A program made the position numbers and the translations under genes. Positions 1 to 64,000 of a stretch of DNA of 64,000 nucleotides are shown here, piece by piece. Below the pieces are notes generated by a model. It saw nothing but the letters and a program-made list of their open reading frames with translations, ran no database searches and was not told the origin of the DNA. The stretch is from assembly GCA_963710375.1 (NCBI GenBank), contig CAVPZX010000005.1, positions 461,823 through 525,822 of the forward strand. Direction: 5' to 3'. This DNA is from Nitrospirota bacterium. Its GTDB lineage: Bacteria; Nitrospirota; Thermodesulfovibrionia; Thermodesulfovibrionales; Dissulfurispiraceae. How positions within the stretch are numbered: the stretch's first letter is position 1; every line of letters starts with the position of its first letter.

Positions 1-136
1 AAATTATAATCAATTCATTTGACTTTCGACAACAATAGGAAAGATAGAAAAAGACAACACCAATATTTTACAATGAATGTTGAAGGAGTAGATACGCTGA
101 AGGCTGGTCTCGGGCGACGGCGTATCCAATTTAATT

Positions 137-505
137 ATGGATGCTTTTACCAAGATTGCGGAGCAGAGGATCAAGGATGCTATCGACAACGGTGAGTTCG
201 ATAACCTCAGCGGCTCAGGCAAGCCTCTTTCGCTTGAAGATGAGAGCTGGATACCCGAAGATCTGAGGCTTGCCTACAGGATTCTGAAAAATAACGGTTT
301 CCTGCCGCCGGAGTTGGAACTGAGGAACGAAATAATCAATCTCCGGAGATTTATTGACACAATTGATGACGATAAGGAGAGGGTAAAGAAACTCAGGGAA
401 CTGAACTTTAAAATTACAAAGCTTGGACTCATGAGGGGGAAGCCATGCCTCTTAGAACAATTTCCGGAATATGAGAGCAGGTTTTATGAGAAGGCGCTGA
501 AGTAA
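137..505 (+). CDS. DUF1992 family protein (DnaJ subfamily C28-like conserved domain)
   Basis: Signature IAEQRIKDAIDNGEFDNLSGSGKPL...RILKNNGFLPPE. Confidence 0.85.
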   Translation: MDAFTKIAEQRIKDAIDNGEFDNLSGSGKPLSLEDESWIPEDLRLAYRILKNNGFLPPELELRNEIINLRRFIDTIDDDKERVKKLRELNFKITKLGLMRGKPCLLEQFPEYESRFYEKALK

Positions 506-521
506 AGAAGAAGGAGGGGGT

Positions 522-983
522 ATGCATCTCTATCTTGTGCAGCATGCGGAAGCTAAAAAGGAAGAGGAAGATCCATTGAGATCGCTTACCGACAAAGGAA
601 CTCATGATATAAAAAAGGTAGCTTCCAATGTCGTCAAACTGAAACTAAAAGTCGCTAACATTTATCACAGCGGTAAAACTAGGGCCTTACAAACCGCTCA
701 GATACTGCACAAGAGTGTAGACTCTTCTGGTGGAATATCACAAACTGACGGATTATCGCCTATGGACGAACCAGGAGTTTGGGCAGAGCGATTGGGTTCA
801 ATAAAAGATAACATTATACTGGTTGGACATCTGCCCCATCTATCAAAACTTGCGTCACTTTTAGTTGCAGGGGATGAGGGAAAAGACGTAGTAAACGTTC
901 AAAAGGCATCAATAGTCTGCCTCCAGCGATTTGACGATGGACATTGGGCGGTAGACTGGATGCTCACTCCTGAAATATGCTGA
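522..983 (+). CDS. sixA: Phosphohistidine phosphatase SixA
   Basis: [10 protein letters not shown]-terminus, [19 protein letters not shown] aaggagg upstream. Confidence 0.9.
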
Positions 984-3900
984 AGACAAATCATCTTGCC
1001 GTTTCCCAACCTTACCGGACGATCAATAAAGTCAGATTTGTCACCGCCTCCAGCCTGTTCGACGGGCACGACGCTTCAACCAACATTATCCGCCGGATTC
1101 TCCAGGCCTCGGGCGCCGAGGTAATCCATCTGGGGCACAACCGGTCCGCGGAAGAGATCGTTACCGCGGCGTTACAGGAAGATGTGCAGGGCGTCGCAGT
1201 GTCCTCGTACCAGGGTGGGCATATGGAATTCTTCAGATATATGTTGGATCTGCTTCGGGAGAGGGGCGGAGAGCACATCCAGGTTTTTGGCGGAGGCGGC
1301 GGGGTGATCGTGCAAGACGAGATCCGCGAATTGCAGGCCTACGGTATCGCCCGCATTTATTCTCCTGAGGACGGCCAGACCATGGGACTGCAGGGCATGG
1401 TCAACGAGATGCTCAGTCGATGCGACGCGGATGTCTCACAGTTCGCGCCCAACAGCCTCAAGTCCCTGGATACGGGCGATCACGGGACGCTTGCCAGAGT
1501 CATCACCGCGCTTGAAAACAGGACCTATCCGGAACATCTGAACCGGGAAATCCAGCAGCGCTCCGGGTCGATGAGCATTCCCGTGCTCGGCATAACCGGC
1601 ACAGGGGGCTCAGGCAAAAGCTCACTCATTGACGAATTTATCCGCCGCATCCGGCTCGACCAGGACGACCGGCTCAAGATCGCGGTGCTGGCGGTAGATC
1701 CCACGCGCAGGAGGACCGGCGGCGCTTTGCTCGGCGATCGTATCCGTATGAATGCGATCAGTCATCCCCATATCTACATGCGTTCCCTCGCCACCCGCGG
1801 GTCCGGAACTGAAATATCGGCCGCGTTGCGCGATGTGATTGGGGCATGCCGGCTGTCTGGCTTCGACCTTATAATCGTCGAGACGCCGGGCATTGGCCAG
1901 GGTGATACCGGTATAGTGCCGCTGGTGGATGTCTCGCTCTATGTTATGACACCCGAGTTCGGCGCGGCAAGCCAGTTGGAGAAGATCGATATGCTGGACT
2001 TCGCCGATTTTGTCGCGATCAACAAATTCGACCGCAAGGGCGCGGAGGACGCACTGCGGGACGTGCGCAAGCAGGTCCAGCGCAACCGCCGGGCTTTTGA
2101 GCAGAGGCCGGAGGACATGCATGTCTTCGGCACTGTCTCTTCCCATTTCAACGACGAGGGCGTCACCGCGCTTTATCAGGCAGTCCTCCCAAAGCTCGTG
2201 GAGCATGGGCTTAAGCCCTATCCCGGCAGGCTTCCGAAGGCACGGGTCGGACTGTCCTCTACGATCAGCGTGATTGTGCCTCCGCATCGGGTCCACTACC
2301 TTGCCGAGATTGCGGATACGGTTCGAAACTATCACAGACACGTGCAGGAGCAAAGCCGTATCGCCCGCGAGCGACAGCAGTTACGGAGCGCTAGAAACGC
2401 CCTGGACAAGTGCGGTAAGGACGCTTCGGCGCTCGAAGAACTGATTTCGGCCAAGGACCTCCAGATCGATCCCCGCTCCAAAGAGATGCTCGAGTCGTGG
2501 CCGAAGACGCTTGAGACGTACGCTCAGGACGAGTACGTAATGAAGGTCCGAGACGAGGAGATCCGCACCTCGCTCAATCATGTAACACTCTCCGGCACAA
2601 AGATCCCGAAGGTTTCGTTGCCGCGCTTCGAGGACGAGGGCGAGATACTCAAGTGGCTGATGCGCGAAAACCTGCCCGGCTCGTTCCCTTACACTGCCGG
2701 CGTTTTTGCATTCAAACGGGAAAATGAAGACCCAACCCGTATGTTCGCCGGAGAGGGCGATGCCTTCCGCACCAACTACCGGTTCAAGAAACTCTCTGAG
2801 GGCATGCAGGCGGTACGTCTGTCCACTGCGTTCGATTCGGTAACGCTTTACGGGTGTGATCCGGACGAGCGCCCCGACATATACGGCAAAGTCGGCAACT
2901 CAGGCGTCTCGATTTCTACGCTGGATGACATGATGGTATTGTATTCAGGCTTCGACCTGTGCCACCCGGCATCCTCAGTGTCTATGACCATTAACGGCCC
3001 GGCGCCGATAATTCTCGCCATGTTCTTTAATACAGCGATTGACCAGGAGGTTGAGAAGTTCACTGGGGTGAATGGTCGCGAGCCGACCGAGGACGAGGCC
3101 CGTAAGATTAGGGCGTCGGTGCTGTCAAACGTGCGCGGCACTGTACAGGCGGACATCCTCAAAGAGGACCAGGGCCAGAACACCTGTATCTTCTCCATCG
3201 ACTTCGCGCTCAAGATGATGGGCGACATCCAAGAATACTTCGTACATAACAACGTGCGGAACTTTTACTCGGTCTCGATTTCCGGCTATCACATTGCCGA
3301 GGCCGGTGCGAACCCCATCTCTCAGCTTGCATTCACGTTGGCGAATGGCTTTACCTACGTGGAGACGTACCTGTCGCGCGGTATGCATATAGACGACTTT
3401 GCGCCCAACCTCTCGTTCTTCTTCTCCAACGGCATGGAGCCCGAGTACTCAGTCATAGGCCGCGTGGCGCGCCGCATATGGGCCGTCGCGATGAAGGACC
3501 GCTACAGCGCGAACGAACGCTCACAGAAACTTAAGTATCATATCCAGACGTCAGGGCGCTCGCTTCACGCACAGGAGATGGCCTTCAACGATATTCGCAC
3601 TACCTTGCAGGCCATGATCGCTATTTATGACCACTGCAACTCGCTGCATACCAACGCTTATAATGAGGCGATCACCACGCCCACCGAGGAATCAGTGCGC
3701 CGGGCCATGGCCATTCAGCTCATCCTCAATAGGGAATGGGGAATCGCAAAGAACGAGAACCCGAACCAGGGCTCTTTTATCATCGAAGAGCTTACGGACC
3801 TGGTGGAGGAAGCGGTGCTCAAGGAGTTCGAGGCGATCAGTTCGCGCGGGGGCGTGCTGGGCGCAATGGAGACCGGTTACCAGCGAGGCAAGATCCAGGA

Positions 3901-4234
3901 GGAGTCGCTGGACTACGAGACGAAGAAACACGACGGGTCTTATCCCATCGTAGGGGTGAACACCTTCCGCAATCCCGGCGATCAAGCCCTTCATGAAACA
4001 GCGGACCTTGCCCGGTTGACCGAGGAGGAAAAAAGGAGCCAGTTGCAAAGACTCAGGGAGTTTCACAACCGCCACGCGCAGGAAGCGCCGATGGCGCTGG
4101 CCATGCTTAAGCAAGCCGCAATCAACGGCGACAATATTTTCGGAGCTCTGATGGATGCGGTCCGCTGTTGTTCTCTGGGTCAGCTCACGCAGGCCCTATT
4201 CGAGGTAGGCGGACAGTATCGCCGTGGCATGTAA
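977..4234 (+). CDS. icmF: Fused isobutyryl-CoA mutase / MeaB-like GTPase (IcmF)
   Basis: N-terminal B12-binding domain (FDGHDAS), P-loop [19 protein letters not shown]-terminal mutase barrel ([25 protein letters not shown]); 1085 aa. Confidence 0.95.
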
Positions 4235-4287
4235 ATAGGGACAGGTGTAAGTGGTAACTGGATTTTAGAGAATAAGGAGGAGGTTGT

Positions 4288-4929
4288 ATGAACGAGTTCG
4301 AATCCTGGCACAATGATGTGATCGGAAACAAGGCAGTAGCTGCTTTGGTCAAAAACAAATTCACCGCTACATATTGCAAGACCGGACCTGAAGCCGTGGA
4401 AAAAATTCTCGAACAGATACCGCCCAACTCATCCGTCGGAATAGGCGGCTCCTGGACAGTGATGCAACTGGGATTGCTGGATAAATTGGCAGCCCGAGGC
4501 AGCGAGGTGCTGAACCACGGGAAAGCTGGTTTGACCCCGGAGGAAGCAATGTCGATCCGCCGGCGGCAGTTGACATGTGATGTATTTCTTACCGGCACCA
4601 ACGCAGTGACGCTTGACGGCAAACTGGTCAATACGGATGGGGTTGGAAACCGTGTAGCGTCGATGATTTTTGGTCCAAAGAAGGTAATTCTGGTTGTTGG
4701 AATCAATAAAATAGTCAAAGACGTGGAGGCGGCGGAAGCAAGGATTAAACTATATGCCGCACCCATCAATAACAAACGGTTGAAACTCCCCAATCCCTGC
4801 ACCATAACAGGTGAATGCATGGATTGTGAGAGTGACACCCGGATCTGTAATGTTACTACCATTATGAAAAAGAAGCCAAAACTTACAGATGTCCATGTTT
4901 TCGTCGTCGGGGAGGAATTGGGGTTCTGA
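4288..4929 (+). CDS. LUD/LutC (YkgG) family lactate utilisation domain protein
   Basis: TGTNAVTLDGKLVNTDGVGNRVA, GINKIV, C-terminal Cys cluster PCTITGECMDC...RIC. Confidence 0.85.
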   Translation: MNEFESWHNDVIGNKAVAALVKNKFTATYCKTGPEAVEKILEQIPPNSSVGIGGSWTVMQLGLLDKLAARGSEVLNHGKAGLTPEEAMSIRRRQLTCDVFLTGTNAVTLDGKLVNTDGVGNRVASMIFGPKKVILVVGINKIVKDVEAAEARIKLYAAPINNKRLKLPNPCTITGECMDCESDTRICNVTTIMKKKPKLTDVHVFVVGEELGF

Positions 4930-5040
4930 TTCGGCAGCAAAAGGAGTCGCAGAAGCCGGATAGAACAAAAACGAATCGGTTTTTTAAACAGGAAGCGATT
5001 TATATTTAAACACACTAAAAAAACATTAAGAGGAGAGAAA

Positions 5041-5229
5041 ATGCCGATAGTTCAGATTGATTTTTTAGAGGGTCGTTCTATAGAGCAAAAGCGGGAACTG
5101 GCGAAAAGAGTAACTCAAGCTGTCTGCGAGACTGCGAAATGCCCTCCGGAAGCTGTTACCATCCTTCTGCGGGAATTGCCTGCAACTAATATTGCCAAAG
5201 CAGGCACTCTGATAAGCGACAAGCAATAA
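5041..5229 (+). CDS. 4-oxalocrotonate tautomerase family protein
   Basis: Catalytic Pro after Met, MPIVQIDFLEGRSIEQKREL; 62 aa; RBS gaggag. Confidence 0.9.
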   Translation: MPIVQIDFLEGRSIEQKRELAKRVTQAVCETAKCPPEAVTILLRELPATNIAKAGTLISDKQ

Positions 5230-5230
5230 G

Positions 5231-5262
5231 AAAAGCCCATTCCAGTTCTGGAATGGGCTTTT
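5231..5262. terminator. Intrinsic, probably bidirectional, terminator
   Basis: Perfect inverted repeat aaaagcccattccag-tt-ctggaatgggctttt right after the tautomerase stop. Confidence 0.8.
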
Positions 5263-5531
5263 ACCTTTAAATAACAACGTGTTGTGATATCCCCATCGGG
5301 GTCGATTTTGAGCCCCGATAAAGTCTCAAAGTGGGTTAAATCTCCCTGTCAACCTCAGAGTGAGGAATAAAGCGCATCGGGGATTGTTGAGGGAATTAAT
5401 CAAAACTTAACCATCCTGCAATACTATTTAACACTCCTGCAATACTGTTGAAATAATGCCTGTGCCATCATATTAGTGGAAGCTTAAAGCCAATGAAACC
5501 TGCGTAGACCAAATTTATAAAGAAGAGCGCC

Positions 5532-5855
5532 GTGATAAATAATTTCAAAACTGATAGAACTATTAGAACCGGAGTTAAGAAGAGAGCATTAGCCTCACAG
5601 ATTAAAGGACTTGCAGAAGCAATATTGCTACAGTTATTGGAAGATTTGTGGATCGATAAAGAAAGATCACGCTGCATGGACTTTTTTATAGGAGAAGGAT
5701 TTAGTATCTGTTCCGAAATCGCCGGGATGAGTTCTGATGATAAGGTAAAAATACTGAGTATTGTCGAAGATATTATTTATCAAAATTCAGGGAAAGACAA
5801 AAAAGTTAGAGGTATAAGAGCTGAGCGTGGTGAGGGTTATGAACTTGTGCAATGA
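5532..5855 (+). CDS. Hypothetical protein
   Basis: 107-aa ORF with GTG start; no recognised motif. Confidence 0.5.
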   Translation: MINNFKTDRTIRTGVKKRALASQIKGLAEAILLQLLEDLWIDKERSRCMDFFIGEGFSICSEIAGMSSDDKVKILSIVEDIIYQNSGKDKKVRGIRAERGEGYELVQ

Positions 5856-5881
5856 AATAATAAACAGTTCGGAGGTGTAAG

Positions 5882-6079
5882 ATGGCTTGTCCGTTTTTCA
5901 AAGAGGCTTATGTAGGGTATTGCAGTGCATGTGATTTTCCTTATACTCCCAGCATTATTGAACTCGAACAACAGTGTCTTAAAGACAGTATCGAGTTTTG
6001 TGTACACTTTAATAGGCTTCATTCAATGGCTCAAATTGCAACGCTAATGTCACGTAGTTATTCAGAGTCTAATAATTGA
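5882..6079 (+). CDS. Small Cys-rich hypothetical protein
   Basis: Strong RBS ggaggtg; CPFF, CSAC and later Cys residues suggest metal binding. Confidence 0.55.
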   Translation: MACPFFKEAYVGYCSACDFPYTPSIIELEQQCLKDSIEFCVHFNRLHSMAQIATLMSRSYSESNN

Positions 6080-6178
6080 ACAAACATTGACCGGAAAATC
6101 TCCCCTCACTCTTAGGAGCAGTTTTAATCACGAAAACGAGAAAGCTAAACTTTGGGAGTAATTTTTTTGGAGGTATCG

Positions 6179-6505
6179 ATGAAAAAAGCAATATTTATGG
6201 TCATCGTAGTAGCAGCACTATTTGCAGGCCCTACATATTCCTTTGCCGATGATTCAGCATCGGATTCTTTTCTCGCTGACTTAGCCCTGCTGGTCCCTGA
6301 GGCTTATGATTTGACGGTTGATTATGTTGCCCATATATCCTGCGGGACAGTAAACGCCAGGGACATGAACGTCGATGAGTTGCAGGGTCTCTTTTCCGAA
6401 AGACAGTTCAGCCAATTCCTCGTCCTTAAATTAAAAGGGGATGCCGGCCAGGAATACCAGACAAAGCTAAATGCGCTGTGCAGAACAAATGTTGCGAAGA
6501 ACTAG
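6179..6505 (+). CDS. Secreted hypothetical protein
   Basis: RBS ggaggt; signal peptide MKKAIFMVIVVAALFAGPTYSFA. Confidence 0.65.
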   Translation: MKKAIFMVIVVAALFAGPTYSFADDSASDSFLADLALLVPEAYDLTVDYVAHISCGTVNARDMNVDELQGLFSERQFSQFLVLKLKGDAGQEYQTKLNALCRTNVAKN

Positions 6506-6653
6506 AATCTTGGCCGTCAATAGATAGTAAATGGCGGAGCAGGGAGACTAATTCCTTGTAACAAGCAAAACTTTCAAAGTGCTATAATTATATGTAGAAT
6601 GAATAAAAATCATAAGCGATATAGATGAAAATTTAGGCCTATAAGGGGATTAT

Positions 6654-6941
6654 ATGGATAATCAAGAGGCTTATCAGAAAGCTAAGAAAAAAGTAGAGGC
6701 TAAACTCAGTTTCTACGTCCATCTGGCAGTTTATATCGTGGTAAATGCTCTCCTTGTTTTAGTGAACATTGCTACAACTCCTAAGTACCTCTGGTTCCCA
6801 TGGCCTCTATTTGGATGGGGGATCGGATTGTTTTTTCATGGCATGGGAGTCTTCTTCTTTTCCGAAGGATCACGCATAAAAGAACGAATGATTGAGAAAG
6901 AGATGAAGAGGAATAATCTCGGCAATAGAGACGAACACTGA
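6654..6941 (+). CDS. 2TM domain protein
   Basis: FYVHLAVYIVVNALL...WFPWPLFGWGIGLFFHG motif. Confidence 0.85.
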   Translation: MDNQEAYQKAKKKVEAKLSFYVHLAVYIVVNALLVLVNIATTPKYLWFPWPLFGWGIGLFFHGMGVFFFSEGSRIKERMIEKEMKRNNLGNRDEH

Positions 6942-7117
6942 GAATGATGAGTCAAAAACATAAATACTATTGCCAGCATCATCTGGATTGAGTTAAGCGT
7001 AACATGTCGCCCGATTTTGCCGAAACAAGTAGTGTGACTGGGACCATATCTTTGCCGTCAGCGGAACCAAAACCTTGCCGAAAGTATCAAAGCCTGAGCT
7101 AGATAATGGATACCAAT

Positions 7118-7771
7118 CTATTTGTCGGTAATCTTCTTTAGAATCTCCAACGTTCTTTGCGGGTCGGCTCTAACAGTGTAATCCGGGTCCGCATCTACAC
7201 TGCGAATGATGCCCTGCTGGTCGATGATTATTCTGGCGGGCATGGGTAAAGTCCATGTATCATCACCATTCACTTTTGGCAGATCAACACCAAATCCACC
7301 ATATATGATTCGCAATTCATTCGGTAGTGTAAAGGTCAATCCATACTGAGACGCAACCTTGTTACCATAATCGTGCAACAGGTCAAAGGAAAGACCAAGC
7401 TTTTCTGACATCTTTTTCAGGTACAATCCGCGTTGAGGCGATATTGCGACCAATGAAGCGCCAAGCTGCTTAATATCAGAGAAAACCTCTTCCAGAGCTT
7501 CCAGCTCCAGATTGCAGTAAGGTCACCAGGAACCACGATAAAAACTAACCACCACACTGCCATGCGTCATTAATTCTGCCAAAGTGATGATTTTCCCATC
7601 TGAATTGGGAAGCTCAAAGTCAGGGGCATGACTACCAGGTCTCAGAACTCTCTCCATAATGCCGGATCTGCGAAGCTCCTCGGTTGCTTGATGCATCGCG
7701 GCCAGAGTTTCCTTCGGTACTTTGGCGACGAAATTATTTTTGTATTCGTCTAGCTTGTCCTGTAAGCTCAT
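7118..7771 (-). CDS. Peroxiredoxin-like AhpC/TSA family selenoprotein (UxxC), 217 aa
   Basis: ORFs 7523..7858 and 7118..7453 are in one frame, separated only by TGA at 7523-7525; read-through gives FYRGSW-U-PYCNLEL versus the family motif FYRGxWCPYCNLEL; RBS aaggagg before ATG 7771. Confidence 0.9.
7491..7511 (-). promoter_or_regulatory. Putative bacterial SECIS hairpin
   Basis: tctggagct-gga-agctctgga stem-loop starting 11 nt 3' of the in-frame UGA, with G in the apical loop. Confidence 0.65.
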
Positions 7772-8025
7772 CGCATCCTCCTTTTTTATATTGCGGGTCA
7801 GCACCCAATGACAATTTTTTTTGGCTTCGAACACGTAACCGACGTCTGACGACTGCAAACAATCGAAATTAATGTTTCTCTGGCCTTTGATGAAAGCCCC
7901 AAACTCTCTTATTATAAGCGGTCTGATAGACTATATTGTGTTGTTGCCAGACGCATGGGGACAGAAGCTTTTTTTGATAACCGCTTATCCTAGGATAAGG
8001 TCAAAAAAACAATGTTTGCCCCCTC

Positions 8026-8385
8026 TTACATGCCTGGTTTTGGCTGCCAGAGTCCGAAGGCAGCGCCGGTCGGATCTAAAATTACGCTGAACCAACCCAT
8101 GCCCGGGACCTCGGTGACATCCTTAGCAATTGTGGCTCCGAGGGACTGTGCCTTTTTTGTCGAGGCTGCAACGTCATCAACCAAGATATACGGAAGCCAA
8201 TTGTCCGGAATACCGGGCATAGGTTTTTTCATTATACCTCCGCCCGTTCCTTCCCCGACTTTGATGATCGTGTATTCCATGTCCGGAATGTCTTCCAACT
8301 TCCAGTCGAACATGGCTGTATAGAACTTCTTAGACTTCTCAACGTCCTGCGTCTCCAATTCTACGTGAACAAACGGATTTGCCAT
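8026..8385 (-). CDS. VOC/glyoxalase family protein
   Basis: FVHVEL...FYTAMFDW, WLPYILVDDV, DPTGAAFGLWQ. Confidence 0.9.
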   Translation of the reverse strand: MANPFVHVELETQDVEKSKKFYTAMFDWKLEDIPDMEYTIIKVGEGTGGGIMKKPMPGIPDNWLPYILVDDVAASTKKAQSLGATIAKDVTEVPGMGWFSVILDPTGAAFGLWQPKPGM

Positions 8386-8400
8386 AGTTTACCTCCTAAC

Positions 8401-9309
8401 TCAAGTACGATTTTTTATGAAAGTGCCTTTTCCAAACTCCTCAAATGCTATTTGCAGTTCTTCTTGTGTGTTCATGACGATGGGACCATACCATGCGACA
8501 GGTTCGCCGATCGGCCTGCCGGAAATAAGGAGAAAGCGCACCGATGAATCCTCCGCCTCGATTGTAACTTCATCTCCATCTCGCTCGTAAAGTACAATGG
8601 TCTCTGCGCTGAACTTGCATTCTCTCTTGAAGTCGAAATAATTATTGCCTATAACTTCATGCGCGAAAGGGTTTCTCTCTTTGTCAAAATACGCGCTTCC
8701 CTCGATTACATAAGCAAATACTGTATGACCCGAAGGGACTGCATGCGTAAAAGTCGTCTTTGCCGGCACCAACACGTCAATATATTCGGGTTCAGTGACA
8801 ATGTCCGTAACAGGACCGATGGCGCCGTCAACGGCACCGCAGATGATTTTGATTGCTGCTCCGGAAGCCAGTTTTTTCTCTGGAATCTGAACACGTTTCA
8901 CCTCACGGTACCGTGGATCCATCATCTTGAAACTTGAAGGGAGATTTGCCCAGAGCTGGAATCCCCAGAGCACATTATCCTTATCCCCTTTCGGCATCTC
9001 CTGATGGATGATGCCGCTTCCTGCTGTCATCCATTGGACATCTCCGGGTGATATGATTCCGCTGTTTCCCATGCTGTCACCATGTTCGACCTTGCCTTGA
9101 AGCACATACGTGATGGTCTCGATTCCCCGGTGGGGATGCCAGGGAAATCCGGGGAGGTAGTGGCCAGGGTTGTCGGAATGGAAATCGTCAAGAAGCAAGA
9201 AGGGATCGAGCTGCGGCACCTGATTGTTGCCAAAGGCACGTTTCAGATGGACGCCTGCCCCTTCAGTCGTAGGCCTGCTTTTCCACACCTTTTTTATCTT
9301 TCGAACCAT
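8401..9309 (-). CDS. Pirin family protein
   Basis: DPFLLLDDF, HPHRGIETITY, WMTAGSGIIHQE, GPIVMNT. Confidence 0.95.
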   Translation of the reverse strand: MVRKIKKVWKSRPTTEGAGVHLKRAFGNNQVPQLDPFLLLDDFHSDNPGHYLPGFPWHPHRGIETITYVLQGKVEHGDSMGNSGIISPGDVQWMTAGSGIIHQEMPKGDKDNVLWGFQLWANLPSSFKMMDPRYREVKRVQIPEKKLASGAAIKIICGAVDGAIGPVTDIVTEPEYIDVLVPAKTTFTHAVPSGHTVFAYVIEGSAYFDKERNPFAHEVIGNNYFDFKRECKFSAETIVLYERDGDEVTIEAEDSSVRFLLISGRPIGEPVAWYGPIVMNTQEELQIAFEEFGKGTFIKNRT

Positions 9310-9485
9310 AGCGAAGCCCTCCTTAAGAAAATGCTGATATTTTTCTTAAAGTGTAGCAGTTTTCAGGAATACATCAAGTCGCAGGATATGTGGCTGCCGG
9401 GACAAACATTAATTCGGAGCTGAATGCTACAATATTATAAGTTACAGGCTAAACCGGTAATGCGCGGTTTCTCAACAAAAAGAGT

Positions 9486-9505
9486 ATGGCGGTGCAGGGA
9501 AGCGA
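9486..9505 (-). repeat. Degenerate second copy of the tRNA-Met 3' end (old att site)
   Basis: atggcggtgcagggaa(g)cga matches 17711-17730 at 19 of 20 positions. Confidence 0.7.
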
Positions 9506-9687
9506 CTGTACTCGTTCCACTTTTCTCAAACTCACTGTAACACGTTGCTTTTTCTGCCACAAGCGCTCTTTCCGCCTGAACGCGCGCTCAATTTTGTGTC
9601 ACAGTTTACGTCCCAGTTTACACGGCCAAACATAGCCCTGTCAAACCCCAGTTGATAAATCAGGTGGCCTATTGTAGGATTATAACC

Positions 9688-10027
9688 GTGAACTGGATAG
9701 AGAAAATACGACATGGGTTTGAATCAAACGCAGTCTTTTATACCAGACATGCCAAGATAGAAATGGAGACGGAAGAATTCGGGCGGATATTGGATGCGGA
9801 TATTGGATAATGAGGTGTACGAAGCCGTCTGCGGTGGAGAAGTTATTGAGGAATACCCCGAGGATACACCATATCCAAGTGTCTTGATATTCGGGAAAAC
9901 ATTGATAGCTCGACCTTTGCATATAGTTTGTGCGTATAATAAAGAAGATAGTATGGCGATAGTAATAACTGTCTACCAGCCCAACCCTGAGTTGTGGATG
10001 GAATACAAGAGGAGAAAAGAGCCATGA
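9688..10027 (+). pseudogene. DUF4258 family toxin-like gene frameshifted by a 13-bp tandem duplication
   Basis: GTG 9688 gives MNWIEKIRHGFESNAVFYTRHAKIEMETEEFGRILD; gcggatattggat is duplicated at 9783-9808, causing TAA at 9808-9810; removing one copy joins to NEVYEAVCGGEVIEEYPEDTPYPSVLIFG. Confidence 0.8.
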
Positions 10028-10275
10028 AATGCGTAATCTGTCATGGAGACAACATCAAGGTCGCTGAGGTTAAGGAAGAATTTACTGTTGGAAACGATAT
10101 TATTTACATCCCGGTAAAAGTTCCGGTCTGCAAGACCTGTGGCGAGCGGTATTACGACAGGAGAACGATACAGTTTTTGGAACAAGTTGAAGTAAATCTT
10201 CCCGAGACAAAGGCTGAGCTGAAAGAGGTAGGCAGGGTATTGATGTATGACAAATCAATGCCGGTTGTTAAGTAA
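10024..10275 (+). CDS. YgiT/MqsA-type zinc-finger antitoxin-like protein
   Basis: MKCVIC...VCKTCGERYY; ATGA overlap with the DUF4258 gene. Confidence 0.85.
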   Translation: MKCVICHGDNIKVAEVKEEFTVGNDIIYIPVKVPVCKTCGERYYDRRTIQFLEQVEVNLPETKAELKEVGRVLMYDKSMPVVK

Positions 10276-10321
10276 ATGGCGGTGCAGGGAATCGAACCCC
10301 GGACACTGCGGATATGAGCCG
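10274..10321. repeat. att direct repeat (copy of the tRNA-Met 3' portion)
   Basis: aaatggcggtgcagggaatcgaaccccggacactgcggatatgagccg identical to 17709-17756. Confidence 0.95.
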
Positions 10322-10428
10322 GAAAAGATCAATTTAACACCTCAAGGAATACCCTCAAGTATACCACAAAAGCAAAGAGTTCCGAAGCGTAAGAGAACGT
10401 AATAAACCGTTTTCTTACGTCTTTTTTT

Positions 10429-11568
10429 GTGAACTTTAGCACGGGATTAGCACGAGCGGAGGGTAAGAGGTTGCAAAGCATCAAATCATTAATGGCGTTA
10501 GTGGATTCACTGAACATTGGATTTTACCTCGACGCTTATAAACTGACCGAAGAGGATTTCACCTATCTGGAAACTCTCAAGCAGAGGGCAAGAGATGAGG
10601 GCTTCAACGCAATAGAGCCTTTCGAGTTTAAAGGTAAATTCTTCACCGGTATAACTTCTGCAAAAAATATTTATGCATATGTTCTGATCAACAACGATGT
10701 CACCGTCAAGATTGCCCGTAAGCTCTCACAGGGGACTTATCCCGAAATTTTTATTGAGTATCGCTCCCGGCTGCTACTTGGCGGCCTGAAGGATGCCTAT
10801 TTGATAGTCAAGGAATGGGTGGAATCCTGGGCCGATATAGAAAGAGAGAAAGTATCCCGCGCTGACATCACGGTGGATTTTCAAGGGCAATTAAAAATAA
10901 ACATCGATGATGTCGTTATGAGATGCAGGAACAACGGCGAATATTATGAAGCGTATCGAGATGGCCGTCGATTAACCGGCTATCGCTTCGGCTCTGCTGC
11001 ATTGCAATGCAGGATTTATGACAAAACAGTGGAAATTGAAAAAAGCGGAAAACTCTATCTCAAGGAAGAATGGAAAAAGCAGGGGTGGGACGAAGAAACT
11101 GAAGTGTGGAGAGTAGAATTCCAGTTAAGGCGGGACATGCTTAAAGAATTTCAGGTTGAGACCTTGCAAAATCTTATAGATCATGCGCCCGACATATGGC
11201 GTTATCTTACTGCTGAATGGCTTACCGTGAGACAGCCATCACGTACAGACAAGACCCGTTCACGATGGGAACTGACCAAAACTTGGAAGATTGTGGTCGA
11301 ATCATTCAAGGGCTTCGGCATCCTGACGGGAATAGTAAGGGAGAATATCAAAGATGTAACTGTTGACAGACTGGTGCCCCAGTTAGCAGGGCTATGTACC
11401 TCCTTTGCTGCTCTTACCCGGAAAGAACGTATACCGATATATGAAATATTGAAGCGAGCCGAAGCGCACATAAAACGGAAGGGGAAAACAACAAAGGGGA
11501 TTATAGAGGAAAAAATGCAGCGGTATTCCCTATTCGAGGAAACTTATTCGGGGCTGCAGGAGGTATGA
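10429..11568 (+). CDS. Rep_trans family replication initiator/relaxase (true start may be 10471 or 10492)
   Basis: SRADITVDF, YRFGS, CRIYDKTVE and WRVEFQLR motifs typical of Rep_trans proteins. Confidence 0.75.
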   Translation: MNFSTGLARAEGKRLQSIKSLMALVDSLNIGFYLDAYKLTEEDFTYLETLKQRARDEGFNAIEPFEFKGKFFTGITSAKNIYAYVLINNDVTVKIARKLSQGTYPEIFIEYRSRLLLGGLKDAYLIVKEWVESWADIEREKVSRADITVDFQGQLKINIDDVVMRCRNNGEYYEAYRDGRRLTGYRFGSAALQCRIYDKTVEIEKSGKLYLKEEWKKQGWDEETEVWRVEFQLRRDMLKEFQVETLQNLIDHAPDIWRYLTAEWLTVRQPSRTDKTRSRWELTKTWKIVVESFKGFGILTGIVRENIKDVTVDRLVPQLAGLCTSFAALTRKERIPIYEILKRAEAHIKRKGKTTKGIIEEKMQRYSLFEETYSGLQEV

Positions 11569-11606
11569 AAAGGCGCGACATGCTAACCTTCTGTTATTCG
11601 TTACTC

Positions 11607-12047
11607 TCATTTGTTGTTCAGGAACTTTTTTATCAGCTTAGTTAGATAGTCTATCTTCCGCATCTCGCATTCCCAAATAATCAAGGAAGCCCAGCCTAAA
11701 CTTGATAATTGTTTCAAATTCTTTTTATCTCGAGCTTTATTCATAATCAATTTTGAATTCCAATATTGCACGTTTGAAGCCGGTTTGTTCATACCAGCTT
11801 TACAGTTATGCCCATGCCAAAAACAGCCGTGTACAAAAATTACTTTTCGACGCGACGAAAAAACAAGGTCTGGAGAGCCCGGCAAATCTTTTCTGTGGAG
11901 CCTATAGCGAAAGCCCATGTTAAATACTAAATGCCTGATAGTTTTTTCAACAAGAGTACCCTTCGACTTCACGCGAGCCATTAATTCACTTCTGGCCTCC
12001 TTCGTCAACCGGTCTTTTGTTTTGGGTCTTGATGGAATGTTACTCAT
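11607..12047 (-). CDS. vsr: Very short patch repair endonuclease Vsr
   Basis: RSELMARVKSKGT, LPGSPDLVF, FVHGCFWHGH, IIWECE. Confidence 0.93.
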   Translation of the reverse strand: MSNIPSRPKTKDRLTKEARSELMARVKSKGTLVEKTIRHLVFNMGFRYRLHRKDLPGSPDLVFSSRRKVIFVHGCFWHGHNCKAGMNKPASNVQYWNSKLIMNKARDKKNLKQLSSLGWASLIIWECEMRKIDYLTKLIKKFLNNK

Positions 12048-12092
12048 AGGCTGTAGACAAATAGTATACATGATTGAATATCATCTTAGTCA

Positions 12093-12311
12093 ATGGATGT
12101 TAAATTATTGCTTGCAAGAAATGTGAGAGAGTACCGCGAAAAGTTAGGCTTTTCTCAGGAAGAACTCGCGGAGGTATCTGGACTTCACAGGACATATATC
12201 AGTGGGATTGAGAGAGGCGTGAGAAATCCCACAATTTCTGTGGTTGCAGTTTTAGCAAAGGCATTGAACATATCGGTTTCAGCACTTCTTTCAAAGGCCG
12301 GAGAAAAATGA
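12093..12311 (+). CDS. XRE-family HTH, probable RM controller (C) protein
   Basis: SQEELAEVSGLHRTYISGIERGVRNPT; ATGA overlap with the next gene. Confidence 0.8.
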   Translation: MDVKLLLARNVREYREKLGFSQEELAEVSGLHRTYISGIERGVRNPTISVVAVLAKALNISVSALLSKAGEK

Positions 12312-13051
12312 CTATTTTCTCCACGCCAGAACAGCTTCAAGAGATCAAGAAAATTCTATCAGGCTATATAAGATTACCATTCTCAGACAAAACTATCCCC
12401 GGCGCTGTCATGGAAGCAGTTCTGGCTAAAGTCAGAAATGGAGTAGTTCTTAACACTTATGATTTTGTAGATGTTATAAATGCGGTGTCTCATTGTGGGT
12501 GGCAGGTAAAATCAACGAAAGAAAAAACTCCAGTTACATGGAAAAGAGCTAAATTGCCGAATCAAGATGAACTCATAAAGAACTCTCACGAGAGCAAAGA
12601 AGGGCTACAGGCACTTGGAGACACAATTATTGATTTTTGCAATGCCCATGTTCGGCATAGTATTGAGCTATACGACTTGCGTGAAATCGGATATAGCAGG
12701 CTGATCGTCCATAAAAACTGGACAATTACATATTTTGAAAAATTGCTCTGTGTAAGTGAGAGGCCGGATATTTTTGCTAAGGCCGATTTTTCTTGGAAAT
12801 GGTCTATACCAAAGAAAACAAAGAAAAAAGAACAACTGCCTGCTTTACATGGGACTCATAAGACCCTCAAAAAAAAATGGTGGGCGTGGCATGGATTAGG
12901 CGAAAATCAGTTGCATTTCAGTGGTGAAAGGGCGTGGTGGCCCACTACTTCCGAAGGTCAAATGATGACTTTTGATAGCCCCGCAGATAATGAAAGGATA
13001 TTGTTAGAACGATTTGTAGATTTTCTTGCTAAACTAGATAATTCTGTTTGA
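12308..13051 (+). CDS. Putative type II restriction endonuclease
   Basis: Lies between the C protein and a convergent C5 MTase; E...D...QVKS resembles a PD-(D/E)xK variant; family not recognised. Confidence 0.6.
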   Translation: MTIFSTPEQLQEIKKILSGYIRLPFSDKTIPGAVMEAVLAKVRNGVVLNTYDFVDVINAVSHCGWQVKSTKEKTPVTWKRAKLPNQDELIKNSHESKEGLQALGDTIIDFCNAHVRHSIELYDLREIGYSRLIVHKNWTITYFEKLLCVSERPDIFAKADFSWKWSIPKKTKKKEQLPALHGTHKTLKKKWWAWHGLGENQLHFSGERAWWPTTSEGQMMTFDSPADNERILLERFVDFLAKLDNSV

Positions 13052-14178
13052 TTTAGCATTCCCTCAGCTATTTGTTTTATTAACAAGGGGGGAACGGCAT
13101 TACCAACTTGCCCAGCTTGATCATTGTAAGTGCCAACAAAAATAAAGCTATCAGGAAAGCCTTGTATTCTCGCGACTTCACGTATAGTCAGAATTCTAAG
13201 GTCAACCGGATGACCCCAGCGTCCTGAGCCTGGATGAAATACCCACCGAGTGATGGTTGGCGCAATCATTTTTTTTGTAAGCCGGCCATAGGCCCCGCTG
13301 TATCCACTCTTGACTTGCAAATGGTGTGGTAATTCTTTTAATCCTTCTCCCGGCTTCAATGATGATAGTCTTTCAAATTGCAAAGGCTGGAGTTTACGAG
13401 CTATATGGTTCTTTACGCTCTCTTGTCCATCTCTTATCATTTTCTGGTAATAAGAAAAAGGCTCACATGAGTATGGCATAAACTCAGAGCCTTCGCCATG
13501 TTTCAATGATGGCAAATCGCCTATGGCATCCCAAACGGTGACATGGTTATTAACAGAAAATAGATCGATAATATCTTCTGGAGTGTCGTGTGTGGGATGG
13601 GGTAAATTGAACATTACGCCAAGTCGGTTTCCTACAAAAAAAGCGCGGCGCCGCTTTTGTGGAATTCCATAGTCAGCAGCATTTAGGACAGCATATGATA
13701 CGTAATAATTATCCTCCCTCAGTCGGGCTATTATTTCCTCCGTGTAAGCCAAGTCAAATCCATTTTTCATCTCTGCAACATTTTCCATTAGGATTAGTTG
13801 TGGCCGCAAGTCACGACAGAAATCAAGAAATGTTCTTATCAACTGGTTCTTAGGATCAAGCAAATATCTATTTTTTCTCGGAACGTTCTTGGAGAACCCC
13901 TGACACGGGGGACCGCCTGCGAGTAACGTTAGCTCGCCCGGTTCCAAACCTACCTCTCTCATAAATTGTTCAGTTGATATTTTTGTTAAATCGTTATGAA
14001 AGAGTTTTGCTTCGGGAAAATTATGTTTGAATGTCGCCGAGTACTTTTTTTCAATGTCCGCACCTGCAATAATGTTAACCCCAGCCTGCTTCAGGCCGCA
14101 AGAGATTCCTCCGCATCCGCAGAATAAGTCAATAGCTGTAAGTTTTGGTTCTGACATAATGTTACTCATAGTATTCAA
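12958..14178 (-). CDS. C5-cytosine DNA methyltransferase
   Basis: Motif I DLFCGCGG, IV GGPPCQGFS, VI ENV, VIII QKRRR, X GNAVPP. Confidence 0.97.
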   Translation of the reverse strand: MNTMSNIMSEPKLTAIDLFCGCGGISCGLKQAGVNIIAGADIEKKYSATFKHNFPEAKLFHNDLTKISTEQFMREVGLEPGELTLLAGGPPCQGFSKNVPRKNRYLLDPKNQLIRTFLDFCRDLRPQLILMENVAEMKNGFDLAYTEEIIARLREDNYYVSYAVLNAADYGIPQKRRRAFFVGNRLGVMFNLPHPTHDTPEDIIDLFSVNNHVTVWDAIGDLPSLKHGEGSEFMPYSCEPFSYYQKMIRDGQESVKNHIARKLQPLQFERLSSLKPGEGLKELPHHLQVKSGYSGAYGRLTKKMIAPTITRWVFHPGSGRWGHPVDLRILTIREVARIQGFPDSFIFVGTYNDQAGQVGNAVPPLLIKQIAEGMLNQTELSSLARKSTNRSNNILSLSAGLSKVII

Positions 14179-14434
14179 TTTGCCGCAAAATTGTCAACCC
14201 CCGGTAAATAGCATGTCAAGCAAATATAACAAACTTTGAAGCATTCATTATATATTACTTGGTATTTTAAAAACTTTTGGTCTACTGTCCTATTGAGACT
14301 AATGGCCCTGCTTGCGTGCGGGGGGAGCACGTACGCAAGCAGGGGCCAGAATTATGATAGAATCGCGTGTGTTCTGCGATGGCGTGGTCTTCCCGGTCAA
14401 ATTATCTTGAACGGAGGAAATCTTGAACGCAACT

Positions 14435-15148
14435 TCATTTCTTTATTGGATTAGAAAAGATAGGCAGCAAAACTCCAAAAATGGTTACAAGTAATGTCAA
14501 AGCGGCAATAATTAGGGAGAGGATTTCATATGTGAAAGCCTTCTTGGGTTTTTCATAGGGATAAATCCTAACGTAAGGAAATAGTTTGCCCTTAGAAGAA
14601 AAAAACGAAATAATAATCATTATAGCTGTAAAACAAAATGTGGCAAAGGATAGCAGGAATTTTCCTTTTATTAGTTGTAAGATTCCAAGAAAAAAGGCGG
14701 GACTTATGAGCATGCCTGCTGTTACAGGCATGGCACGAGTTATGATTGAATACCATGGCTTTCTTTTTCTGAAGAAATTGGTAAGCTGTGCGATGCGACC
14801 GAGATAAGAAGCTTCGTCATTAGATGAAATTTGGTAATGAACGAAATTGTGATACATGGTCAAGGAGAGTGAATTATTTATTTCCTGATTATCATCGCGA
14901 GTTAACACAGTTACCGATAATTCATTAGTTGGGGCCTCCTTGCTAAAAGCTTTAACCTCATCAATTGAAGTAAATATTTGCTTAAGGCCTTCATAACCAA
15001 TTTGTACAGACAAATTAATATTCTGAATCGGTGCGCCCGCCGTGAGTATTTGGAGGAGCTCTATCATATCGGCCTTATAAAAAAGAACTGGATGGACTTC
15101 AATTAATTTTGACCATTCTTGTTTCATAGCGCCATTTATCTCCTGCAC
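14435..15148 (-). CDS. Hypothetical membrane protein (about 3 C-terminal TM segments)
   Basis: AT-rich 237-aa ORF with hydrophobic C-terminal stretches. Confidence 0.6.
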   Translation of the reverse strand: MQEINGAMKQEWSKLIEVHPVLFYKADMIELLQILTAGAPIQNINLSVQIGYEGLKQIFTSIDEVKAFSKEAPTNELSVTVLTRDDNQEINNSLSLTMYHNFVHYQISSNDEASYLGRIAQLTNFFRKRKPWYSIITRAMPVTAGMLISPAFFLGILQLIKGKFLLSFATFCFTAIMIIISFFSSKGKLFPYVRIYPYEKPKKAFTYEILSLIIAALTLLVTIFGVLLPIFSNPIKK

Positions 15149-15274
15149 AAGATGAAATACACTGGATTATAACATTTTTTTCTATCAGAGCAGCTATCTA
15201 TAGTCCTTATGATTATGTGCCTCTGCTGCGGGCAGCGCACCGCGAGGCGGGGAGCAGCACGCAAGCAGAGTAGG

Positions 15275-15306
15275 GCAGCCCCCTTACGGTTTAACAAGGG
15301 GGGTGC
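15275..15306. other. Putative nic/dso hairpin for the Rep_trans protein
   Basis: gcagccccctt-acggtttaac-aaggggggtgc: a C-run/G-run stem with TAAC in the loop. Confidence 0.55.
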
Positions 15307-15555
15307 AAAATGCACATGGGAATGGCGTTTGAATTCTTATCTTGAGCCGTTATATGATAAAAGAGAGCATATAAGAGAAGGCATTGCGGGGAAAGTTTTG
15401 GAGGTTTTCCCCTTATTTATCCGGCATCTTATGGGAGAGGTTGGACGTCTCCTACGGTGGGCATGCGGGATAGATAATTTATTACAATGTCTTCTCTCAT
15501 ATGCTCGTTTTTATTCAGACTCACTTATATCCGCAATTGAGTTTCTGAAGTATGT

Positions 15556-15954
15556 TTAACGTTTCTTGCGAAAGTTCGTTATGAGCGTCCATTTAGTATC
15601 ACCAGGCATTCTACACTCCCAGAATAACCAACCATTAACGGGATTCTGAGTTATAGATACAGCAGCCGCAGAAGCAGAATGAAATCTATTGCCATTAATG
15701 ACTAATGCTCCGTTTTCAATTTTGCCTGCATAGCTTTGCCCTTTGTGAAACGCTCGAAACTCTGTTCCATGGGGGAAGGTAACACCTTTTGTAACCCAAG
15801 GCGTGCTGGCATGTTTAGTTATTACCTTGGTGGTATCGGATTCTTTTAGGTCGAATGTTCTCCTCAATACATCATTAAAGCTATCGCTTTCATCCCTGAG
15901 TAGACTCGTCATTTTTTTGTACACCTCGAAATCAATTGGTATGGTTGTATACAT
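15556..15954 (-). CDS. RHH-like N-terminus plus RAMA/DUF2924-like domain protein
   Basis: TIPIDFEVYKK...SFNDVLRR followed by FHSASAAAVSIT...NGWLFW. Confidence 0.6.
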   Translation of the reverse strand: MYTTIPIDFEVYKKMTSLLRDESDSFNDVLRRTFDLKESDTTKVITKHASTPWVTKGVTFPHGTEFRAFHKGQSYAGKIENGALVINGNRFHSASAAAVSITQNPVNGWLFWECRMPGDTKWTLITNFRKKR

Positions 15955-16103
15955 TTGCCCTATTCTCCTTAAATTACTTAAACTATCTTATAGTTAAAAT
16001 AGTAGCATTTATAGTTAGTTGTGTCAAGTAAAAAATTGATTGACAAAACACTTCTACACGTGTTAGCGTGTACACATGCGGCTGGGTGGGGAGGATAACG
16101 CGA

Positions 16104-16406
16104 ATGAGAAAGAAATTAACGCTGACAATTGATGCGGATGTTTACGACATGATTAAAGACTTGCCCCGTAAAATATCTATATCTGAGGTTGTCTCTTTTA
16201 TACTTAAGGCAATGTATCAAGACCTGAAAAAGGGCAGAGAATTAACACAAGAGGAGTTTGAGGTATGGGCAAAGAGCAGTCCTGAATTGGCCGACATCAG
16301 AGAGAGAATGAGGGAACACTGGGGGTCTGGAATAAGAAAGATTGATGAAGTCGTCGAGAAAGTGAAAACGATTGCTAAGCCGAGGAAGAGCAAGAAAGAT
16401 AAATAA
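16104..16406 (+). CDS. Hypothetical, possible ribbon-helix-helix regulator
   Basis: RBS ggagga; MRKKLTLTIDADVY...ISISEVV. Confidence 0.55.
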   Translation: MRKKLTLTIDADVYDMIKDLPRKISISEVVSFILKAMYQDLKKGRELTQEEFEVWAKSSPELADIRERMREHWGSGIRKIDEVVEKVKTIAKPRKSKKDK

Positions 16407-16408
16407 CC

Positions 16409-16690
16409 ATGCAGCAATTAGATAAATATCCCGACCTTATGACACCGGGAGAAGTTGCAGAAGTTCTCGGGTGCAGGCCTGTAACCGTTCCTCGCCTTAG
16501 AGGTCTTATGAAGGCATATGTACTCAACGGAAGAAAGAAGTTTAAGTATAGAAAGCAGGATGTGATTGATTACATAAATTCAAAGGTCGAAAAAAGGGAG
16601 GTGATAGAGATTGCCAGTAAACAGAAGAAAGGACACCGGAAAATGGGGTTACCGACATTATTACCGTGGGAGGAACTACAGAAAGCATGA
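16409..16690 (+). CDS. Probable excisionase (HTH_17/MerR-like)
   Basis: LMTPGEVAEVLG...YRKQDVIDYI; directly upstream of and overlapping the integrase. Confidence 0.7.
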   Translation: MQQLDKYPDLMTPGEVAEVLGCRPVTVPRLRGLMKAYVLNGRKKFKYRKQDVIDYINSKVEKREVIEIASKQKKGHRKMGLPTLLPWEELQKA

Positions 16691-17774
16691 ATGGGATACG
16701 CGAGAAGAGGCCGTCAATGCTTTTAACGAGCTATTAGACAAACTGAGAAGAGAAATTCCAGTTACTGATTCAAATATATATTTGGTTGAAGCTGTGAACG
16801 AATTTATGAAATACTCTAAACGGGTTGGAAAATCTGAAAGTCGATTACTGCACCTGTACCTTAATTTTGAGAAGTTCTTAATTCCTTTTTTGGGTGACAG
16901 TAAAAGATTGAGAGATATTACGCATCTGGATATCGAATCTTTTATAGATGATCAGATGAAGCGACCCATAAAGAACAAAACAATTAAACATTATGTTGAT
17001 GACCTGAACGCATTGCTTAACTGGGCCAAGAAAGAGGAAATCATTTCCGCAAATCCCATGCTCAAAGTTAATAGAAAACGAATCAGACCGGAGAAGATTA
17101 TTAAACAAGGCCACACACCGGAGAAGATTAAAATTTGTGAATCGGTGCTAAACGATGAACAGAGGCTATTTTTTAGGTTCATCAAATTTACCGGGGCCAG
17201 ACTGGATGAAGCTTTAAAAATGATATGGCCCGATGTTCATTACGAAGGTGAAGGCAAGGTTATTTTAAGAGGAACCAAGACTGAAGAATCTTTAAGGGAA
17301 ATAGAAATGTGTAAAGGTCTTCGCCAAACACTTAAAGACTTAGAGAAGCATAGAACTGATTCACCCTACTTGTTTCATAAAAAAGACGGCTCACGGATTT
17401 ATAGAAGAGATAAGCTTTTTAAGAAAATCACGAAGCTTACCGGGATAAAGATTACCGCTAAAAGTCTGAGAGATTATTTCTGCTCTATGATCGGCATGGG
17501 GGACGATGAGTATACCCCAGATATCGTGACCGCACAGAAGCTGATGGGACATGCAAACCTGAACACGACTCAGAGGTATCTCTTTTCGTTAAAAGATCGC
17601 CGTATAAGGGCCGTAGCAATTTTAGACAGAATAGAAGGGATTAGCACTGACATTAGCACGGGACAGGGTATTTCATGCGAGGGGCAAGCCGTAACTCATT
17701 GTAAATTAAAATGGCGGTGCAGGGAATCGAACCCCGGACACTGCGGATATGAGCCGCATGCTCTAACCGTCTGA
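16611..17774 (+). CDS. Tyrosine recombinase/integrase
   Basis: TGARLDE, KSLRD, LMGHANLNTTQRY; RBS gggaggtg before TTG; ORF runs through att into the tRNA antisense strand. Confidence 0.93.
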   Translation: MPVNRRKDTGKWGYRHYYRGRNYRKHEWDTREEAVNAFNELLDKLRREIPVTDSNIYLVEAVNEFMKYSKRVGKSESRLLHLYLNFEKFLIPFLGDSKRLRDITHLDIESFIDDQMKRPIKNKTIKHYVDDLNALLNWAKKEEIISANPMLKVNRKRIRPEKIIKQGHTPEKIKICESVLNDEQRLFFRFIKFTGARLDEALKMIWPDVHYEGEGKVILRGTKTEESLREIEMCKGLRQTLKDLEKHRTDSPYLFHKKDGSRIYRRDKLFKKITKLTGIKITAKSLRDYFCSMIGMGDDEYTPDIVTAQKLMGHANLNTTQRYLFSLKDRRIRAVAILDRIEGISTDISTGQGISCEGQAVTHCKLKWRCRESNPGHCGYEPHALTV

Positions 17775-17785
17775 GCTACACCGCC
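17712..17785 (-). tRNA. tRNA-Met (CAT), elongator type
   Basis: GGCGGTG/CACCGCC acceptor stem, anticodon arm tgcgg-ctCATat-ccgca, GTTCGA T-loop; CCA not encoded. Confidence 0.92.
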
Positions 17786-18014
17786 TTTCTCTTATACAGC
17801 TTTCAATTATACCAAACGGCAGAATTTTAAGGCAATTTCCTAATCTCCCATAATTCTGCTTGTATTCTCTTCTTTAACCATGATATTGTTTTATTAATAT
17901 TCATCACTTCTGTATAAGGCAATAGATTGAGATGCTGATCCCGGCGGTCCTGTGTTTATCCTCCCGGTTCGACCACGTGGGAATTCTACACCGAAGTTAT
18001 TGAAGGGTTAAGTA

Positions 18015-20561
18015 ATGCAAAACAGCTTGGGTGAAGCTGAAATAAAGCTTTTCCAGTTTCTAGAGACCCTGCCAATGGGGATTTTTGTTCTGGACTCACA
18101 AGGAACATCCTGTTATGCAAATACAAAAGCGCAGGAAATGCTCGGCAAAGTGGTGACGGTAGACACCCAAGCCAGTCAGTTGGTTGATACCTTTAATGCA
18201 TACGTAGCAGGTACCGACCGTAAATACCCGCAAGAAGAAATGCCCATAGTCCGGGCACTTGCAGGTGAGACTGTCACTGTTAATGATATAGAGATACGCA
18301 GAGGCGACAGAAGTGTCTACCTTGCAGTGACAGGGTATCCGGTTTATGACGAAACAGGCTCGCTTCTGTACGCTGTTGCCGCCTGCACCGATATTACTCG
18401 CCTTAAAGAGACCGATGCCTACCGTGTCAATTATATTGAAACGCTTGAAGGGTTTGCCAGCCAGCTGATGTCTGCGGAGGGACAGCTAAAAAAATCCTAT
18501 GAAACAACAAGGAGCATTATAGAGAAGGCGCCGCTGGGCATCATTGTGATGAACGAGGACGGAAAGGTCGAGTACGTCAATAAGGCTATGCTTGACCTGG
18601 GTGGTGCGACCGAGCAGCAACTGAAAAACACAAATTTATTGGAACTCCCCGCTTACCAGGCAAAAGGACTTGACCGATTAATAAAAGATGTCTTCAAGGG
18701 AATAACTTTCACGAGTGAAACATTTGAATACACTTCACATTTCGGCAACAAAACGAGCTTTAGGAAATTCACAGGCATTCCTTTCTGCGAGGGCCTAAAT
18801 AAGAAAGCGCTGATTTTTATCGAAGATCTGACCGAACAGAAGAAGGCTGAAAACGTCTTGCGCCAGGCAAAACAGGACTGGGAGAACACCTTCAACTCAA
18901 TTGCCGATATGATTACTATTCACGACCGTGAGTTCAATATCCTGCACGCAAATACCGCCGCACAGGATATTCTCCATCTGGATTTGTTGGGCCTCGATGG
19001 GGCCAAATGTTTTGAGCATTTTCACGGGGAGAAGGAGCCTCACAAAGAATGCGCAGGCTGCGAATGCCTTGTAAACGGCAAATATACGGTTTCAGAGATG
19101 TTCGAACCGCACCTGAACAAATTCATCGAGGTGCGGGCAACCCCCCGTTTTGATGCACAAAAAGATATCACCAGGGTAATCCATGTTGTACGTGATATCA
19201 CGGAACGTAAAAAACTCGAAAATGATCTCATGCATCAGGCCCTCTATGACACACTCACCAATCTGCCCAACAGGGTGCTCCTGCTTGACCGCATTCAAAA
19301 CCTTTATGACCACCAGAAAAGACAGAAAAATTTGTTATTCGCGGTTCTTTTCATTGACCTTGACGAATTCAAGAAAATCAATGACAGCCTTGGGCACATT
19401 ATAGGAGATGAGTTGCTCCTTTCTGTGGCGCGACGCCTGTTGGAATTCACAAGACCGGGCGACACCACCTCCCGTTTTGGAGGTGATGAGTTTGTCATCC
19501 TACTTGACGACCTTGTGAGTGAGGAGCATGCCGTAAACGTGGCAGTAAGAATTCATGAAGCCATGCTTTCAGGATTTAATCTTAACGGCCGTGAGGTCTT
19601 TATCTCCGCAAGCATAGGCATCGCCCTGTCGGACAGTGCTGCTAACAAACCGGAGGACCTGCTGCGAAACGCCGACATAGCGATGTATAACGCCAAAACT
19701 ACAGGCAAAGCACGATATTCTGTTTTTGACAAGAGCATGCATGCGGAAGCCGTTGATTCTCTGACCATCGAGAACGACCTGCGGAAAGCTATTCAACGCG
19801 ACGAACTGCTCGTCTACTACCAGCCTATTGTGGATATTCATACGAAGCGGGTATCAGGGTTCGAGGCTCTGGCCAGATGGCTGCATCCTGTGCGGGGATT
19901 CATTCCGCCTGCCAAATTCATCCCTATAGCGGAAAGTACCGGACTGATAGAATCGATAGGCGCATTCGTGTTGAAAGACGCCTGCAAGTATATCAACCAG
20001 ATAAACGCTCGGTTCCCTCATGATCCCGCTCTCTATGTAAGCGTGAATTTGTCGGCAAAGCAGTTCAACAGCAAGCTCCCTGCTCTTGTCGCAGCTGCCC
20101 TTCTGGAATCATCCTTGGAGAGCGGCAATTTGAGGCTTGAGATAACCGAGGGCACCATCATGGAAAACATCTTTACGGCGTCTTCTATTTTGCATGATTT
20201 AAAAACAATGGGGGTGCAGGTATACCTTGACGACTTCGGCACGGGATATTCGTCTCTTAACTATCTGCATAAATTCCCGGTAAACGCATTGAAAATAGAC
20301 TCCTCATTTACCAGGAACATCCAGGGGGACAAGCAGGCGCAGGAGATACTGAAATCAATACTGGTACTGGCTACCAACCTTGAAATGAAAATGATCATAG
20401 AGGGAGTGGAAGACCAGGAGCAGCTCAACACATTCAAAGATCTTAACTGCCAATTCATCCAGGGCTTTTTATACTCACATCCTTTACCGACGAGTGAGTT
20501 GTTTGCATTTATGGAGCAAGCGGAAGAATTTGTAGCGCGTATTACTGATAAGTTGCGATAA
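18015..20561 (+). CDS. Multi-PAS GGDEF-EAL diguanylate cyclase/phosphodiesterase
   Basis: Three PAS-like segments, DTLTNLPNR, FGGDEF, FEALARW, LDDFGTGYSSL. Confidence 0.95.
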   Translation: MQNSLGEAEIKLFQFLETLPMGIFVLDSQGTSCYANTKAQEMLGKVVTVDTQASQLVDTFNAYVAGTDRKYPQEEMPIVRALAGETVTVNDIEIRRGDRSVYLAVTGYPVYDETGSLLYAVAACTDITRLKETDAYRVNYIETLEGFASQLMSAEGQLKKSYETTRSIIEKAPLGIIVMNEDGKVEYVNKAMLDLGGATEQQLKNTNLLELPAYQAKGLDRLIKDVFKGITFTSETFEYTSHFGNKTSFRKFTGIPFCEGLNKKALIFIEDLTEQKKAENVLRQAKQDWENTFNSIADMITIHDREFNILHANTAAQDILHLDLLGLDGAKCFEHFHGEKEPHKECAGCECLVNGKYTVSEMFEPHLNKFIEVRATPRFDAQKDITRVIHVVRDITERKKLENDLMHQALYDTLTNLPNRVLLLDRIQNLYDHQKRQKNLLFAVLFIDLDEFKKINDSLGHIIGDELLLSVARRLLEFTRPGDTTSRFGGDEFVILLDDLVSEEHAVNVAVRIHEAMLSGFNLNGREVFISASIGIALSDSAANKPEDLLRNADIAMYNAKTTGKARYSVFDKSMHAEAVDSLTIENDLRKAIQRDELLVYYQPIVDIHTKRVSGFEALARWLHPVRGFIPPAKFIPIAESTGLIESIGAFVLKDACKYINQINARFPHDPALYVSVNLSAKQFNSKLPALVAAALLESSLESGNLRLEITEGTIMENIFTASSILHDLKTMGVQVYLDDFGTGYSSLNYLHKFPVNALKIDSSFTRNIQGDKQAQEILKSILVLATNLEMKMIIEGVEDQEQLNTFKDLNCQFIQGFLYSHPLPTSELFAFMEQAEEFVARITDKLR

Positions 20562-20591
20562 CCAATAAAAAAGCGTTATAGCGTGCTCGGA

Positions 20592-21578
20592 TCAAGCCGG
20601 CTTTTGTCCTGTCACAAGACAGTCCATGACATCCCCGTACCGCACCTGCTGCACATTATTAAATCCCGCCCTTTCGAGCCCTTCTTTCACTTCTTTAAAG
20701 GTATAGGTGTCCCCACCTCGGGTGTTTACGAGCATATTAATGGCGAACATGGCTCCTGCCGGCGGTTTCGTGCGGGACTCGTCCATGATGTGGTCCCGGA
20801 TTAGCAATGTTCCGCCGGGTTCCAGGGCCCTAAAAATCTTTGTGTATAGATCCAGATTTTTCTCCTGACTGTTTTGATGGATGATAGCCGACAGGAGCGC
20901 CAGATCGCATCCTCCGGGAAGCTCGTCCTCGTAAAAGTCCCCTGCAACGAGATCAACACGGTTTTCGATCCCTTTCTTTAAAAGTCTTTCTCTGGCCATG
21001 GGAATTACATTCCCAAGATCGAAAAGCGCCGCTGTCATAGTCGTGTTGCGGCGCAGGAACGCGATAGTGTAACTACCGGAACCTCCGCCAATATCGAGCA
21101 ACCGTTTAAATCTGCCAAGATCGAAATCCCCGGCTATCTTTTGAGCGAGCTCCCGGCCTACGACATGCATGGCGCCGATGAATGACTTCCAGCCTTCATC
21201 ATCCCTTAGCATGCCCGGCTCCGGTTCGGCGTGTCCCCCTTCCATAACAACTTCCGTGAGATTGCTCCATGTGTCCCACAGGCGGTTCATGTGCAGAAGC
21301 ATCGGCAGGACAGTTTGCGGATGGAGTGATGAATAGAACGCACCATTTTCCGTTGGTTTGTAGACGCTGTCCTGTTTTTCCAAAAGACCGAAGGTGACCA
21401 GGCAGTCCAGAACCCTGGTAGTGGCCCGCGCATCAAGCCCCTTCTCCAGGGCCAGTTCACCGGCGCTGCACGGTTTTTCATCCAGACTGGTGAAAAAGTT
21501 GAGTTCTGCCGCAGTCAAAATCACGCGGCTTTTCATAAACCCTCTGGCTTCAGCTATAACAACATCTGCCTGTCCCAA
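20592..21578 (-). CDS. SAM-dependent O-methyltransferase (dimerisation plus Methyltransf_2 domains)
   Basis: LLDIGGGSG, VAGDFY, LEPGGTLLI; TTG start at 21578 after ggagg. Confidence 0.85.
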   Translation of the reverse strand: MGQADVVIAEARGFMKSRVILTAAELNFFTSLDEKPCSAGELALEKGLDARATTRVLDCLVTFGLLEKQDSVYKPTENGAFYSSLHPQTVLPMLLHMNRLWDTWSNLTEVVMEGGHAEPEPGMLRDDEGWKSFIGAMHVVGRELAQKIAGDFDLGRFKRLLDIGGGSGSYTIAFLRRNTTMTAALFDLGNVIPMARERLLKKGIENRVDLVAGDFYEDELPGGCDLALLSAIIHQNSQEKNLDLYTKIFRALEPGGTLLIRDHIMDESRTKPPAGAMFAINMLVNTRGGDTYTFKEVKEGLERAGFNNVQQVRYGDVMDCLVTGQKPA

Positions 21579-21589
21579 TATCCGCCTCC

Positions 21590-22615
21590 CTAAATTTCTC
21601 TTCCGACTGCCTGAGCTACCAGTTTCAATTCCTGCATGAGCTTTGCAAAGTAGTCCGGGCGTAGAGATTGCTCTCCATCGGAAAATGCCTCTTCCGGATT
21701 CGTGTGGACCTCGATCATAAGCGCATCGGTTCCTGCTGCAACCGCGGCTTTTGCCATAGGGGCAACGAGGTCCCATTTCCCCACCCCGTGACTCGGATCG
21801 ACAACAACAGGCAAGTGAGTAAGTTGCTTGAGGACAGGCACCGCGCTGAGGTCAAGTGTATTTCTGGTGGCAGTCTCAAACGTCCTGATACCCCGTTCGC
21901 ATAGCATGACATTATGGTTGCCGCGGGACATGATGTATTCAGCTGACATTAACCATTCTTTAATAGTAGAGGAGAGACCGCGTTTCAACAGTACCGGCTT
22001 GTTGACCGCGCCTACCTCGAGAAGGAGCCTGAAATTCTGCATGTTCCTAGCGCCGATCTGGATAATGTCGGCGTATTCAATAATTTTGTCAATGTCGCGC
22101 GGGTCCATAATTTCGGTAACGACCGGGAGCCCTGTTTTTTTGCTCGCCTCGGCAAGGTATTTGAGTCCTTCCTCACCCAGACCCTGGAAGGAATAGGGGG
22201 ATGTCCTCGGCTTGTATGCGCCGCCCCTTAAGAATGTGGCGCCGGCGCTTTTTACCTTTTCTGCAATATTTGTAAGAATCGTATTGTTCTCCACCGCGCA
22301 TGGACCGGCAATGACCTGGATTTTTTTCCCGCCGATGACGATCCCCTTCACCGTTATCTCAGTGCTTTCTTTTTTGAAGTCACGGCTCGCGAGCTTGTAA
22401 GGCTTTAATATACGAACTATATTTTCAACGCCGGTCATTGCCCTGAGCGCGTCTTCTTCATCCTCGGTGACCTTGGAGGTGTCGCCGATAACACCGATGA
22501 TCGTCCGCTCTGTGCCCTGCGATACGTGCGCCTTCAGTCCTTTGCTCTCAAGTTTTTTGAGAATATGCCTGATATCTTCTTCAGCAGTCTCAGGCTTTAA
22601 AACAATAATGTCCAT
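21590..22615 (-). CDS. aroF: DAHP synthase (class I-beta)
   Basis: [35 protein letters not shown]. Confidence 0.93.
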
Positions 22616-22710
22616 AACTCCTCCTCTGCAAAAATGCAATTAAGAATTACGAATTAGGAATTACGAATAAATGAGCATGATCTTTTTCCATAATTTCTAA
22701 TTCTTAATTC

Positions 22711-23812
22711 CTAATTCTCAATTGCCTTTTTTAGTGCTTTTATAAAGCGTCTGTTTTCTTCGGGAAGTCCTATAGTTACCCGTACCTCTTTGGCTCCCAT
22801 GGGCCTTACTATGACGCCTTCATGCAGCAGTGAGTTGTATAGGGGGCCCGAGTTGAACAGGCAACCGCAGGTAAATAAAGTTTGCTTCAGTAGGAACAAA
22901 GGACAGTTTGAGAGATGAGAGTTCTCCGTATAGGAACCGTTTCCCTTCCTCATTAACGCTAATGGATCTCTCAAGATGACCTGTGTCATCAAGGGCAGAC
23001 CGGGCAGCTAATTGTGAAAGCGAGGTCGTATTAAACGGTAGCCTGATCCTGTCGAGGTCGGCAAGGAGTTCTTTTTTTGCAATGCCGTAGCCTATTCTGA
23101 ATCCTGCAAGCCCGTATGCTTTGGAGAATGTTCTGAGTATGAGAATGTCTTTGTCGCTGCCGAGGTACTTAAAGGTATCAGGATATGACGGGTCAGTGAC
23201 ATATTCATAATATGCCTCATCAACGATTACGAGCACTCCCTCCGGGACCCTGTTCATGAACGCTTCGAACTCATCCCTTCTGTTGATTGTGCCGGTAGGG
23301 TTGTTTGGGTTCGCGATAAAGACCATTTTTGTTTTTCCTGTAATGGCATCAGCCATTTTTGTGAGGTCGTGCCGGAAATCGGTTAGAGGCACCTGTATGG
23401 AAATCCCGTTTACCGACTGCACAGACATGGAATAAACAATAAACGAGGGCGTCGCCATAACTGCCTCATCTCCATATCCCATAAATGTCCGAACAGCTGT
23501 GTCTAACAATTCGTTTGAGCCATTGCCGAGTATTATCTCATCAGGACTTACGGTTACTCCCTGCAAAGAGAGCTTTTCTGAAAGTGCGTTTTTAAGGTAG
23601 TAGCCGCCGCCGTCGGGATAACGGTTCAGTTCTCCTCCGGTTTTAATATGTTCTCTTACTGCATCCAGTGCCTTTGGCGATGGACCGAGTGGGTTTTCAT
23701 TGGATGCCAGCTTGATACACTCCTCAATGCCGAGCTCGCGCTCAAGCTCTTCCATTGGTTTGCCCGGTATATAGGGCTTGATACGCGATACATAATCACA
23801 CGGTTTTATCAT
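22711..23812 (-). CDS. hisC: Histidinol-phosphate aminotransferase, with an apparent 1-nt insertion near 22840-22870
   Basis: KLASNENP, NPNNPTG, DEAY, RTFSKAYGLAG; the C-terminus VRVTIGLPEEN is in the neighbouring frame (ORF 22711..22992). Confidence 0.88.
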
Positions 23813-23815
23813 TAT

Positions 23816-24940
23816 TCATCCTTTATCCATACTCTCATCTGCTTTATCCATACTCTCATCTGCAGGGTAAGACCCCAAATGCTTGAGGTAAAGAGACTTC
23901 TCCCGTACGTTGTCAAGTGCTTTTTTGACTTTTTTATCCTCTATATGTCCTTCCATATCTACAAAGAAAATATATTCCCACGCCTTTCTTTTAGATGGCC
24001 TGGATTCGATCTTGGATAGGTTTAATCCGGCTTCCCTGAAAGCATAGAGCACTTCGTACAGCGCTCCGGGCTTATCTTTTACGGAGCACAAAATCGATGT
24101 CTTGTCCCTGCCGGTCCTTGATGGGAAAGTTTTTGCTATGACCAGAAAACGCGTATAATTGTCTTTCCTGTCTTCTATGTGCTTTTCGATAAACCGCAGG
24201 TCGTAAAGCCTGGCAGCCATTTCACTCGCAATTGCGGCAACATCGGGATTCTTGGATGCGAGCTCGGCAGCCTTTGCCGTGCTTGCGCATTCATGGAGCG
24301 GAATGTTGGGCATATTTGCAGCAAGCCATATCTTGCACTGAGCAATGGGTTGCGGGTGAGAAAAGATCTTTTTCACCTTTTTCCTGTCGCCGCTCCTGGA
24401 CAAGAGATTCTGCGATACTTCCAGAAGCTCTTCCGCGCATATTTTCAGATCGTAGTCCATAAACATATCAAGCGTGGAACTTACAACGCCTTCATTGGAA
24501 TTCTCTATCGGCACAAGGCCGTAATCAGTTTTTCCTCCCTCAACAGCATCAAAAACCCCTTTAATGCTGTCTACCGGCATATAATGCGCCGAGTGCCCGA
24601 AGTGCCGGAGCGCCGCAAGGTGGGTGAATGTTCCACCAGGACCGAAATAGGCTATTTTGAGCGGCTCCTCAAGGGAGAGCGAAGCCGAAATGATCTCCCT
24701 GAATATGACTTTTAATGCCTCATTTGGGAAAGGTCCTTTGTTTAAAGAGGTGACGTATTTTATAATTTCCCTCTCACGCTCCGGTGAGTGGAATTTAAGA
24801 TTGGCCGATCTTTTTATTTTTGCTATATCAACGGCCAGATTTGCTCTTCTATTTAAGAGTTCGACTATTCCCGAGTCGATAGCATCTATTTCCCGCCGCT
24901 TCGTCTCGATGTTTGGAGTTTTATTTTTTCGCACGCCCAT
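23816..24940 (-). CDS. pheA: Chorismate mutase/prephenate dehydratase
   Basis: N-terminal CM (RREIDAID), PIENS, NYTRF, KIESRP. Confidence 0.95.
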   Translation of the reverse strand: MGVRKNKTPNIETKRREIDAIDSGIVELLNRRANLAVDIAKIKRSANLKFHSPEREREIIKYVTSLNKGPFPNEALKVIFREIISASLSLEEPLKIAYFGPGGTFTHLAALRHFGHSAHYMPVDSIKGVFDAVEGGKTDYGLVPIENSNEGVVSSTLDMFMDYDLKICAEELLEVSQNLLSRSGDRKKVKKIFSHPQPIAQCKIWLAANMPNIPLHECASTAKAAELASKNPDVAAIASEMAARLYDLRFIEKHIEDRKDNYTRFLVIAKTFPSRTGRDKTSILCSVKDKPGALYEVLYAFREAGLNLSKIESRPSKRKAWEYIFFVDMEGHIEDKKVKKALDNVREKSLYLKHLGSYPADESMDKADESMDKG

Positions 24941-25015
24941 GGTTTTTAATAGTACAGGAATATTCTTTGTTTTTTCAATTCACTATGACCCATAACCTGT
25001 TTTTTATACAGCCTG

Positions 25016-26440
25016 TTACCTGCCTTTTGTATGCAGCTTGCGGAGTCTTATTATATTTGTCTTCCCCAGGAACGGTGAGCTTGCAACAAAAACAATACTG
25101 TCTCCATTTTTTATGAGGCCGTCCTTAATCAATGACCTATCTATATCAGCCGTGGAATGGATGTCCAGAATCTCACTGTTTCCGAGCTTGATCATTTTTC
25201 CTGTGACGCCCCAGTAAAGCGGCATTTGTCTCAGCGCCGTTTCGTCGGTAGTTAATGCAATAACAGGAATTTCAGGCTTTATTTTGGCAAGGAGCCTGGC
25301 GGTAAACCCAGAAACAGTAAAGACCACGATGGCCTTGGCCCCGATATCGCGTGCTGCGTTGCAGGCGCCGTCGGCAATCGCCTCAGGAAACCTGTTTCCG
25401 GGCTGATAGGGGGACTGAATTTTTTGAAAAAGGGTTTCTTCGGTATATCTTATTATGGTATCCATCATTTTAAATGATTCAATCGGGTATTTACCTGATG
25501 CAGTTTCGGCCGATAGCATCAGAGCATCAGTCCCGTCAAGAACGGCATTGGCCACATCGGAAGCCTCTGCCCTGGTCGGTCGTGTATGCTTTGTCATGGA
25601 CTCAAGCATCTGGGTGGCAGTGATCACCAGCTTACCTTTTTTGTTTGCAAGATCGATGAGCATCTTCTGGATGATGGGCACCTTTTCAGTCGGCATCTCG
25701 ACGCCCAAGTCACCTCTTGCCACCATGATTCCGTCAACCATTTCAATAATGTCGTTTATGTTATTTATAGCTTCCGGTTTTTCGATCTTTGCTATCAGGG
25801 GAGGGAGGGTTATCCCTTTTCGTTTTGCCCATCTCAAAACGATGTCGATGTCGTCCGGCGTTCTCACAAAAGAAATAGCTACATAATCGACGCCCATGGA
25901 CAGGCCGAACTCCAGGTCCGACCGGTCCTTCGCGGTAAAGGCACGAAGTGTGGTCTTTGATGAGGGGAGGTTGACGCCTTTTTTCGATTTTATCACTCCC
26001 CCTTCAATGACCTTTGCCCTGAGCGCATTTGGCGATTTGCCGAGCACGGTCAGCTTGATCAGGCCGTCGTCAATCACTATATTCTCTCCCTCCTTAACAT
26101 CTTTAAGCAGGGCGGGATAAGATATGAACAACTTTTCTCGTGTGCTTATGTCCCTTCCGGGGGAAATGGAGACTTCCTGGCCCCTCTTGAGCAGAAAGCT
26201 TTCGCCTTCGACATCGCCCAGCCTTATCTTTATTCCCTGGAGGTCCTGTAGGATCGAAACCACTCTTTTTTGCCTCCGGGATTCCTCGCGCACAATTGAT
26301 GCAACTTTGCCTTGCGTTTTGTGGTCGCCGTGCGAGAAGTTTAACCGTGCCACATCCATGCCGCTCATTATCAGTGAGCGAATCATTTTGTGTGTGTTTG
26401 TTGAGGGACCGATAGTGCAGACAATTTTTGCTTTTCTCAT
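25016..26440 (-). CDS. pyk: Pyruvate kinase
   Basis: KIVCTIGP, RLNFSHG, MVARGDLGVE, ATQMLESM. Confidence 0.97.
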   Translation of the reverse strand: MRKAKIVCTIGPSTNTHKMIRSLIMSGMDVARLNFSHGDHKTQGKVASIVREESRRQKRVVSILQDLQGIKIRLGDVEGESFLLKRGQEVSISPGRDISTREKLFISYPALLKDVKEGENIVIDDGLIKLTVLGKSPNALRAKVIEGGVIKSKKGVNLPSSKTTLRAFTAKDRSDLEFGLSMGVDYVAISFVRTPDDIDIVLRWAKRKGITLPPLIAKIEKPEAINNINDIIEMVDGIMVARGDLGVEMPTEKVPIIQKMLIDLANKKGKLVITATQMLESMTKHTRPTRAEASDVANAVLDGTDALMLSAETASGKYPIESFKMMDTIIRYTEETLFQKIQSPYQPGNRFPEAIADGACNAARDIGAKAIVVFTVSGFTARLLAKIKPEIPVIALTTDETALRQMPLYWGVTGKMIKLGNSEILDIHSTADIDRSLIKDGLIKNGDSIVFVASSPFLGKTNIIRLRKLHTKGR

Positions 26441-26526
26441 AAACGCTCCTTAAAACATCAGGTTAAGGCTAAGGTTAAGGTTAAGATCAAGATCAAGCAT
26501 TTTTTTTCTTAACCTCAACCTTAACC

Positions 26527-28098
26527 TCAGCCTGTTTTTATTTGTGTGGTGCTGTGTTTAAGGCGTCCCTTTCCTTTTGACGGGTAGTCAGAACGGTAAT
26601 GGGCTCCCACACTTTCTTTTCTCCTTAATGCCGCCTCTGTAATGATAATAGAAACGGTAAGCATGTTCTTCAACTCGATATCTCTCCTTGAAACAAAGTC
26701 CATATCGAGAATAAATTTCCATTCGGAAAGAAGCTTCAGTGCCTCCCCGAGAGATGTTTCGCTCCGTATTATACCTACATTTTTCCACATAATATCTCTG
26801 AGAGATTCCCGCACTCTATCTGAATCGGGGAGCGTATTATCCGATTTTATGGGAGAACATATTGCCCTTAAGTCTTTTTCTGCTTCAGAATTCCCGTGCT
26901 CCGGATCTGCAGAATAAGTTTGTCGTGCTGCGGCCCGGCCCGCCCTGTATCCATACACTAGTCCCTCGAGCAGGCTGTTGCTTGCAAGCCGGTTGGCGCC
27001 GTGAACACCGGTGCAGGAGACTTCACCAGCCGCATACAGCCCCTGCACCGACGTGCAGCCGTTGTTGTCTGTCCTTACCCCGCCCATGAAGTAGTGTGCA
27101 GCAGGGGAAACCGGGATCAAGTCGCCGGTTATGTCAACCGCGTACTGAAGACAGGTGGAATAAATCCTCGGGAAGCGGTTTTTTATGAACTTGCCGTCAA
27201 TGTGCCTGAGATCAAGGTATACGTGGTCTGTTCCTGTAGCGTTCATCTCGGATATGATCGCCCTTGATACCACGTCCCGTGGAGCAAGCTCCGCATCGGC
27301 ATGGTAATTCTTCATGAACTGTTCTCCTCTTTTGTTCTTTAAAAGTGCTCCTTCGCCCCGCATGGCCTCGCTGAGCAGAAATTGAGGGGCAGGAGGCATA
27401 AAAAGCGCGGTAGGATGAAACTGAACAAATTCCATATCTTCCAGTATGGCGCCTGCCCGGTAAGCAATAGCCATGCCGTCGCCAGTTGCCACTGCAGGGT
27501 TCGTCGTCCTGGAAAATATCTGTCCAGCTCCTCCGGTGGCAAGCACGGTCGATTTAGCTTCTATGTAATAGCTGTCAGTTGCGCTTATAGCACATCCGCC
27601 CCGGCAAGTTCCACTCTTAATAATGAGGTCAACGGCAGTGCTGAAAGGAAGCCTTTCAATATTCTTTTTAGACCTGGCTTTGCTGATAAGCACCCTTTCC
27701 AGTTCCTTGCCTGTTGAATCGCCATGGGAGTGCAGGATTCTGCGGCGTGAATGGGCAGCCTCCATCGTGAAAGCGAGTTTTGTCCCCTCGTGGTCAAATT
27801 CAGCGCCCCACTCAATAAGTTCGGATATCCTGCTTGGACCCTCTTCTACGAGCACGCGCACCGCTGCCTCTTTGCAGAGACCTGCGCCTGCTTTAATCGT
27901 ATCTTCAAAGTGAATTCCCACCTCATCCTCATCGCTCAGTGCAACTGCAACGCCGCCCTGAGCATATTCCGTACTGCTTTCGGTGGGGACATCTTTTGTC
28001 ACTACGAGGACGCCGCCGTAATCTGCAAGCTCTATGGCCGACCTTAGTCCGGCAACTCCGCTGCCGATGACGAGGAAGTCAGTCGTTATTTTTTGCAT
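26527..28098 (-). CDS. nadB: L-aspartate oxidase
   Basis: GSGVAG, YAQGGVA, QFHPT, GVHGANRLASNSLLE. Confidence 0.93.
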   Translation of the reverse strand: MQKITTDFLVIGSGVAGLRSAIELADYGGVLVVTKDVPTESSTEYAQGGVAVALSDEDEVGIHFEDTIKAGAGLCKEAAVRVLVEEGPSRISELIEWGAEFDHEGTKLAFTMEAAHSRRRILHSHGDSTGKELERVLISKARSKKNIERLPFSTAVDLIIKSGTCRGGCAISATDSYYIEAKSTVLATGGAGQIFSRTTNPAVATGDGMAIAYRAGAILEDMEFVQFHPTALFMPPAPQFLLSEAMRGEGALLKNKRGEQFMKNYHADAELAPRDVVSRAIISEMNATGTDHVYLDLRHIDGKFIKNRFPRIYSTCLQYAVDITGDLIPVSPAAHYFMGGVRTDNNGCTSVQGLYAAGEVSCTGVHGANRLASNSLLEGLVYGYRAGRAAARQTYSADPEHGNSEAEKDLRAICSPIKSDNTLPDSDRVRESLRDIMWKNVGIIRSETSLGEALKLLSEWKFILDMDFVSRRDIELKNMLTVSIIITEAALRRKESVGAHYRSDYPSKGKGRLKHSTTQIKTG

Positions 28099-28235
28099 AG
28101 TATATAAGCTGGCTTTTCAGTGAATTTCAGGTTGGCACTATTCATGTGTCTGAATTCTACCATATTAGGTTGACTCCTGAGTGCAGATTTAATAAACTTT
28201 ATAAAAGAGAAAACTTTTATCGGGAGGATGGGTTA

Positions 28236-28730
28236 ATGGGGGGCAATGAGAAAGATGCGCTTGCAGAATCGTTGGCGGATTACAAGGGAAAGGTCAACCC
28301 TGTAGTCAAGGCCACGCTTACATGGGATAAGGACCTTATATTTGTGGGGAGGACTAATGAAGGGTATGAGATAGAGTTTGATGCCAACGTCCAGTGGGGC
28401 TGCAAGCCGACCGATGCATTGATTCTCAGTCTTGCCGGATGCATGGGAATTGATGTGTTAATGTTTCTGCAGAAGATGCGCGCGGAGATTGCTGAGTTTA
28501 AAATCACCACTGTAGGTGAGAGGAACCCTACGCCGCCGCAGTACTTCAAGGCAATTGAAATGACTCTGCATATAGCCGGAAAGCACCTCAACCCAAAAAA
28601 GGTCGAAAGGGCGGTGTCCCTGTCACATGAGAAGTACTGCTCTGTCTATAACTCACTCAGAAAAGATATGGATGTTAAGGTGAAGTATGTCCTTGAGGAT
28701 AAAGAGCCGGCAGCAGAGACTGCTAAATGA
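28236..28730 (+). CDS. OsmC/YhfA family protein
   Basis: SLAGCMGIDV...LSHEKYCSV. Confidence 0.85.
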   Translation: MGGNEKDALAESLADYKGKVNPVVKATLTWDKDLIFVGRTNEGYEIEFDANVQWGCKPTDALILSLAGCMGIDVLMFLQKMRAEIAEFKITTVGERNPTPPQYFKAIEMTLHIAGKHLNPKKVERAVSLSHEKYCSVYNSLRKDMDVKVKYVLEDKEPAAETAK

Positions 28731-28751
28731 GCGCTTAGGAACGTGGCCAGC

Positions 28752-29460
28752 ATGTCATTGACAGCCGGGATCATTGTTTCTACGCCGGGAGAAGCAGACT
28801 CTGTTGCTCAGTAACCTTGAGGCGAAAAGGACACTGACACACCAGAATAAATCTTTCTTTTCAGGTCTGATCAACGGAAATGCACGAACTGTTATATGCA
28901 TATGCGGCGTGGGTAAGACCAATGCATCTCACGGGACAACTCTTCTTCTTGAACGGTTCGGGCCCGACCATGTCTATAGCATCGGGGTTGCCGGCGCGTA
29001 TCCGGGTTCAGGCTTGAACATCGGGGACGTGGCTGTTGCGGAAAACGAATTTTACGGTGATGAAGGAATACTGACTGAAAGCGGTTTTCATACAATTGAG
29101 GCGCTAGGTATGCCCCTTGTTTCAGTCAGAGGGAACGAATATTACAACAAATTTCCTCTTGTTGTTCCTGAGGCATTTAAAGGCAGCAGATCGAAGGGCA
29201 ATTTTGTCAGTGTTTCCACCTGTACCGGTACACTATCCAAGGCCATAGAGTTGGAGAAGAGGTTTAATGCAATATGCGAAAACATGGAAGGCGCTGCCGT
29301 CGCCCATATCTGCGCCCTGAACAACATACCAGTCAGCGAGATCAGGGGCATCAGCAATATAATCGGCACACGCGAGGCTTCTCCTCTGGAAACCGCTGCT
29401 ATCCGTGCTGCTGCGGAAAACGTTCAGAAAATGCTGATGGGGAAACTGCCGGCTTTCTGA
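28752..29460 (+). CDS. mqnB: Futalosine hydrolase, with an apparent 1-nt insertion near 28800
   Basis: GVGKTNA, GVAGAY, VSTCTG, ENMEGAAVA, EIRGISN; the natural N-terminus MSLTAGIIVSTPGEAD (ATG 28752) is one base out of frame. Confidence 0.8.
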
Positions 29461-29560
29461 TATTACAAACAGGTAAAGGCATAGGCAAAGGTATAGACAG
29501 AGTTCTCGCTTAGTGGGTCAGCTTTCTTTTTTTCTTTACCTTTACCTTAACCTGCTATTT

Positions 29561-29995
29561 TCATTGTATTATCAGTTCTGTAAAATAAACATTTTTTACT
29601 GCGTTTCCTTTTTTTAGCACCTGGTTAATTATAAGGACTAATTCGTCTTTAAACTGCATTTTCCCTTCCTGACTGAGAAATTCGTCTGCTGACTTGGACG
29701 AAATGAGAGAAATAATTGCATCTCTCAACGGAGCTTGTTTTGCTTTCGCCATTTCCATTATAGAGGCATCTTTGAGCTCAAGAGCTATTGATACTTTTAT
29801 GTATTTCGGCTCTCCACGGTTTTCAAGGTTTAAGATGAAAGGCTCCATGACGAGGTTTGAGTTCCCTGCAGCCTCTTTTGATCCTTCACTGGCGCTTGTC
29901 ACTCTTGAGCATGCATTTGCACCGATAAGGAGAATTAAAATAATAAGAAATGATATATTCTTTCCCGATCCCAGAAAAGATTTATTACAGAGCAT
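29561..29995 (-). CDS. fliL: Flagellar basal body-associated FliL family protein
   Basis: MEPFILNL, LRDAII, EGKMQFKDEL, NVYFTELIIQ. Confidence 0.85.
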   Translation of the reverse strand: MLCNKSFLGSGKNISFLIILILLIGANACSRVTSASEGSKEAAGNSNLVMEPFILNLENRGEPKYIKVSIALELKDASIMEMAKAKQAPLRDAIISLISSKSADEFLSQEGKMQFKDELVLIINQVLKKGNAVKNVYFTELIIQ

Positions 29996-30055
29996 GAACC
30001 CCCCTTTGTGCATTGCCGTCGTTACTTTTTTTTAATCTTATTGCTTTAATAAGAA

Positions 30056-30071
30056 TGCAAGGGATATGCCA
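30056..30071 (-). promoter_or_regulatory. Sigma-54 (-24/-12) promoter for fliL
   Basis: TGGCATatcccTTGCA on the minus strand about 60 bp upstream of fliL. Confidence 0.7.
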
Positions 30072-30209
30072 GGAGAGATGATGTATTATCTTTTTGATTT
30101 ATTGGGATTTGTTAGGAGTGTTATACAGCATGTAAATGGATTAATTCCAATATCTATGGAAAAATTCCCTAAAATTAGGTAGTGAGTCAGACAGACCTGC
30201 TACCTGATT

Positions 30210-31553
30210 TTAATTTATATTGTAATCTTTAATTTTCGTCAGCAGGGTTTTATAGTCTATCTGCAGCATAACTGCTGCCTTTGACTTATTGCCGCTACTG
30301 ATATGTAATGCCTCTTTTATGGCCTTTTTCTCGACAGCAATAACAGCTTCCCTGAGAGGAAAGAGTTCAGGGTTTTCACTGCGTTTTTCGCCTTCCCTGA
30401 GCAGAAAGCTGACATCCCTTTGCTTGATAACACCGTTTTCTGAGAGGAGAACGGCCCGTCTAATCATATTTTTCAGCTCCCGTATATTGCCAGGCCATTG
30501 ATACCCGTATAAGCTGGCCATGGCAGCCTCGTCGATTTCCTTTATCTGCTTCCCGGTTTCCGTTGTAGCATCTATAAGGAATTTGCGGACGAGGAAGGGG
30601 ATGTCCTCCACGTGCTCCCTCAAAGGCGGCATGGTGATAATGAATTCGCCCAGCCGGTAAAAAAGGTCTTCCCTTAACTCTTTATTCCTGATGCTCTTTT
30701 TCAGGTCCTTATTGGAAGAAGCAATGATACGCACATTAATATCAACCGGCCTGGTGCTCCCGAGTGGGAATATCTTTCTGTCTTCAACAGCGCTGAGAAA
30801 TTTAGTCTGAACATATGGCGTCATATTCTGAAGTTCGTCGATGAACAGAGTCCCTCCACTTGCAGCCTCGAAATAGCCTTTTTTCTGACTGTCGGCGCCG
30901 GTGAAGGAGCCTTTTTGATGGCCGAAAAGTTCACTTTCAACAAGGCTTTCGGGTATGACACTGATATCGACTTTCAGGAACTCCCTTCCCGCCCTTTTGC
31001 TCAGGTTATGTATTACGTTGGCGAGAAACGTCTTTCCGGTTCCTGTTTCACCCTGAAGGATTATAGAAAAGTCGCTGCCAGCCACCTGCTTTACCTGGGA
31101 TATCACTCTTTTCATTGTACTGCTTCTTCCAACCAGCCATTCAAAGGAAGACTCCAATGTCGAGTCAAGGTTCCTAATCTTTTTTTCAAGCTCGACCTTT
31201 TCCATTGCCCGGTTCAGCGTTACGATAAGCTTGCTTACCTGAGGCGGCTTTTCAACGAAATCGTAAGCCCCGAGCTTGATAGCTTGCACGGCTGTCGGTA
31301 TATCGCCAAACGCTGTTACAATGATTACCGGCACATCATTGTTATGTGCTTTCAGTTCCTGCAGGGTTTCAATGCCGTCCATATCAGGCATTTTCAAATC
31401 AAGCAGAACTGCGTTGACATCCTCTTTCATGCAGATATCAACGGCGTCCCTGCCGCTGCACGCCTCAATCACTGAAAAGCCGTGTTCTTTCAGCTTTTCG
31501 GAAAGAGCAAACCTTACGATCTCTTCGTCGTCCACTATCAGTATAGTTGCCAT
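30210..31553 (-). CDS. Sigma-54-dependent response regulator (REC-AAA+-Fis HTH)
   Basis: ILIVDDE, GETGTGK, ESELFGH..GSFTGA, WPGNIREL. Confidence 0.95.
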   Translation of the reverse strand: MATILIVDDEEIVRFALSEKLKEHGFSVIEACSGRDAVDICMKEDVNAVLLDLKMPDMDGIETLQELKAHNNDVPVIIVTAFGDIPTAVQAIKLGAYDFVEKPPQVSKLIVTLNRAMEKVELEKKIRNLDSTLESSFEWLVGRSSTMKRVISQVKQVAGSDFSIILQGETGTGKTFLANVIHNLSKRAGREFLKVDISVIPESLVESELFGHQKGSFTGADSQKKGYFEAASGGTLFIDELQNMTPYVQTKFLSAVEDRKIFPLGSTRPVDINVRIIASSNKDLKKSIRNKELREDLFYRLGEFIITMPPLREHVEDIPFLVRKFLIDATTETGKQIKEIDEAAMASLYGYQWPGNIRELKNMIRRAVLLSENGVIKQRDVSFLLREGEKRSENPELFPLREAVIAVEKKAIKEALHISSGNKSKAAVMLQIDYKTLLTKIKDYNIN

Positions 31554-31599
31554 ATCAGGCACCGTTATTATATTTTGCTCAGTTAGGTAACAACATTTC

Positions 31600-31995
31600 T
31601 TAGATATTTCTGACCGCCTCTTCCACAATTTCCCTTACACTCGCGTTCTCATCATCGAGTGCCTTCAACAGGAAGGGAAGAGCGTCCTTGTGACCTATGA
31701 TATCGAGCAGGTTCGCGGCATCGCCGCGCACCGTCGGACTTTTGTCCTGCAACAGTTTTCCTATTGAGGGAATAAGCTGTATGATTGGATCGGGAGGCGA
31801 CGGGTTGTTATGCACCATTTCCTCGACCAGAGCGGTTGCGCCCAACCGTACACGCATCCTGTCATCCCTGATCATGTCAATGACGATAGGATAGAGAGAA
31901 TCATCGTGCCTGAGCATGTCAATTATATTTTCAAGGAACCCCTTCTCCATATAATCTAGCACCATTGCCCTCAACTCATTATTATTTTCAGTCAT
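31600..31995 (-). CDS. HEAT-repeat protein
   Basis: LLQDKSPTVRGDAANLL, ALDDENASVR. Confidence 0.75.
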   Translation of the reverse strand: MTENNNELRAMVLDYMEKGFLENIIDMLRHDDSLYPIVIDMIRDDRMRVRLGATALVEEMVHNNPSPPDPIIQLIPSIGKLLQDKSPTVRGDAANLLDIIGHKDALPFLLKALDDENASVREIVEEAVRNI

Positions 31996-32095
31996 TTGTT
32001 TTCTGGCAGTCCCATTTGCCTATCACTCGTCTTTTTTTATTGCTTGTTTTATTTTTGCCCATTGCCTATAACCTATAGCCTATTGCCTTTCTTTT

Positions 32096-33040
32096 CTATC
32101 CATGCCAGTCATATTTCCTCCGCTTACGCTTAAAGACATACTTTTCGGCAGAAAGCGCTGCAAGACATCCATGGGCAGCAGCCACAATTACCTGCCTTAC
32201 TTCCGTGCAGGTGACATCACCGGCACTGAACACTCCCGGTACGACGGTCTCTTTCATGGTATTTGTTACTATGCATTCGTCTTCGGATATCTCTATTGCG
32301 CCCTGGAGGAAGTCAATTACAGGCTTGTTTCCGTGGAGATACACAAAGACGCCTGACAGTTTGAGCTCGCTCTCCATCCCGTTAAAGTCTTTGAGCTTTA
32401 CTTTCTCTACAACCTCGCCGCCCTCGATCCCCGTGACTCTCTGCCCGAGCATCACCTTCAGGTTCGGGATCGCCAGGTCGGGATCTTGGCCTTCCGCTTT
32501 CAGTTCCTGCGATGGAGCTATGAGATACACTGTCCTGGCAAAGCGTGTTAAAAGCCCTGCTTCCTTTACCGCTTCTGCAGATTCACCGATGACACATACG
32601 TCCTTCCCCCTGTAAAAGGCCGCATCACATATTGCGCAGTAACTTACCCCCTTGCCAAGAAAATTCGCCTCCCCCGGGATGGACGCCTTCCTGCCCATGG
32701 AGCCTGTGGCGATTATAACGGTTTTGCCATGATAGGTCTTGTCCATAGTGAAGACTTCTTTTACGTCGCCGCCAAGATAGACACCTATAACCTGGGCTTC
32801 TACATATTCTGTGCCGAAAGCCAGGGCCTGTTTCCGGAACATGTCAAGTAAGTCCTTGCCCGATATGGCTGACGATAGGCCCGGATAATTCTCTATCAGG
32901 CTTGCGTAGGCCAACGCGCCGGCGGTTGGCGATTTGTCCAGGACAACGGTTTTCATTTTTGCACGCGACGTATATTGTGCTGCGCTGAGACCAGCCGGAC
33001 CTCCCCCGATTATAATCACGTCATACAGAGTATCAGTCAT
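32096..33040 (-). CDS. trxB: Thioredoxin reductase family FAD oxidoreductase
   Basis: GGGPAG, IENYPG, GVSYCAICD, FSAGDV. Confidence 0.85.
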   Translation of the reverse strand: MTDTLYDVIIIGGGPAGLSAAQYTSRAKMKTVVLDKSPTAGALAYASLIENYPGLSSAISGKDLLDMFRKQALAFGTEYVEAQVIGVYLGGDVKEVFTMDKTYHGKTVIIATGSMGRKASIPGEANFLGKGVSYCAICDAAFYRGKDVCVIGESAEAVKEAGLLTRFARTVYLIAPSQELKAEGQDPDLAIPNLKVMLGQRVTGIEGGEVVEKVKLKDFNGMESELKLSGVFVYLHGNKPVIDFLQGAIEISEDECIVTNTMKETVVPGVFSAGDVTCTEVRQVIVAAAHGCLAALSAEKYVFKRKRRKYDWHG

Positions 33041-33299
33041 TAGGCCTCCTTGAAAGAAACGTTACAGCGTAAAGCGTTATGGCTCAGCGTAAGACGCCTG
33101 ATTAAATATTATACCCTATCGTGTACTGTAAAAACGCGCCATGGCAGTGCAGACAGGATAAGGCAAGTATATAGCCGGATTTTTATAAATTAGTATATAA
33201 TAACTCTCCGGTTTTCGGGAAATGTGGCGGTTCTTTTTCGTGTTCTTTTGCATCCGATTGAGTGCACGCGGGTAAGGGACTAACGGGACAGGGGGATAA

Positions 33300-34070
33300 A
33301 TGGCGAAGCAGGACCTTGAAGAAAAGACTGTTCGCGAATTACGGACAATGGCAAAGAGGGCAGGCATTGCTGTTAAGGGAGACTGGAAGAAAGCGGATCT
33401 GGTAAAAGTCCTTTCTCTAAAGAAGAAACCTGCGGTGAAACCCGCAAAGCCCGCAAAGAAGACCCCGCCCAGGAAAACTGAAGATAAAAAGAGCATTGCG
33501 CATAAAGCGGCAGGAAACCAAATAATAAAAAAACCTGTGAAAAGGACACAAGCTGCGAAAGCGAAAAGTGTGTCGCTGAAAGCGCTGCCGAAGAAAGCTC
33601 CCCTGCCCGATTTCGTATCTGTAGCACTGAAGCCGCCTCCGGAGTTGGTGCTGACTCCTTTGCCTGCCGAATACTCTGGGGACAAGATCGTGTCAATGCA
33701 GGTGAACCCCGGACGGATATATGTCTACTGGGAGGTCGCTGAAGACAGGCTGGTAAAATACAAAGGGAGTCTCAATCTTAAGGTGGTCGATACGAAAGAT
33801 AATTACTTTTTTTATACGCCTGTGTCGGGGAGAATAGGAGAATCTTTTATCAATATAAACCCTGATAGCGATTATGCTGTTGAAATAGGCGTCATTGATT
33901 ATAAGGGTGAATTTGTGAATATAATGCAACCGGAATCAACAGCTGTCACTGAGGTATATTCTGAGACACCGGCATCCGGACAGTCGGAGATGACTGGACA
34001 TGCGCAAAGGGGAGAGGTAGCGCTGCCCGAAGAGTTTTTCGAAGTGCCTGATCCTGTAGGCTCACATTGA
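33300..34070 (+). CDS. DUF4912 protein with Rho-N-like and Lys/Pro/Ala-rich N-terminus
   Basis: LPAEYSGDKIV..VNPGRIYVYWEV; N-terminal KTVRELRTMAK. Confidence 0.75.
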   Translation: MAKQDLEEKTVRELRTMAKRAGIAVKGDWKKADLVKVLSLKKKPAVKPAKPAKKTPPRKTEDKKSIAHKAAGNQIIKKPVKRTQAAKAKSVSLKALPKKAPLPDFVSVALKPPPELVLTPLPAEYSGDKIVSMQVNPGRIYVYWEVAEDRLVKYKGSLNLKVVDTKDNYFFYTPVSGRIGESFININPDSDYAVEIGVIDYKGEFVNIMQPESTAVTEVYSETPASGQSEMTGHAQRGEVALPEEFFEVPDPVGSH

Positions 34071-34093
34071 AATACTTACTGACGAGGGGTGTC

Positions 34094-36178
34094 ATGCGGA
34101 ATAAAAACAATAGGGCAAATATAATCCCTTTATTTGTTATTTTTTTCTTTATGGCCTCACCTTTTCTATTCTCTTGTGGTGGTCACGAAAATGGAACCAG
34201 CTCAACAACACTAGTCTCGATCGCTGTAACGCCTACCAACCCTGGCATTGCCCTTAAAACGACTGAACAGTTTAAAGCGACAGGGACTTATTCTGACAAC
34301 AGCACGAAGGATATCACAGCGTCTGTTATATGGGGTTCATCGGCCACGTCCGTTGCCACTATCAGCAACACGATCAACTCTTCTGGACTTGCTACTCCGG
34401 TTGCTGCGGGTACTGCGACGATTACTGCCACATCAGGGAGTATCTCGGGCTCCACTACCCTGACTGTTAGTTCGGCAACGCTTGTGTCCATTGCTGTGAC
34501 ACCTACTAATCCTGGCATTGCTCTTAAGACCACTGAACAGTTTACAGCAACAGGGACTTTTTCTGATCAAAGCACGCAGGATATCACAGCGTCTGTTATA
34601 TGGGGTTCATCGGCCACGTCCGTTGCCACTATCAGCAACACGACAGGCTCTTTTGGACTGGTTACGCCGGTTGCTGCAGGTACTGCGACGATTACTGCCA
34701 CATCAGGGAGTATCTCGGGCTCCACTGCCCTGACTGTTAGTTCGGCAACGCTTGTGTCCATTGCTGTGACACCTGCCAACCCTGGCATTGCTCTTAAGAC
34801 CACTGAACAGTTTACTGCAACAGGGACTTTTTCGGATCACAGCACGCAGAATATAACGACATCTGTGACCTGGAGTTCATCGGCCACGTCCGTTGCCGCT
34901 ATCAGCAACACGACAGGCTCTTTTGGACTGGTTACGCCGGTTGCTGCAGGCACTGCGACGATTACTGCCACATCGGGAAGCATCTCGGGCTCCATTATCC
35001 TGACTGTCAGTTCGGCAACGCTTGTGTCCATTGCTGTGACACCTGCCAACCCTGGCATTGCTCTTAAGACCACTGAACAGTTTACTGCAACAGGGACTTT
35101 TTCGGATCACAGCACGCAGAATATAACGACATCTGTGACCTGGAGTTCATCGGCAAAGTCCGTTGCTACTATCAGCAACGCGGCCGGCTCTTTTGGACTG
35201 GTCACTCCTGTTGCCGCAGGCACTGCGACTATTACTGCCACATCGGGGAGCATCTCGGGCTCCACTGCCCTTACTGTCAGTTCGGCAACGCTTGTGTCCA
35301 TTGCCGTGACATCTATCAGCCCGGGCATTGCTCTTGGCACTACTGAGCAGTTTACGGCAACAGGGACTTTTTCTGATAACAGTACGCAGAATATCACGAC
35401 ATATGTGACATGGAGTTCATCGGCCACGTCCGTTGCCGCAATCAGCAACGCGGCAGGTTCTAATGGACAGCTTACCTCAGTTGCTACAGGCAATACGACA
35501 ATTACTGCAACATCAGGGAGCATCTCGGGCTCCGCTACCCTGGCTGTTACTTCAGAGCCGTTTGTCACAGCCTTTGTGCTGAGCCTGGCTAGCGGTAGTA
35601 ATCCTCTCGGTTGGCTCCAGCAAATACAGGTCTATACTGACTCCTTGAGCTTCATACCAATAACGATCGCTACGGTGACCGTAAATGGGTCCCCTCTGTC
35701 GTACAATGCTACGAATCAGTCGTATGACGGAAACGTAGCAATTGCTGCGGGTGCTGCAGTCAATCTCAGCGTCACCGTAGGCGAGGCTACCTACACCTCA
35801 TCTGGAACCCAGTTCACTACATTCCCGAGCGTAACTGCTCCTACGTCAGGTTCAACATGGCAGTCTGGGAATGTCAATACCATCACCTGGACAGCCGGTG
35901 CTCCGACCGCAGGGGCAACTTATTTTATCGGGCTTATAAACAGTACAGGCAATTTTGTTTTTCCGGGGAAAAACCCTGTTAATGTTCCGACAAGCTCTAC
36001 TTCGTATACTATCCCTGGAAACAGCCTAACGGCAGGAAACTATGAATTGCTTGTGGGAATCGGAACGCAAGGCATAGGCGGAGAGACTACAGGGGGAATA
36101 CCAATACCCAAAACCGCTGCCGGCTCGGGTCTATGGATAGGCGGGATTAAAGCCTTTGTCCCAATCACTGTTAAGTAG
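34094..36178 (+). CDS. Surface lipoprotein with five tandem Big_2 Ig-like repeats
   Basis: Lipobox-like FLFSC; 90-aa repeats LVSIAVTP...EQFTATGTFSD...VTWSSS...GTATITAT. Confidence 0.85.
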   Translation: MRNKNNRANIIPLFVIFFFMASPFLFSCGGHENGTSSTTLVSIAVTPTNPGIALKTTEQFKATGTYSDNSTKDITASVIWGSSATSVATISNTINSSGLATPVAAGTATITATSGSISGSTTLTVSSATLVSIAVTPTNPGIALKTTEQFTATGTFSDQSTQDITASVIWGSSATSVATISNTTGSFGLVTPVAAGTATITATSGSISGSTALTVSSATLVSIAVTPANPGIALKTTEQFTATGTFSDHSTQNITTSVTWSSSATSVAAISNTTGSFGLVTPVAAGTATITATSGSISGSIILTVSSATLVSIAVTPANPGIALKTTEQFTATGTFSDHSTQNITTSVTWSSSAKSVATISNAAGSFGLVTPVAAGTATITATSGSISGSTALTVSSATLVSIAVTSISPGIALGTTEQFTATGTFSDNSTQNITTYVTWSSSATSVAAISNAAGSNGQLTSVATGNTTITATSGSISGSATLAVTSEPFVTAFVLSLASGSNPLGWLQQIQVYTDSLSFIPITIATVTVNGSPLSYNATNQSYDGNVAIAAGAAVNLSVTVGEATYTSSGTQFTTFPSVTAPTSGSTWQSGNVNTITWTAGAPTAGATYFIGLINSTGNFVFPGKNPVNVPTSSTSYTIPGNSLTAGNYELLVGIGTQGIGGETTGGIPIPKTAAGSGLWIGGIKAFVPITVK
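34207..35550 (+). repeat. Five ~270-bp intragenic tandem repeats
   Basis: Near-identical DNA units with a 270-bp period. Confidence 0.9.
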
Positions 36179-36250
36179 ACCTTTTGTGGGAACCCATCAC
36201 TTGCATGTGACCGATCTGTCAGGTTCCGCTCTGCGTTATAATAAATAGAG

Positions 36251-37099
36251 ATGAATCAAAAAGATTATTACAAAATTTTAGGAGTGAGTGAAAAATCCGG
36301 CTCTGATGAGATAAAAAAAGCTTATAGGAACCTTGCATTCCGTTATCATCCCGATAGGAGCACCGGGAATGAAGAGATGATGAAGGAAATCAATGAGGCC
36401 TACGCCGTCCTGTCAAATCCCGTGAAGAGGAATGAATATGATACTATGAGGCAAAGATATGGCTCCTTTGCAAGGGACCAGTTCAGACAGACCTATAATG
36501 ATCAGGATATCTTCCGGGATTCCGATATTGGTCAAATCTTTGAAGAGCTTAGCAAAATGTTTGGTTTCAGCAGACCTGAAGATATTTTCAGCCGTAATAA
36601 TTTTTATGGCCCTCGTTATCGGACATTTGAATTCAAAGGGGATGGGGGTTCCGCACGGGGCTTCTTCTTTTATGGCCCGATGAGAGCGGCCTATCAGGAG
36701 GCGATGAAGGCATCGCCTGATCAGACGCGGCAGATGGTAGTAGGTGGACATCCCTTGCTTTCAATATTTATGGGGAAGGCGGTTTCCTTGCTTCAAAAAC
36801 TGTTGGCAAAGAAGTTAGGGCTTGAGTTACCTGAAAGCGGAAGAGATTTGAATGATGTTATCCAGATTACTCCGGAGCAAGCTTCCGGTGGTGGTAAGGT
36901 CCGATACCTTTATGACAAACTGGGCAATCCCAGGGAGTTGCTTATCACGCTTCCGCAGGGGATGAGGGATGGACAGAAGATAAAACTTAAGGGCCTTGGT
37001 GAGGGGGGGAAGCGAGGAGGTAACCCCGGTGCTCTCTATTTGAAGGTCAAAATTCGCACACCTTTCCTGGAGAGAATAAAATCTTTTCTTAACAAGTAG
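36251..37099 (+). CDS. DnaJ-domain protein (CbpA-like, no zinc finger)
   Basis: [20 protein letters not shown]-terminal KLKGLG...GALYL. Confidence 0.88.
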
Positions 37100-37171
37100 C
37101 AAATGATCTTGAACCTGCTGTTATAATTAATTCATACATTTTCATCGAATATTTCTAAAGGAGGCTGGGAA

Positions 37172-37711
37172 ATGAAGGTAACTCCAATGGTCCATAAAAA
37201 AATCGCAATGGAACATGATAAGAAGATCGCCCTGGTTGCGCATGATAATAAGAAGCTTGACCTGGTTGAGTGGGCAAAATATAATCGAGAGCTATTGGCT
37301 CACCATAAGATTTATGCAACAGGCACAACTGGCTCAATATTGGAACAGGAGCTTGGCTTCAAAATCATCAAGCTCCAGAGCGGACCTTTGGGCGGTGATC
37401 AGCAAATTGGCGCCAAGATAGCCGATGCCGAGATAGATTTTCTCATTTTCTTCTGGGATCCGCTTGAACCGCAACCCCACGACCCGGATGTCAAGGCGCT
37501 TTTAAGAATGGCAGTAGTTTGGGATATTCCCATTGCCTGCAATCGCGCCTCCGCCGATTTCATGATCTCCTCTCCCTTGATGGATGGCGATTATGATCGT
37601 CTTGTGCCGGATTATGATGCTTATCGAAGCCGAAAAATAGCAGGGGACGAATGCTTAGGGCAAGATACGATTGAATTGGCTGGAGGAGAGATATCAGCAA
37701 AAACAGACTGA
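37172..37711 (+). CDS. mgsA: Methylglyoxal synthase
   Basis: [33 protein letters not shown]. Confidence 0.96.
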
Positions 37712-37772
37712 CTCATTATTCTGCAATCCGGTAATATGCAACAGTTGAATTCAATATGTTACTATTTTTGAT

Positions 37773-37853
37773 GCAGGTATGGCGGAATTGGCAGACGCGC
37801 CAGACTTAGGATCTGGTGGGATTCCCATCCGAGTTCGACTCTCGGTACCTGCA
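37773..37853 (+). tRNA. tRNA-Leu (TAG)
   Basis: GCAGGTA/TACCTGC acceptor stem, anticodon arm ccaga-ctTAGga-tctgg, long variable arm. Confidence 0.93.
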
Positions 37854-37873
37854 TTTATAATTATAATAGAATT

Positions 37874-39139
37874 ATGAAAATGACCAGTATGGACATCTCC
37901 GTCCTGTACGTCGAAGACGAGTCGCAGACCCGCGACAAGATAGCCAGAATATTAAAACGTGAGGTCAAATGCTTGTACCTCGCGGAAAACGGTAAAGAGG
38001 GCCTCGCCCTGTTTGAACGTCACCATCCTGATATCGTGATAACAGATATCAAGATGCCGGTGATGGATGGACTTGAGATGGTGGAGAAGATAAAGGCTGT
38101 CGACAAGAATATTCACGTTATTCTCACTACAGCCCACGGCGAGGCTGATTCCTTCATTAAATCCATCAAGGTAGGTGTTGACAGGTACCTGCTGAAACCG
38201 GTTGACGTGTCCATTCTGATCCAGACCCTCAAGGAGATGGCCCAGATTATCGGCATTGCGCGGGAACTGAAGGAAAAGACCGCCCTTCTGGAGGAATACA
38301 AAAAAGCTGTGGATGAGAGCAACATTGTCTGCAAGACTGATATTGAGGGAAAGATCACATATGTAAACGACCAATTCTGCAAAGCATACGGTTACAACAG
38401 AAAGGAGATCCTCGGCAAGGCCTACAAAGTTATCCTGCACCCGCCGGCTAACGAGGGGCTGTTGCAGGAGCTGCAATCCACTATGGCTTCCAAGAGGATA
38501 TGGAAAGGCATTCTGGAGCACGCGAAGAATGGCGGTAATAGTTATTTCGCGGACATGACTATCATACCAATCCTGAGCGCGGATGGAGAGATAATGGAGT
38601 TTATCTTTATAGGCCACGATGTGACGGAACTCGTCGATGGCACTGAGCGGCTTAAACAGTTGTCCGCCACCGATATCCTTACACAGATTTACAACCGGAT
38701 GGCTTTCAACGACTTCCTTGAAGCGGAACTGCAAAGGGCCCAACGGTACAGTACAGGAATGTCTCTCATCATGTTCGACATCGACCATTTCAAAATCGTC
38801 AATGACACATATGGGCACCTGGCCGGAGATGAGGTGCTGAAGACCCTGGTCAAGGTGGTACAATTGAGCATCCGGAAGGTGGATATCTTAGCCCGGTGGG
38901 GCGGAGAAGAATTTATGATACTGGCGCCGGAAGCGGCGCTGGAAGCGGCATGCGAACTGGCCGAAAGGCTGCGTAAGGAGATCGAGGCCCATGTCTTCTC
39001 TACCGCAGAAAAGATTACCGTAAGCATTGGGGTCACTACTTACCGGGACGGCGACTCCGCAGACTCCATTATCACGAGAGTGGACAACGCTCTTTACAGG
39101 GCCAAGGAGAACGGAAGGAACAGGGTTGAAATCGGATAA
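37874..39139 (+). CDS. REC-PAS-GGDEF diguanylate cyclase
   Basis: VLYVEDE, DIKMP, PAS segment, RWGGEEF. Confidence 0.93.
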   Translation: MKMTSMDISVLYVEDESQTRDKIARILKREVKCLYLAENGKEGLALFERHHPDIVITDIKMPVMDGLEMVEKIKAVDKNIHVILTTAHGEADSFIKSIKVGVDRYLLKPVDVSILIQTLKEMAQIIGIARELKEKTALLEEYKKAVDESNIVCKTDIEGKITYVNDQFCKAYGYNRKEILGKAYKVILHPPANEGLLQELQSTMASKRIWKGILEHAKNGGNSYFADMTIIPILSADGEIMEFIFIGHDVTELVDGTERLKQLSATDILTQIYNRMAFNDFLEAELQRAQRYSTGMSLIMFDIDHFKIVNDTYGHLAGDEVLKTLVKVVQLSIRKVDILARWGGEEFMILAPEAALEAACELAERLRKEIEAHVFSTAEKITVSIGVTTYRDGDSADSIITRVDNALYRAKENGRNRVEIG

Positions 39140-39158
39140 TTTTCAGGGACTGGCCAAC

Positions 39159-41006
39159 GTGGCTGAAAAGTTTCTGGAGAATATTGTGGCTGCGGCCCTG
39201 GAAGATTATGAGCCCAGGCAGCCCCAAATGGACATGATGCGCGCCTGTGCCGGGATGATTGAAAAGGGCGGCACTCTTCTGGCAGAAGCGGGCACCGGCA
39301 CCGGCAAAACATTCGCTTATCTTATTCCGCTGCTTGCATCTGGCGGCAGGGCTGTTATTTCTACGAGGACAATCAATCTCCAGGAGCAGATTGTATCAAA
39401 AGACCTGAAGTTCCTTTCGGGCCTGAAACCGTTTGACTATGCTATCGCAAAAGGCCGGGGCAATTATCTTTGCCTGAGGAGGCTTAATTCATTCAGGACT
39501 TCAGAAGAGCGCGAAAATGAGGAATACGCTGAGCTGCTGAGGTGGGCGTCCAGAACAGGAACAGGGGACATAGAAGATTACGGGTTCAGACGGGTGCATA
39601 TATGGGACAAGGTTTGCTCTGATTCCGATGCATGTAAGGGCAACCAGTGCGCTTTTTTTTCCCAATGCTTCTACTTCACCGCCAGGGGGCAGTGGGACAA
39701 GGCACAGATAATCGTGGCGAACCATGCCCTGGTCGGAATTAATGCATTATTTGATCGTGATGCGCGGCTGCTGCCCAAAGCAGATATGCTGATTATCGAC
39801 GAGGCGCATGCGCTTGACAGCGTGCTTTCTGATGTGGCGGGCCTTTCTTTATCAAACAGAGGATTCGAAATAATCATGAACAGACTGCTTAAACTTGACG
39901 ACAAAGGTACATACAGGGGACTTCTTTCACAAACTCCTGATCTGTTTCAGGCTGTTGAATCGCTCAGGACAGAAATGGGACTTTTTTGGATAAAGGTAAA
40001 AAATGTTGCAAAACACAGGGAGACGATTAAGGGGACTTTTGAGCTGAAAGGTCAATTAATCAGACTTGCTAACGCCATAGAGGGGCTTATAGGGAATATG
40101 GTAATCTGCACTACAGGACTTTTCCAGGAGGATGATGAGCTTGAGATCAAGGCATCGATAGTAAAGCTAAAGTCATTCGCGGAAGGGATGGATGCATTCA
40201 CCGATGGATTGGATGGTTTTGTCCGCTGGGCCGATATAGAAGAAAAAAGAATTGCTCTCAGGATGGCGCCGGTCTATCCGAAAGATTTTATGATGCGGCA
40301 CATCCTGCCTGAGTACCGGTCGGTCATCCTTGCTTCAGCCACGCTTTCGGTTGCCGGGGATTTCGGTTTCGTCACCAAAGTGCTCGGACTTGAGGGCGCT
40401 GAAACACTGTCAGTCCCATCTCCATTTGATCTCGGGAAACAGATAGCAGTACATATTAAAAAGGGAATAAATCTCAAACTGCCGGGCAGCAGCGGGAAGC
40501 TTGCCGGCGTAATTATTGAAGAGGCATCAAAAAGGGACGGCGGCATCCTGGTGCTTTTTACATCACGGGAAAGCATGCGTGCAGCTTGGGCTATTGCCAA
40601 CGGAGCGTTGCAGGATATGGGGCTGAATCCAATGGTGCAGGGGGAGATGCCGAACAGGTTGATGCTCGAAAAAATGCGGGGAAGTGAAAATAGTGTTATT
40701 TTCGGCCTGGATTCGTTCTGGGAAGGAGTGGATGTGAAGGGAGACTCACTGAAGTGCCTGATTATTGCAAAACTCCCGTTTGAAGTACCTACGGAGCCTG
40801 TTGTTAAGGCACGGACCGAGGAGATAGAAATGGGAGGCGGTAATGCATTTTATGAATACTCGCTGCCGCGGGCAGTGCTAAAATTCAAGCAGGGGTTCGG
40901 CAGACTGATAAGGTCGAGTAGTGACAGCGGAAGGGTTATCATCTGTGACGAGAGAATCGAGACAATGGCATACGGGCGCATTTTTATGGAAAGCATACTG
41001 CGGTAA
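39159..41006 (+). CDS. DinG/YoaA family ATP-dependent helicase
   Basis: EAGTGTGKT, KGRGNYLC, DEAH, FWEGVDV, QGFGRLIR. Confidence 0.92.
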   Translation: MAEKFLENIVAAALEDYEPRQPQMDMMRACAGMIEKGGTLLAEAGTGTGKTFAYLIPLLASGGRAVISTRTINLQEQIVSKDLKFLSGLKPFDYAIAKGRGNYLCLRRLNSFRTSEERENEEYAELLRWASRTGTGDIEDYGFRRVHIWDKVCSDSDACKGNQCAFFSQCFYFTARGQWDKAQIIVANHALVGINALFDRDARLLPKADMLIIDEAHALDSVLSDVAGLSLSNRGFEIIMNRLLKLDDKGTYRGLLSQTPDLFQAVESLRTEMGLFWIKVKNVAKHRETIKGTFELKGQLIRLANAIEGLIGNMVICTTGLFQEDDELEIKASIVKLKSFAEGMDAFTDGLDGFVRWADIEEKRIALRMAPVYPKDFMMRHILPEYRSVILASATLSVAGDFGFVTKVLGLEGAETLSVPSPFDLGKQIAVHIKKGINLKLPGSSGKLAGVIIEEASKRDGGILVLFTSRESMRAAWAIANGALQDMGLNPMVQGEMPNRLMLEKMRGSENSVIFGLDSFWEGVDVKGDSLKCLIIAKLPFEVPTEPVVKARTEEIEMGGGNAFYEYSLPRAVLKFKQGFGRLIRSSSDSGRVIICDERIETMAYGRIFMESILR

Positions 41007-41046
41007 AAGAAGTTGATCGAACAATGGCTTTTTGAAAGGAGAATCG

Positions 41047-41403
41047 ATGGCAAAAACATTTACATTGTTTCTGTCCACATCGCCGTATTCTTACGAGAAC
41101 ACTGTTAGCGCCGTAAAAATCGCTGAATCTGCTTTAAACAAAGGTCATACAGTTAATCTCATTGCATCAGGGGACGGCACTTATTGTTTTCTCAAAAGCC
41201 AGAAAGCTAAAGGCATACTTAATGCCGAGGAGGCATTTTCAGGGCTTATTCAAAAAGGACTGAGGGTGTTTATTTGAGGAGGGTGCATGAACTTTCGCCG
41301 TGCAGCGAAAGATAATTACCTCGATGGAGCTGAGGTAGGGTCACTGAAGGGTCTTTTCAAAACTCTCTCGGAGACGGATATCTGGCTTAATCTTGGAGCA
41401 TAA
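41047..41403 (+). CDS. DsrE/TusD family selenoprotein (UxxC), 118 aa
   Basis: LSTSPY...GHTVNL...DGTY; after in-frame TGA 41275-41277 the frame continues GGCMNFRRAAKDNYLDGAEVGSLKGLFKTLSETDIWLNLGA to TAA 41403. Confidence 0.88.
41292..41311 (+). promoter_or_regulatory. Putative bacterial SECIS hairpin
   Basis: ctttcgc-cgtgca-gcgaaag, a perfect 7-bp stem starting 14 nt 3' of the UGA. Confidence 0.65.
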
Positions 41404-41416
41404 TACGGAGGACTAT

Positions 41417-41770
41417 ATGTCGAAGATCATAATGATTCTGAGAAGGCCTCCTTATGGAGACATAAATGCGGCAGAGGCTGTGAGGCATGCAATGGGCGGC
41501 ATTGCGGATGATCTGAACATCCATCTTGTTCTGATTGATGGCGGAGTGCTCTTGACTAAAAAAGGTCAGGACGAGTCAGGGACGGGTTTCACGAATCTTG
41601 AGGAAGCATTAAAGGATTGCATAGATATGGGGGTAGAAGTGTCTGCTGAGGAACTTTCTTTAAGGGACAACTGTTTAGAGCCGCCGGATATCGTTGACGG
41701 GGTCAAGATCATAAGCGAGGCCGAAATAGCTCAACTTTTGACTCATGCAAAGACAACGATGATTTTTTAG
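41417..41770 (+). CDS. DsrF/TusC family protein
   Basis: ILRRPPYG...EAVR, LIDGGV, SLRD, C-terminal TMIF; RBS ggagga. Confidence 0.8.
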   Translation: MSKIIMILRRPPYGDINAAEAVRHAMGGIADDLNIHLVLIDGGVLLTKKGQDESGTGFTNLEEALKDCIDMGVEVSAEELSLRDNCLEPPDIVDGVKIISEAEIAQLLTHAKTTMIF

Positions 41771-41789
41771 AGAAAAGGAGGAGAAGTGC

Positions 41790-42071
41790 ATGATAGTGAT
41801 AGTGAAAAGCGCCCCTGATACACCGGACGGACAAAGAGGACTAAAACTGGCGAGGGATATGGCAGCAGATTTGATTCTTCTTCAAAACAGTGTTTATTTT
41901 GTCCAAGGGCAAAGACTTGAGGACTTTCCGGGCAAGATATATGTCGTTGATGAAGACTTGAGACTCAGGGGTTTGAATGACAGCCGGTTTAGAAACGATT
42001 TTGAAATAATCAATTACGATACCGCTGTCGATTTAATGACCGAAGGCAATAAAGTAGTAGGGATGTTTTGA
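41790..42071 (+). CDS. DsrH/TusB family protein
   Basis: LILLQNSVY, YVVDEDLRLRG, IINYDTAVDL. Confidence 0.85.
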   Translation: MIVIVKSAPDTPDGQRGLKLARDMAADLILLQNSVYFVQGQRLEDFPGKIYVVDEDLRLRGLNDSRFRNDFEIINYDTAVDLMTEGNKVVGMF

Positions 42072-42135
42072 CAAGCGGCCTTGGTGTGAATTCCATGAAA
42101 AAGGGTCACATCTCTGCAACCCTTTGATTTTCAAG

Positions 42136-42210
42136 CGTCCCCAAAGGGATTCGAACCCTTGTTACCGCCGTGAAAGGGCGATGTCCTAGGCCGGGCTAGA
42201 CGATAGGGAC
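42136..42210 (-). tRNA. tRNA-Glu (TTC)
   Basis: Anticodon arm tcgcc-ctTTCac-ggcgg, GGTTCGAATCC T-arm. Confidence 0.93.
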
Positions 42211-42254
42211 ATCAGATTACAATGCGTAACGTATTGCTCGTTACGGTCTTCAAG

Positions 42255-42327
42255 TGAGCCGCGTTGGATTCGAACCAACGACCCACGCCTTAAAAGGGCG
42301 TTGCTCTACCAACTGAGCTAGCGGCCC
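42255..42327 (-). tRNA. tRNA-Lys (TTT)
   Basis: Anticodon arm acgcc-ctTTTaa-ggcgt, GGTTCGAATCC T-arm. Confidence 0.93.
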
Positions 42328-42567
42328 TCAGCAGCAAAGTAAACACTTCGCTTAAATCAGAATTAATAATCTACTATTTGTATCAGTTTTTTGTCAACTA
42401 ACACCCAAGCAATAGCAACGAGTAACGGGCTATAAGTAATGGATAACAACCTGAATTAAAATACAAATACTTGCCTATAGCCTACTGCCTATAGCCTGTT
42501 AACTGTTACCTATTTTGACATTAAGGTGTTTATTATGTTAAAAAAACATATAAAAAATCAATCGGGT

Positions 42568-42751
42568 TAGGACTCGCGAATAAATAACTTGTGCATTCAG
42601 GCGCTCAGATTTGGGTCAGATTTGGCTGATCCGACTGAGCAAAACCGCAGGCGTAGCAGAGCTACGCTGAGGATTTTGAGACTGAGGATCGGGCAAAGAT
42701 GGCCTGAAGATGAGATGCATCAAGGTATAAGTTATTTATTCGCGAGTCCTA
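42568..42751. mobile_element. MITE-like palindromic element (184 bp)
   Basis: 23-bp perfect terminal inverted repeats taggactcgcgaataaataactt / aagttatttattcgcgagtccta, with an internal hairpin. Confidence 0.75.
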
Positions 42752-42762
42752 GGGGGCGTTAT

Positions 42763-44017
42763 ATGCATCTTTTCAATTATAAAAATGGAGAATTGTATGC
42801 TGAAGATGTGGCAGTGAAGGATATTGTTGCCAAATTCGGCACTCCTGTCTTTATTTACAGCTATAACACTCTGCTTAGGCATCTTAAGGCATATAAAGAT
42901 GCATTTGGCGGCTTTCCACACCTGATTTGTTATGCCATCAAAGCTAACTCAAACATTGCGCTTTTGAAACTGTTTGCAAAAAACGGAAGCGGTGCGGATG
43001 TTGTTTCAGGAGGAGAACTTTACAGGGCGCTTAAAGCCGGTATCCCGGCAAGGAAAATGGTATATGCCGGCGTCGGCAAAACCGGAGAGGAGATTCGGTA
43101 TGCCTTGAAAAGCAAGATTCTTATGTTTAACGTGGAATCTGAGAATGAGCTGCGGGAAATTGACAGAATTGCGGGTAAAATGAAGACAAAAGCCCCGGTT
43201 GCGCTAAGGATCAATCCTGATATAGACACCATGACCCATCCCTATATCTCTACCGGATTGAGAAAACATAAATTCGGAATCCCGATGGAGAATGCGCTCG
43301 AGTACTACAAGCTTGCACTCGACATGAAAAATGTCTCTGTTATCGGCATTCACAAGCATATCGGTTCCCAGCTCACAAAAGTTTTGCCGTTTGTTGATGC
43401 ACTCAAGAGGATACTGATGCTTATGGATGAACTTTCAAAGCACGGGGTAAAGATAGAATATCTCGACATTGGAGGTGGGTTGGGCATCACTTATTACGAT
43501 GAGACTCCCCCAAATCCAGCGCAGCTTGCGAGGAATATTTTGCCTTTGCTTAAAGACAGAAAGCTTACACTTATTTTAGAACCTGGCAGGTCTATTGTAG
43601 GCAATGCAGGCATTCTGGTTACTAAGACACTTTATCTCAAAAAAGGAGAAGATAAGGATTTTGTCATAGTCGATGCTGGAATGAACGATCTCATACGGCC
43701 TTCCATCTACAGTGCGTACCACCATGTGCAGCCTGTGCTGAAAAACCGAAAAGAGAAGATATTTGCGGATATAGTAGGTCCTATATGCGAGTCCGGAGAT
43801 TTTCTTGCTAAGGACAGGGAGACTGCAGAGCGTCATGCAGGGTGAGTATCTTGCAGTGATGAGTGCAGGAGCATACGGGTTTGCCATGTCGTCAAATTAT
43901 AACAGCCGCACAAGGGCTGCAGAGGTGATCGTAAAAGGCAAGAGCTGTTCCCTTATCAGAAAAAGGGAGATTTACAGCGATCTCGTGAAGGGCGAGAGTA
44001 TTCCGAAGTTTATCTGA
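42763..44017 (+). CDS. lysA: Diaminopimelate decarboxylase, with an apparent 1-nt insertion near 43820
   Basis: YAIKAN, HKHIGSQ, EPGR, GPICESGD; the C-terminus GAYGFAMSSNYNSR is in the +1 frame. Confidence 0.92.
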
Positions 44018-44019
44018 AT

Positions 44020-45132
44020 ATGGAACTTGTTTTTACAAAAATGCAAGGGACGGGCAATGACTTTGTTGTTATTGACAGCAGGGATGTCGACTTGTCTCGT
44101 CATTTCGATATGCCTGAACTTGCCAGGACGCTCTGCAACAGGAGATTCGGCATTGGCGCGGACCAGCTCTTGATGCTTTGTTCCTCCTCTGAAGCTGATT
44201 TTAAAATGGTGATATTCAATGCAGACGGGAGCGAGGTCGAGATGTGCGGCAACGGTATACGATGCCTTGCCAAATATATCTGGGACCGGAAAATTGCAAC
44301 CAAGGATATCTTGAAAATCGAAACTGCTGCCGGAGTAAGGCGGCCCGAACGTATCGGAGACCTGGTCAGAGTTGACATGGGAGAGCCGGTACTGGCGGCA
44401 GATGAAATTCCGGTTGCCATCGAATCCGCTAACCCGATAATTGATCATCCGCTGATGGTAAATGGCCGGGTGCTCAAGACTACCTGTGTTTCGATGGGGA
44501 ACCCCCATGCAGTAATTTTTCTAAATGAAGATTTTGACAACTTTCCGGTCAATGTTTATGGGCCTGCTGTAGAGAGCCACTCTATTTTTCCGAATAAAAC
44601 CAATGTCGAGTTTGTGAATGTGCTGAATAAAAAGGAAATGAAGATGAGGGTCTGGGAGAGAGGGGTAGGGGAGACATTGGCTTGCGGAACAGGAGCATCG
44701 GCAGCTGCAGTAGCTGCGATACTGAAAGAGCTCACTGACAGGAAAGTGACCATTCACCTTTTGGGAGGAGATATCACTATAGAATGGCCCAGGGATGAGC
44801 GGGTGTTTATGACAGGTCCGGCTGTAGAGGTTTTTGAGGGCAGGATTGCCAATCTTTCCGAAAAGAGGGCCGAACAAAGAAGACATCAGCGCTTGGCCTG
44901 TCAAACCCAGTTCTCTTTCTACAAGAAGGGAGAATCCGGTAATAAGCTTTATAAGTGCGCGTGCGTCGATATAAGCGAATCCGGAGTGGGAGTGGTTGCA
45001 GAAACCGAACTGAAGCCTGGCACTATTATCGCTTTCTTAAAAAAAGATGGTCAGTCGGTGCTCAGGAACGCTGTAGTAATTTGGAGTATAAATTTTAAAG
45101 ACAAATGCAAAGCCGGCCTGATGTTTATATGA
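44020..45132 (+). CDS. dapF: Diaminopimelate epimerase with C-terminal PilZ domain
   Basis: GTGNDF, NADGSEVEMCGNG, SMGNPH, ERGVGETLACGTG; then RRHQR and DISESG. Confidence 0.9.
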   Translation: MELVFTKMQGTGNDFVVIDSRDVDLSRHFDMPELARTLCNRRFGIGADQLLMLCSSSEADFKMVIFNADGSEVEMCGNGIRCLAKYIWDRKIATKDILKIETAAGVRRPERIGDLVRVDMGEPVLAADEIPVAIESANPIIDHPLMVNGRVLKTTCVSMGNPHAVIFLNEDFDNFPVNVYGPAVESHSIFPNKTNVEFVNVLNKKEMKMRVWERGVGETLACGTGASAAAVAAILKELTDRKVTIHLLGGDITIEWPRDERVFMTGPAVEVFEGRIANLSEKRAEQRRHQRLACQTQFSFYKKGESGNKLYKCACVDISESGVGVVAETELKPGTIIAFLKKDGQSVLRNAVVIWSINFKDKCKAGLMFI

Positions 45133-45251
45133 AAAACAGGTTAAGGTTAAGGATAAAATAGTTCGTATGACGAAAAAGAAGAGTTATTCTTTTTTATCTA
45201 ACCCTTAACCTTAACCTTGACTTTAACCTCAGTCTTATAAGGAGGTCTCTA

Positions 45252-46124
45252 ATGCTTAGCGGTTCCATTGTTGCACTGGTAACACCATTCAAGAAGGGTA
45301 AATTTGATGAAAAGGCTTACAGTAATCTTATCGAATGGCATATTGCCCAGGGGACCCACGGCATTGTGCCCTGTGGTACGACAGGAGAGGCATCAACTCT
45401 TGATTATGATGATCATTTCCGTGTTATCGAGGTGGCTGTTAAGACGGCAAGTAAGCGTATACCGGTGATTGCCGGAACAGGGTCAAATGCCACTGACGAA
45501 GCGATAGATATTACAATGAAGGCAAAAAAGCTCGGCGCCGATGCTGCCTTACTGGTTACGCCGTACTATAATAAACCTACACAGGAAGGGCTCTTCCGGC
45601 ATTTTAAGGCTGTTGCAGATGCGGTGGATATCCCTGTCGTGCTTTATAATGTTCCCGGCAGAACAGCGGTCAATATGCTCCCCGCAACCGTTGCGCGCCT
45701 GGCGGAGTGCAAGAACATTGTTGCGATAAAAGAGGCGACGGGTGATTTAAAGCAGGTTAGTGAGCTGATCAGGCTATGCGGCGACAGGATTACAGTCGTT
45801 TCAGGTGATGACTTTACCGTACTGCCGCTCCTCGCCCTCGGCGGCAAGGGAGTGATTACAGTTACCGGCAATATTGCACCAGGGGACATGGCTGAAATGT
45901 GCAATGCCTGGGACAGGGGAGATATTGCAAAGGCGCGTGAACTGCACTTTAAACTCGAACCTCTCAACGCAGCCATGTTTATCGAGACTAACCCGATTCC
46001 GGTAAAAACGGCCCTTGCGCTTATGGGAAAGATAAGTGAGGAATTCAGGCTCCCTCTATGCGAAATGTCCTCTGCAAATAAAGAGAAACTGAAAGGTGCG
46101 CTGAAAAATGCGGGAATCATTTAA
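45252..46124 (+). CDS. dapA: 4-hydroxy-tetrahydrodipicolinate synthase
   Basis: GTTGE, PYYNKP, YNVPGRT, IKEATG, ETNPIPVK. Confidence 0.97.
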   Translation: MLSGSIVALVTPFKKGKFDEKAYSNLIEWHIAQGTHGIVPCGTTGEASTLDYDDHFRVIEVAVKTASKRIPVIAGTGSNATDEAIDITMKAKKLGADAALLVTPYYNKPTQEGLFRHFKAVADAVDIPVVLYNVPGRTAVNMLPATVARLAECKNIVAIKEATGDLKQVSELIRLCGDRITVVSGDDFTVLPLLALGGKGVITVTGNIAPGDMAEMCNAWDRGDIAKARELHFKLEPLNAAMFIETNPIPVKTALALMGKISEEFRLPLCEMSSANKEKLKGALKNAGII

Positions 46125-46725
46125 GAAAAGGCAAAGGGCAAAGGGCGTGGGGCAAAAGTTAGAAGAAGACACAAAAGGTGGAAAGTCTGTGTTTTATTCT
46201 TTACTTTTTACCTTTTGTTTTTTGCCTTTAGCCTTTAGCCTTTTGCCTTTAGCCGATTCCGTTATTTACGCCGGTCCTCCTTCCCCATTTGACGGAGAAA
46301 AAAATATTAACCAGCAGGCGCCAGAATTTGCATTAAAAGATATTAACGGCAATACGCTCTCTCTATCTTCTTATAAGGGCAGGGTGGTTCTTCTTAACTT
46401 CTGGGCAACCTGGTGCCCGTCCTGCAGAGAGGAGATGCCCTCTTTGAATAAGTTGAGTCAAAAGTTAAAAAACAGGAATTTCTCAATTATTGAGGTATCC
46501 GCCGATCGGTCAGTCTCGGATGTAAAGGATTATCTGAGGAAACATCCTTCAGACTGCACCGTAGTGGTGGATGACAGCCTTTCCGTATCAAGATCTCTTT
46601 ATAAAGTGTTTGTGCTGCCGACGAGCTTCCTTATCGATAAGAAAGGCATAATTGTGAAGAAGTACTACGGGGGAGAAGACTGGGATGGTTCTGAAATGGT
46701 AAGTAAAATAGAGTCACTCCTGTAA
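46108..46725 (+). CDS. TlpA/ResA family thiol-disulfide oxidoreductase
   Basis: LLNFWATWCPSCREEMP, LPTSFLID. Confidence 0.9.
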   Translation: MRESFKKRQRAKGVGQKLEEDTKGGKSVFYSLLFTFCFLPLAFSLLPLADSVIYAGPPSPFDGEKNINQQAPEFALKDINGNTLSLSSYKGRVVLLNFWATWCPSCREEMPSLNKLSQKLKNRNFSIIEVSADRSVSDVKDYLRKHPSDCTVVVDDSLSVSRSLYKVFVLPTSFLIDKKGIIVKKYYGGEDWDGSEMVSKIESLL

Positions 46726-47553
46726 GCCATGCCTCCAATACTTGATTTTAGGTGCTGAAGACAGCAGCAATTTTGTGTAGGGATGTTTGGGTGACTGGAA
46801 CAGATCTTCGGTTTTGGCCTGTTCGACGATTTTCCCGAGATGCATGACCGCGACCTCATCGCTGAAATATCGGACGACGTTTAAATCATGGCTGATAAGA
46901 ATGAAAGATATAGACGAGGTCTTCCTTATCTTCTGGAAGAGATTAAGAATTTGTGCCTGGATTGAGACATCAAGTGAGGAAAGCGGTTCATCGGCAATAA
47001 TTAATTCCGGTGACAGTGCAAGTGCCCGAGCAATGCATATCCTCTGACGCTGTCCGCCGCTAAACTCGTGAGGATACCTGGATAAGGCGTCCTTAGTGAG
47101 GCCCACCTGATCCAAAAGCTGATTTACTCTGTTTGCAATCTCATTTTGAGGAAGGATATCGTGGACTTTTAGAGGCTCCGATAACGTGTCAATAATTCTC
47201 ATCCGTGGATTGAGTGACGCAAAAGGGTCCTGAAATACTACCTGAACAGACCTTCTGAATTGTTTAAGCTTCGCACCGTTAAAGCCGGCAATGTTTTCAC
47301 CTTTGAATAGAATTGCTCCTTCCGTAGGAGTAAGCAGCTTCAGTATCATTTTCGCTACAGTTGATTTCCCGCATCCACTCTCACCGACAATGGCAAAAAC
47401 GCGGTCTTTCACAACTTCGAAGCTTATGCCGTCAACTGCCTTAAGCAAGTTGCCGGTTGTCCCCCGGCTCCCCTTTACATGGAAATATTTCCTGATTGAA
47501 TCAACAGCAAGAAAAGGTGCCCCGGAACAGCTCATTTTGCTGTTATCAGCCAT
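46714..47553 (-). CDS. Oligopeptide/dipeptide ABC ATPase (OppF/DppF-like)
   Basis: [25 protein letters not shown]. Confidence 0.92.
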   Translation of the reverse strand: MADNSKMSCSGAPFLAVDSIRKYFHVKGSRGTTGNLLKAVDGISFEVVKDRVFAIVGESGCGKSTVAKMILKLLTPTEGAILFKGENIAGFNGAKLKQFRRSVQVVFQDPFASLNPRMRIIDTLSEPLKVHDILPQNEIANRVNQLLDQVGLTKDALSRYPHEFSGGQRQRICIARALALSPELIIADEPLSSLDVSIQAQILNLFQKIRKTSSISFILISHDLNVVRYFSDEVAVMHLGKIVEQAKTEDLFQSPKHPYTKLLLSSAPKIKYWRHGLQE

Positions 47554-48526
47554 TTGCCAGACCCCCCTGTACTTCTTTCCATCTTATACATCTCACATAA
47601 TGATTGCCGGCAATACCTAAGAGTTCAGGCTCTGCCAGGGTGCACTGGGGAATCATCGCAAAGCACCTGTCTGAGAATTTGCATCCCTCAGGCAAATGAC
47701 CTGGAGCAGGAACAAAACCTGCTATTGGCTTAAGTGATGCGCCCCTGGAAACCGGCAGGGATTCAAGGAGACCTATTGTATATGGATGTGAAGGGTTCTC
47801 GAAGAGTTCCTGCACATCGGCAAGCTCCATTATCCTTCCAGCATACATAATTGCAACTCTGTCTGCCTGCTCGGAAATAATACTCAGATCATGAGTAATC
47901 AGGAGGATCGCCATCTTCCTCTCCCTTCGTAATTCCTGCAGGAGTGAGAGTATCTGTGCCTGTATGGTTACGTCCAGCGCAGTAGTAGGTTCGTCGGCGA
48001 TAAGGAGGGAAGGGTTACAGGCTATGGCAATTGCAATCATTACACGCTGCCGCATTCCTCCCGACAACTGGTGGGGATAATCCTTGACCCTGGATTCAGG
48101 AGAGGCTATTTTTACCGCCCGCAACAATTCGACCGCGTTTTCCATTGCCTTTTTTTTAGAAAAGTTCAAATGGGCAATAAGCGTTTCTGCTATCTGATAT
48201 CCGACTGTCAGGGCAGGATTGAGAGAGGTCATAGGTTCCTGGAAGACCATAGCTATGTCTTTCCCCCGTATCTGCCGCATTTCCCTGTCACCGAGCGACA
48301 GAAGATTCTTGCTGTTGAAGAAGATTTCTCCTTCTGCATAAGCATGGGGTGGAAGGATGCGCAGAATAGACAGGGCTGTAAGGCTCTTGCCGCAGCCGCT
48401 TTCGCCAACCAACCCAAACACCTCGGCCCCCTTTATATCAAAGGAAAGGCCGGATACGACTTTCAAGGGATATTGATCGGCAGAGAACAAAACCGAGAGG
48501 TTTTTTATATCCAGAAGAGGGGGCAT
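47546..48526 (-). CDS. Oligopeptide/dipeptide ABC ATPase (OppD/DppD-like)
   Basis: [29 protein letters not shown]-terminal Cys motif. Confidence 0.92.
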
Positions 48527-48557
48527 CCCAACCATGATAATGGGTTATCGTGGAGAA

Positions 48558-48851
48558 TTACTTCTCCTGTGCCGGCTCATTGAGTGCATCGTGAAAGGGC
48601 TTGCCCAGTTTGAAATGCAATACCCTCTTGGCTGGTACATCGACTTTTTCCCCGGTCCTCGGGTTTCTCGCAATCTTTGCGTTCCTTTGCTTGATTCTGA
48701 AATTACCGAAGCCCCTGATTTCTATCTTTTCACCGCGCGCGAGGGCATCTTTCATTCCATCGAAGATTGTGTTAATAATAGTTTCTACCTGCTTTTTCGT
48801 AAGACCTTCGACCTTCTCTGTTACTTGTTCAATTAATACCGATTTTGTCAT
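48558..48851 (-). CDS. ihfB: Integration host factor beta / HU family
   Basis: MTKSVLI, IEIRGFG, ARNPRTG, HFKLGK. Confidence 0.8.
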   Translation of the reverse strand: MTKSVLIEQVTEKVEGLTKKQVETIINTIFDGMKDALARGEKIEIRGFGNFRIKQRNAKIARNPRTGEKVDVPAKRVLHFKLGKPFHDALNEPAQEK

Positions 48852-48932
48852 CTGTCTCTTCCTCGTAGAATTATGGCCATGGGTTAAGCTAATAGGTTTT
48901 TTCCTAAACCTTAACCTAAACCTTAATCTCTT

Positions 48933-49787
48933 TTATGGTGCATACATGTATTTCAGTTCCGGTGAGGGGAGTATCTTTGATACGCCTTCCTGTATCCTGC
49001 CGCTCAACAGGTCGAGAATGTGGTTCTTTTCTTTTTTGGTTATTACTTCGGGCTCCCCTTTTATTCCTGCCATTCTTGCAGCGGTTTTGATTGCGTAATC
49101 GAGGTCTCCCAGTTCGTCCACAAGGCCGGCCTTTATCGCTTGACTTCCTGAAAATATTCTGCCGTCGGCGATTTCCCTGACCTTATCAATAGGCATCTTT
49201 CTCCCTTCGGACACTGCGGAAATAAACTGTTCATGGACGTCATCCATCACGCCTTGCAGGATAGCACGATCCTCTTTCCCTATGCCTCTGAAAGGAGAGG
49301 CAATATCTTTATGCTTACCACTTTTTATAACTTCTGTTTTTACTCCTATCTTATCCATAAGCACTTTAACATTAGGGACTTCCATAATTACTCCTATGGA
49401 GCCGGTAAGAGTGCCCGGATTAGCGACAATTTTAGTTGCCGGGGCGGAAATATAGTAACCGCCGGATGCTGCAAGAGAACCCATAGACACTACCACTTTT
49501 TTTTTGGCGGCTAACCTTTTAACTTCATCATATATCTCCTGTGAAGGGACGACACCGCCTCCGGGACTGTTGACCCTGAGTACTATGGCCTTTATTGAGT
49601 TGTCTTTTTTGTATCCGTCTAGTTCATCGATAATTGATTTCGCTTCTATTATAGGTCCCTCTACCCTGACAAGCGCTACTTTGCCGCCGAAAGATATCTT
49701 TTGCTGGAAAAACGTGAACAAAGCGCTTAAAGCAATCAGAAATAAAAAGAACACGGCCACGACAATACAGGTTTTTTTAATTTTCAT
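48933..49787 (-). CDS. sppA: Signal peptide peptidase SppA (36K type)
   Basis: RVNSPGG, AASGGYYI, TGSIGV, DGRIFSG. Confidence 0.93.
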   Translation of the reverse strand: MKIKKTCIVVAVFFLFLIALSALFTFFQQKISFGGKVALVRVEGPIIEAKSIIDELDGYKKDNSIKAIVLRVNSPGGGVVPSQEIYDEVKRLAAKKKVVVSMGSLAASGGYYISAPATKIVANPGTLTGSIGVIMEVPNVKVLMDKIGVKTEVIKSGKHKDIASPFRGIGKEDRAILQGVMDDVHEQFISAVSEGRKMPIDKVREIADGRIFSGSQAIKAGLVDELGDLDYAIKTAARMAGIKGEPEVITKKEKNHILDLLSGRIQEGVSKILPSPELKYMYAP

Positions 49788-51381
49788 GTGTTTTCAGGTT
49801 TTTCATGCTGAGGCCTATTTTCCTGTCCTCAATATTCAATTTTATGATCCTTACCATTATCTCAGAGCCTTCTTGTATTTCTTTCGAGGCATCTATCTCA
49901 GATGAGTATACAAGCCCCTCTACATCTCCGTCCAATTCTACAAACATGCCGAAATCCGTGATCCTCAATACCTTTCCCTTAAACTCTCCGCCAAGTTTGA
50001 ATTTTGCGGGTATTTCATTTTGCCACGGATCGGGCGTCAATTGCTTTATGCCAAGGGCCATCCGCTCTTTTTCGGGATCTAGGCTCAGTACGACCGCCTC
50101 GACTTTTTGGCCTTTCTTGAGTGCCTCAGAAGGGTGCTTGATATGTTTGGTCCACGAAAGGTCTGAAATGTGAATCAATCCGTCCACGCCCTCGGGGATC
50201 CTCATAAATGCCCCGAAATCAGTAATGGTTTTAATTTTTCCGGTAACAATATCGCCGACCTTATACTGCTTTCCCACAAGTTCCCATGGCTTCGGAAAGA
50301 GTTGTTTGAGGCTGAGAGAGAGCCTCCTCTCCTCCTTGTTAATGCTCAGCACAATTGCCTCAACCTCATCGCCGATTGAAACATACTTTGACGGATGCTT
50401 AACGCGCGGCGCCCAATCCAGTTCCGATACATGAACCAGCCCCTCCAGGCCCTCCTCAATTTCTATGAAGACTCCATAATCGGCAATGGTTACTACTTTC
50501 CCTTTTATCCTCATGCCAGGCAAGTATTTCTCGTCCACTGTCAGCCATGGGTCGCTTATTTTCTGTTTGTATCCGAGGGTTATTTTCTGTGATTCCCCAT
50601 CATACTTGAGGACAATAAAGCTGGCCTCATCTCCGATAGAGAAGAATTCGGAAGGATGGTTTACCCTTCTCCATGATATGTCCGAAATATGGAGCAACCC
50701 ATCTATTCCGCCCAAATCGACGAAGACTCCGTAGTCGGTTATGTTTTTCACCGTGCCTTTCAGAACTGCGCCCTCTGAAAGCAGTTTGAGCGTGTCCTTT
50801 TTCTTTTTGTTTCTCTCTTCCTCGATGATGACCCGCCGCGATACAATAATGGACAGTCCCGAGGTTTGGCCTGAGAAACTTTTTTGCGTAACCAGCTTCA
50901 GTATCCTCAGGGGAACTACCTGGCCAATATAAGCGTCAATGTCTTTTACTCCCTTAATATCTATCTGGGAAGCTGGCAGAAATGCCTTTGTGCCCATAAC
51001 ATCGACAAACAATCCGCCTTTTGTCTTCTCAATGATCTTGCCCTCGATCTGTGTATGGTTGTTAAAGGCTGCAGTCAGCGTCTCAAGGCACTTGATTTTA
51101 AGGGCCTTATCCTTCGACAGGATAACGACTCCCTCCTCATCGTTTATTCTTTCGACAAGGACATCTATCTCGGCACCCGCGGTCAGCTCAGACAGTTCTT
51201 TTTCCGTAAACTCCGAGGCCGGGATGATGCCTTCGGATTTATATCCGACATCCACGACGACAGTATCATTTTTAACTGCCATGATGCGTCCTTTTGTAAC
51301 GGTCCCTCTCTCTACACGGTGTAGTGTTTCAGCATAGAGTTTTTCGAGTTCGTTTGTTTCTTCCTTTGTTTGGGTGTCCAT
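49777..51381 (-). CDS. rpsA: 30S ribosomal protein S1
   Basis: Six S1 repeats (DVGYKSEG, DYGVFVDLGGIDGLLHISD and others). Confidence 0.97.
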   Translation of the reverse strand: MDTQTKEETNELEKLYAETLHRVERGTVTKGRIMAVKNDTVVVDVGYKSEGIIPASEFTEKELSELTAGAEIDVLVERINDEEGVVILSKDKALKIKCLETLTAAFNNHTQIEGKIIEKTKGGLFVDVMGTKAFLPASQIDIKGVKDIDAYIGQVVPLRILKLVTQKSFSGQTSGLSIIVSRRVIIEEERNKKKKDTLKLLSEGAVLKGTVKNITDYGVFVDLGGIDGLLHISDISWRRVNHPSEFFSIGDEASFIVLKYDGESQKITLGYKQKISDPWLTVDEKYLPGMRIKGKVVTIADYGVFIEIEEGLEGLVHVSELDWAPRVKHPSKYVSIGDEVEAIVLSINKEERRLSLSLKQLFPKPWELVGKQYKVGDIVTGKIKTITDFGAFMRIPEGVDGLIHISDLSWTKHIKHPSEALKKGQKVEAVVLSLDPEKERMALGIKQLTPDPWQNEIPAKFKLGGEFKGKVLRITDFGMFVELDGDVEGLVYSSEIDASKEIQEGSEIMVRIIKLNIEDRKIGLSMKNLKTHEN

Positions 51382-52231
51382 TAGGTGCCCTTCCTCCTCT
51401 ATCTCTAATTCTTTCTTCTACCTCTTTAATGATCCAGTCCGGAGTCGAAGCTCCAGCGGTTATTCCCACGCTCTGCACACCGGAAAACCAGCTCTCCCTT
51501 ATTTCGGAGGCGGTCTCTATATGATAAGTGGGGACTGACATGGAAGTGCAGAGATGCGCGAGTTGTGTGGTATTGGCGCTGTTCTTGCCGCCGACAACAA
51601 GCACCATATCGACCGCCTTTGCCATTTGCTTTGTCTCCTTAAGCCTGAGCGCTGTTGAATTACATATTGTATTATAAACTTTAATTTCCTTGACGTGCTC
51701 AAGCATTTCCAGCATAATTTCTTTTAAAAGCGATAGAGGCTGGGTTGTTTGCACTACAACGCCCACCTTGTTTTGCAGCTTTGGAAGCGCCTCGCCACGA
51801 TTGACCACAACGACATCTTCACCGGCATAGCTCATGAGACCCTTGACTTCAGGGTGTTCCTTATCGCCGATAATGACGACCTGATATCCGGCCTCCTTTA
51901 AAAGTTTAGCATATTGCTGTGCCTTTTTCACAAAAGGACATGTGGCGTCAATGACTTTATATGTTTTCAGGCGAAGTTTTTCCAAAACCTCGCGAGGGAC
52001 TCCGTGTGTTCTTATGATAAGTACTCTTATGTTAGCGCCATTAATAGTACTTACCGGCTTAACACCCTCGGATCTCAGCCGTTCGATGACCTGGGGGTTA
52101 TGGATTATCGGTCCAAGCGTATATACGTCACTGCTGTCTTGAGCGGTGTTGAACGCCATGTCAATAGCCCTTTTGACGCCGAAGCAGAACCCCGCCCTTT
52201 TAGCGGTCATAATTTTTACGTCATTCCCCAT
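51329..52231 (-). CDS. ispH: 4-hydroxy-3-methylbut-2-enyl diphosphate reductase
   Basis: GFCFGV, IIHNP, DATCPFV, NTICN, ITAGASTP. Confidence 0.96.
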   Translation of the reverse strand: MGNDVKIMTAKRAGFCFGVKRAIDMAFNTAQDSSDVYTLGPIIHNPQVIERLRSEGVKPVSTINGANIRVLIIRTHGVPREVLEKLRLKTYKVIDATCPFVKKAQQYAKLLKEAGYQVVIIGDKEHPEVKGLMSYAGEDVVVVNRGEALPKLQNKVGVVVQTTQPLSLLKEIMLEMLEHVKEIKVYNTICNSTALRLKETKQMAKAVDMVLVVGGKNSANTTQLAHLCTSMSVPTYHIETASEIRESWFSGVQSVGITAGASTPDWIIKEVEERIRDRGGRAPNGHPNKGRNKRTRKTLC

Positions 52232-52293
52232 ACTTGTAGGATACAGAATTTTGAACAGGTATTCAAGGTGTTATATAAAAAGAGAGTTACCCT

Positions 52294-52947
52294 CTAATCC
52301 TCTGACAGTGCCTTTAAAATGGCGGCGGCCACCTCATCAAGGCCCATACTTGTCGTGTCGATATAAATGGCATCCTCCGCACGTTTAAGCGGTGCGATGT
52401 CGCGCTGGCTGTCCCGCATATCCCTCTCGCTAACGTCTTTCAATGCCTCTTCCTTAGTAACCGGTGTCCCCTTTTCCTTCAACTGCAGGTATCTCCTTCG
52501 CGCCCTGCCCTCCACTGATGCATCAAGATAAAATTTCCTCCATGCACGGGGAAATACAACTGTCGTCATATCCCTTCCTTCGGCCACAATATCATCATAA
52601 AGTGCTGCATCGCGCTGTACCTGCAGAAGGAAGTCTCTAACTGTCCTGCGGGCTGAAAAAACAGAGGCATAATGTCCGGCCTCGGTCGTCCTGATCGCAT
52701 CGGATACATCCCTGCCATTCAAAAGGACCCTGCCGTTCTTAAAAAAAACCGTCACGCCTTCTAGAGCGCAGCTTATTTCTGCATCGCTGCTTTCAGGCGT
52801 CAGATTAGCGCTTCTCAAATGCAGCGCTATGGCGCGATATAGTGCCCCTGTATCAAGAAATTGAAATCCAAGTTTCTCTGCCAGGCGTTTCGATATAGTG
52901 CTTTTCCCTGAACCTGAGGGACCATCGATTGCAATAACCTTTTTCAT
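52294..52947 (-). CDS. cmk: Cytidylate kinase
   Basis: IDGPSGSGKST, DTGALYR, EGRD. Confidence 0.96.
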   Translation of the reverse strand: MKKVIAIDGPSGSGKSTISKRLAEKLGFQFLDTGALYRAIALHLRSANLTPESSDAEISCALEGVTVFFKNGRVLLNGRDVSDAIRTTEAGHYASVFSARRTVRDFLLQVQRDAALYDDIVAEGRDMTTVVFPRAWRKFYLDASVEGRARRRYLQLKEKGTPVTKEEALKDVSERDMRDSQRDIAPLKRAEDAIYIDTTSMGLDEVAAAILKALSED

Positions 52948-53086
52948 AACTAACTGTGAATAGTGAATAGTGAATGGTGAATCGTAAACTGCAAGGCTAA
53001 AAAGAAGGCTGACTTCACATTTATTGTTTTGTATTTGACTTCTATCTGTTCACTATTCACGTTTCACCATTCACTATTCACGGTTG

Positions 53087-53620
53087 TTAGTCGCCTTCAA
53101 ATTCTGTCAGCGAAAATACTTTATACCCTTTTGCCATAAGTTTAGTCGATCCCCCTACATCGGGGAGATTGACTATAAAGGCCATTTCAGCCACTATACC
53201 TCCCAATTTTTCAATAAGTGCCGCCGCTGCCATCGCTGTTCCTCCTGTAGCGAGGAGATCATCTATAAGGAGCACGCGGGCGCCTTTTGAGAGGGAATCT
53301 TTGTGCATTTCTATAACATCGGTGCCATACTCAAGGGAATATTCATGGCGCACTGTTTCAGCGGGGAGTTTTCCTGCTTTCCTGACGGGAATAAACCCCT
53401 TACCCAGTGTGTAGGAAAGTGCGCCGCCTATAATAAAACCTCTGGATTCTATGCCTACAATGACGTCGAAGGCAACATCCCCTCGTATATACCGTTGCGT
53501 AAGGCTGTCTATAACCAGCCTGAACCCAACCGGGTCTTTGATAAGCGTAGTGATGTCCCTGAACATGATCCCTTTTTTCGGATAGTCAGGTATTGTCCTT
53601 ATCTTTGACTTTATTGGCAT
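53087..53620 (-). CDS. apt: Adenine phosphoribosyltransferase
   Basis: PDYPKKGIMFRDIT, LEYG, IDDLLATGGT. Confidence 0.96.
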   Translation of the reverse strand: MPIKSKIRTIPDYPKKGIMFRDITTLIKDPVGFRLVIDSLTQRYIRGDVAFDVIVGIESRGFIIGGALSYTLGKGFIPVRKAGKLPAETVRHEYSLEYGTDVIEMHKDSLSKGARVLLIDDLLATGGTAMAAAALIEKLGGIVAEMAFIVNLPDVGGSTKLMAKGYKVFSLTEFEGD

Positions 53621-53631
53621 GAGCTTTCCTC

Positions 53632-54399
53632 CTAACTTCTGCACGAGCATTCGGTGAGCTTTATTTTCCCGATAATGCTGATAAGCAGTTTTTTTACGTT
53701 CTCGGCGTTTCTCGTCATTATGGTATTAACTATCTCCCATGTGACCGGTTCTTCTCCTTCTTTCCAGCAGTCGTAATCGGTGGACATGGCAATTGACTGG
53801 TAGCAGATTCCTATCTCCCTTGCCAGTATGACTTCCGGCACCGTAGACATATTGATTACATCAGCCCCCAGCTTTCTGAACATATGCGATTCAGCTTTTG
53901 TGGAAAAGCGCGGACCCTCTATGGTTATGACTGTGCCTTTGCCGTGGTATCTTAGCTTCAATTCCCTGGCATTGGCAACGAGAAGAGCCCTCAGTTCATG
54001 ACAGAACGGCTCGCTCATCGGGGTATGAATTACCTTCTCATCATGAAAGGTGAGGGGTCTATGTTTTGTAAAATCGATAAACTGATCGACGAAGATAAAG
54101 TCACCAGGTTTTATCCGTCCTCTCAGGGACCCTACAGCCGTGGTGGCAAGGATATGAGTACAGCCCTCTTTCTTGAGTGCGTGGATATTGGCCCTGTAAT
54201 TAACGCCTGAAGGATATATCGAATGGTTCTTGCCGTGGCGGGCAAGGACGACTACATCCACCCCTTTGATGGTTCCTATGGTAAGGCGTGATGAAGGACT
54301 GCCATAAGGGGTGGCAACTTTTTTCTCCCTTTTTACTTTTATAATGCGGGGGTCATCCATACCAGACCCGCCGATAATACCGATTTTTACAGTGTCCAT
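53632..54399 (-). CDS. mtnP: S-methyl-5'-thioadenosine phosphorylase
   Basis: IGIIGGSG, LARHG, EGPRFST, STDYDCW. Confidence 0.9.
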   Translation of the reverse strand: MDTVKIGIIGGSGMDDPRIIKVKREKKVATPYGSPSSRLTIGTIKGVDVVVLARHGKNHSIYPSGVNYRANIHALKKEGCTHILATTAVGSLRGRIKPGDFIFVDQFIDFTKHRPLTFHDEKVIHTPMSEPFCHELRALLVANARELKLRYHGKGTVITIEGPRFSTKAESHMFRKLGADVINMSTVPEVILAREIGICYQSIAMSTDYDCWKEGEEPVTWEIVNTIMTRNAENVKKLLISIIGKIKLTECSCRS

Positions 54400-54515
54400 A
54401 CCTCCCCCCGAAAAATTAATTGGAAAATAAATGACGCTTGCAGTAAAATCGAATAAGTGAAATAATAGCATAATTAGCTCTGATCTAACTACTGTGGAGA
54501 GTCTGGGCATACGCC

Positions 54516-54992
54516 ATGGAAAAGAAGCAGCAACGTGATAAGACAAAAAAAAGTATTGGAAGCACAAGCTCAAAGAAGGAGCATGACAGGAGTTTTTTCA
54601 GGGTTGATGCCCATATCCATATGTTAAGCGGTCTGGTTCCCCACGAAGAGAGGGCTAATATCTCATCGAGGGAGCTCCCATCCACACCTGTCAGTGCATG
54701 GGAGACGGAGACGTTGAAGAAAGTGAATATTAGCGGTGCGGGCATTGCTTTTCATTCCGACGACTTTTACGCAGTTGGAGATATTGTTGCGCTTAAAATG
54801 ATGTTCAAGAAGGATTGGGCAGTTCCGTTGCTTGTTTATGGCGAGGTAATGCGTGTTGAGCCACTTACGCGATATTGCCGGGTTGCGGTGAAATTCGTAG
54901 CTCTCAATGAGAGGATAAAGAGCATCATTATGCGGTTCGTATTCGAAAGAGAGCGGGATATAATAGCGGAAAAAAGGGTAGGGTGGCTATAG
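54516..54992 (+). CDS. PilZ domain protein
   Basis: RSFFR (RxxxR) and NISGAG motifs. Confidence 0.8.
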   Translation: MEKKQQRDKTKKSIGSTSSKKEHDRSFFRVDAHIHMLSGLVPHEERANISSRELPSTPVSAWETETLKKVNISGAGIAFHSDDFYAVGDIVALKMMFKKDWAVPLLVYGEVMRVEPLTRYCRVAVKFVALNERIKSIIMRFVFERERDIIAEKRVGWL

Positions 54993-54993
54993 C

Positions 54994-56301
54994 CTATTGC
55001 CTATCGCCTGTTATGTTTTTTAGTTGCTCGAAAAAACCGGGGAACGAGATGTTGACACAGGAGGCGTTGTCAATAACTGTTGTCCCATCCGCAACAAGAG
55101 CAGCAACGGCCATGGACATAGCTATGCGGTGGTCACTGTGACTGTCCACGCTGCCGCCCGTTAATACTTTTTTGCCCTTTATAGCGATTCCGTCTGTGAA
55201 TTCCTCGACCTCGACGCCGAGTTTTCTGAGTTCTGATGCCATCGCCTTGATCCTGTCAGATTCCTTTACCCTCAATTCTTCTGCACCCCGTATCTCCGTA
55301 ATACCCTCTGCCTGTGTAGCAAGGACGCAGATTATGGGGAATTCGTCTATAATCCTGGGTATGCCTTCTTTGGTGATCGTGACTGCCTTGAGCAGACCGG
55401 CGGTCTTGCAGTAGAGGTCGGCGACCGGCTCACCCGATATTTCCCGGCCGTTAAGCAATTTTACTGTGGCTCCCATCTCCCTTATTACATCAATCAGGCC
55501 GGTCCTCGTAGCGTTGACCCCGACGTTTTTGATCATAATCTCGGAGCCCGGCACAATGAGGGCCGCTGCAAGGAAAAATGCTGCCGATGAGAAATCAGAA
55601 GGCACGGTTATGTCTAACGCGTTAAGTTCAGTGCCTCCCTTTATCTTGATGGGCCTTCCGCTGCCGCCTGATTCAATATGTGCTCCCATTGAAGCAAGCA
55701 TCTTTTCGGTGTGATCGCGGGACTTGTACGGCTCGGTAATCGATGTGACGCCATCGGCATAAAGCCCTGCAAGAATAAGGCATGATTTCACCTGGGCTGA
55801 TGCTACCGGCATTTCATAATTCAGTGCCTTGAGGCTGACTCCTTTTATAGCAATTGGGAGCCGTGTGTCACCTGACCTGCCCGAGATATTTGCGCCCATT
55901 GCCTGAAGAGGAGCGACAACCCGCGCCATAGGCCTCTGCCTGAGAGAAGCGTCGCCTGTGAGAGTTGAAAAGAACGGGCTGCCCGCAAGGATCCCTGAGA
56001 TGAGTCGAACAGTAGTTCCCGAATTGCCGCAATCAATGACATCAAAAGGTTCTTTAAGTCCGTAGAGTCCTTTGCCGTTTATGATTATTTCACTGCTGTC
56101 CTCTCCCAAAATTTCTATTCCAAGCATTCTGAACGCATTCATGGTGCTGAATGGATCGTCTGCCCTGAGAAAGTTCCTAACCTTGCTCTTTCCCTTGGCG
56201 ATTGATGCCAACATGATCGCACGATGGGAGATGGACTTGTCAGGGGGCAGCAACAACTCTCCCCTCAGTCCGCCGGCCTTTTTCAGTTCGACCTGTTTCA
56301 T
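54994..56301 (-). CDS. aroA: EPSP synthase
   Basis: DKSISHR, DCGNSGTT, SAQVKS, ELRVKESDRI, DHRIAM. Confidence 0.97.
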   Translation of the reverse strand: MKQVELKKAGGLRGELLLPPDKSISHRAIMLASIAKGKSKVRNFLRADDPFSTMNAFRMLGIEILGEDSSEIIINGKGLYGLKEPFDVIDCGNSGTTVRLISGILAGSPFFSTLTGDASLRQRPMARVVAPLQAMGANISGRSGDTRLPIAIKGVSLKALNYEMPVASAQVKSCLILAGLYADGVTSITEPYKSRDHTEKMLASMGAHIESGGSGRPIKIKGGTELNALDITVPSDFSSAAFFLAAALIVPGSEIMIKNVGVNATRTGLIDVIREMGATVKLLNGREISGEPVADLYCKTAGLLKAVTITKEGIPRIIDEFPIICVLATQAEGITEIRGAEELRVKESDRIKAMASELRKLGVEVEEFTDGIAIKGKKVLTGGSVDSHSDHRIAMSMAVAALVADGTTVIDNASCVNISFPGFFEQLKNITGDRQ

Positions 56302-56306
56302 CGGCG

Positions 56307-57161
56307 TCAGCACTTTTCCCTCAGTGTCCTGGCCTTTGAGAATTCATGCTCCAGGCCTGCGGCATCGGCATTTCTAATCAGCGAGGCGATTATACTGAGA
56401 TTGCTCCCGAAGCGCTCTATAAGTTCGATGAGATTATTTCCGTTAAGAAGCGAGATGTCCCTCCACATTTCGGGTGAACTGAGCGCTATCCTCGTCGCGT
56501 CCTTAAAGCCGGGGCCTGCGTACTTCAAATATTCGGCATTGCTGTCGTCTACCGTATTTACCAATGCAAAGGCAATTAGGTGTGGAAGATGACTGACAGC
56601 TGCATAAATCTCATCATGCAGCATAGGGTCCATTATTTCAACATTTCCCCCACATGATTCCCAGAGCGTAGTGATTTGTTGTACTGTGCGTTTCTCTGAA
56701 TGCTCAGTAGGAGTAACGATACACCGTGCCCCATCGAAAAGGTCTGCCCGGGCGTGGGCAATGCCTGATCTGTCACTTCCTGCTATGGGATGGGAGCCTA
56801 TATAGCGCACACCTTCAGGCATCAACTCTTCCAACTCATTTACGAGATGGCCTTTTACACTGCCCACATCCGTAATAAGGGTATTTTTCTTTAAGACATC
56901 CCGTATCTCGCGCACAATCTTATTGAATAAGCCAACAGGAGTCGAGAGGATAACAAGGTCCGCATGTTCACAAGCCTTTCTGATTTCGAGACTGTATTCG
57001 TTTATAATGCCCTGTTCCTTTGCCTGTTTTAAATTTGCCTCTGTCCTGCCATACCCGCAGACTGTACCGCAAAGTCCGCTTTTCTTAAGGGCAAGAGCGC
57101 ATGAGGCGCCAATCAAACCGACGCCGATAATAGTTACATTGTTGAATAAAGGCTCACGCAT
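56307..57161 (-). CDS. tyrA: Prephenate/arogenate dehydrogenase
   Basis: GVGLIG, DVGSVK, HPIAG, SHLPH, TRIA. Confidence 0.93.
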   Translation of the reverse strand: MREPLFNNVTIIGVGLIGASCALALKKSGLCGTVCGYGRTEANLKQAKEQGIINEYSLEIRKACEHADLVILSTPVGLFNKIVREIRDVLKKNTLITDVGSVKGHLVNELEELMPEGVRYIGSHPIAGSDRSGIAHARADLFDGARCIVTPTEHSEKRTVQQITTLWESCGGNVEIMDPMLHDEIYAAVSHLPHLIAFALVNTVDDSNAEYLKYAGPGFKDATRIALSSPEMWRDISLLNGNNLIELIERFGSNLSIIASLIRNADAAGLEHEFSKARTLREKC

Positions 57162-57232
57162 CGCCTCATATTATACCTTAAAATCTAAACTCCGTCTTGT
57201 GGTAAGATTGGAGGCAGTGGTAAACTATTTAT

Positions 57233-58741
57233 ATGTCTTTTTCTATTCTTGTCCGCGGAGTTAACTGGATAGGCGATGCCGTTATGACCACGCCTGCTTT
57301 GCGGGCATTGAGAAAGGCATACCCCGGAGCCACCATAAGCCTGCTTGTCAAACCTCAGGTAATACCGGTTTTTGAAAACAATCCCGATATCGACGAGATA
57401 ATAGCTTATGATGAGAAATTTATTGGCTTCATAGGTAAACTCAAGCTCGCCCGGCTGCTCAGGAAGCGGCAATTTTCGATGGCCATACTCCTGCAGAATG
57501 CCTTTGACGCCGCGATGATTGCCTATCTTGCCCGGATCCCGAAGAGGATTGGTTACAACAGAGACAGAAGGGGTTTTCTGTTAACAGACCCTATTCCCTT
57601 TAACGGCGATGACCGTAAAGTCCACCACATAGCTTATTACTTGAACCTTCTTGCATCAGCCGGTATCCCATCAGGCTTTGAGGAGCCTGTGGTTCACCTA
57701 TCCCTTGAGGAGCGGTTGCAAGCCCGTGCTGTTCTATCTGAATTGAGCAGGCCCTTACTGGGTATCAACCCCGGCGCAACCTTCGGCTCTTCAAAACGAT
57801 GGTTTCCGGGCAGATTCGCTGAGGTGGCGAACTGGTTAAGAAGGGACACAGGCGGCAATGTGGTGATTTTCGGGAGTCAAAGCGAGATGGCGCTTGCACA
57901 TGAGATAGACAAGCTCATTCCCGAGGGCAAGCTATCTCTTGCAGGGAAGACATCGCTCAGAGAGCTGGCTGCGCTGATTTCGGAATGTGACGTTTTGATT
58001 GCCAACGATTCGGGCGCCATGCATATCGCCTGCGCAGTCGGCACGCCCACTCTTGCGATATTCGGATCAACTGATCCGAAGCTTACCGGCCCATTGGGCG
58101 AAGGACACAACGTGATAAAAAAAGACTTTTCATGCAGCCCGTGTTTTGAGCGCAGTTGCTTAACAAAAGATATGCGGTGCATGTATACGGTCACTGCCGA
58201 GGAGGTTTTTTTCAAGGTTAAAGACATGCTCCCGCACAGCAGGGCGGTATTTTTTGATAGGGACGGCACCCTGTGCAGGGACGCCGACTACCTCAGCGAC
58301 TGGAAGGATTTTGAAATATTTCCCGATATTCAGAGTATAGGGATACTTAAAGAGAAGGGGTTTCTTCTTATCGGACTCACGAATCAGTCTGGCATATCCA
58401 GGGGGTTAGTTAAAGAATCCTTTGCAAAGGATGTTAATGCGGTTTTTGCGGGCACTTATGGATTTGATGACTTTTATTATTGCCCCCACAGTCCCGATGA
58501 CTATTGTCAGTGCAGGAAACCTGCTCCAGGCATGCTTATCAAAGCCAGGATGCAGCATGGCATTGACTTAAAGAGGTCTTTTGTCGTCGGTGACAAGGAT
58601 GCTGATATGCTGGCTGCAAAGGCAGTCGGCGCCCGGGGGATACTGGTCACCACAGGGAAACAGCAGGCATCGACGTATGCCGATAAGGTAGTCGGCAGCC
58701 TTAAAGAAGCGGTCAGGGTGATATTGGCTGATGAAACTTGA
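57233..58741 (+). CDS. waaF: LPS heptosyltransferase II fused to GmhB-like heptose bisphosphate phosphatase
   Basis: NWIGDAVM, NDSGAMH (GT9); C-terminal FFDRDGTL, TNQSG, CPH, CRKPAPGM, VGD. Confidence 0.88.
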   Translation: MSFSILVRGVNWIGDAVMTTPALRALRKAYPGATISLLVKPQVIPVFENNPDIDEIIAYDEKFIGFIGKLKLARLLRKRQFSMAILLQNAFDAAMIAYLARIPKRIGYNRDRRGFLLTDPIPFNGDDRKVHHIAYYLNLLASAGIPSGFEEPVVHLSLEERLQARAVLSELSRPLLGINPGATFGSSKRWFPGRFAEVANWLRRDTGGNVVIFGSQSEMALAHEIDKLIPEGKLSLAGKTSLRELAALISECDVLIANDSGAMHIACAVGTPTLAIFGSTDPKLTGPLGEGHNVIKKDFSCSPCFERSCLTKDMRCMYTVTAEEVFFKVKDMLPHSRAVFFDRDGTLCRDADYLSDWKDFEIFPDIQSIGILKEKGFLLIGLTNQSGISRGLVKESFAKDVNAVFAGTYGFDDFYYCPHSPDDYCQCRKPAPGMLIKARMQHGIDLKRSFVVGDKDADMLAAKAVGARGILVTTGKQQASTYADKVVGSLKEAVRVILADET

Positions 58742-58863
58742 CGGTCTCGTAAAAAATCCATATGCGGCGTTGCGCTGCATACTTCGTCACTGCGGCGTAC
58801 AAATAAGTACGCCTCATTCCTCAGTATTTGCGCGCCTTGCCTACGGACTTTTTACGAAACCGT
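58741..58863. repeat. ~123-bp MITE/REP-like palindromic element
   Basis: Imperfect terminal inverted repeats acggtctcgtaaaaaatcc / ggactttttacgaaaccgt; central hairpin ggcgtac...gtacgcc. Confidence 0.7.
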
Positions 58864-58878
58864 ATTTTTATTTTGTTT

Positions 58879-59910
58879 ATGAATCAGTTGATAAATATTA
58901 AGAAGGCCCCCTCAAAGATACTCATTATTAAGCCGAGTTCTCTCGGTGATGTTGTGCATAGCCTGCCTTTTCTCAACGTGATGCGGGAGTCTTTCCCCAG
59001 TGCTGAAATTCACTGGGTGATTGCAAAGGGGCTTGAAGGGCTGCTCGAAAACCATCCGATGGTGCAGAAACTCCTGGTAATTAACAAAGATCAGTGGAAA
59101 GATATGAAAAGGATACGCGAGACAGTGTCTGAGTTCAGAAGCCTTATGGGCGCACTTAAGGGCGAATCCTATGATATTGCGGTTGACCTGCAGGGCTTGC
59201 TGAGGAGCGGGATACTGACCGCTGCAAGCAAGGCGCCTGTGCGCCTGGGCTTCAGTGAAGCCCGTGAAGGCAGTCGTCTATTTTACACACAGACTATAAC
59301 CGGTGGCAGGGAAATACATGCTGTTGACCGTTACCTGAAGATAGCTTCAGCCCTGGGATGCGATACCCGGACTGTTGCCTTTCCATTACCGCTTGTGAAG
59401 GAATCACCGAAAATCCGGCGGCTGAAACATGAAATAGGAAAGTATGCGGTGTTTGCCCCCGGTGCCCGATGGAAGACAAAACAGTGGCCTGCAGAGCGTT
59501 TTGGGCAACTCTCGTCCATGCTCAGCATGCCGGGTATTTTTATAGGCAGCGGAGCTGATGAGGCCCTTACAGAAGAGGCGGCAGCGCACTCAAAAGGCAA
59601 AGCAATATCCATGGCAGGGAAAACCGACATCAAAGAATTGATTTCCGTTATCAGGAAGGCCGTGTTTATGGTGACAAACGACTCGGGCCCAATGCATATT
59701 GCCGCGGCGTGCGGCGTGCCTGTTGTGGCATTGTTCGGCCCCACCAATCCTGCCAGGACCGGTCCTTACGGAAGAGGACACATTGTCATCAGAGGAGATA
59801 GTGCATGCGCACCGTGTTACAAAAAGAAATGTAAAGACATCAGATGTATGGATTCCATTTCAGTCGATGAAGTGTATGAAAAAATACAGGCAATGGGCTA
59901 TGGGCAATAG
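58879..59910 (+). CDS. GT9 LPS heptosyltransferase (WaaC-like)
   Basis: IKPSSLGDVVH, DLQGLLRS, NDSGPMHIA. Confidence 0.88.
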   Translation: MNQLINIKKAPSKILIIKPSSLGDVVHSLPFLNVMRESFPSAEIHWVIAKGLEGLLENHPMVQKLLVINKDQWKDMKRIRETVSEFRSLMGALKGESYDIAVDLQGLLRSGILTAASKAPVRLGFSEAREGSRLFYTQTITGGREIHAVDRYLKIASALGCDTRTVAFPLPLVKESPKIRRLKHEIGKYAVFAPGARWKTKQWPAERFGQLSSMLSMPGIFIGSGADEALTEEAAAHSKGKAISMAGKTDIKELISVIRKAVFMVTNDSGPMHIAAACGVPVVALFGPTNPARTGPYGRGHIVIRGDSACAPCYKKKCKDIRCMDSISVDEVYEKIQAMGYGQ

Positions 59911-60018
59911 GCAATAGGCTATGGGAAAAAAACGAAAGAGAATTTTATTTTCCAACGTCTAATGTACTATTACATATTGATTATTGCCTGTATTTCTTTA
60001 TGAAAGGAGCTTGAAAAA

Positions 60019-60456
60019 ATGAATTACCGAATCGGTGAGCCCGGAAGGATTGTAGTGGCCAGATTTGAGGACGGAGACCAGATACTCCAGGGACTTTGTG
60101 ATATAGCTAAAAAAGAGAACATCAGGGCAGCGGTATTTTACCTGGTGGGCGGCATGAAAGGCGGCAAGTTTGTAGTGGGACCGGAACGGGAGGAAATGCC
60201 CCCTGTGCCTGTATGGCGCGAGCTGAAGGAAAGTCATGAGATCGTAGGCCTGGGCACAATCTTCTGGCAGGGCGACGAACCAAAGCTCCACTTCCACGGC
60301 GCGTACGCAAAGCGTGACAATGTAAAAGCCGGCTGCATGAGAGAAAATGCCGAAACATTCCTTGTCCTTGAGGCAATCATAATGGAAATTGAGGGCGTGA
60401 ATGCCGCGCGGGAGCTTGACCCAATTTCAGGAATGGCCCTTCTCAAACTCCGGTAG
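60019..60456 (+). CDS. PPC/DUF296 domain protein
   Basis: ARFEDGD, EIVGLGTI, LHFHG. Confidence 0.8.
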   Translation: MNYRIGEPGRIVVARFEDGDQILQGLCDIAKKENIRAAVFYLVGGMKGGKFVVGPEREEMPPVPVWRELKESHEIVGLGTIFWQGDEPKLHFHGAYAKRDNVKAGCMRENAETFLVLEAIIMEIEGVNAARELDPISGMALLKLR

Positions 60457-60509
60457 TTGGTTAGTTTGTTTTTGCTTTCGGAATTTGATAGTATAAAAAG
60501 AACTCCCCT

Positions 60510-60597
60510 GGAGGGGTGGCCGAGCGGTTTAAGGCGACAGTCTTGAAAATTGTTGTAGGATTATATCCTACCGTGAGTTCGAATCTCACCCCCTCCG
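60510..60597 (+). tRNA. tRNA-Ser (TGA)
   Basis: GGAGGGG/CCCCTCC acceptor stem, anticodon arm acagt-ctTGAaa-attgt, long variable arm. Confidence 0.93.
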
Positions 60598-60737
60598 CTT
60601 AACTTTCCTTCTAATATCAATAGCTTACCAAAGTATTATGTAAAAAAGCACCGTGAACAAACCGTGAACAGAATGTCCAGAAAAAATAAACTGCTGAGCA
60701 ATGGGAAATGCTAGAATAGACTCAGGAGGGCATCCAT

Positions 60738-60950
60738 ATGAAAAGCATCACATTTAATGACGCTCTTGAGGTTGTGGAATCTCTGACGGAAGAACAACGG
60801 GAATCACTTCTTGAGATTATCAGAAACCGTTTAATCGAGGAACGTAGAGACAAGCTTGCCTTAAGTCTTAAAAAAGCAAAAAGGGAATATGAAAAGGGTG
60901 AGATTCGCAGGGGGCGTGTGGACGACCTCATGCGGGAAGTCTCCAGATGA
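60738..60950 (+). CDS. Putative antitoxin
   Basis: 70-aa helical protein with ATGA overlap to the RelE/YafQ-like gene. Confidence 0.7.
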   Translation: MKSITFNDALEVVESLTEEQRESLLEIIRNRLIEERRDKLALSLKKAKREYEKGEIRRGRVDDLMREVSR

Positions 60951-61231
60951 GAAGCCTCATATGGAGCAAAACCTTTGTGCGGGCTTTCAAAAGGATATTG
61001 AGAAAGCAGCCTGATGTTCGCCAGGACATAGAAGACACATTACGGATCTTGCTTAATAACCCTTTTGTACAAGAGCTTGAAACGAACAAACTCAAATGGA
61101 AATTAATCGGCTCATGGGCATGCAGTGCAGGGTATGATCTGCGTATTGTTTTTGATTTTGTAAAAGACAAAAAGCGAAAAGAAGATGATATTTTTCTTAT
61201 AGAGATTGGAACACACGATGAGGTGTATTAG
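60947..61231 (+). CDS. RelE/YafQ family mRNA interferase toxin
   Basis: WSKTFVRAFK, WACSAGYDLRIVF, IGTHDEVY. Confidence 0.88.
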   Translation: MRSLIWSKTFVRAFKRILRKQPDVRQDIEDTLRILLNNPFVQELETNKLKWKLIGSWACSAGYDLRIVFDFVKDKKRKEDDIFLIEIGTHDEVY

Positions 61232-61300
61232 TGTCAACCTCGGACTGTCTTTGTCAAATAAGGAGAACTGTTGTTCCCTCTATTCACATGGCGGTTGCTA

Positions 61301-62110
61301 ATGCTTAAAATATTAAAATCGCCTTGGGAAAACACTTTTTTTAACCTCTTAAAGGAAGCGAAAGAAACTGTTTACCTTGCAAGTCCTTTTATAAAACAGC
61401 AGACGGCAAGGCTTATCACAAAGCATTCAAGTCGTGATATTGATTTCAGATACATCAATTCTTTTAAACTGTCGAATTTTCACAGGGGGGCGTCCGACTT
61501 GGAGGCATTGAGGATTCTGACCAAGAAAGGATTCAGGCAAAAAAACGTTCACAACTTGCACGCTAAGATTTTTATCTTCGATAACGTTGCAGTTATCACA
61601 TCCAGCAACCTGACGCCTGGAGGGCTTAGAAACAATCTTGAGTATGGCGTTCTTATCCGGGATGAAACTGTCGGGGAAATTAAAGACGACTATATAAGAA
61701 TATTCGACAACCCCAATTATCCAGAGATAACCCTCGACATTATCAAGAAAGCCGAGGACATACTCCGCTCTGTTCCCCTTGAAAAACAGAAAAAGATAAG
61801 GGTTACTGAGAAAGCTATCTTCGAAGATGTTATTAATGACGAGAACATCGAAGAAAGGTTTGACGGAGGCGTCGAGAGCATCAGGGCAAATCTGCCTGCA
61901 TGGAAAAAAGATGTCTTCGAATGCCTGCTGAAGCTCAAAAATGATGTCTTCTCTCTTCAAGAAGTTTATGCTTTTACGAGGGAATTATCACAAATTCATC
62001 CAAGAAACCAAAATGTCAAAGCCAAGATAAGACAACAACTGCAGTATTTGCGTGATATTGGTCTGGTAGAGTTCACAAAACCAGGTCTTTACAAAAAATT
62101 ATGGGCATAG
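61301..62110 (+). CDS. PLD-like nuclease fused to DpnI-type winged-helix domain
   Basis: LASPFI, LHAKIFIFD, SSNLT..G...NLE (PLD); FSLQEVYAF...HPRNQNVKAKIRQQLQYLRDIGLVEF (DpnI C-terminal wH). Confidence 0.82.
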   Translation: MLKILKSPWENTFFNLLKEAKETVYLASPFIKQQTARLITKHSSRDIDFRYINSFKLSNFHRGASDLEALRILTKKGFRQKNVHNLHAKIFIFDNVAVITSSNLTPGGLRNNLEYGVLIRDETVGEIKDDYIRIFDNPNYPEITLDIIKKAEDILRSVPLEKQKKIRVTEKAIFEDVINDENIEERFDGGVESIRANLPAWKKDVFECLLKLKNDVFSLQEVYAFTRELSQIHPRNQNVKAKIRQQLQYLRDIGLVEFTKPGLYKKLWA

Positions 62111-62282
62111 TGATAAATTGTGACCTTTCTATAATGATCCAGCAAATAATATGATCAGAGAAAAATTAGGGACACATCCCATTGTCCTCTGTTTCCGTCC
62201 CAATATCTTAATTTAAGCCTCTGCCAACCTCATATGTTTCTACCAGTAATCCGCGTATTTAATCAATAGAAAAAATGTTTGA

Positions 62283-62510
62283 TCATTTCTCGAAACGTTG
62301 CCGGATTTTTTGAAACACTTCACTACCCGAAACAGGCATTACACACCCAGATCGCAATTCTGTGAGCCGACGTTTGGCAACCTTAGCCCATTCTCTGTCT
62401 ATTTCAGATGATGTGGGATTAAGTGACAGGAGTAAATAATCGATAATAACTGCCCTTTCCTCGACAGGAAGGGATTCAGCTTCGTGCATTATCTCTTTCA
62501 TGCCATGCAT
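62283..62510 (-). CDS. Putative addiction module antitoxin component
   Basis: SLPVEERA..IDYLLLSL...IDREWAKVAKRR. Confidence 0.8.
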   Translation of the reverse strand: MHGMKEIMHEAESLPVEERAVIIDYLLLSLNPTSSEIDREWAKVAKRRLTELRSGCVMPVSGSEVFQKIRQRFEK

Positions 62511-62518
62511 AATCTACC

Positions 62519-62830
62519 TTATACCTCCTTCCTTATTTGATAGCACGCTGTCTTTGATTGCCCCTTGTCCGAAAACTCAGATTCGAGTTCCTCCTGGTCC
62601 AACTCAACAGTAGCTGCGCCATAACGCTGACAGCTTAAGAGAAAAGCGACACGAGATATTCCCGCAAGTTCTGCGGCCCGCCCCGATGACAAGCGGCCTA
62701 TCTCGTAAAGTTTGACGGCAAGAGCGACCTTGGCTTCCTGCTCGAATGTCTCAGGACTCAGGTTAAGAGTGGCAAGCACGGACTCAGGATATTTTATAGC
62801 TAACGTCTTCAAGCGTACCTCCCTAATCAT
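62519..62830 (-). CDS. UPF0175 family protein
   Basis: LAVKLYEIGRLSSGRAAELAGISRVAFL. Confidence 0.85.
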   Translation of the reverse strand: MIREVRLKTLAIKYPESVLATLNLSPETFEQEAKVALAVKLYEIGRLSSGRAAELAGISRVAFLLSCQRYGAATVELDQEELESEFSDKGQSKTACYQIRKEV

Positions 62831-63072
62831 ATATCATTAGCATACCACAAATATTTTATCAATTCCGTATCGGATATAGAGAAAATAATATCCAGCTCCA
62901 TTAATTATTTAGAGGAGCCGCTATATATAGACATAATCAAAGCGGCCTTTGAAATCAGCGATATTGCCGAACTTACAATAGACTTATCGCGGGAACAGCA
63001 AGGCATCTTGGCACCCCATCGATAAACAATAACCCGCAATTGTGTGCACGCCATGAGTTTATGATACCGAAA

Positions 63073-63999
63073 TCAGAAAAAACTGGGTAACACTTTTCCG
63101 TTTCGGGTAATGGTTATAAAGCCTTTCATGTTCAGCCAGGACTCCACGGCGATGCGCCAGGCCGCTTGCGGCTGAACTCCCTCACTGCATAATATATCAT
63201 TTTGCAAGTTCGTTATCCAGTCATAGGCATCCCTCCTTTCCCATTTGGAAAACGTTCTTTTGCCGGTGAAGTACACCTGGCAAGCATTCTTACCACTCAA
63301 GCATGGACGAGGCCGGTGATTAAGATCATGCTCAACTGTCGAGGCATATGCCTCCAGGTGTTCACGCGGACAAGAGGGTTTATAAGCGAGCTTCGAAGCA
63401 AGCCCGTTTTTCAGCTCGGTTTGCGCTTCTTCGATAGCGCCATTGTAAGGCGGATAATGAACCGGACTGTTCACCGGCATGACGAAGTAATCAGCAAGCA
63501 CGTCATTGACCGCCGAATGATTGAGGTTACCGCCATTGTCCCGCTTGAGAAACAGTGGCGAGCCGAAACGGTTGAAGGTTGCAGTAAGATAGCCGGATAT
63601 TTCTTCGCCGCAGGGGATGTCTCCTGTCATGGGATTGAACTTGTAGCGAGAAGCCATGTCCTGCATCTGGTTCAGGTACATCTTTGCGCCGGTTTCGTCA
63701 CGCTGTGCGTATTCGCAGGGGTCCATAGACCACGCAACGTTCGGCACGTTCCAGTGAATGCGCCTCAGATTCTGTCGGTGCAACATATTGAGATCATGCC
63801 TCGCCATCGGTACCATTCTTTGCAACTCCCTTCTTGAGACGCCTGATGCGTAACGAGCATATAATGCCCCCGTGCCCTGTGTGCGATTATAACCATGAGA
63901 CAACTGATCAATATCCCGCTTCAGTTTGTCCATATCCGGCGGCCTGACTTTGGGAGGACCCGGCTGCCGAACGAGAGGCGTGTCTTTCTTATGCCGCAT
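63073..63999 (-). mobile_element. IS transposase with rve/DDE integrase core (5' end probably outside the window)
   Basis: PNVAWSMD, LKRDNGG, PPYNGAIE, NHRPR. Confidence 0.8.
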
Positions 64000-64000
64000 G

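Follow-up and report, generated by a model that had tools for sequence, protein, structure and literature searches.

The window, the whole 64,000-nucleotide stretch of Nitrospirota DNA that was analysed, holds three short genes in the order E-F-H whose products resemble DsrE/TusD, DsrF/TusC and DsrH/TusB (Table 1). Under translation table 11, the first open reading frame ends at its in-frame TGA. The first-pass annotation had claimed that the frame runs on past this codon to give a complete DsrE-type protein, and translation with TGA read as U bears this out: the frame gains 41 codons, reaches TAA 41401-41403 and contains VFI-U-GGC, and the product matches the Pfam DsrE family (PF02635) with an E-value of 4e-15 and 56.4 bits against a cut-off of 22.7. 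The AlphaFold model of the read-through protein has a pLDDT of 91.6. Fold comparison places it near A. vinosum DsrE (2HY5_A; Z 17.5, rmsd 1.7), TusD (2D1P_A; Z 17.3) and the CxxC protein YchN (Z 18.4), and the three are tied. The UGA had been proposed to occupy the carrier position of a DsrE/TusD-fold subunit, and in alignment U77 indeed shares its column with Cys78 of E. coli TusD and with the cysteine of A. vinosum DsrE (2HY5_A).

Table 1. Features at and beside the dsrE-like gene (positions in the window)
Feature	Position	Strand	Remarks
YoaA/DinG-family helicase gene	39027..41006	+	upstream neighbour; adjacency to trio not conserved
Shine-Dalgarno-like AAGGAG	41036..41041	+	5 nt 5' of ATG 41047; from sequence
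dsrE-like gene	41047..41403	+	118 aa with TGA as Sec; motif U77-G-G-C80
In-frame TGA, predicted Sec77	41275..41277	+	column of E. coli TusD Cys78
Cys80, second residue of UxxC	41284..41286	+	at least 90% conserved in alignment A1; 123/124 clade-A loci
Predicted bacterial SECIS	41292..41311	+	7-bp stem; 6-nt loop, CGUGCA (G at position 2), 21 nt 3' of UGA
dsrF/tusC-like gene	41417..41770	+	117 aa; PF02635, E 7e-14; carrier column without Cys
dsrH/tusB-like gene	41790..42071	+	93 aa; PF04077, E 2e-9; zero cysteines
tRNA-Glu(TTC)	42135..42210	-	convergent neighbour, outside system
tRNA-Lys(TTT)	42254..42327	-	convergent neighbour, outside system

The trio had also been described as a complete DsrEFH/TusDCB-like operon. 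The gene order and the Pfam matches sustain the likeness, but the proteins score far below the NCBIfam cut-offs for TusD, TusC and TusB (TIGR03012, 20.5 against 89.25 bits; TIGR03010, 35.6 against 94.15; TIGR03011, 39.4 against 49.2), and none of the NCBIfam models recognises the DsrE-like protein. The trio therefore falls outside the equivalog HMM definition of DsrEFH type I/TusBCD, and it possesses the DsrE fold with a reactive residue at the Cys78 position. In related loci, dsrF lies downstream of the Sec gene in 134/135 cases and dsrH is present in 119/123. Judged by synteny and fold only, E, F and H probably assemble like DsrEFH/TusBCD, and we hold this with good confidence. In the DsrF-like subunit of the window, Cys68 is almost invariant and an E-A-x-R-H motif fully so; both lie away from the carrier column.

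Related loci pooled from genomes and metagenomes numbered 201, of which 151 were kept for counts; the window itself was left out, as were 48 duplicate or low-scoring loci (3 below 70 bits) and L228, an unrelated DsrE. The site reads TGA in 146 of the 151, Cys (TGC/TGT) in 3 and lies outside coverage in 2. A search of relatives for Sec/Cys pairs also returned Cys homologues with CGTC, 49-56% identical to the Sec form, which by source name occur in Bacillota, Chloroflexota, Spirochaetota and Aminicenantales as well. Among 150 distant representatives, 123 cover the U77 column, and Cys stands there in 113 of these, 94 times as CxxC. Homologues that end at the UGA had been named as grounds for doubting a selenoprotein, and each of the best 120 database matches does end there, before the motif, yet the protein is conserved on both sides of the TGA over 41-91% identity, with a frozen hairpin. 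One close full-length protein has CGGC (P0312) and is possibly a Sec-to-Cys reversion, and four distant homologues that break off immediately ahead of position 77 (P0328, P0343, P0350 and P0427) are likely further truncated Sec forms. The Sec dsrE gene is found in 34 of 61 sampled genomes of the host's order. In reads, the window locus is present in run X1 with 0 differences at depth 17.3, and two related strains (runs X7 and X8) carry 14-15 differences over about 700 nt, all outside the TGA. Because these strains retain the TGA while differences fall elsewhere, the codon is not a sequencing slip.

The perfect 7-bp hairpin that the annotation placed beyond the UGA is present as claimed (CUUUCGC-CGUGCA-GCGAAAG), starting 14 nt 3' of the codon, and is a SECIS-like stem-loop with a G in its small apical loop, as in bacterial SECIS elements (PMC1088965). 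Its folding beats that of shuffled sequence in a 36-nt segment (z -2.76, 4/200) but not in segments of 53, 66 and 111 nt (z -1.0, -0.6 and -0.2). Its core codons are synonymously frozen in clade A (CGC 123/124, CGT 117/122, GCG 113/114) and in clade B (21/21, 20/21 and 21/21), compared with only 0.3-0.8 for most other degenerate codons. Across 30 sequences, stem positions pair in 87.6% of cells with 16 double changes, a value that kinship inflates; stem covariation exceeds 500/500 shuffles and all slid controls, a result likewise inflated by kinship. The 3 Cys loci read CGC GGY ATA AAR at the hairpin and form no stem. The in-frame TGA of the dsrE-like gene very likely encodes selenocysteine, and that SelB and tRNA-Sec decode it through the hairpin is close to certain.

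Decoding machinery of the host

A check for sel genes in the host gave a divided answer. The host assembly contains selB, selC (tRNA-Sec) and a Sec-type selD, itself bearing an in-frame TGA with a hairpin. No selA turned up in this assembly, which is rated 98.8% complete. Among relatives, selA occurs in 55/61 genomes and in 33/34 of those carrying Sec dsrE. A 246-kb contig of the same-genus genome G006 shows where it may have gone missing. The 20-100 kb part of that contig matches the host assembly (59/82 ORFs) and reaches the start of contig C5, whereas the part with selA, folD, folE and mnmG has 0/16 ORFs matched and the part with plsY, smc, hemB and dsrABC has 7/115. The host assembly is without orthologues of all these genes, which sit on the one G006 contig, and a large segment is likely missing. 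Neither dsrAB nor a true dsrC was found in the host assembly, and dsrA, though missing there, is carried by 55/61 genomes. In run X1, a selA-cooC-folE-folD block with 84-91% similarity to its G005 counterpart is spread over contigs of depth 16.6, 15.5 and 17.4, against 17.3 for the locus; this block is tied to the host organism by depth only. Because the missing segment also held core genes and a depth-matched selA block is present in run X1, the missing host selA is best read as an assembly gap, and loss of Sec decoding through selA absence was rejected on the same grounds. That the TGA is a true stop, leaving a 76-aa product or a pseudogene, or that it became undecodable after selA loss, is extremely improbable: selA is indeed missing from a nearly complete assembly and the best database matches do end at the codon, but conservation past the TGA, the frozen hairpin, the unmatched G006 segment, the depth-matched selA block and the TGA and hairpin of the host selD all stand against it.

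Operon context in relatives

The usual arrangement in relatives is an ArsR-dsrE(Sec)-dsrF-dsrH-sqr operon. SQR lies downstream in 88/107 loci, and an ArsR with several cysteines lies upstream in 104/126. Of the 88 SQRs, 83 share at least 50% identity with a protein that has 3HYV as its best PDB match (E 1e-105); we take the SQR of the Sec-trio operon to be of type I. Further downstream, 48/90 loci encode an MMPL transporter and 38/94 a DsrE2-like protein; occasional neighbours are TauE (23/151), SelD (11/151), YeeE (5/151), YedF (4/151) and an IscS-like protein (4/151). TusA stands beside 1/151 loci and DsrC beside 0/151, which leaves the trio with no genetically linked acceptor. Upstream, between arsR and tauE, there is often a gene for a small protein with weak similarity to the selenoprotein TsoC (E 1e-4; L022:1727-1945 and similar).

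Across the 61 genomes, 21/21 with the operon-type SQR also carry Sec dsrE (in one of the 21, the contig stops just past the Sec codon and truncates the gene), and 0/27 of the genomes without Sec dsrE have that SQR; the relatives are kin, and these counts overstate independence. The Cys homologues retain the ArsR-E-F-H-SQR order with a different, more distant SQR. Linkage is nevertheless incomplete, given that 19/107 loci have no linked SQR and 13/34 carrier genomes, that of the window included, lack an SQR of the operon type. The cassette has a patchy distribution, and its genes move together.

Operon-type SQR, ArsR and MMPL were not found in the host genome, and the trio stands alone in it, as does its closest homologue in G006. 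The window trio is thus detached from sqr and arsR, in a variable slot between yoaA and tRNA-Glu. In a relative with a single-contig genome (L063, G016:C1:751942-752295), SQR, MMPL and DUF1302 lie in pieces after an intact Sec trio, indicating that the trio can outlast its operon.

Relation to known DsrEFH systems

DsrE-like selenoproteins had been noted as already reported, and this is correct. The DsrE-like UxxC family (PF02635) has been catalogued since 2005 with its function uncharacterised in the sources as consulted (PMC1088965, PMC1794560 and a 2026 review, PMC13188914), and its members are classed there as thiol-based redox proteins (PMC1088965, PMC1794560). The published examples in those passages, two sequences from the Sargasso data and a protein of D. 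vulgaris, are presented without an E-F-H or SQR context. Compared by description only, they share with the window DsrE the Pfam family, the UxxC motif and a SECIS-like hairpin with an apical-loop G.

In type I DsrEFH, sulfur is bound at DsrE Cys78, and DsrH Cys20 is needed in vivo (PMC3397948). The window trio shares fold, E-F-H order and a reactive residue in the Cys78 column with A. vinosum DsrEFH (2HY5) and E. coli TusBCD (2D1P). However, its DsrE is 18-24% identical to theirs and has Sec with a second Cys in place of a single Cys (CVAAA), its DsrH, unlike that of A. vinosum, has no Cys20, and, unlike type I and TusBCD, the Sec trio is not linked to rdsrAB, dsrC, tusE or mnmA.

DsrEFH type II, or the YTD cluster, is linked to tusA and yeeE, and one subtype is common in Nitrospirota; selenium does not appear in the main text of its description (PMC13293266, 2026). 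Its DsrE carries sulfur on Cys67, the equivalent of Cys78, and in the published model SQR polysulfide feeds the trio (PMC13293266). Like the Sec trio, type II is a DsrEFH-like trio of Nitrospirota with reductive dsrAB (PMC13293266, PMC13047784). The relatives also have a distinct cluster of Cys type with the order H-E-F-tusA. In most cases it adjoins dsrMKJOP, and its DsrE is 25-30% identical to the Sec form and likewise has CxxC (CEAC); assigned by synteny rather than by the HMMs of PMC13293266, this cluster is probably type II. The Sec trio differs from it in being E-F-H with Sec and tied to sqr and arsR, whereas the probable type II is H-E-F-tusA with Cys and a separate paralog in the same genomes. 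The type II neighbourhood of tusA with yeeE or yedE is not that of the Sec trio, as the counts for TusA and YeeE given above indicate. In one type-II-like dsrE (L110:4963-5340, G013:C42), a TGA replaces the second Cys of CxxC (CEA-TGA); the gene may encode a CxxU selenoprotein, or the codon may be a single-letter error. Other Nitrospirota families (L228-L231) have a further single-Cys tusA-dsrE-F-H-tusA-dsrE2 cluster on its own tree branch.

In BigR/SqrR-type persulfide-responsive operons, an ArsR-family repressor heads SQR, sulfur carriers and TauE/YeeE transporters. The Sec operon differs in that its carrier is a DsrEFH-like trio, not a rhodanese or persulfide dioxygenase, and its ArsR scores 45 bits against the BigR model, whose cut-off is 155.

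In a tree of 59 DsrE proteins, all 27 Sec forms group as a single clade (98/90), which lies within the Cys forms that have CGTC. The Sec-containing clade is placed with the type-II-like proteins in the best tree (94/92; 91 when the tree was reduced by 14/59 rows), and a grouping with type I is also allowed (p-AU 0.43). The Sec trio is DsrEFH-like and neither type I nor probable type II, and the selenoprotein family itself is not new. For the Sec-DsrEFH-SQR operon, no paper was found in the literature searched, most subscription journals being outside its scope; passages of PMC13047784, PMC10591310, PMC12998232, PMC11033732, PMC5322559 and bioRxiv 2022.07.06.499078 do not describe the Sec trio, and their supplements could list members. 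Most Thermodesulfovibrionia are reported in one of these passages to have dsrFH without dsrE (PMC11033732). This absence could reflect a truncated Sec gene or a divergent type-II-like dsrE, as both trios score below the cut-offs.

Function of the trio

We favour the view, with a probability of roughly 0.55, that the trio is a DsrEFH-like sulfane-sulfur carrier with Sec at its carrier site, a reading built on sequence comparison, gene order and a structural model. SQR in most hosts, or an outside source, would supply polysulfide or sulfane sulfur; Sec77 would take it up as a Se-S adduct, which Cys80 would resolve, and the sulfur would then pass to TusA or DsrC or be set free as sulfide. The Cys-rich ArsR would act as repressor of the operon. 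In the window genome, where the trio lies away from sqr and arsR, it would use polysulfide from another source. The predominance of Cys in the U77 column of distant representatives, at the position of the DsrEFH persulfide site (PMC3397948), is consistent with a carrier, as are the frequent linkage to SQR and ArsR, the co-occurrence of operon-type SQR with the Sec gene, and the order kept by the Cys forms. Against a carrier stand the loci and genomes without linked SQR, the lack of a tied acceptor, a DsrH without Cys20, and the missing selA, dsrAB and true dsrC of the host assembly. A role in Dsr sulfur trafficking, also raised in the first-pass annotation, is plausible, but the conserved partner is SQR, and the dsr operon of relatives has its own Cys-type H-E-F-tusA cluster.

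UxxC fits an oxidoreductase equally well, and the second reading, which we consider a serious though clearly less probable one, is a Sec-dependent thiol oxidoreductase whose UxxC couple would reduce polysulfides, persulfides or oxidants, protecting the cell with no relay of sulfur to a pathway. UxxC/CxxC is kept throughout, the literature classes these selenoproteins as thiol-based redox proteins (PMC1088965, PMC1794560), the highest fold score, tied with DsrE, belongs to the CxxC protein YchN, and the cassette is patchy, mobile as a unit and headed by a Cys-rich ArsR. However, the dsr-linked type-II-like DsrE also has CxxC, which makes the motif compatible with transfer; the F and H partners are retained as in transfer complexes; and the regular neighbours include neither thioredoxin reductase nor a comparable electron donor.

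Selenium trafficking or detoxification (of selenide or selenodiglutathione) instead of sulfur is an unlikely third reading. The SelD, YedF, IscS-like and YeeE neighbours point towards it, but they are a minority beside SQR, the Cys forms keep the SQR link, and selenoprotein genes often cluster with selD for unrelated reasons.

The Sec trio may, tentatively, represent a third DsrEFH type, a sulfane-sulfur relay armed with selenium and coupled to SQR that gene callers overlook in hundreds of Nitrospirota, though we regard this wider claim as doubtful. It would hold its cargo on selenium as a selenopersulfide, and nominal sulfate reducers would gain, alongside type II, an oxidation or disproportionation route from sulfide through SQR and Se-persulfide to DsrC. 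HMM censuses of DsrEFH are used to label organisms sulfur oxidisers or reducers (PMC13293266, PMC10591310). The Sec branch is invisible to such censuses, its best 120 database entries all ending at the UGA, and its carriers amount to more than half of the genomes sampled in an order of soil and subsurface bacteria that mostly have dsrA, and operon linkage to SQR is usual. The natural Sec/Cys pair, whose two forms share one operon layout, offers a test of the role of selenium in a persulfide carrier.

The remaining reading, a TusBCD relay that serves s2U34 or selenouridine formation in tRNA-Glu, -Lys and -Gln, had been put forward in the first-pass annotation and is by now largely refuted; we give it very little credence. 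It draws on the TusBCD-like fold and gene order, on the presence of mnmA and on the two tRNA genes, announced as lying about 65 bp past the trio. The distance holds, the tRNA-Glu 3' end being 63 nt past the dsrH stop, but both tRNAs converge on the trio from the minus strand and therefore share no transcript with it. None of the 107 related loci with at least 1.5 kb of downstream sequence has tRNA-Glu(TTC), -Lys(TTT) or -Gln(TTG), so the synteny is not conserved. The tRNA pair sits beside lysA in 5/7 same-genus genomes, none with the trio there, and the close relative G008 has yoaA-tRNAs-lysA without the trio, with 88 nt in place of the 1128 nt of the window genome. On the modification side, selU is found in 0/61 genomes. 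mnmA is present in the host and in 52/61 genomes, 23 of those without the trio, and is a neighbour at 0/151 loci. With its CC-CxxC-C motif, the host MnmA belongs to the Tus-independent type, of which the T. thermophilus enzyme takes sulfur directly from cysteine desulfurases (PMC7025502). TusE was not found in the host, whose sole DsrC/TusE-like protein is without the C-terminal Cys, so that the host has neither the TusE and Tus-dependent MnmA of a TusBCD tRNA relay nor the selU of a selenouridine route. Both tRNA synteny and a selenouridine role were rejected on this evidence, and the adjacency, which had been suspected to be coincidental, is a chance of position.

Weak DsrC paralogs resembling the host's DsrC-like protein without C-terminal cysteines (G000:C1:96435-96779) occur in many relatives. 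A repeat search at the locus found no att-like duplication of a tRNA end, and in a promoter and terminator scan no signal relevant to the trio exceeded shuffled sequence (4 promoter-like sites, with 6.5 expected). Between tRNA-Lys and lysA, an imperfect inverted repeat with 35-nt arms (86%) spans 42568-42751; the stretch is common to G002 (L277), missing in G001, G003 and G008, and possibly a small mobile element. Beyond it, lysA (42763-44017) is seemingly split by a frameshift near 43830, an assembly indel or a pseudogene: its 360-aa ORF has unrelated terminal residues, same-genus matches mostly end at query 353-354, and a LysA-like C-terminus is found in a separate ORF at 43805-44017.

Follow-up and report, generated by a model that had tools for sequence, protein, structure and literature searches.

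The gene that spans the dapF position of the window (the whole stretch of DNA analysed, 64,000 nucleotides) raises the question of whether c-di-GMP acts directly on the supply of meso-diaminopimelate (meso-DAP). The original prediction described a complete diaminopimelate epimerase (DapF) with both catalytic cysteines, continuing in frame into a tail with the RxxxR and DxSxxG motifs of PilZ domains, in the gene order lysA-dapF-dapA. Profile searches bear this description out. Pfam placed DAP_epimerase on the fusion as two stretches (218.8 bits), and the DapF profile TIGR00652 scored 301.1 bits against a curated cut-off of 114.65, with model positions 2-269 of 270 covered. PilZ (PF07238) was found at residues 285-369 with 35.5 bits, the cut-off being 22.5; the motif letters in the window are RRHQR (residues 287-291) and DISESG (residues 317-322). 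The active-site set of C76, C222, N13, Q49, N67, N161, H163, N195, E213 and R214 is present, and its non-cysteine members (N13, Q49, N67, N161, H163, N195, E213, R214) are those that we take to bind the substrate. The profile of the bifunctional DapF/glutamate racemase (NF038284) remained below its cut-off (117.4 bits against 350). The Pfam scan returned the expected gene order, and the window does encode two GGDEF proteins (18015-20561 and 37874-39139) and another PilZ protein (54516-54992). Coordinates of the locus are given in Table 1.

Table 1. Features of the lysA-dapF-pilZ-dapA locus, with positions in the window and residues of the fusion protein.
Feature	Position	Strand	Remarks
lysA, upstream in the operon	42763..44017	+	Reading frame broken by one extra base near 43822
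dapF-pilZ fusion gene	44020..45132	+	370 aa ORF without internal stop
DapF domain, residues 1-277	44020..44850	+	TIGR00652 match 4-277; Foldseek to DapF structures, E 2.5e-34
Last DapF strand, residues 269-276			Model strand E269-276; equivalent to the strand at the dimer interface in solved DapF (interface from excerpts of PMC13728532)
Catalytic Cys76	44245..44247	+	
Catalytic Cys222	44683..44685	+	
Short linker, residues 278-284	44851..44871	+	Low model confidence, pLDDT <50 at 283-287
Compact PilZ domain, residues 285-370	44872..45129	+	PF07238; six-stranded barrel, C-terminal helix absent (model)
RxxxR motif (R287, R291)	44878..44892	+	37/37 full-length fusions
DxSxxG motif (D317, S319, G322)	44968..44985	+	37/37 full-length fusions
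Intergenic hairpin of 7-base repeats, between fusion and dapA	45138..45217	.	Many similar intergenic stretches in the genome
dapA (DHDPS), downstream	45252..46124	+	Possible alternative PilZ target

Because lysA is frameshifted in the window, we checked the assembly, including the dapF-pilZ junction. The junction is spanned by contigs of run X2 (44485-45091) and by a contig of run X3, which comes from another study (44660-45418), in both cases with 0 other letters and 0 gaps. Contigs of run X1, which may be the source of the window, match the junction too, and in a fourth run it was scarcely covered. Thus, no stop was lost near 44850, and the fusion is not an assembly error, since contigs from two studies match it exactly. 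A fusion created by a sequencing error is rejected on the same grounds and because relatives carry the fusion without a stop. The extra base in lysA is missing from the contigs of X1, X2 and X3, so the lysA frameshift is an assembly error.

We modelled the protein to see what the tail looks like. The full-length model (pLDDT 88, pTM 0.71) consists of a normal DapF and a separate barrel, with a low-confidence linker at 283-287. Modelled alone, the PilZ domain has six strands (pLDDT 88) and ends at profile position 85 of 102, so the C-terminal helix of the canonical PilZ domain is absent. Such a helix is common in PilZ domains and not universal. Every one of the 16 highest-ranking structural matches is a PilZ-domain protein. 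The best is c-di-GMP-bound PA0012/TssZ of Pseudomonas aeruginosa (PDB 8U0I; Z 10.8, rmsd 2.5 over 80 of 85 residues), followed by VCA0042, BcsA and Alg44. Since the 85-residue chain of PA0012 was solved with c-di-GMP, the lack of the helix is no bar to binding; the RxxxR motif of PA0012 is required for binding, according to excerpts of PMC10912698. The PilZ domain of the DapF fusion is predicted, with high confidence, to bind c-di-GMP. The two proteins are similarly short in this domain and differ in other respects: PA0012 is a stand-alone single-domain adaptor with 19% identity that partners a transcription regulator, HinK, rather than a metabolic enzyme.

The motifs are conserved. In their canonical definition (taken from part of bioRxiv 10.1101/2020.02.11.943704), both were kept in all 37 full-length fused proteins, and the DapF active-site set in 35 of them; many of these rows are close kin, some of them near-identical, and one more row, of 38, has a decayed tail. 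Both motifs were strictly present in 29 of the 34 free domains and in 44 of the 48 fused and free domains taken together. Pairwise Nei-Gojobori dN/dS, calculated for pairs that are not independent of each other, was 0.15-0.34 for the fused PilZ domain (10 of 14 pairs, the rest being saturated), 0.06-0.27 for the DapF part and 0.04-0.38 for the free PilZ domain (11 of 13 pairs). The fused PilZ domain is under purifying selection.

We also determined how widely the fusion is spread. Among 41 related genomes it was matched over its whole length without a stop in eight, its own genome included, and in pieces in two more; searching protein sequences with the junction region turned up 20 relatives, one of which its source names Dissulfurispiraceae, and a second search added more. 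Classification of 90 dapF loci from 89 genomes gave 12 fused loci, 3 fused loci with a second free pilZ, 37 split loci (three of which are truncated or run into a contig end) and 38 loci without pilZ (one of which runs off its contig). All 15 fused loci belong to the family of the window, which the names of relatives identify as Dissulfurispiraceae; there they make up 15 of 57 dapF loci and occur in 6 genera. Three genomes (G015, G016, G169) hold both fused and free copies, which suggests a separate function for the fused copy. In the split arrangement, seen in 7 families of the order Thermodesulfovibrionales (f1, f2, f6, f8, f11, f12, f13), dapF is followed immediately by a separate, homologous pilZ gene, with dapA next in every case where the contig extends that far. 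The part of the 90-locus set outside Dissulfurispiraceae had been picked partly for signs of a downstream PilZ; therefore, 40 further loci were fetched without that filter. In these, pilZ lies between dapF and dapA in 8 of 26 loci of the order (one frameshifted) and is missing in 18, and outside the order it lies behind dapF in 0 of 14. Searches of 301 genomes of the order and 251 of the phylum gave no fusion outside the family among the matches listed (best 150 each). No longer DapF-PilZ fusions (649-2000 aa) were found, in what is a weak test, and the ESM Atlas returned plain DapF clusters and no fusion cluster. One variant form deserves mention: in G295 (L100:997-2229) and P0029 the fused protein is 410 aa long, its DapF part having an insert of roughly 40 residues that is possibly a translated 7-base repeat.

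The domain has been gained or lost often. On a DapF+DapA tree of 101 genomes, PilZ presence requires 20 gains or losses, and a quick DapF tree places fused forms in several family lineages with losses nested within. Traces of the losses are visible as a linker stump (G002, G010) and an internally deleted PilZ domain (G300); two genomes (G127, G066) have the free copy only, amid relatives with fused and free copies. On the PilZ tree, fused domains fall into about three groups, and together with some free family copies they cluster in a single supported group that excludes the remaining free copies. A single origin of the fusion was not rejected (p-AU 0.47). The simplest account, as far as unrooted trees allow, would be an old dapF-pilZ-dapA arrangement, followed by duplication and fusion in Dissulfurispiraceae and then by repeated loss.

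One genome, G263, has a second DapF-PilZ protein (L093:6995-8107; G263:C42), on a different contig, away from dapA and the dap operon. Both cysteines and both PilZ motifs are kept in it, and N161, H163, N195, R214 and others are changed. Its DapF branch is long (0.72 against 0.16). The paralog may have lost its activity or act on a new substrate. G263 is 3% contaminated, so the origin of the contig is uncertain; a cluster 97% identical to the paralog (P0022) occurs in other data. The paralog gene is convergent with what reads by eye as a formate dehydrogenase cluster.

The genome of the window (98.8% complete) contains one DapF, a DapL-type aminotransferase over its cut-off and no match to DAP dehydrogenase. 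Thus, the fusion is likely the sole route to meso-DAP. The genome also contains 12 GGDEF matches, as befits a cell that makes c-di-GMP; since GGDEF genes were found in all 80 genomes tested from the set of 89, whether pilZ is kept or not, their presence is uninformative about pilZ. A TlpA-like thioredoxin gene (46108-46725) overlaps the end of dapA and is kept there in most family loci viewed. The DapF cysteines can form a disulfide, according to excerpts of PMC13728532.

How could a PilZ domain act on this enzyme? The P. aeruginosa DapF dimer forms via its C-terminal strand, as described in parts of PMC13728532. Because the last DapF strand of the model matches this interface strand, the ligand-binding loop lies about 11 residues past the dimer interface, and from this geometry we infer a mechanism that works through the dimer. 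Our leading reading, which we put a little short of an even chance, is that c-di-GMP modulates DapF via the PilZ domain hung off the interface strand. A separate pilZ gene would have come first, its product acting in trans as an adaptor; in Dissulfurispiraceae it would have been joined to dapF, in some lineages after a tandem duplication. On binding c-di-GMP, the RxxxR loop would close over the barrel and the two PilZ domains would be pulled in beside the dimer axis, and this repositioning could alter dimer stability or domain closure. Our guess is that the effect would somewhat more probably be a damped meso-DAP supply at high c-di-GMP than a release of auto-inhibition. As DapF lineages without PilZ persist, such control would be optional. 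A complex of a DapF dimer from a split genome with its free PilZ and two c-di-GMP was predicted with a score of 0.00, in a run without controls that gives no verdict either way.

The original prediction that c-di-GMP controls meso-DAP supply fares differently in its two parts. The link of PilZ to the operon has been strengthened, because the split dapF-pilZ-dapA arrangement extends across the order. Conservation of the domain on DapF, and as a separate operon gene in relatives, makes it likely that c-di-GMP tunes a housekeeping pathway. Direct control of the epimerase is the less secure part: the domain is often lost, no enzyme residue clearly tracks it, and the target could be DapA or an outside protein. 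Among the columns listed, none of DapF or DapA clearly followed PilZ presence in 15 independent pairs, a comparison of low power.

The strongest alternative is one that we consider rather unlikely. Here, PilZ would be a c-di-GMP adaptor for an unrelated target in motility, pili or signalling, lodged in a steadily expressed operon, and the fusion would have arisen by stop loss between neighbouring genes and been tolerated since both parts work alone. The roughly 20 gains or losses and the missing co-variation fit this. So does the ease of fusing, as in most split loci no more than about 20 bases separate the dapF stop from the start of the free pilZ. Paralogs are scattered as well: each genome has 0-13 matches to the short PilZ family, and in a scan of 30 longer relatives fusions to receiver domains were frequent, with some to a methyltransferase or DUF2934 domain. 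However, the position in the operon is unchanged across 7 families, although the PilZ sequences have only 35% mean column identity; three genomes retain fused and free copies side by side; and DapF and PilZ were relocated together in the G263 paralog. Within the short PilZ family, we noted two adjacent paralogs at G000:C3:145497-147024, of which at least the longer lacks the strict RxxxR spacing by eye.

An improbable alternative is that PilZ binds DapA in a c-di-GMP-dependent manner and DapF is a mere carrier. DapA catalyses the first committed, lysine-inhibited step, at which the pathway is usually controlled. The gene order fits such a target, the free pilZ being as near dapA as dapF: its end lies 10-35 bases before dapA in 30 of the 35 loci measured, and in G061 it is directly before dapA and more than 500 bases from dapF. 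Yet all fusions seen are to DapF and none to DapA, the G263 paralog has no dapA alongside, and the DapA residues that we assume to form the lysine site are identical with and without pilZ.

Slightly less probable again is that catalysis is unaffected and c-di-GMP switches the partners or the location of the DapF dimer. E. coli DapF binds and stimulates RppH (excerpts of PMC13728532), single-domain PilZ proteins work via partners (parts of PMC10912698), and the G263 paralog holds both domains together while its active-site residues have changed; against this, the partner is hypothetical and the altered paralog was seen in a single lineage (G263 and cluster P0022). The E. coli complex (PDB 6D13) resembles our case in that a second protein docks onto DapF. 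It differs in that an RNA pyrophosphohydrolase is bound in trans, with no second messenger. Since RppH binding leaves the epimerase activity of E. coli DapF unchanged, according to the same passages of PMC13728532, a DapF partner need not regulate DapF, which weighs somewhat against modulation of the enzyme by PilZ.

Returning to modulation of DapF by its own PilZ domain, we compared the fusion with known systems. The DapF part has the two-domain fold, both catalytic cysteines and the lysA-dapF-dapA operon of known DapFs (TIGR00652, PF01678; PDB 8QZY, 9MRO, 4IJZ), with 40-48% identity to the best solved structures. The listed solved DapFs have 274-301 residues without an extra domain, whereas here PilZ follows the dimer-interface strand. 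The cellulose synthase BcsA and Alg44 (structural matches, Z 9-10) are cases of PilZ attached to or acting on an enzyme, and the RxxxR motif of BcsA sits in the linker that immediately follows the enzyme body (excerpts of PMC12564702). In contrast to these membrane systems of exopolysaccharide synthesis, whose activation was shown experimentally, the present enzyme is a soluble one of amino-acid metabolism known from its sequence.

In the literature searched, no paper treats PilZ together with diaminopimelate epimerase, and no characterised example was found, as had been supposed; published PilZ surveys or their supplements might list the architecture. PilZ and dapF appear together only in a Leptospira transcriptome, each term once. 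A PilZ network study built networks for single- and di-domain proteins of <=280 aa (part of bioRxiv 10.1101/2020.02.11.943704), and a 2026 preprint deals with the reverse direction, from peptidoglycan precursor stress to c-di-GMP (part of bioRxiv 10.64898/2026.06.11.731730). Database entries already label relatives with both Pfam domains. The DapF-PilZ architecture is real, conserved and selected, and is on record in databases yet apparently undescribed in the literature searched.

In that literature the targets of PilZ are of three kinds (polysaccharide synthases, signalling proteins, transcription regulators), and a response of the DAP/lysine housekeeping pathway to c-di-GMP is unreported there. 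We tentatively suggest, with less confidence than for modulation of DapF itself, an order-wide c-di-GMP switch on this pathway: a small PilZ adaptor encoded between dapF and dapA, and hard-wired to DapF in one family, would gate the meso-DAP supply for wall and lysine, and the altered second DapF-PilZ of one lineage could be a regulatory partner subunit. If true, the motile-to-sessile signal would be tied directly to wall and lysine supply via a core precursor enzyme, and a candidate partner would be indicated for one uncharacterised single-domain PilZ family. Being small and soluble, and occurring naturally in fused, split, doubled and lost states, the system lends itself to tests in vitro.

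Several other elements were observed in the window. Just upstream of lysA there is a palindromic element of about 185 bases (42564-42756) with terminal inverted repeats of about 30 bases. It has 63 BLAST matches in the genome when both orientations are counted, about 20 of them near-full-length among the best 40 of 63, and it looks like a MITE. A C-5 DNA methylase and a phage-type integrase at 12958-17774 suggest a small integrated element. Three small DsrE/DsrE/DsrH-like genes (41032-42071) lie upstream of two tRNA-like stretches, and the first ORF of this set, with 81 aa, may be cut short.
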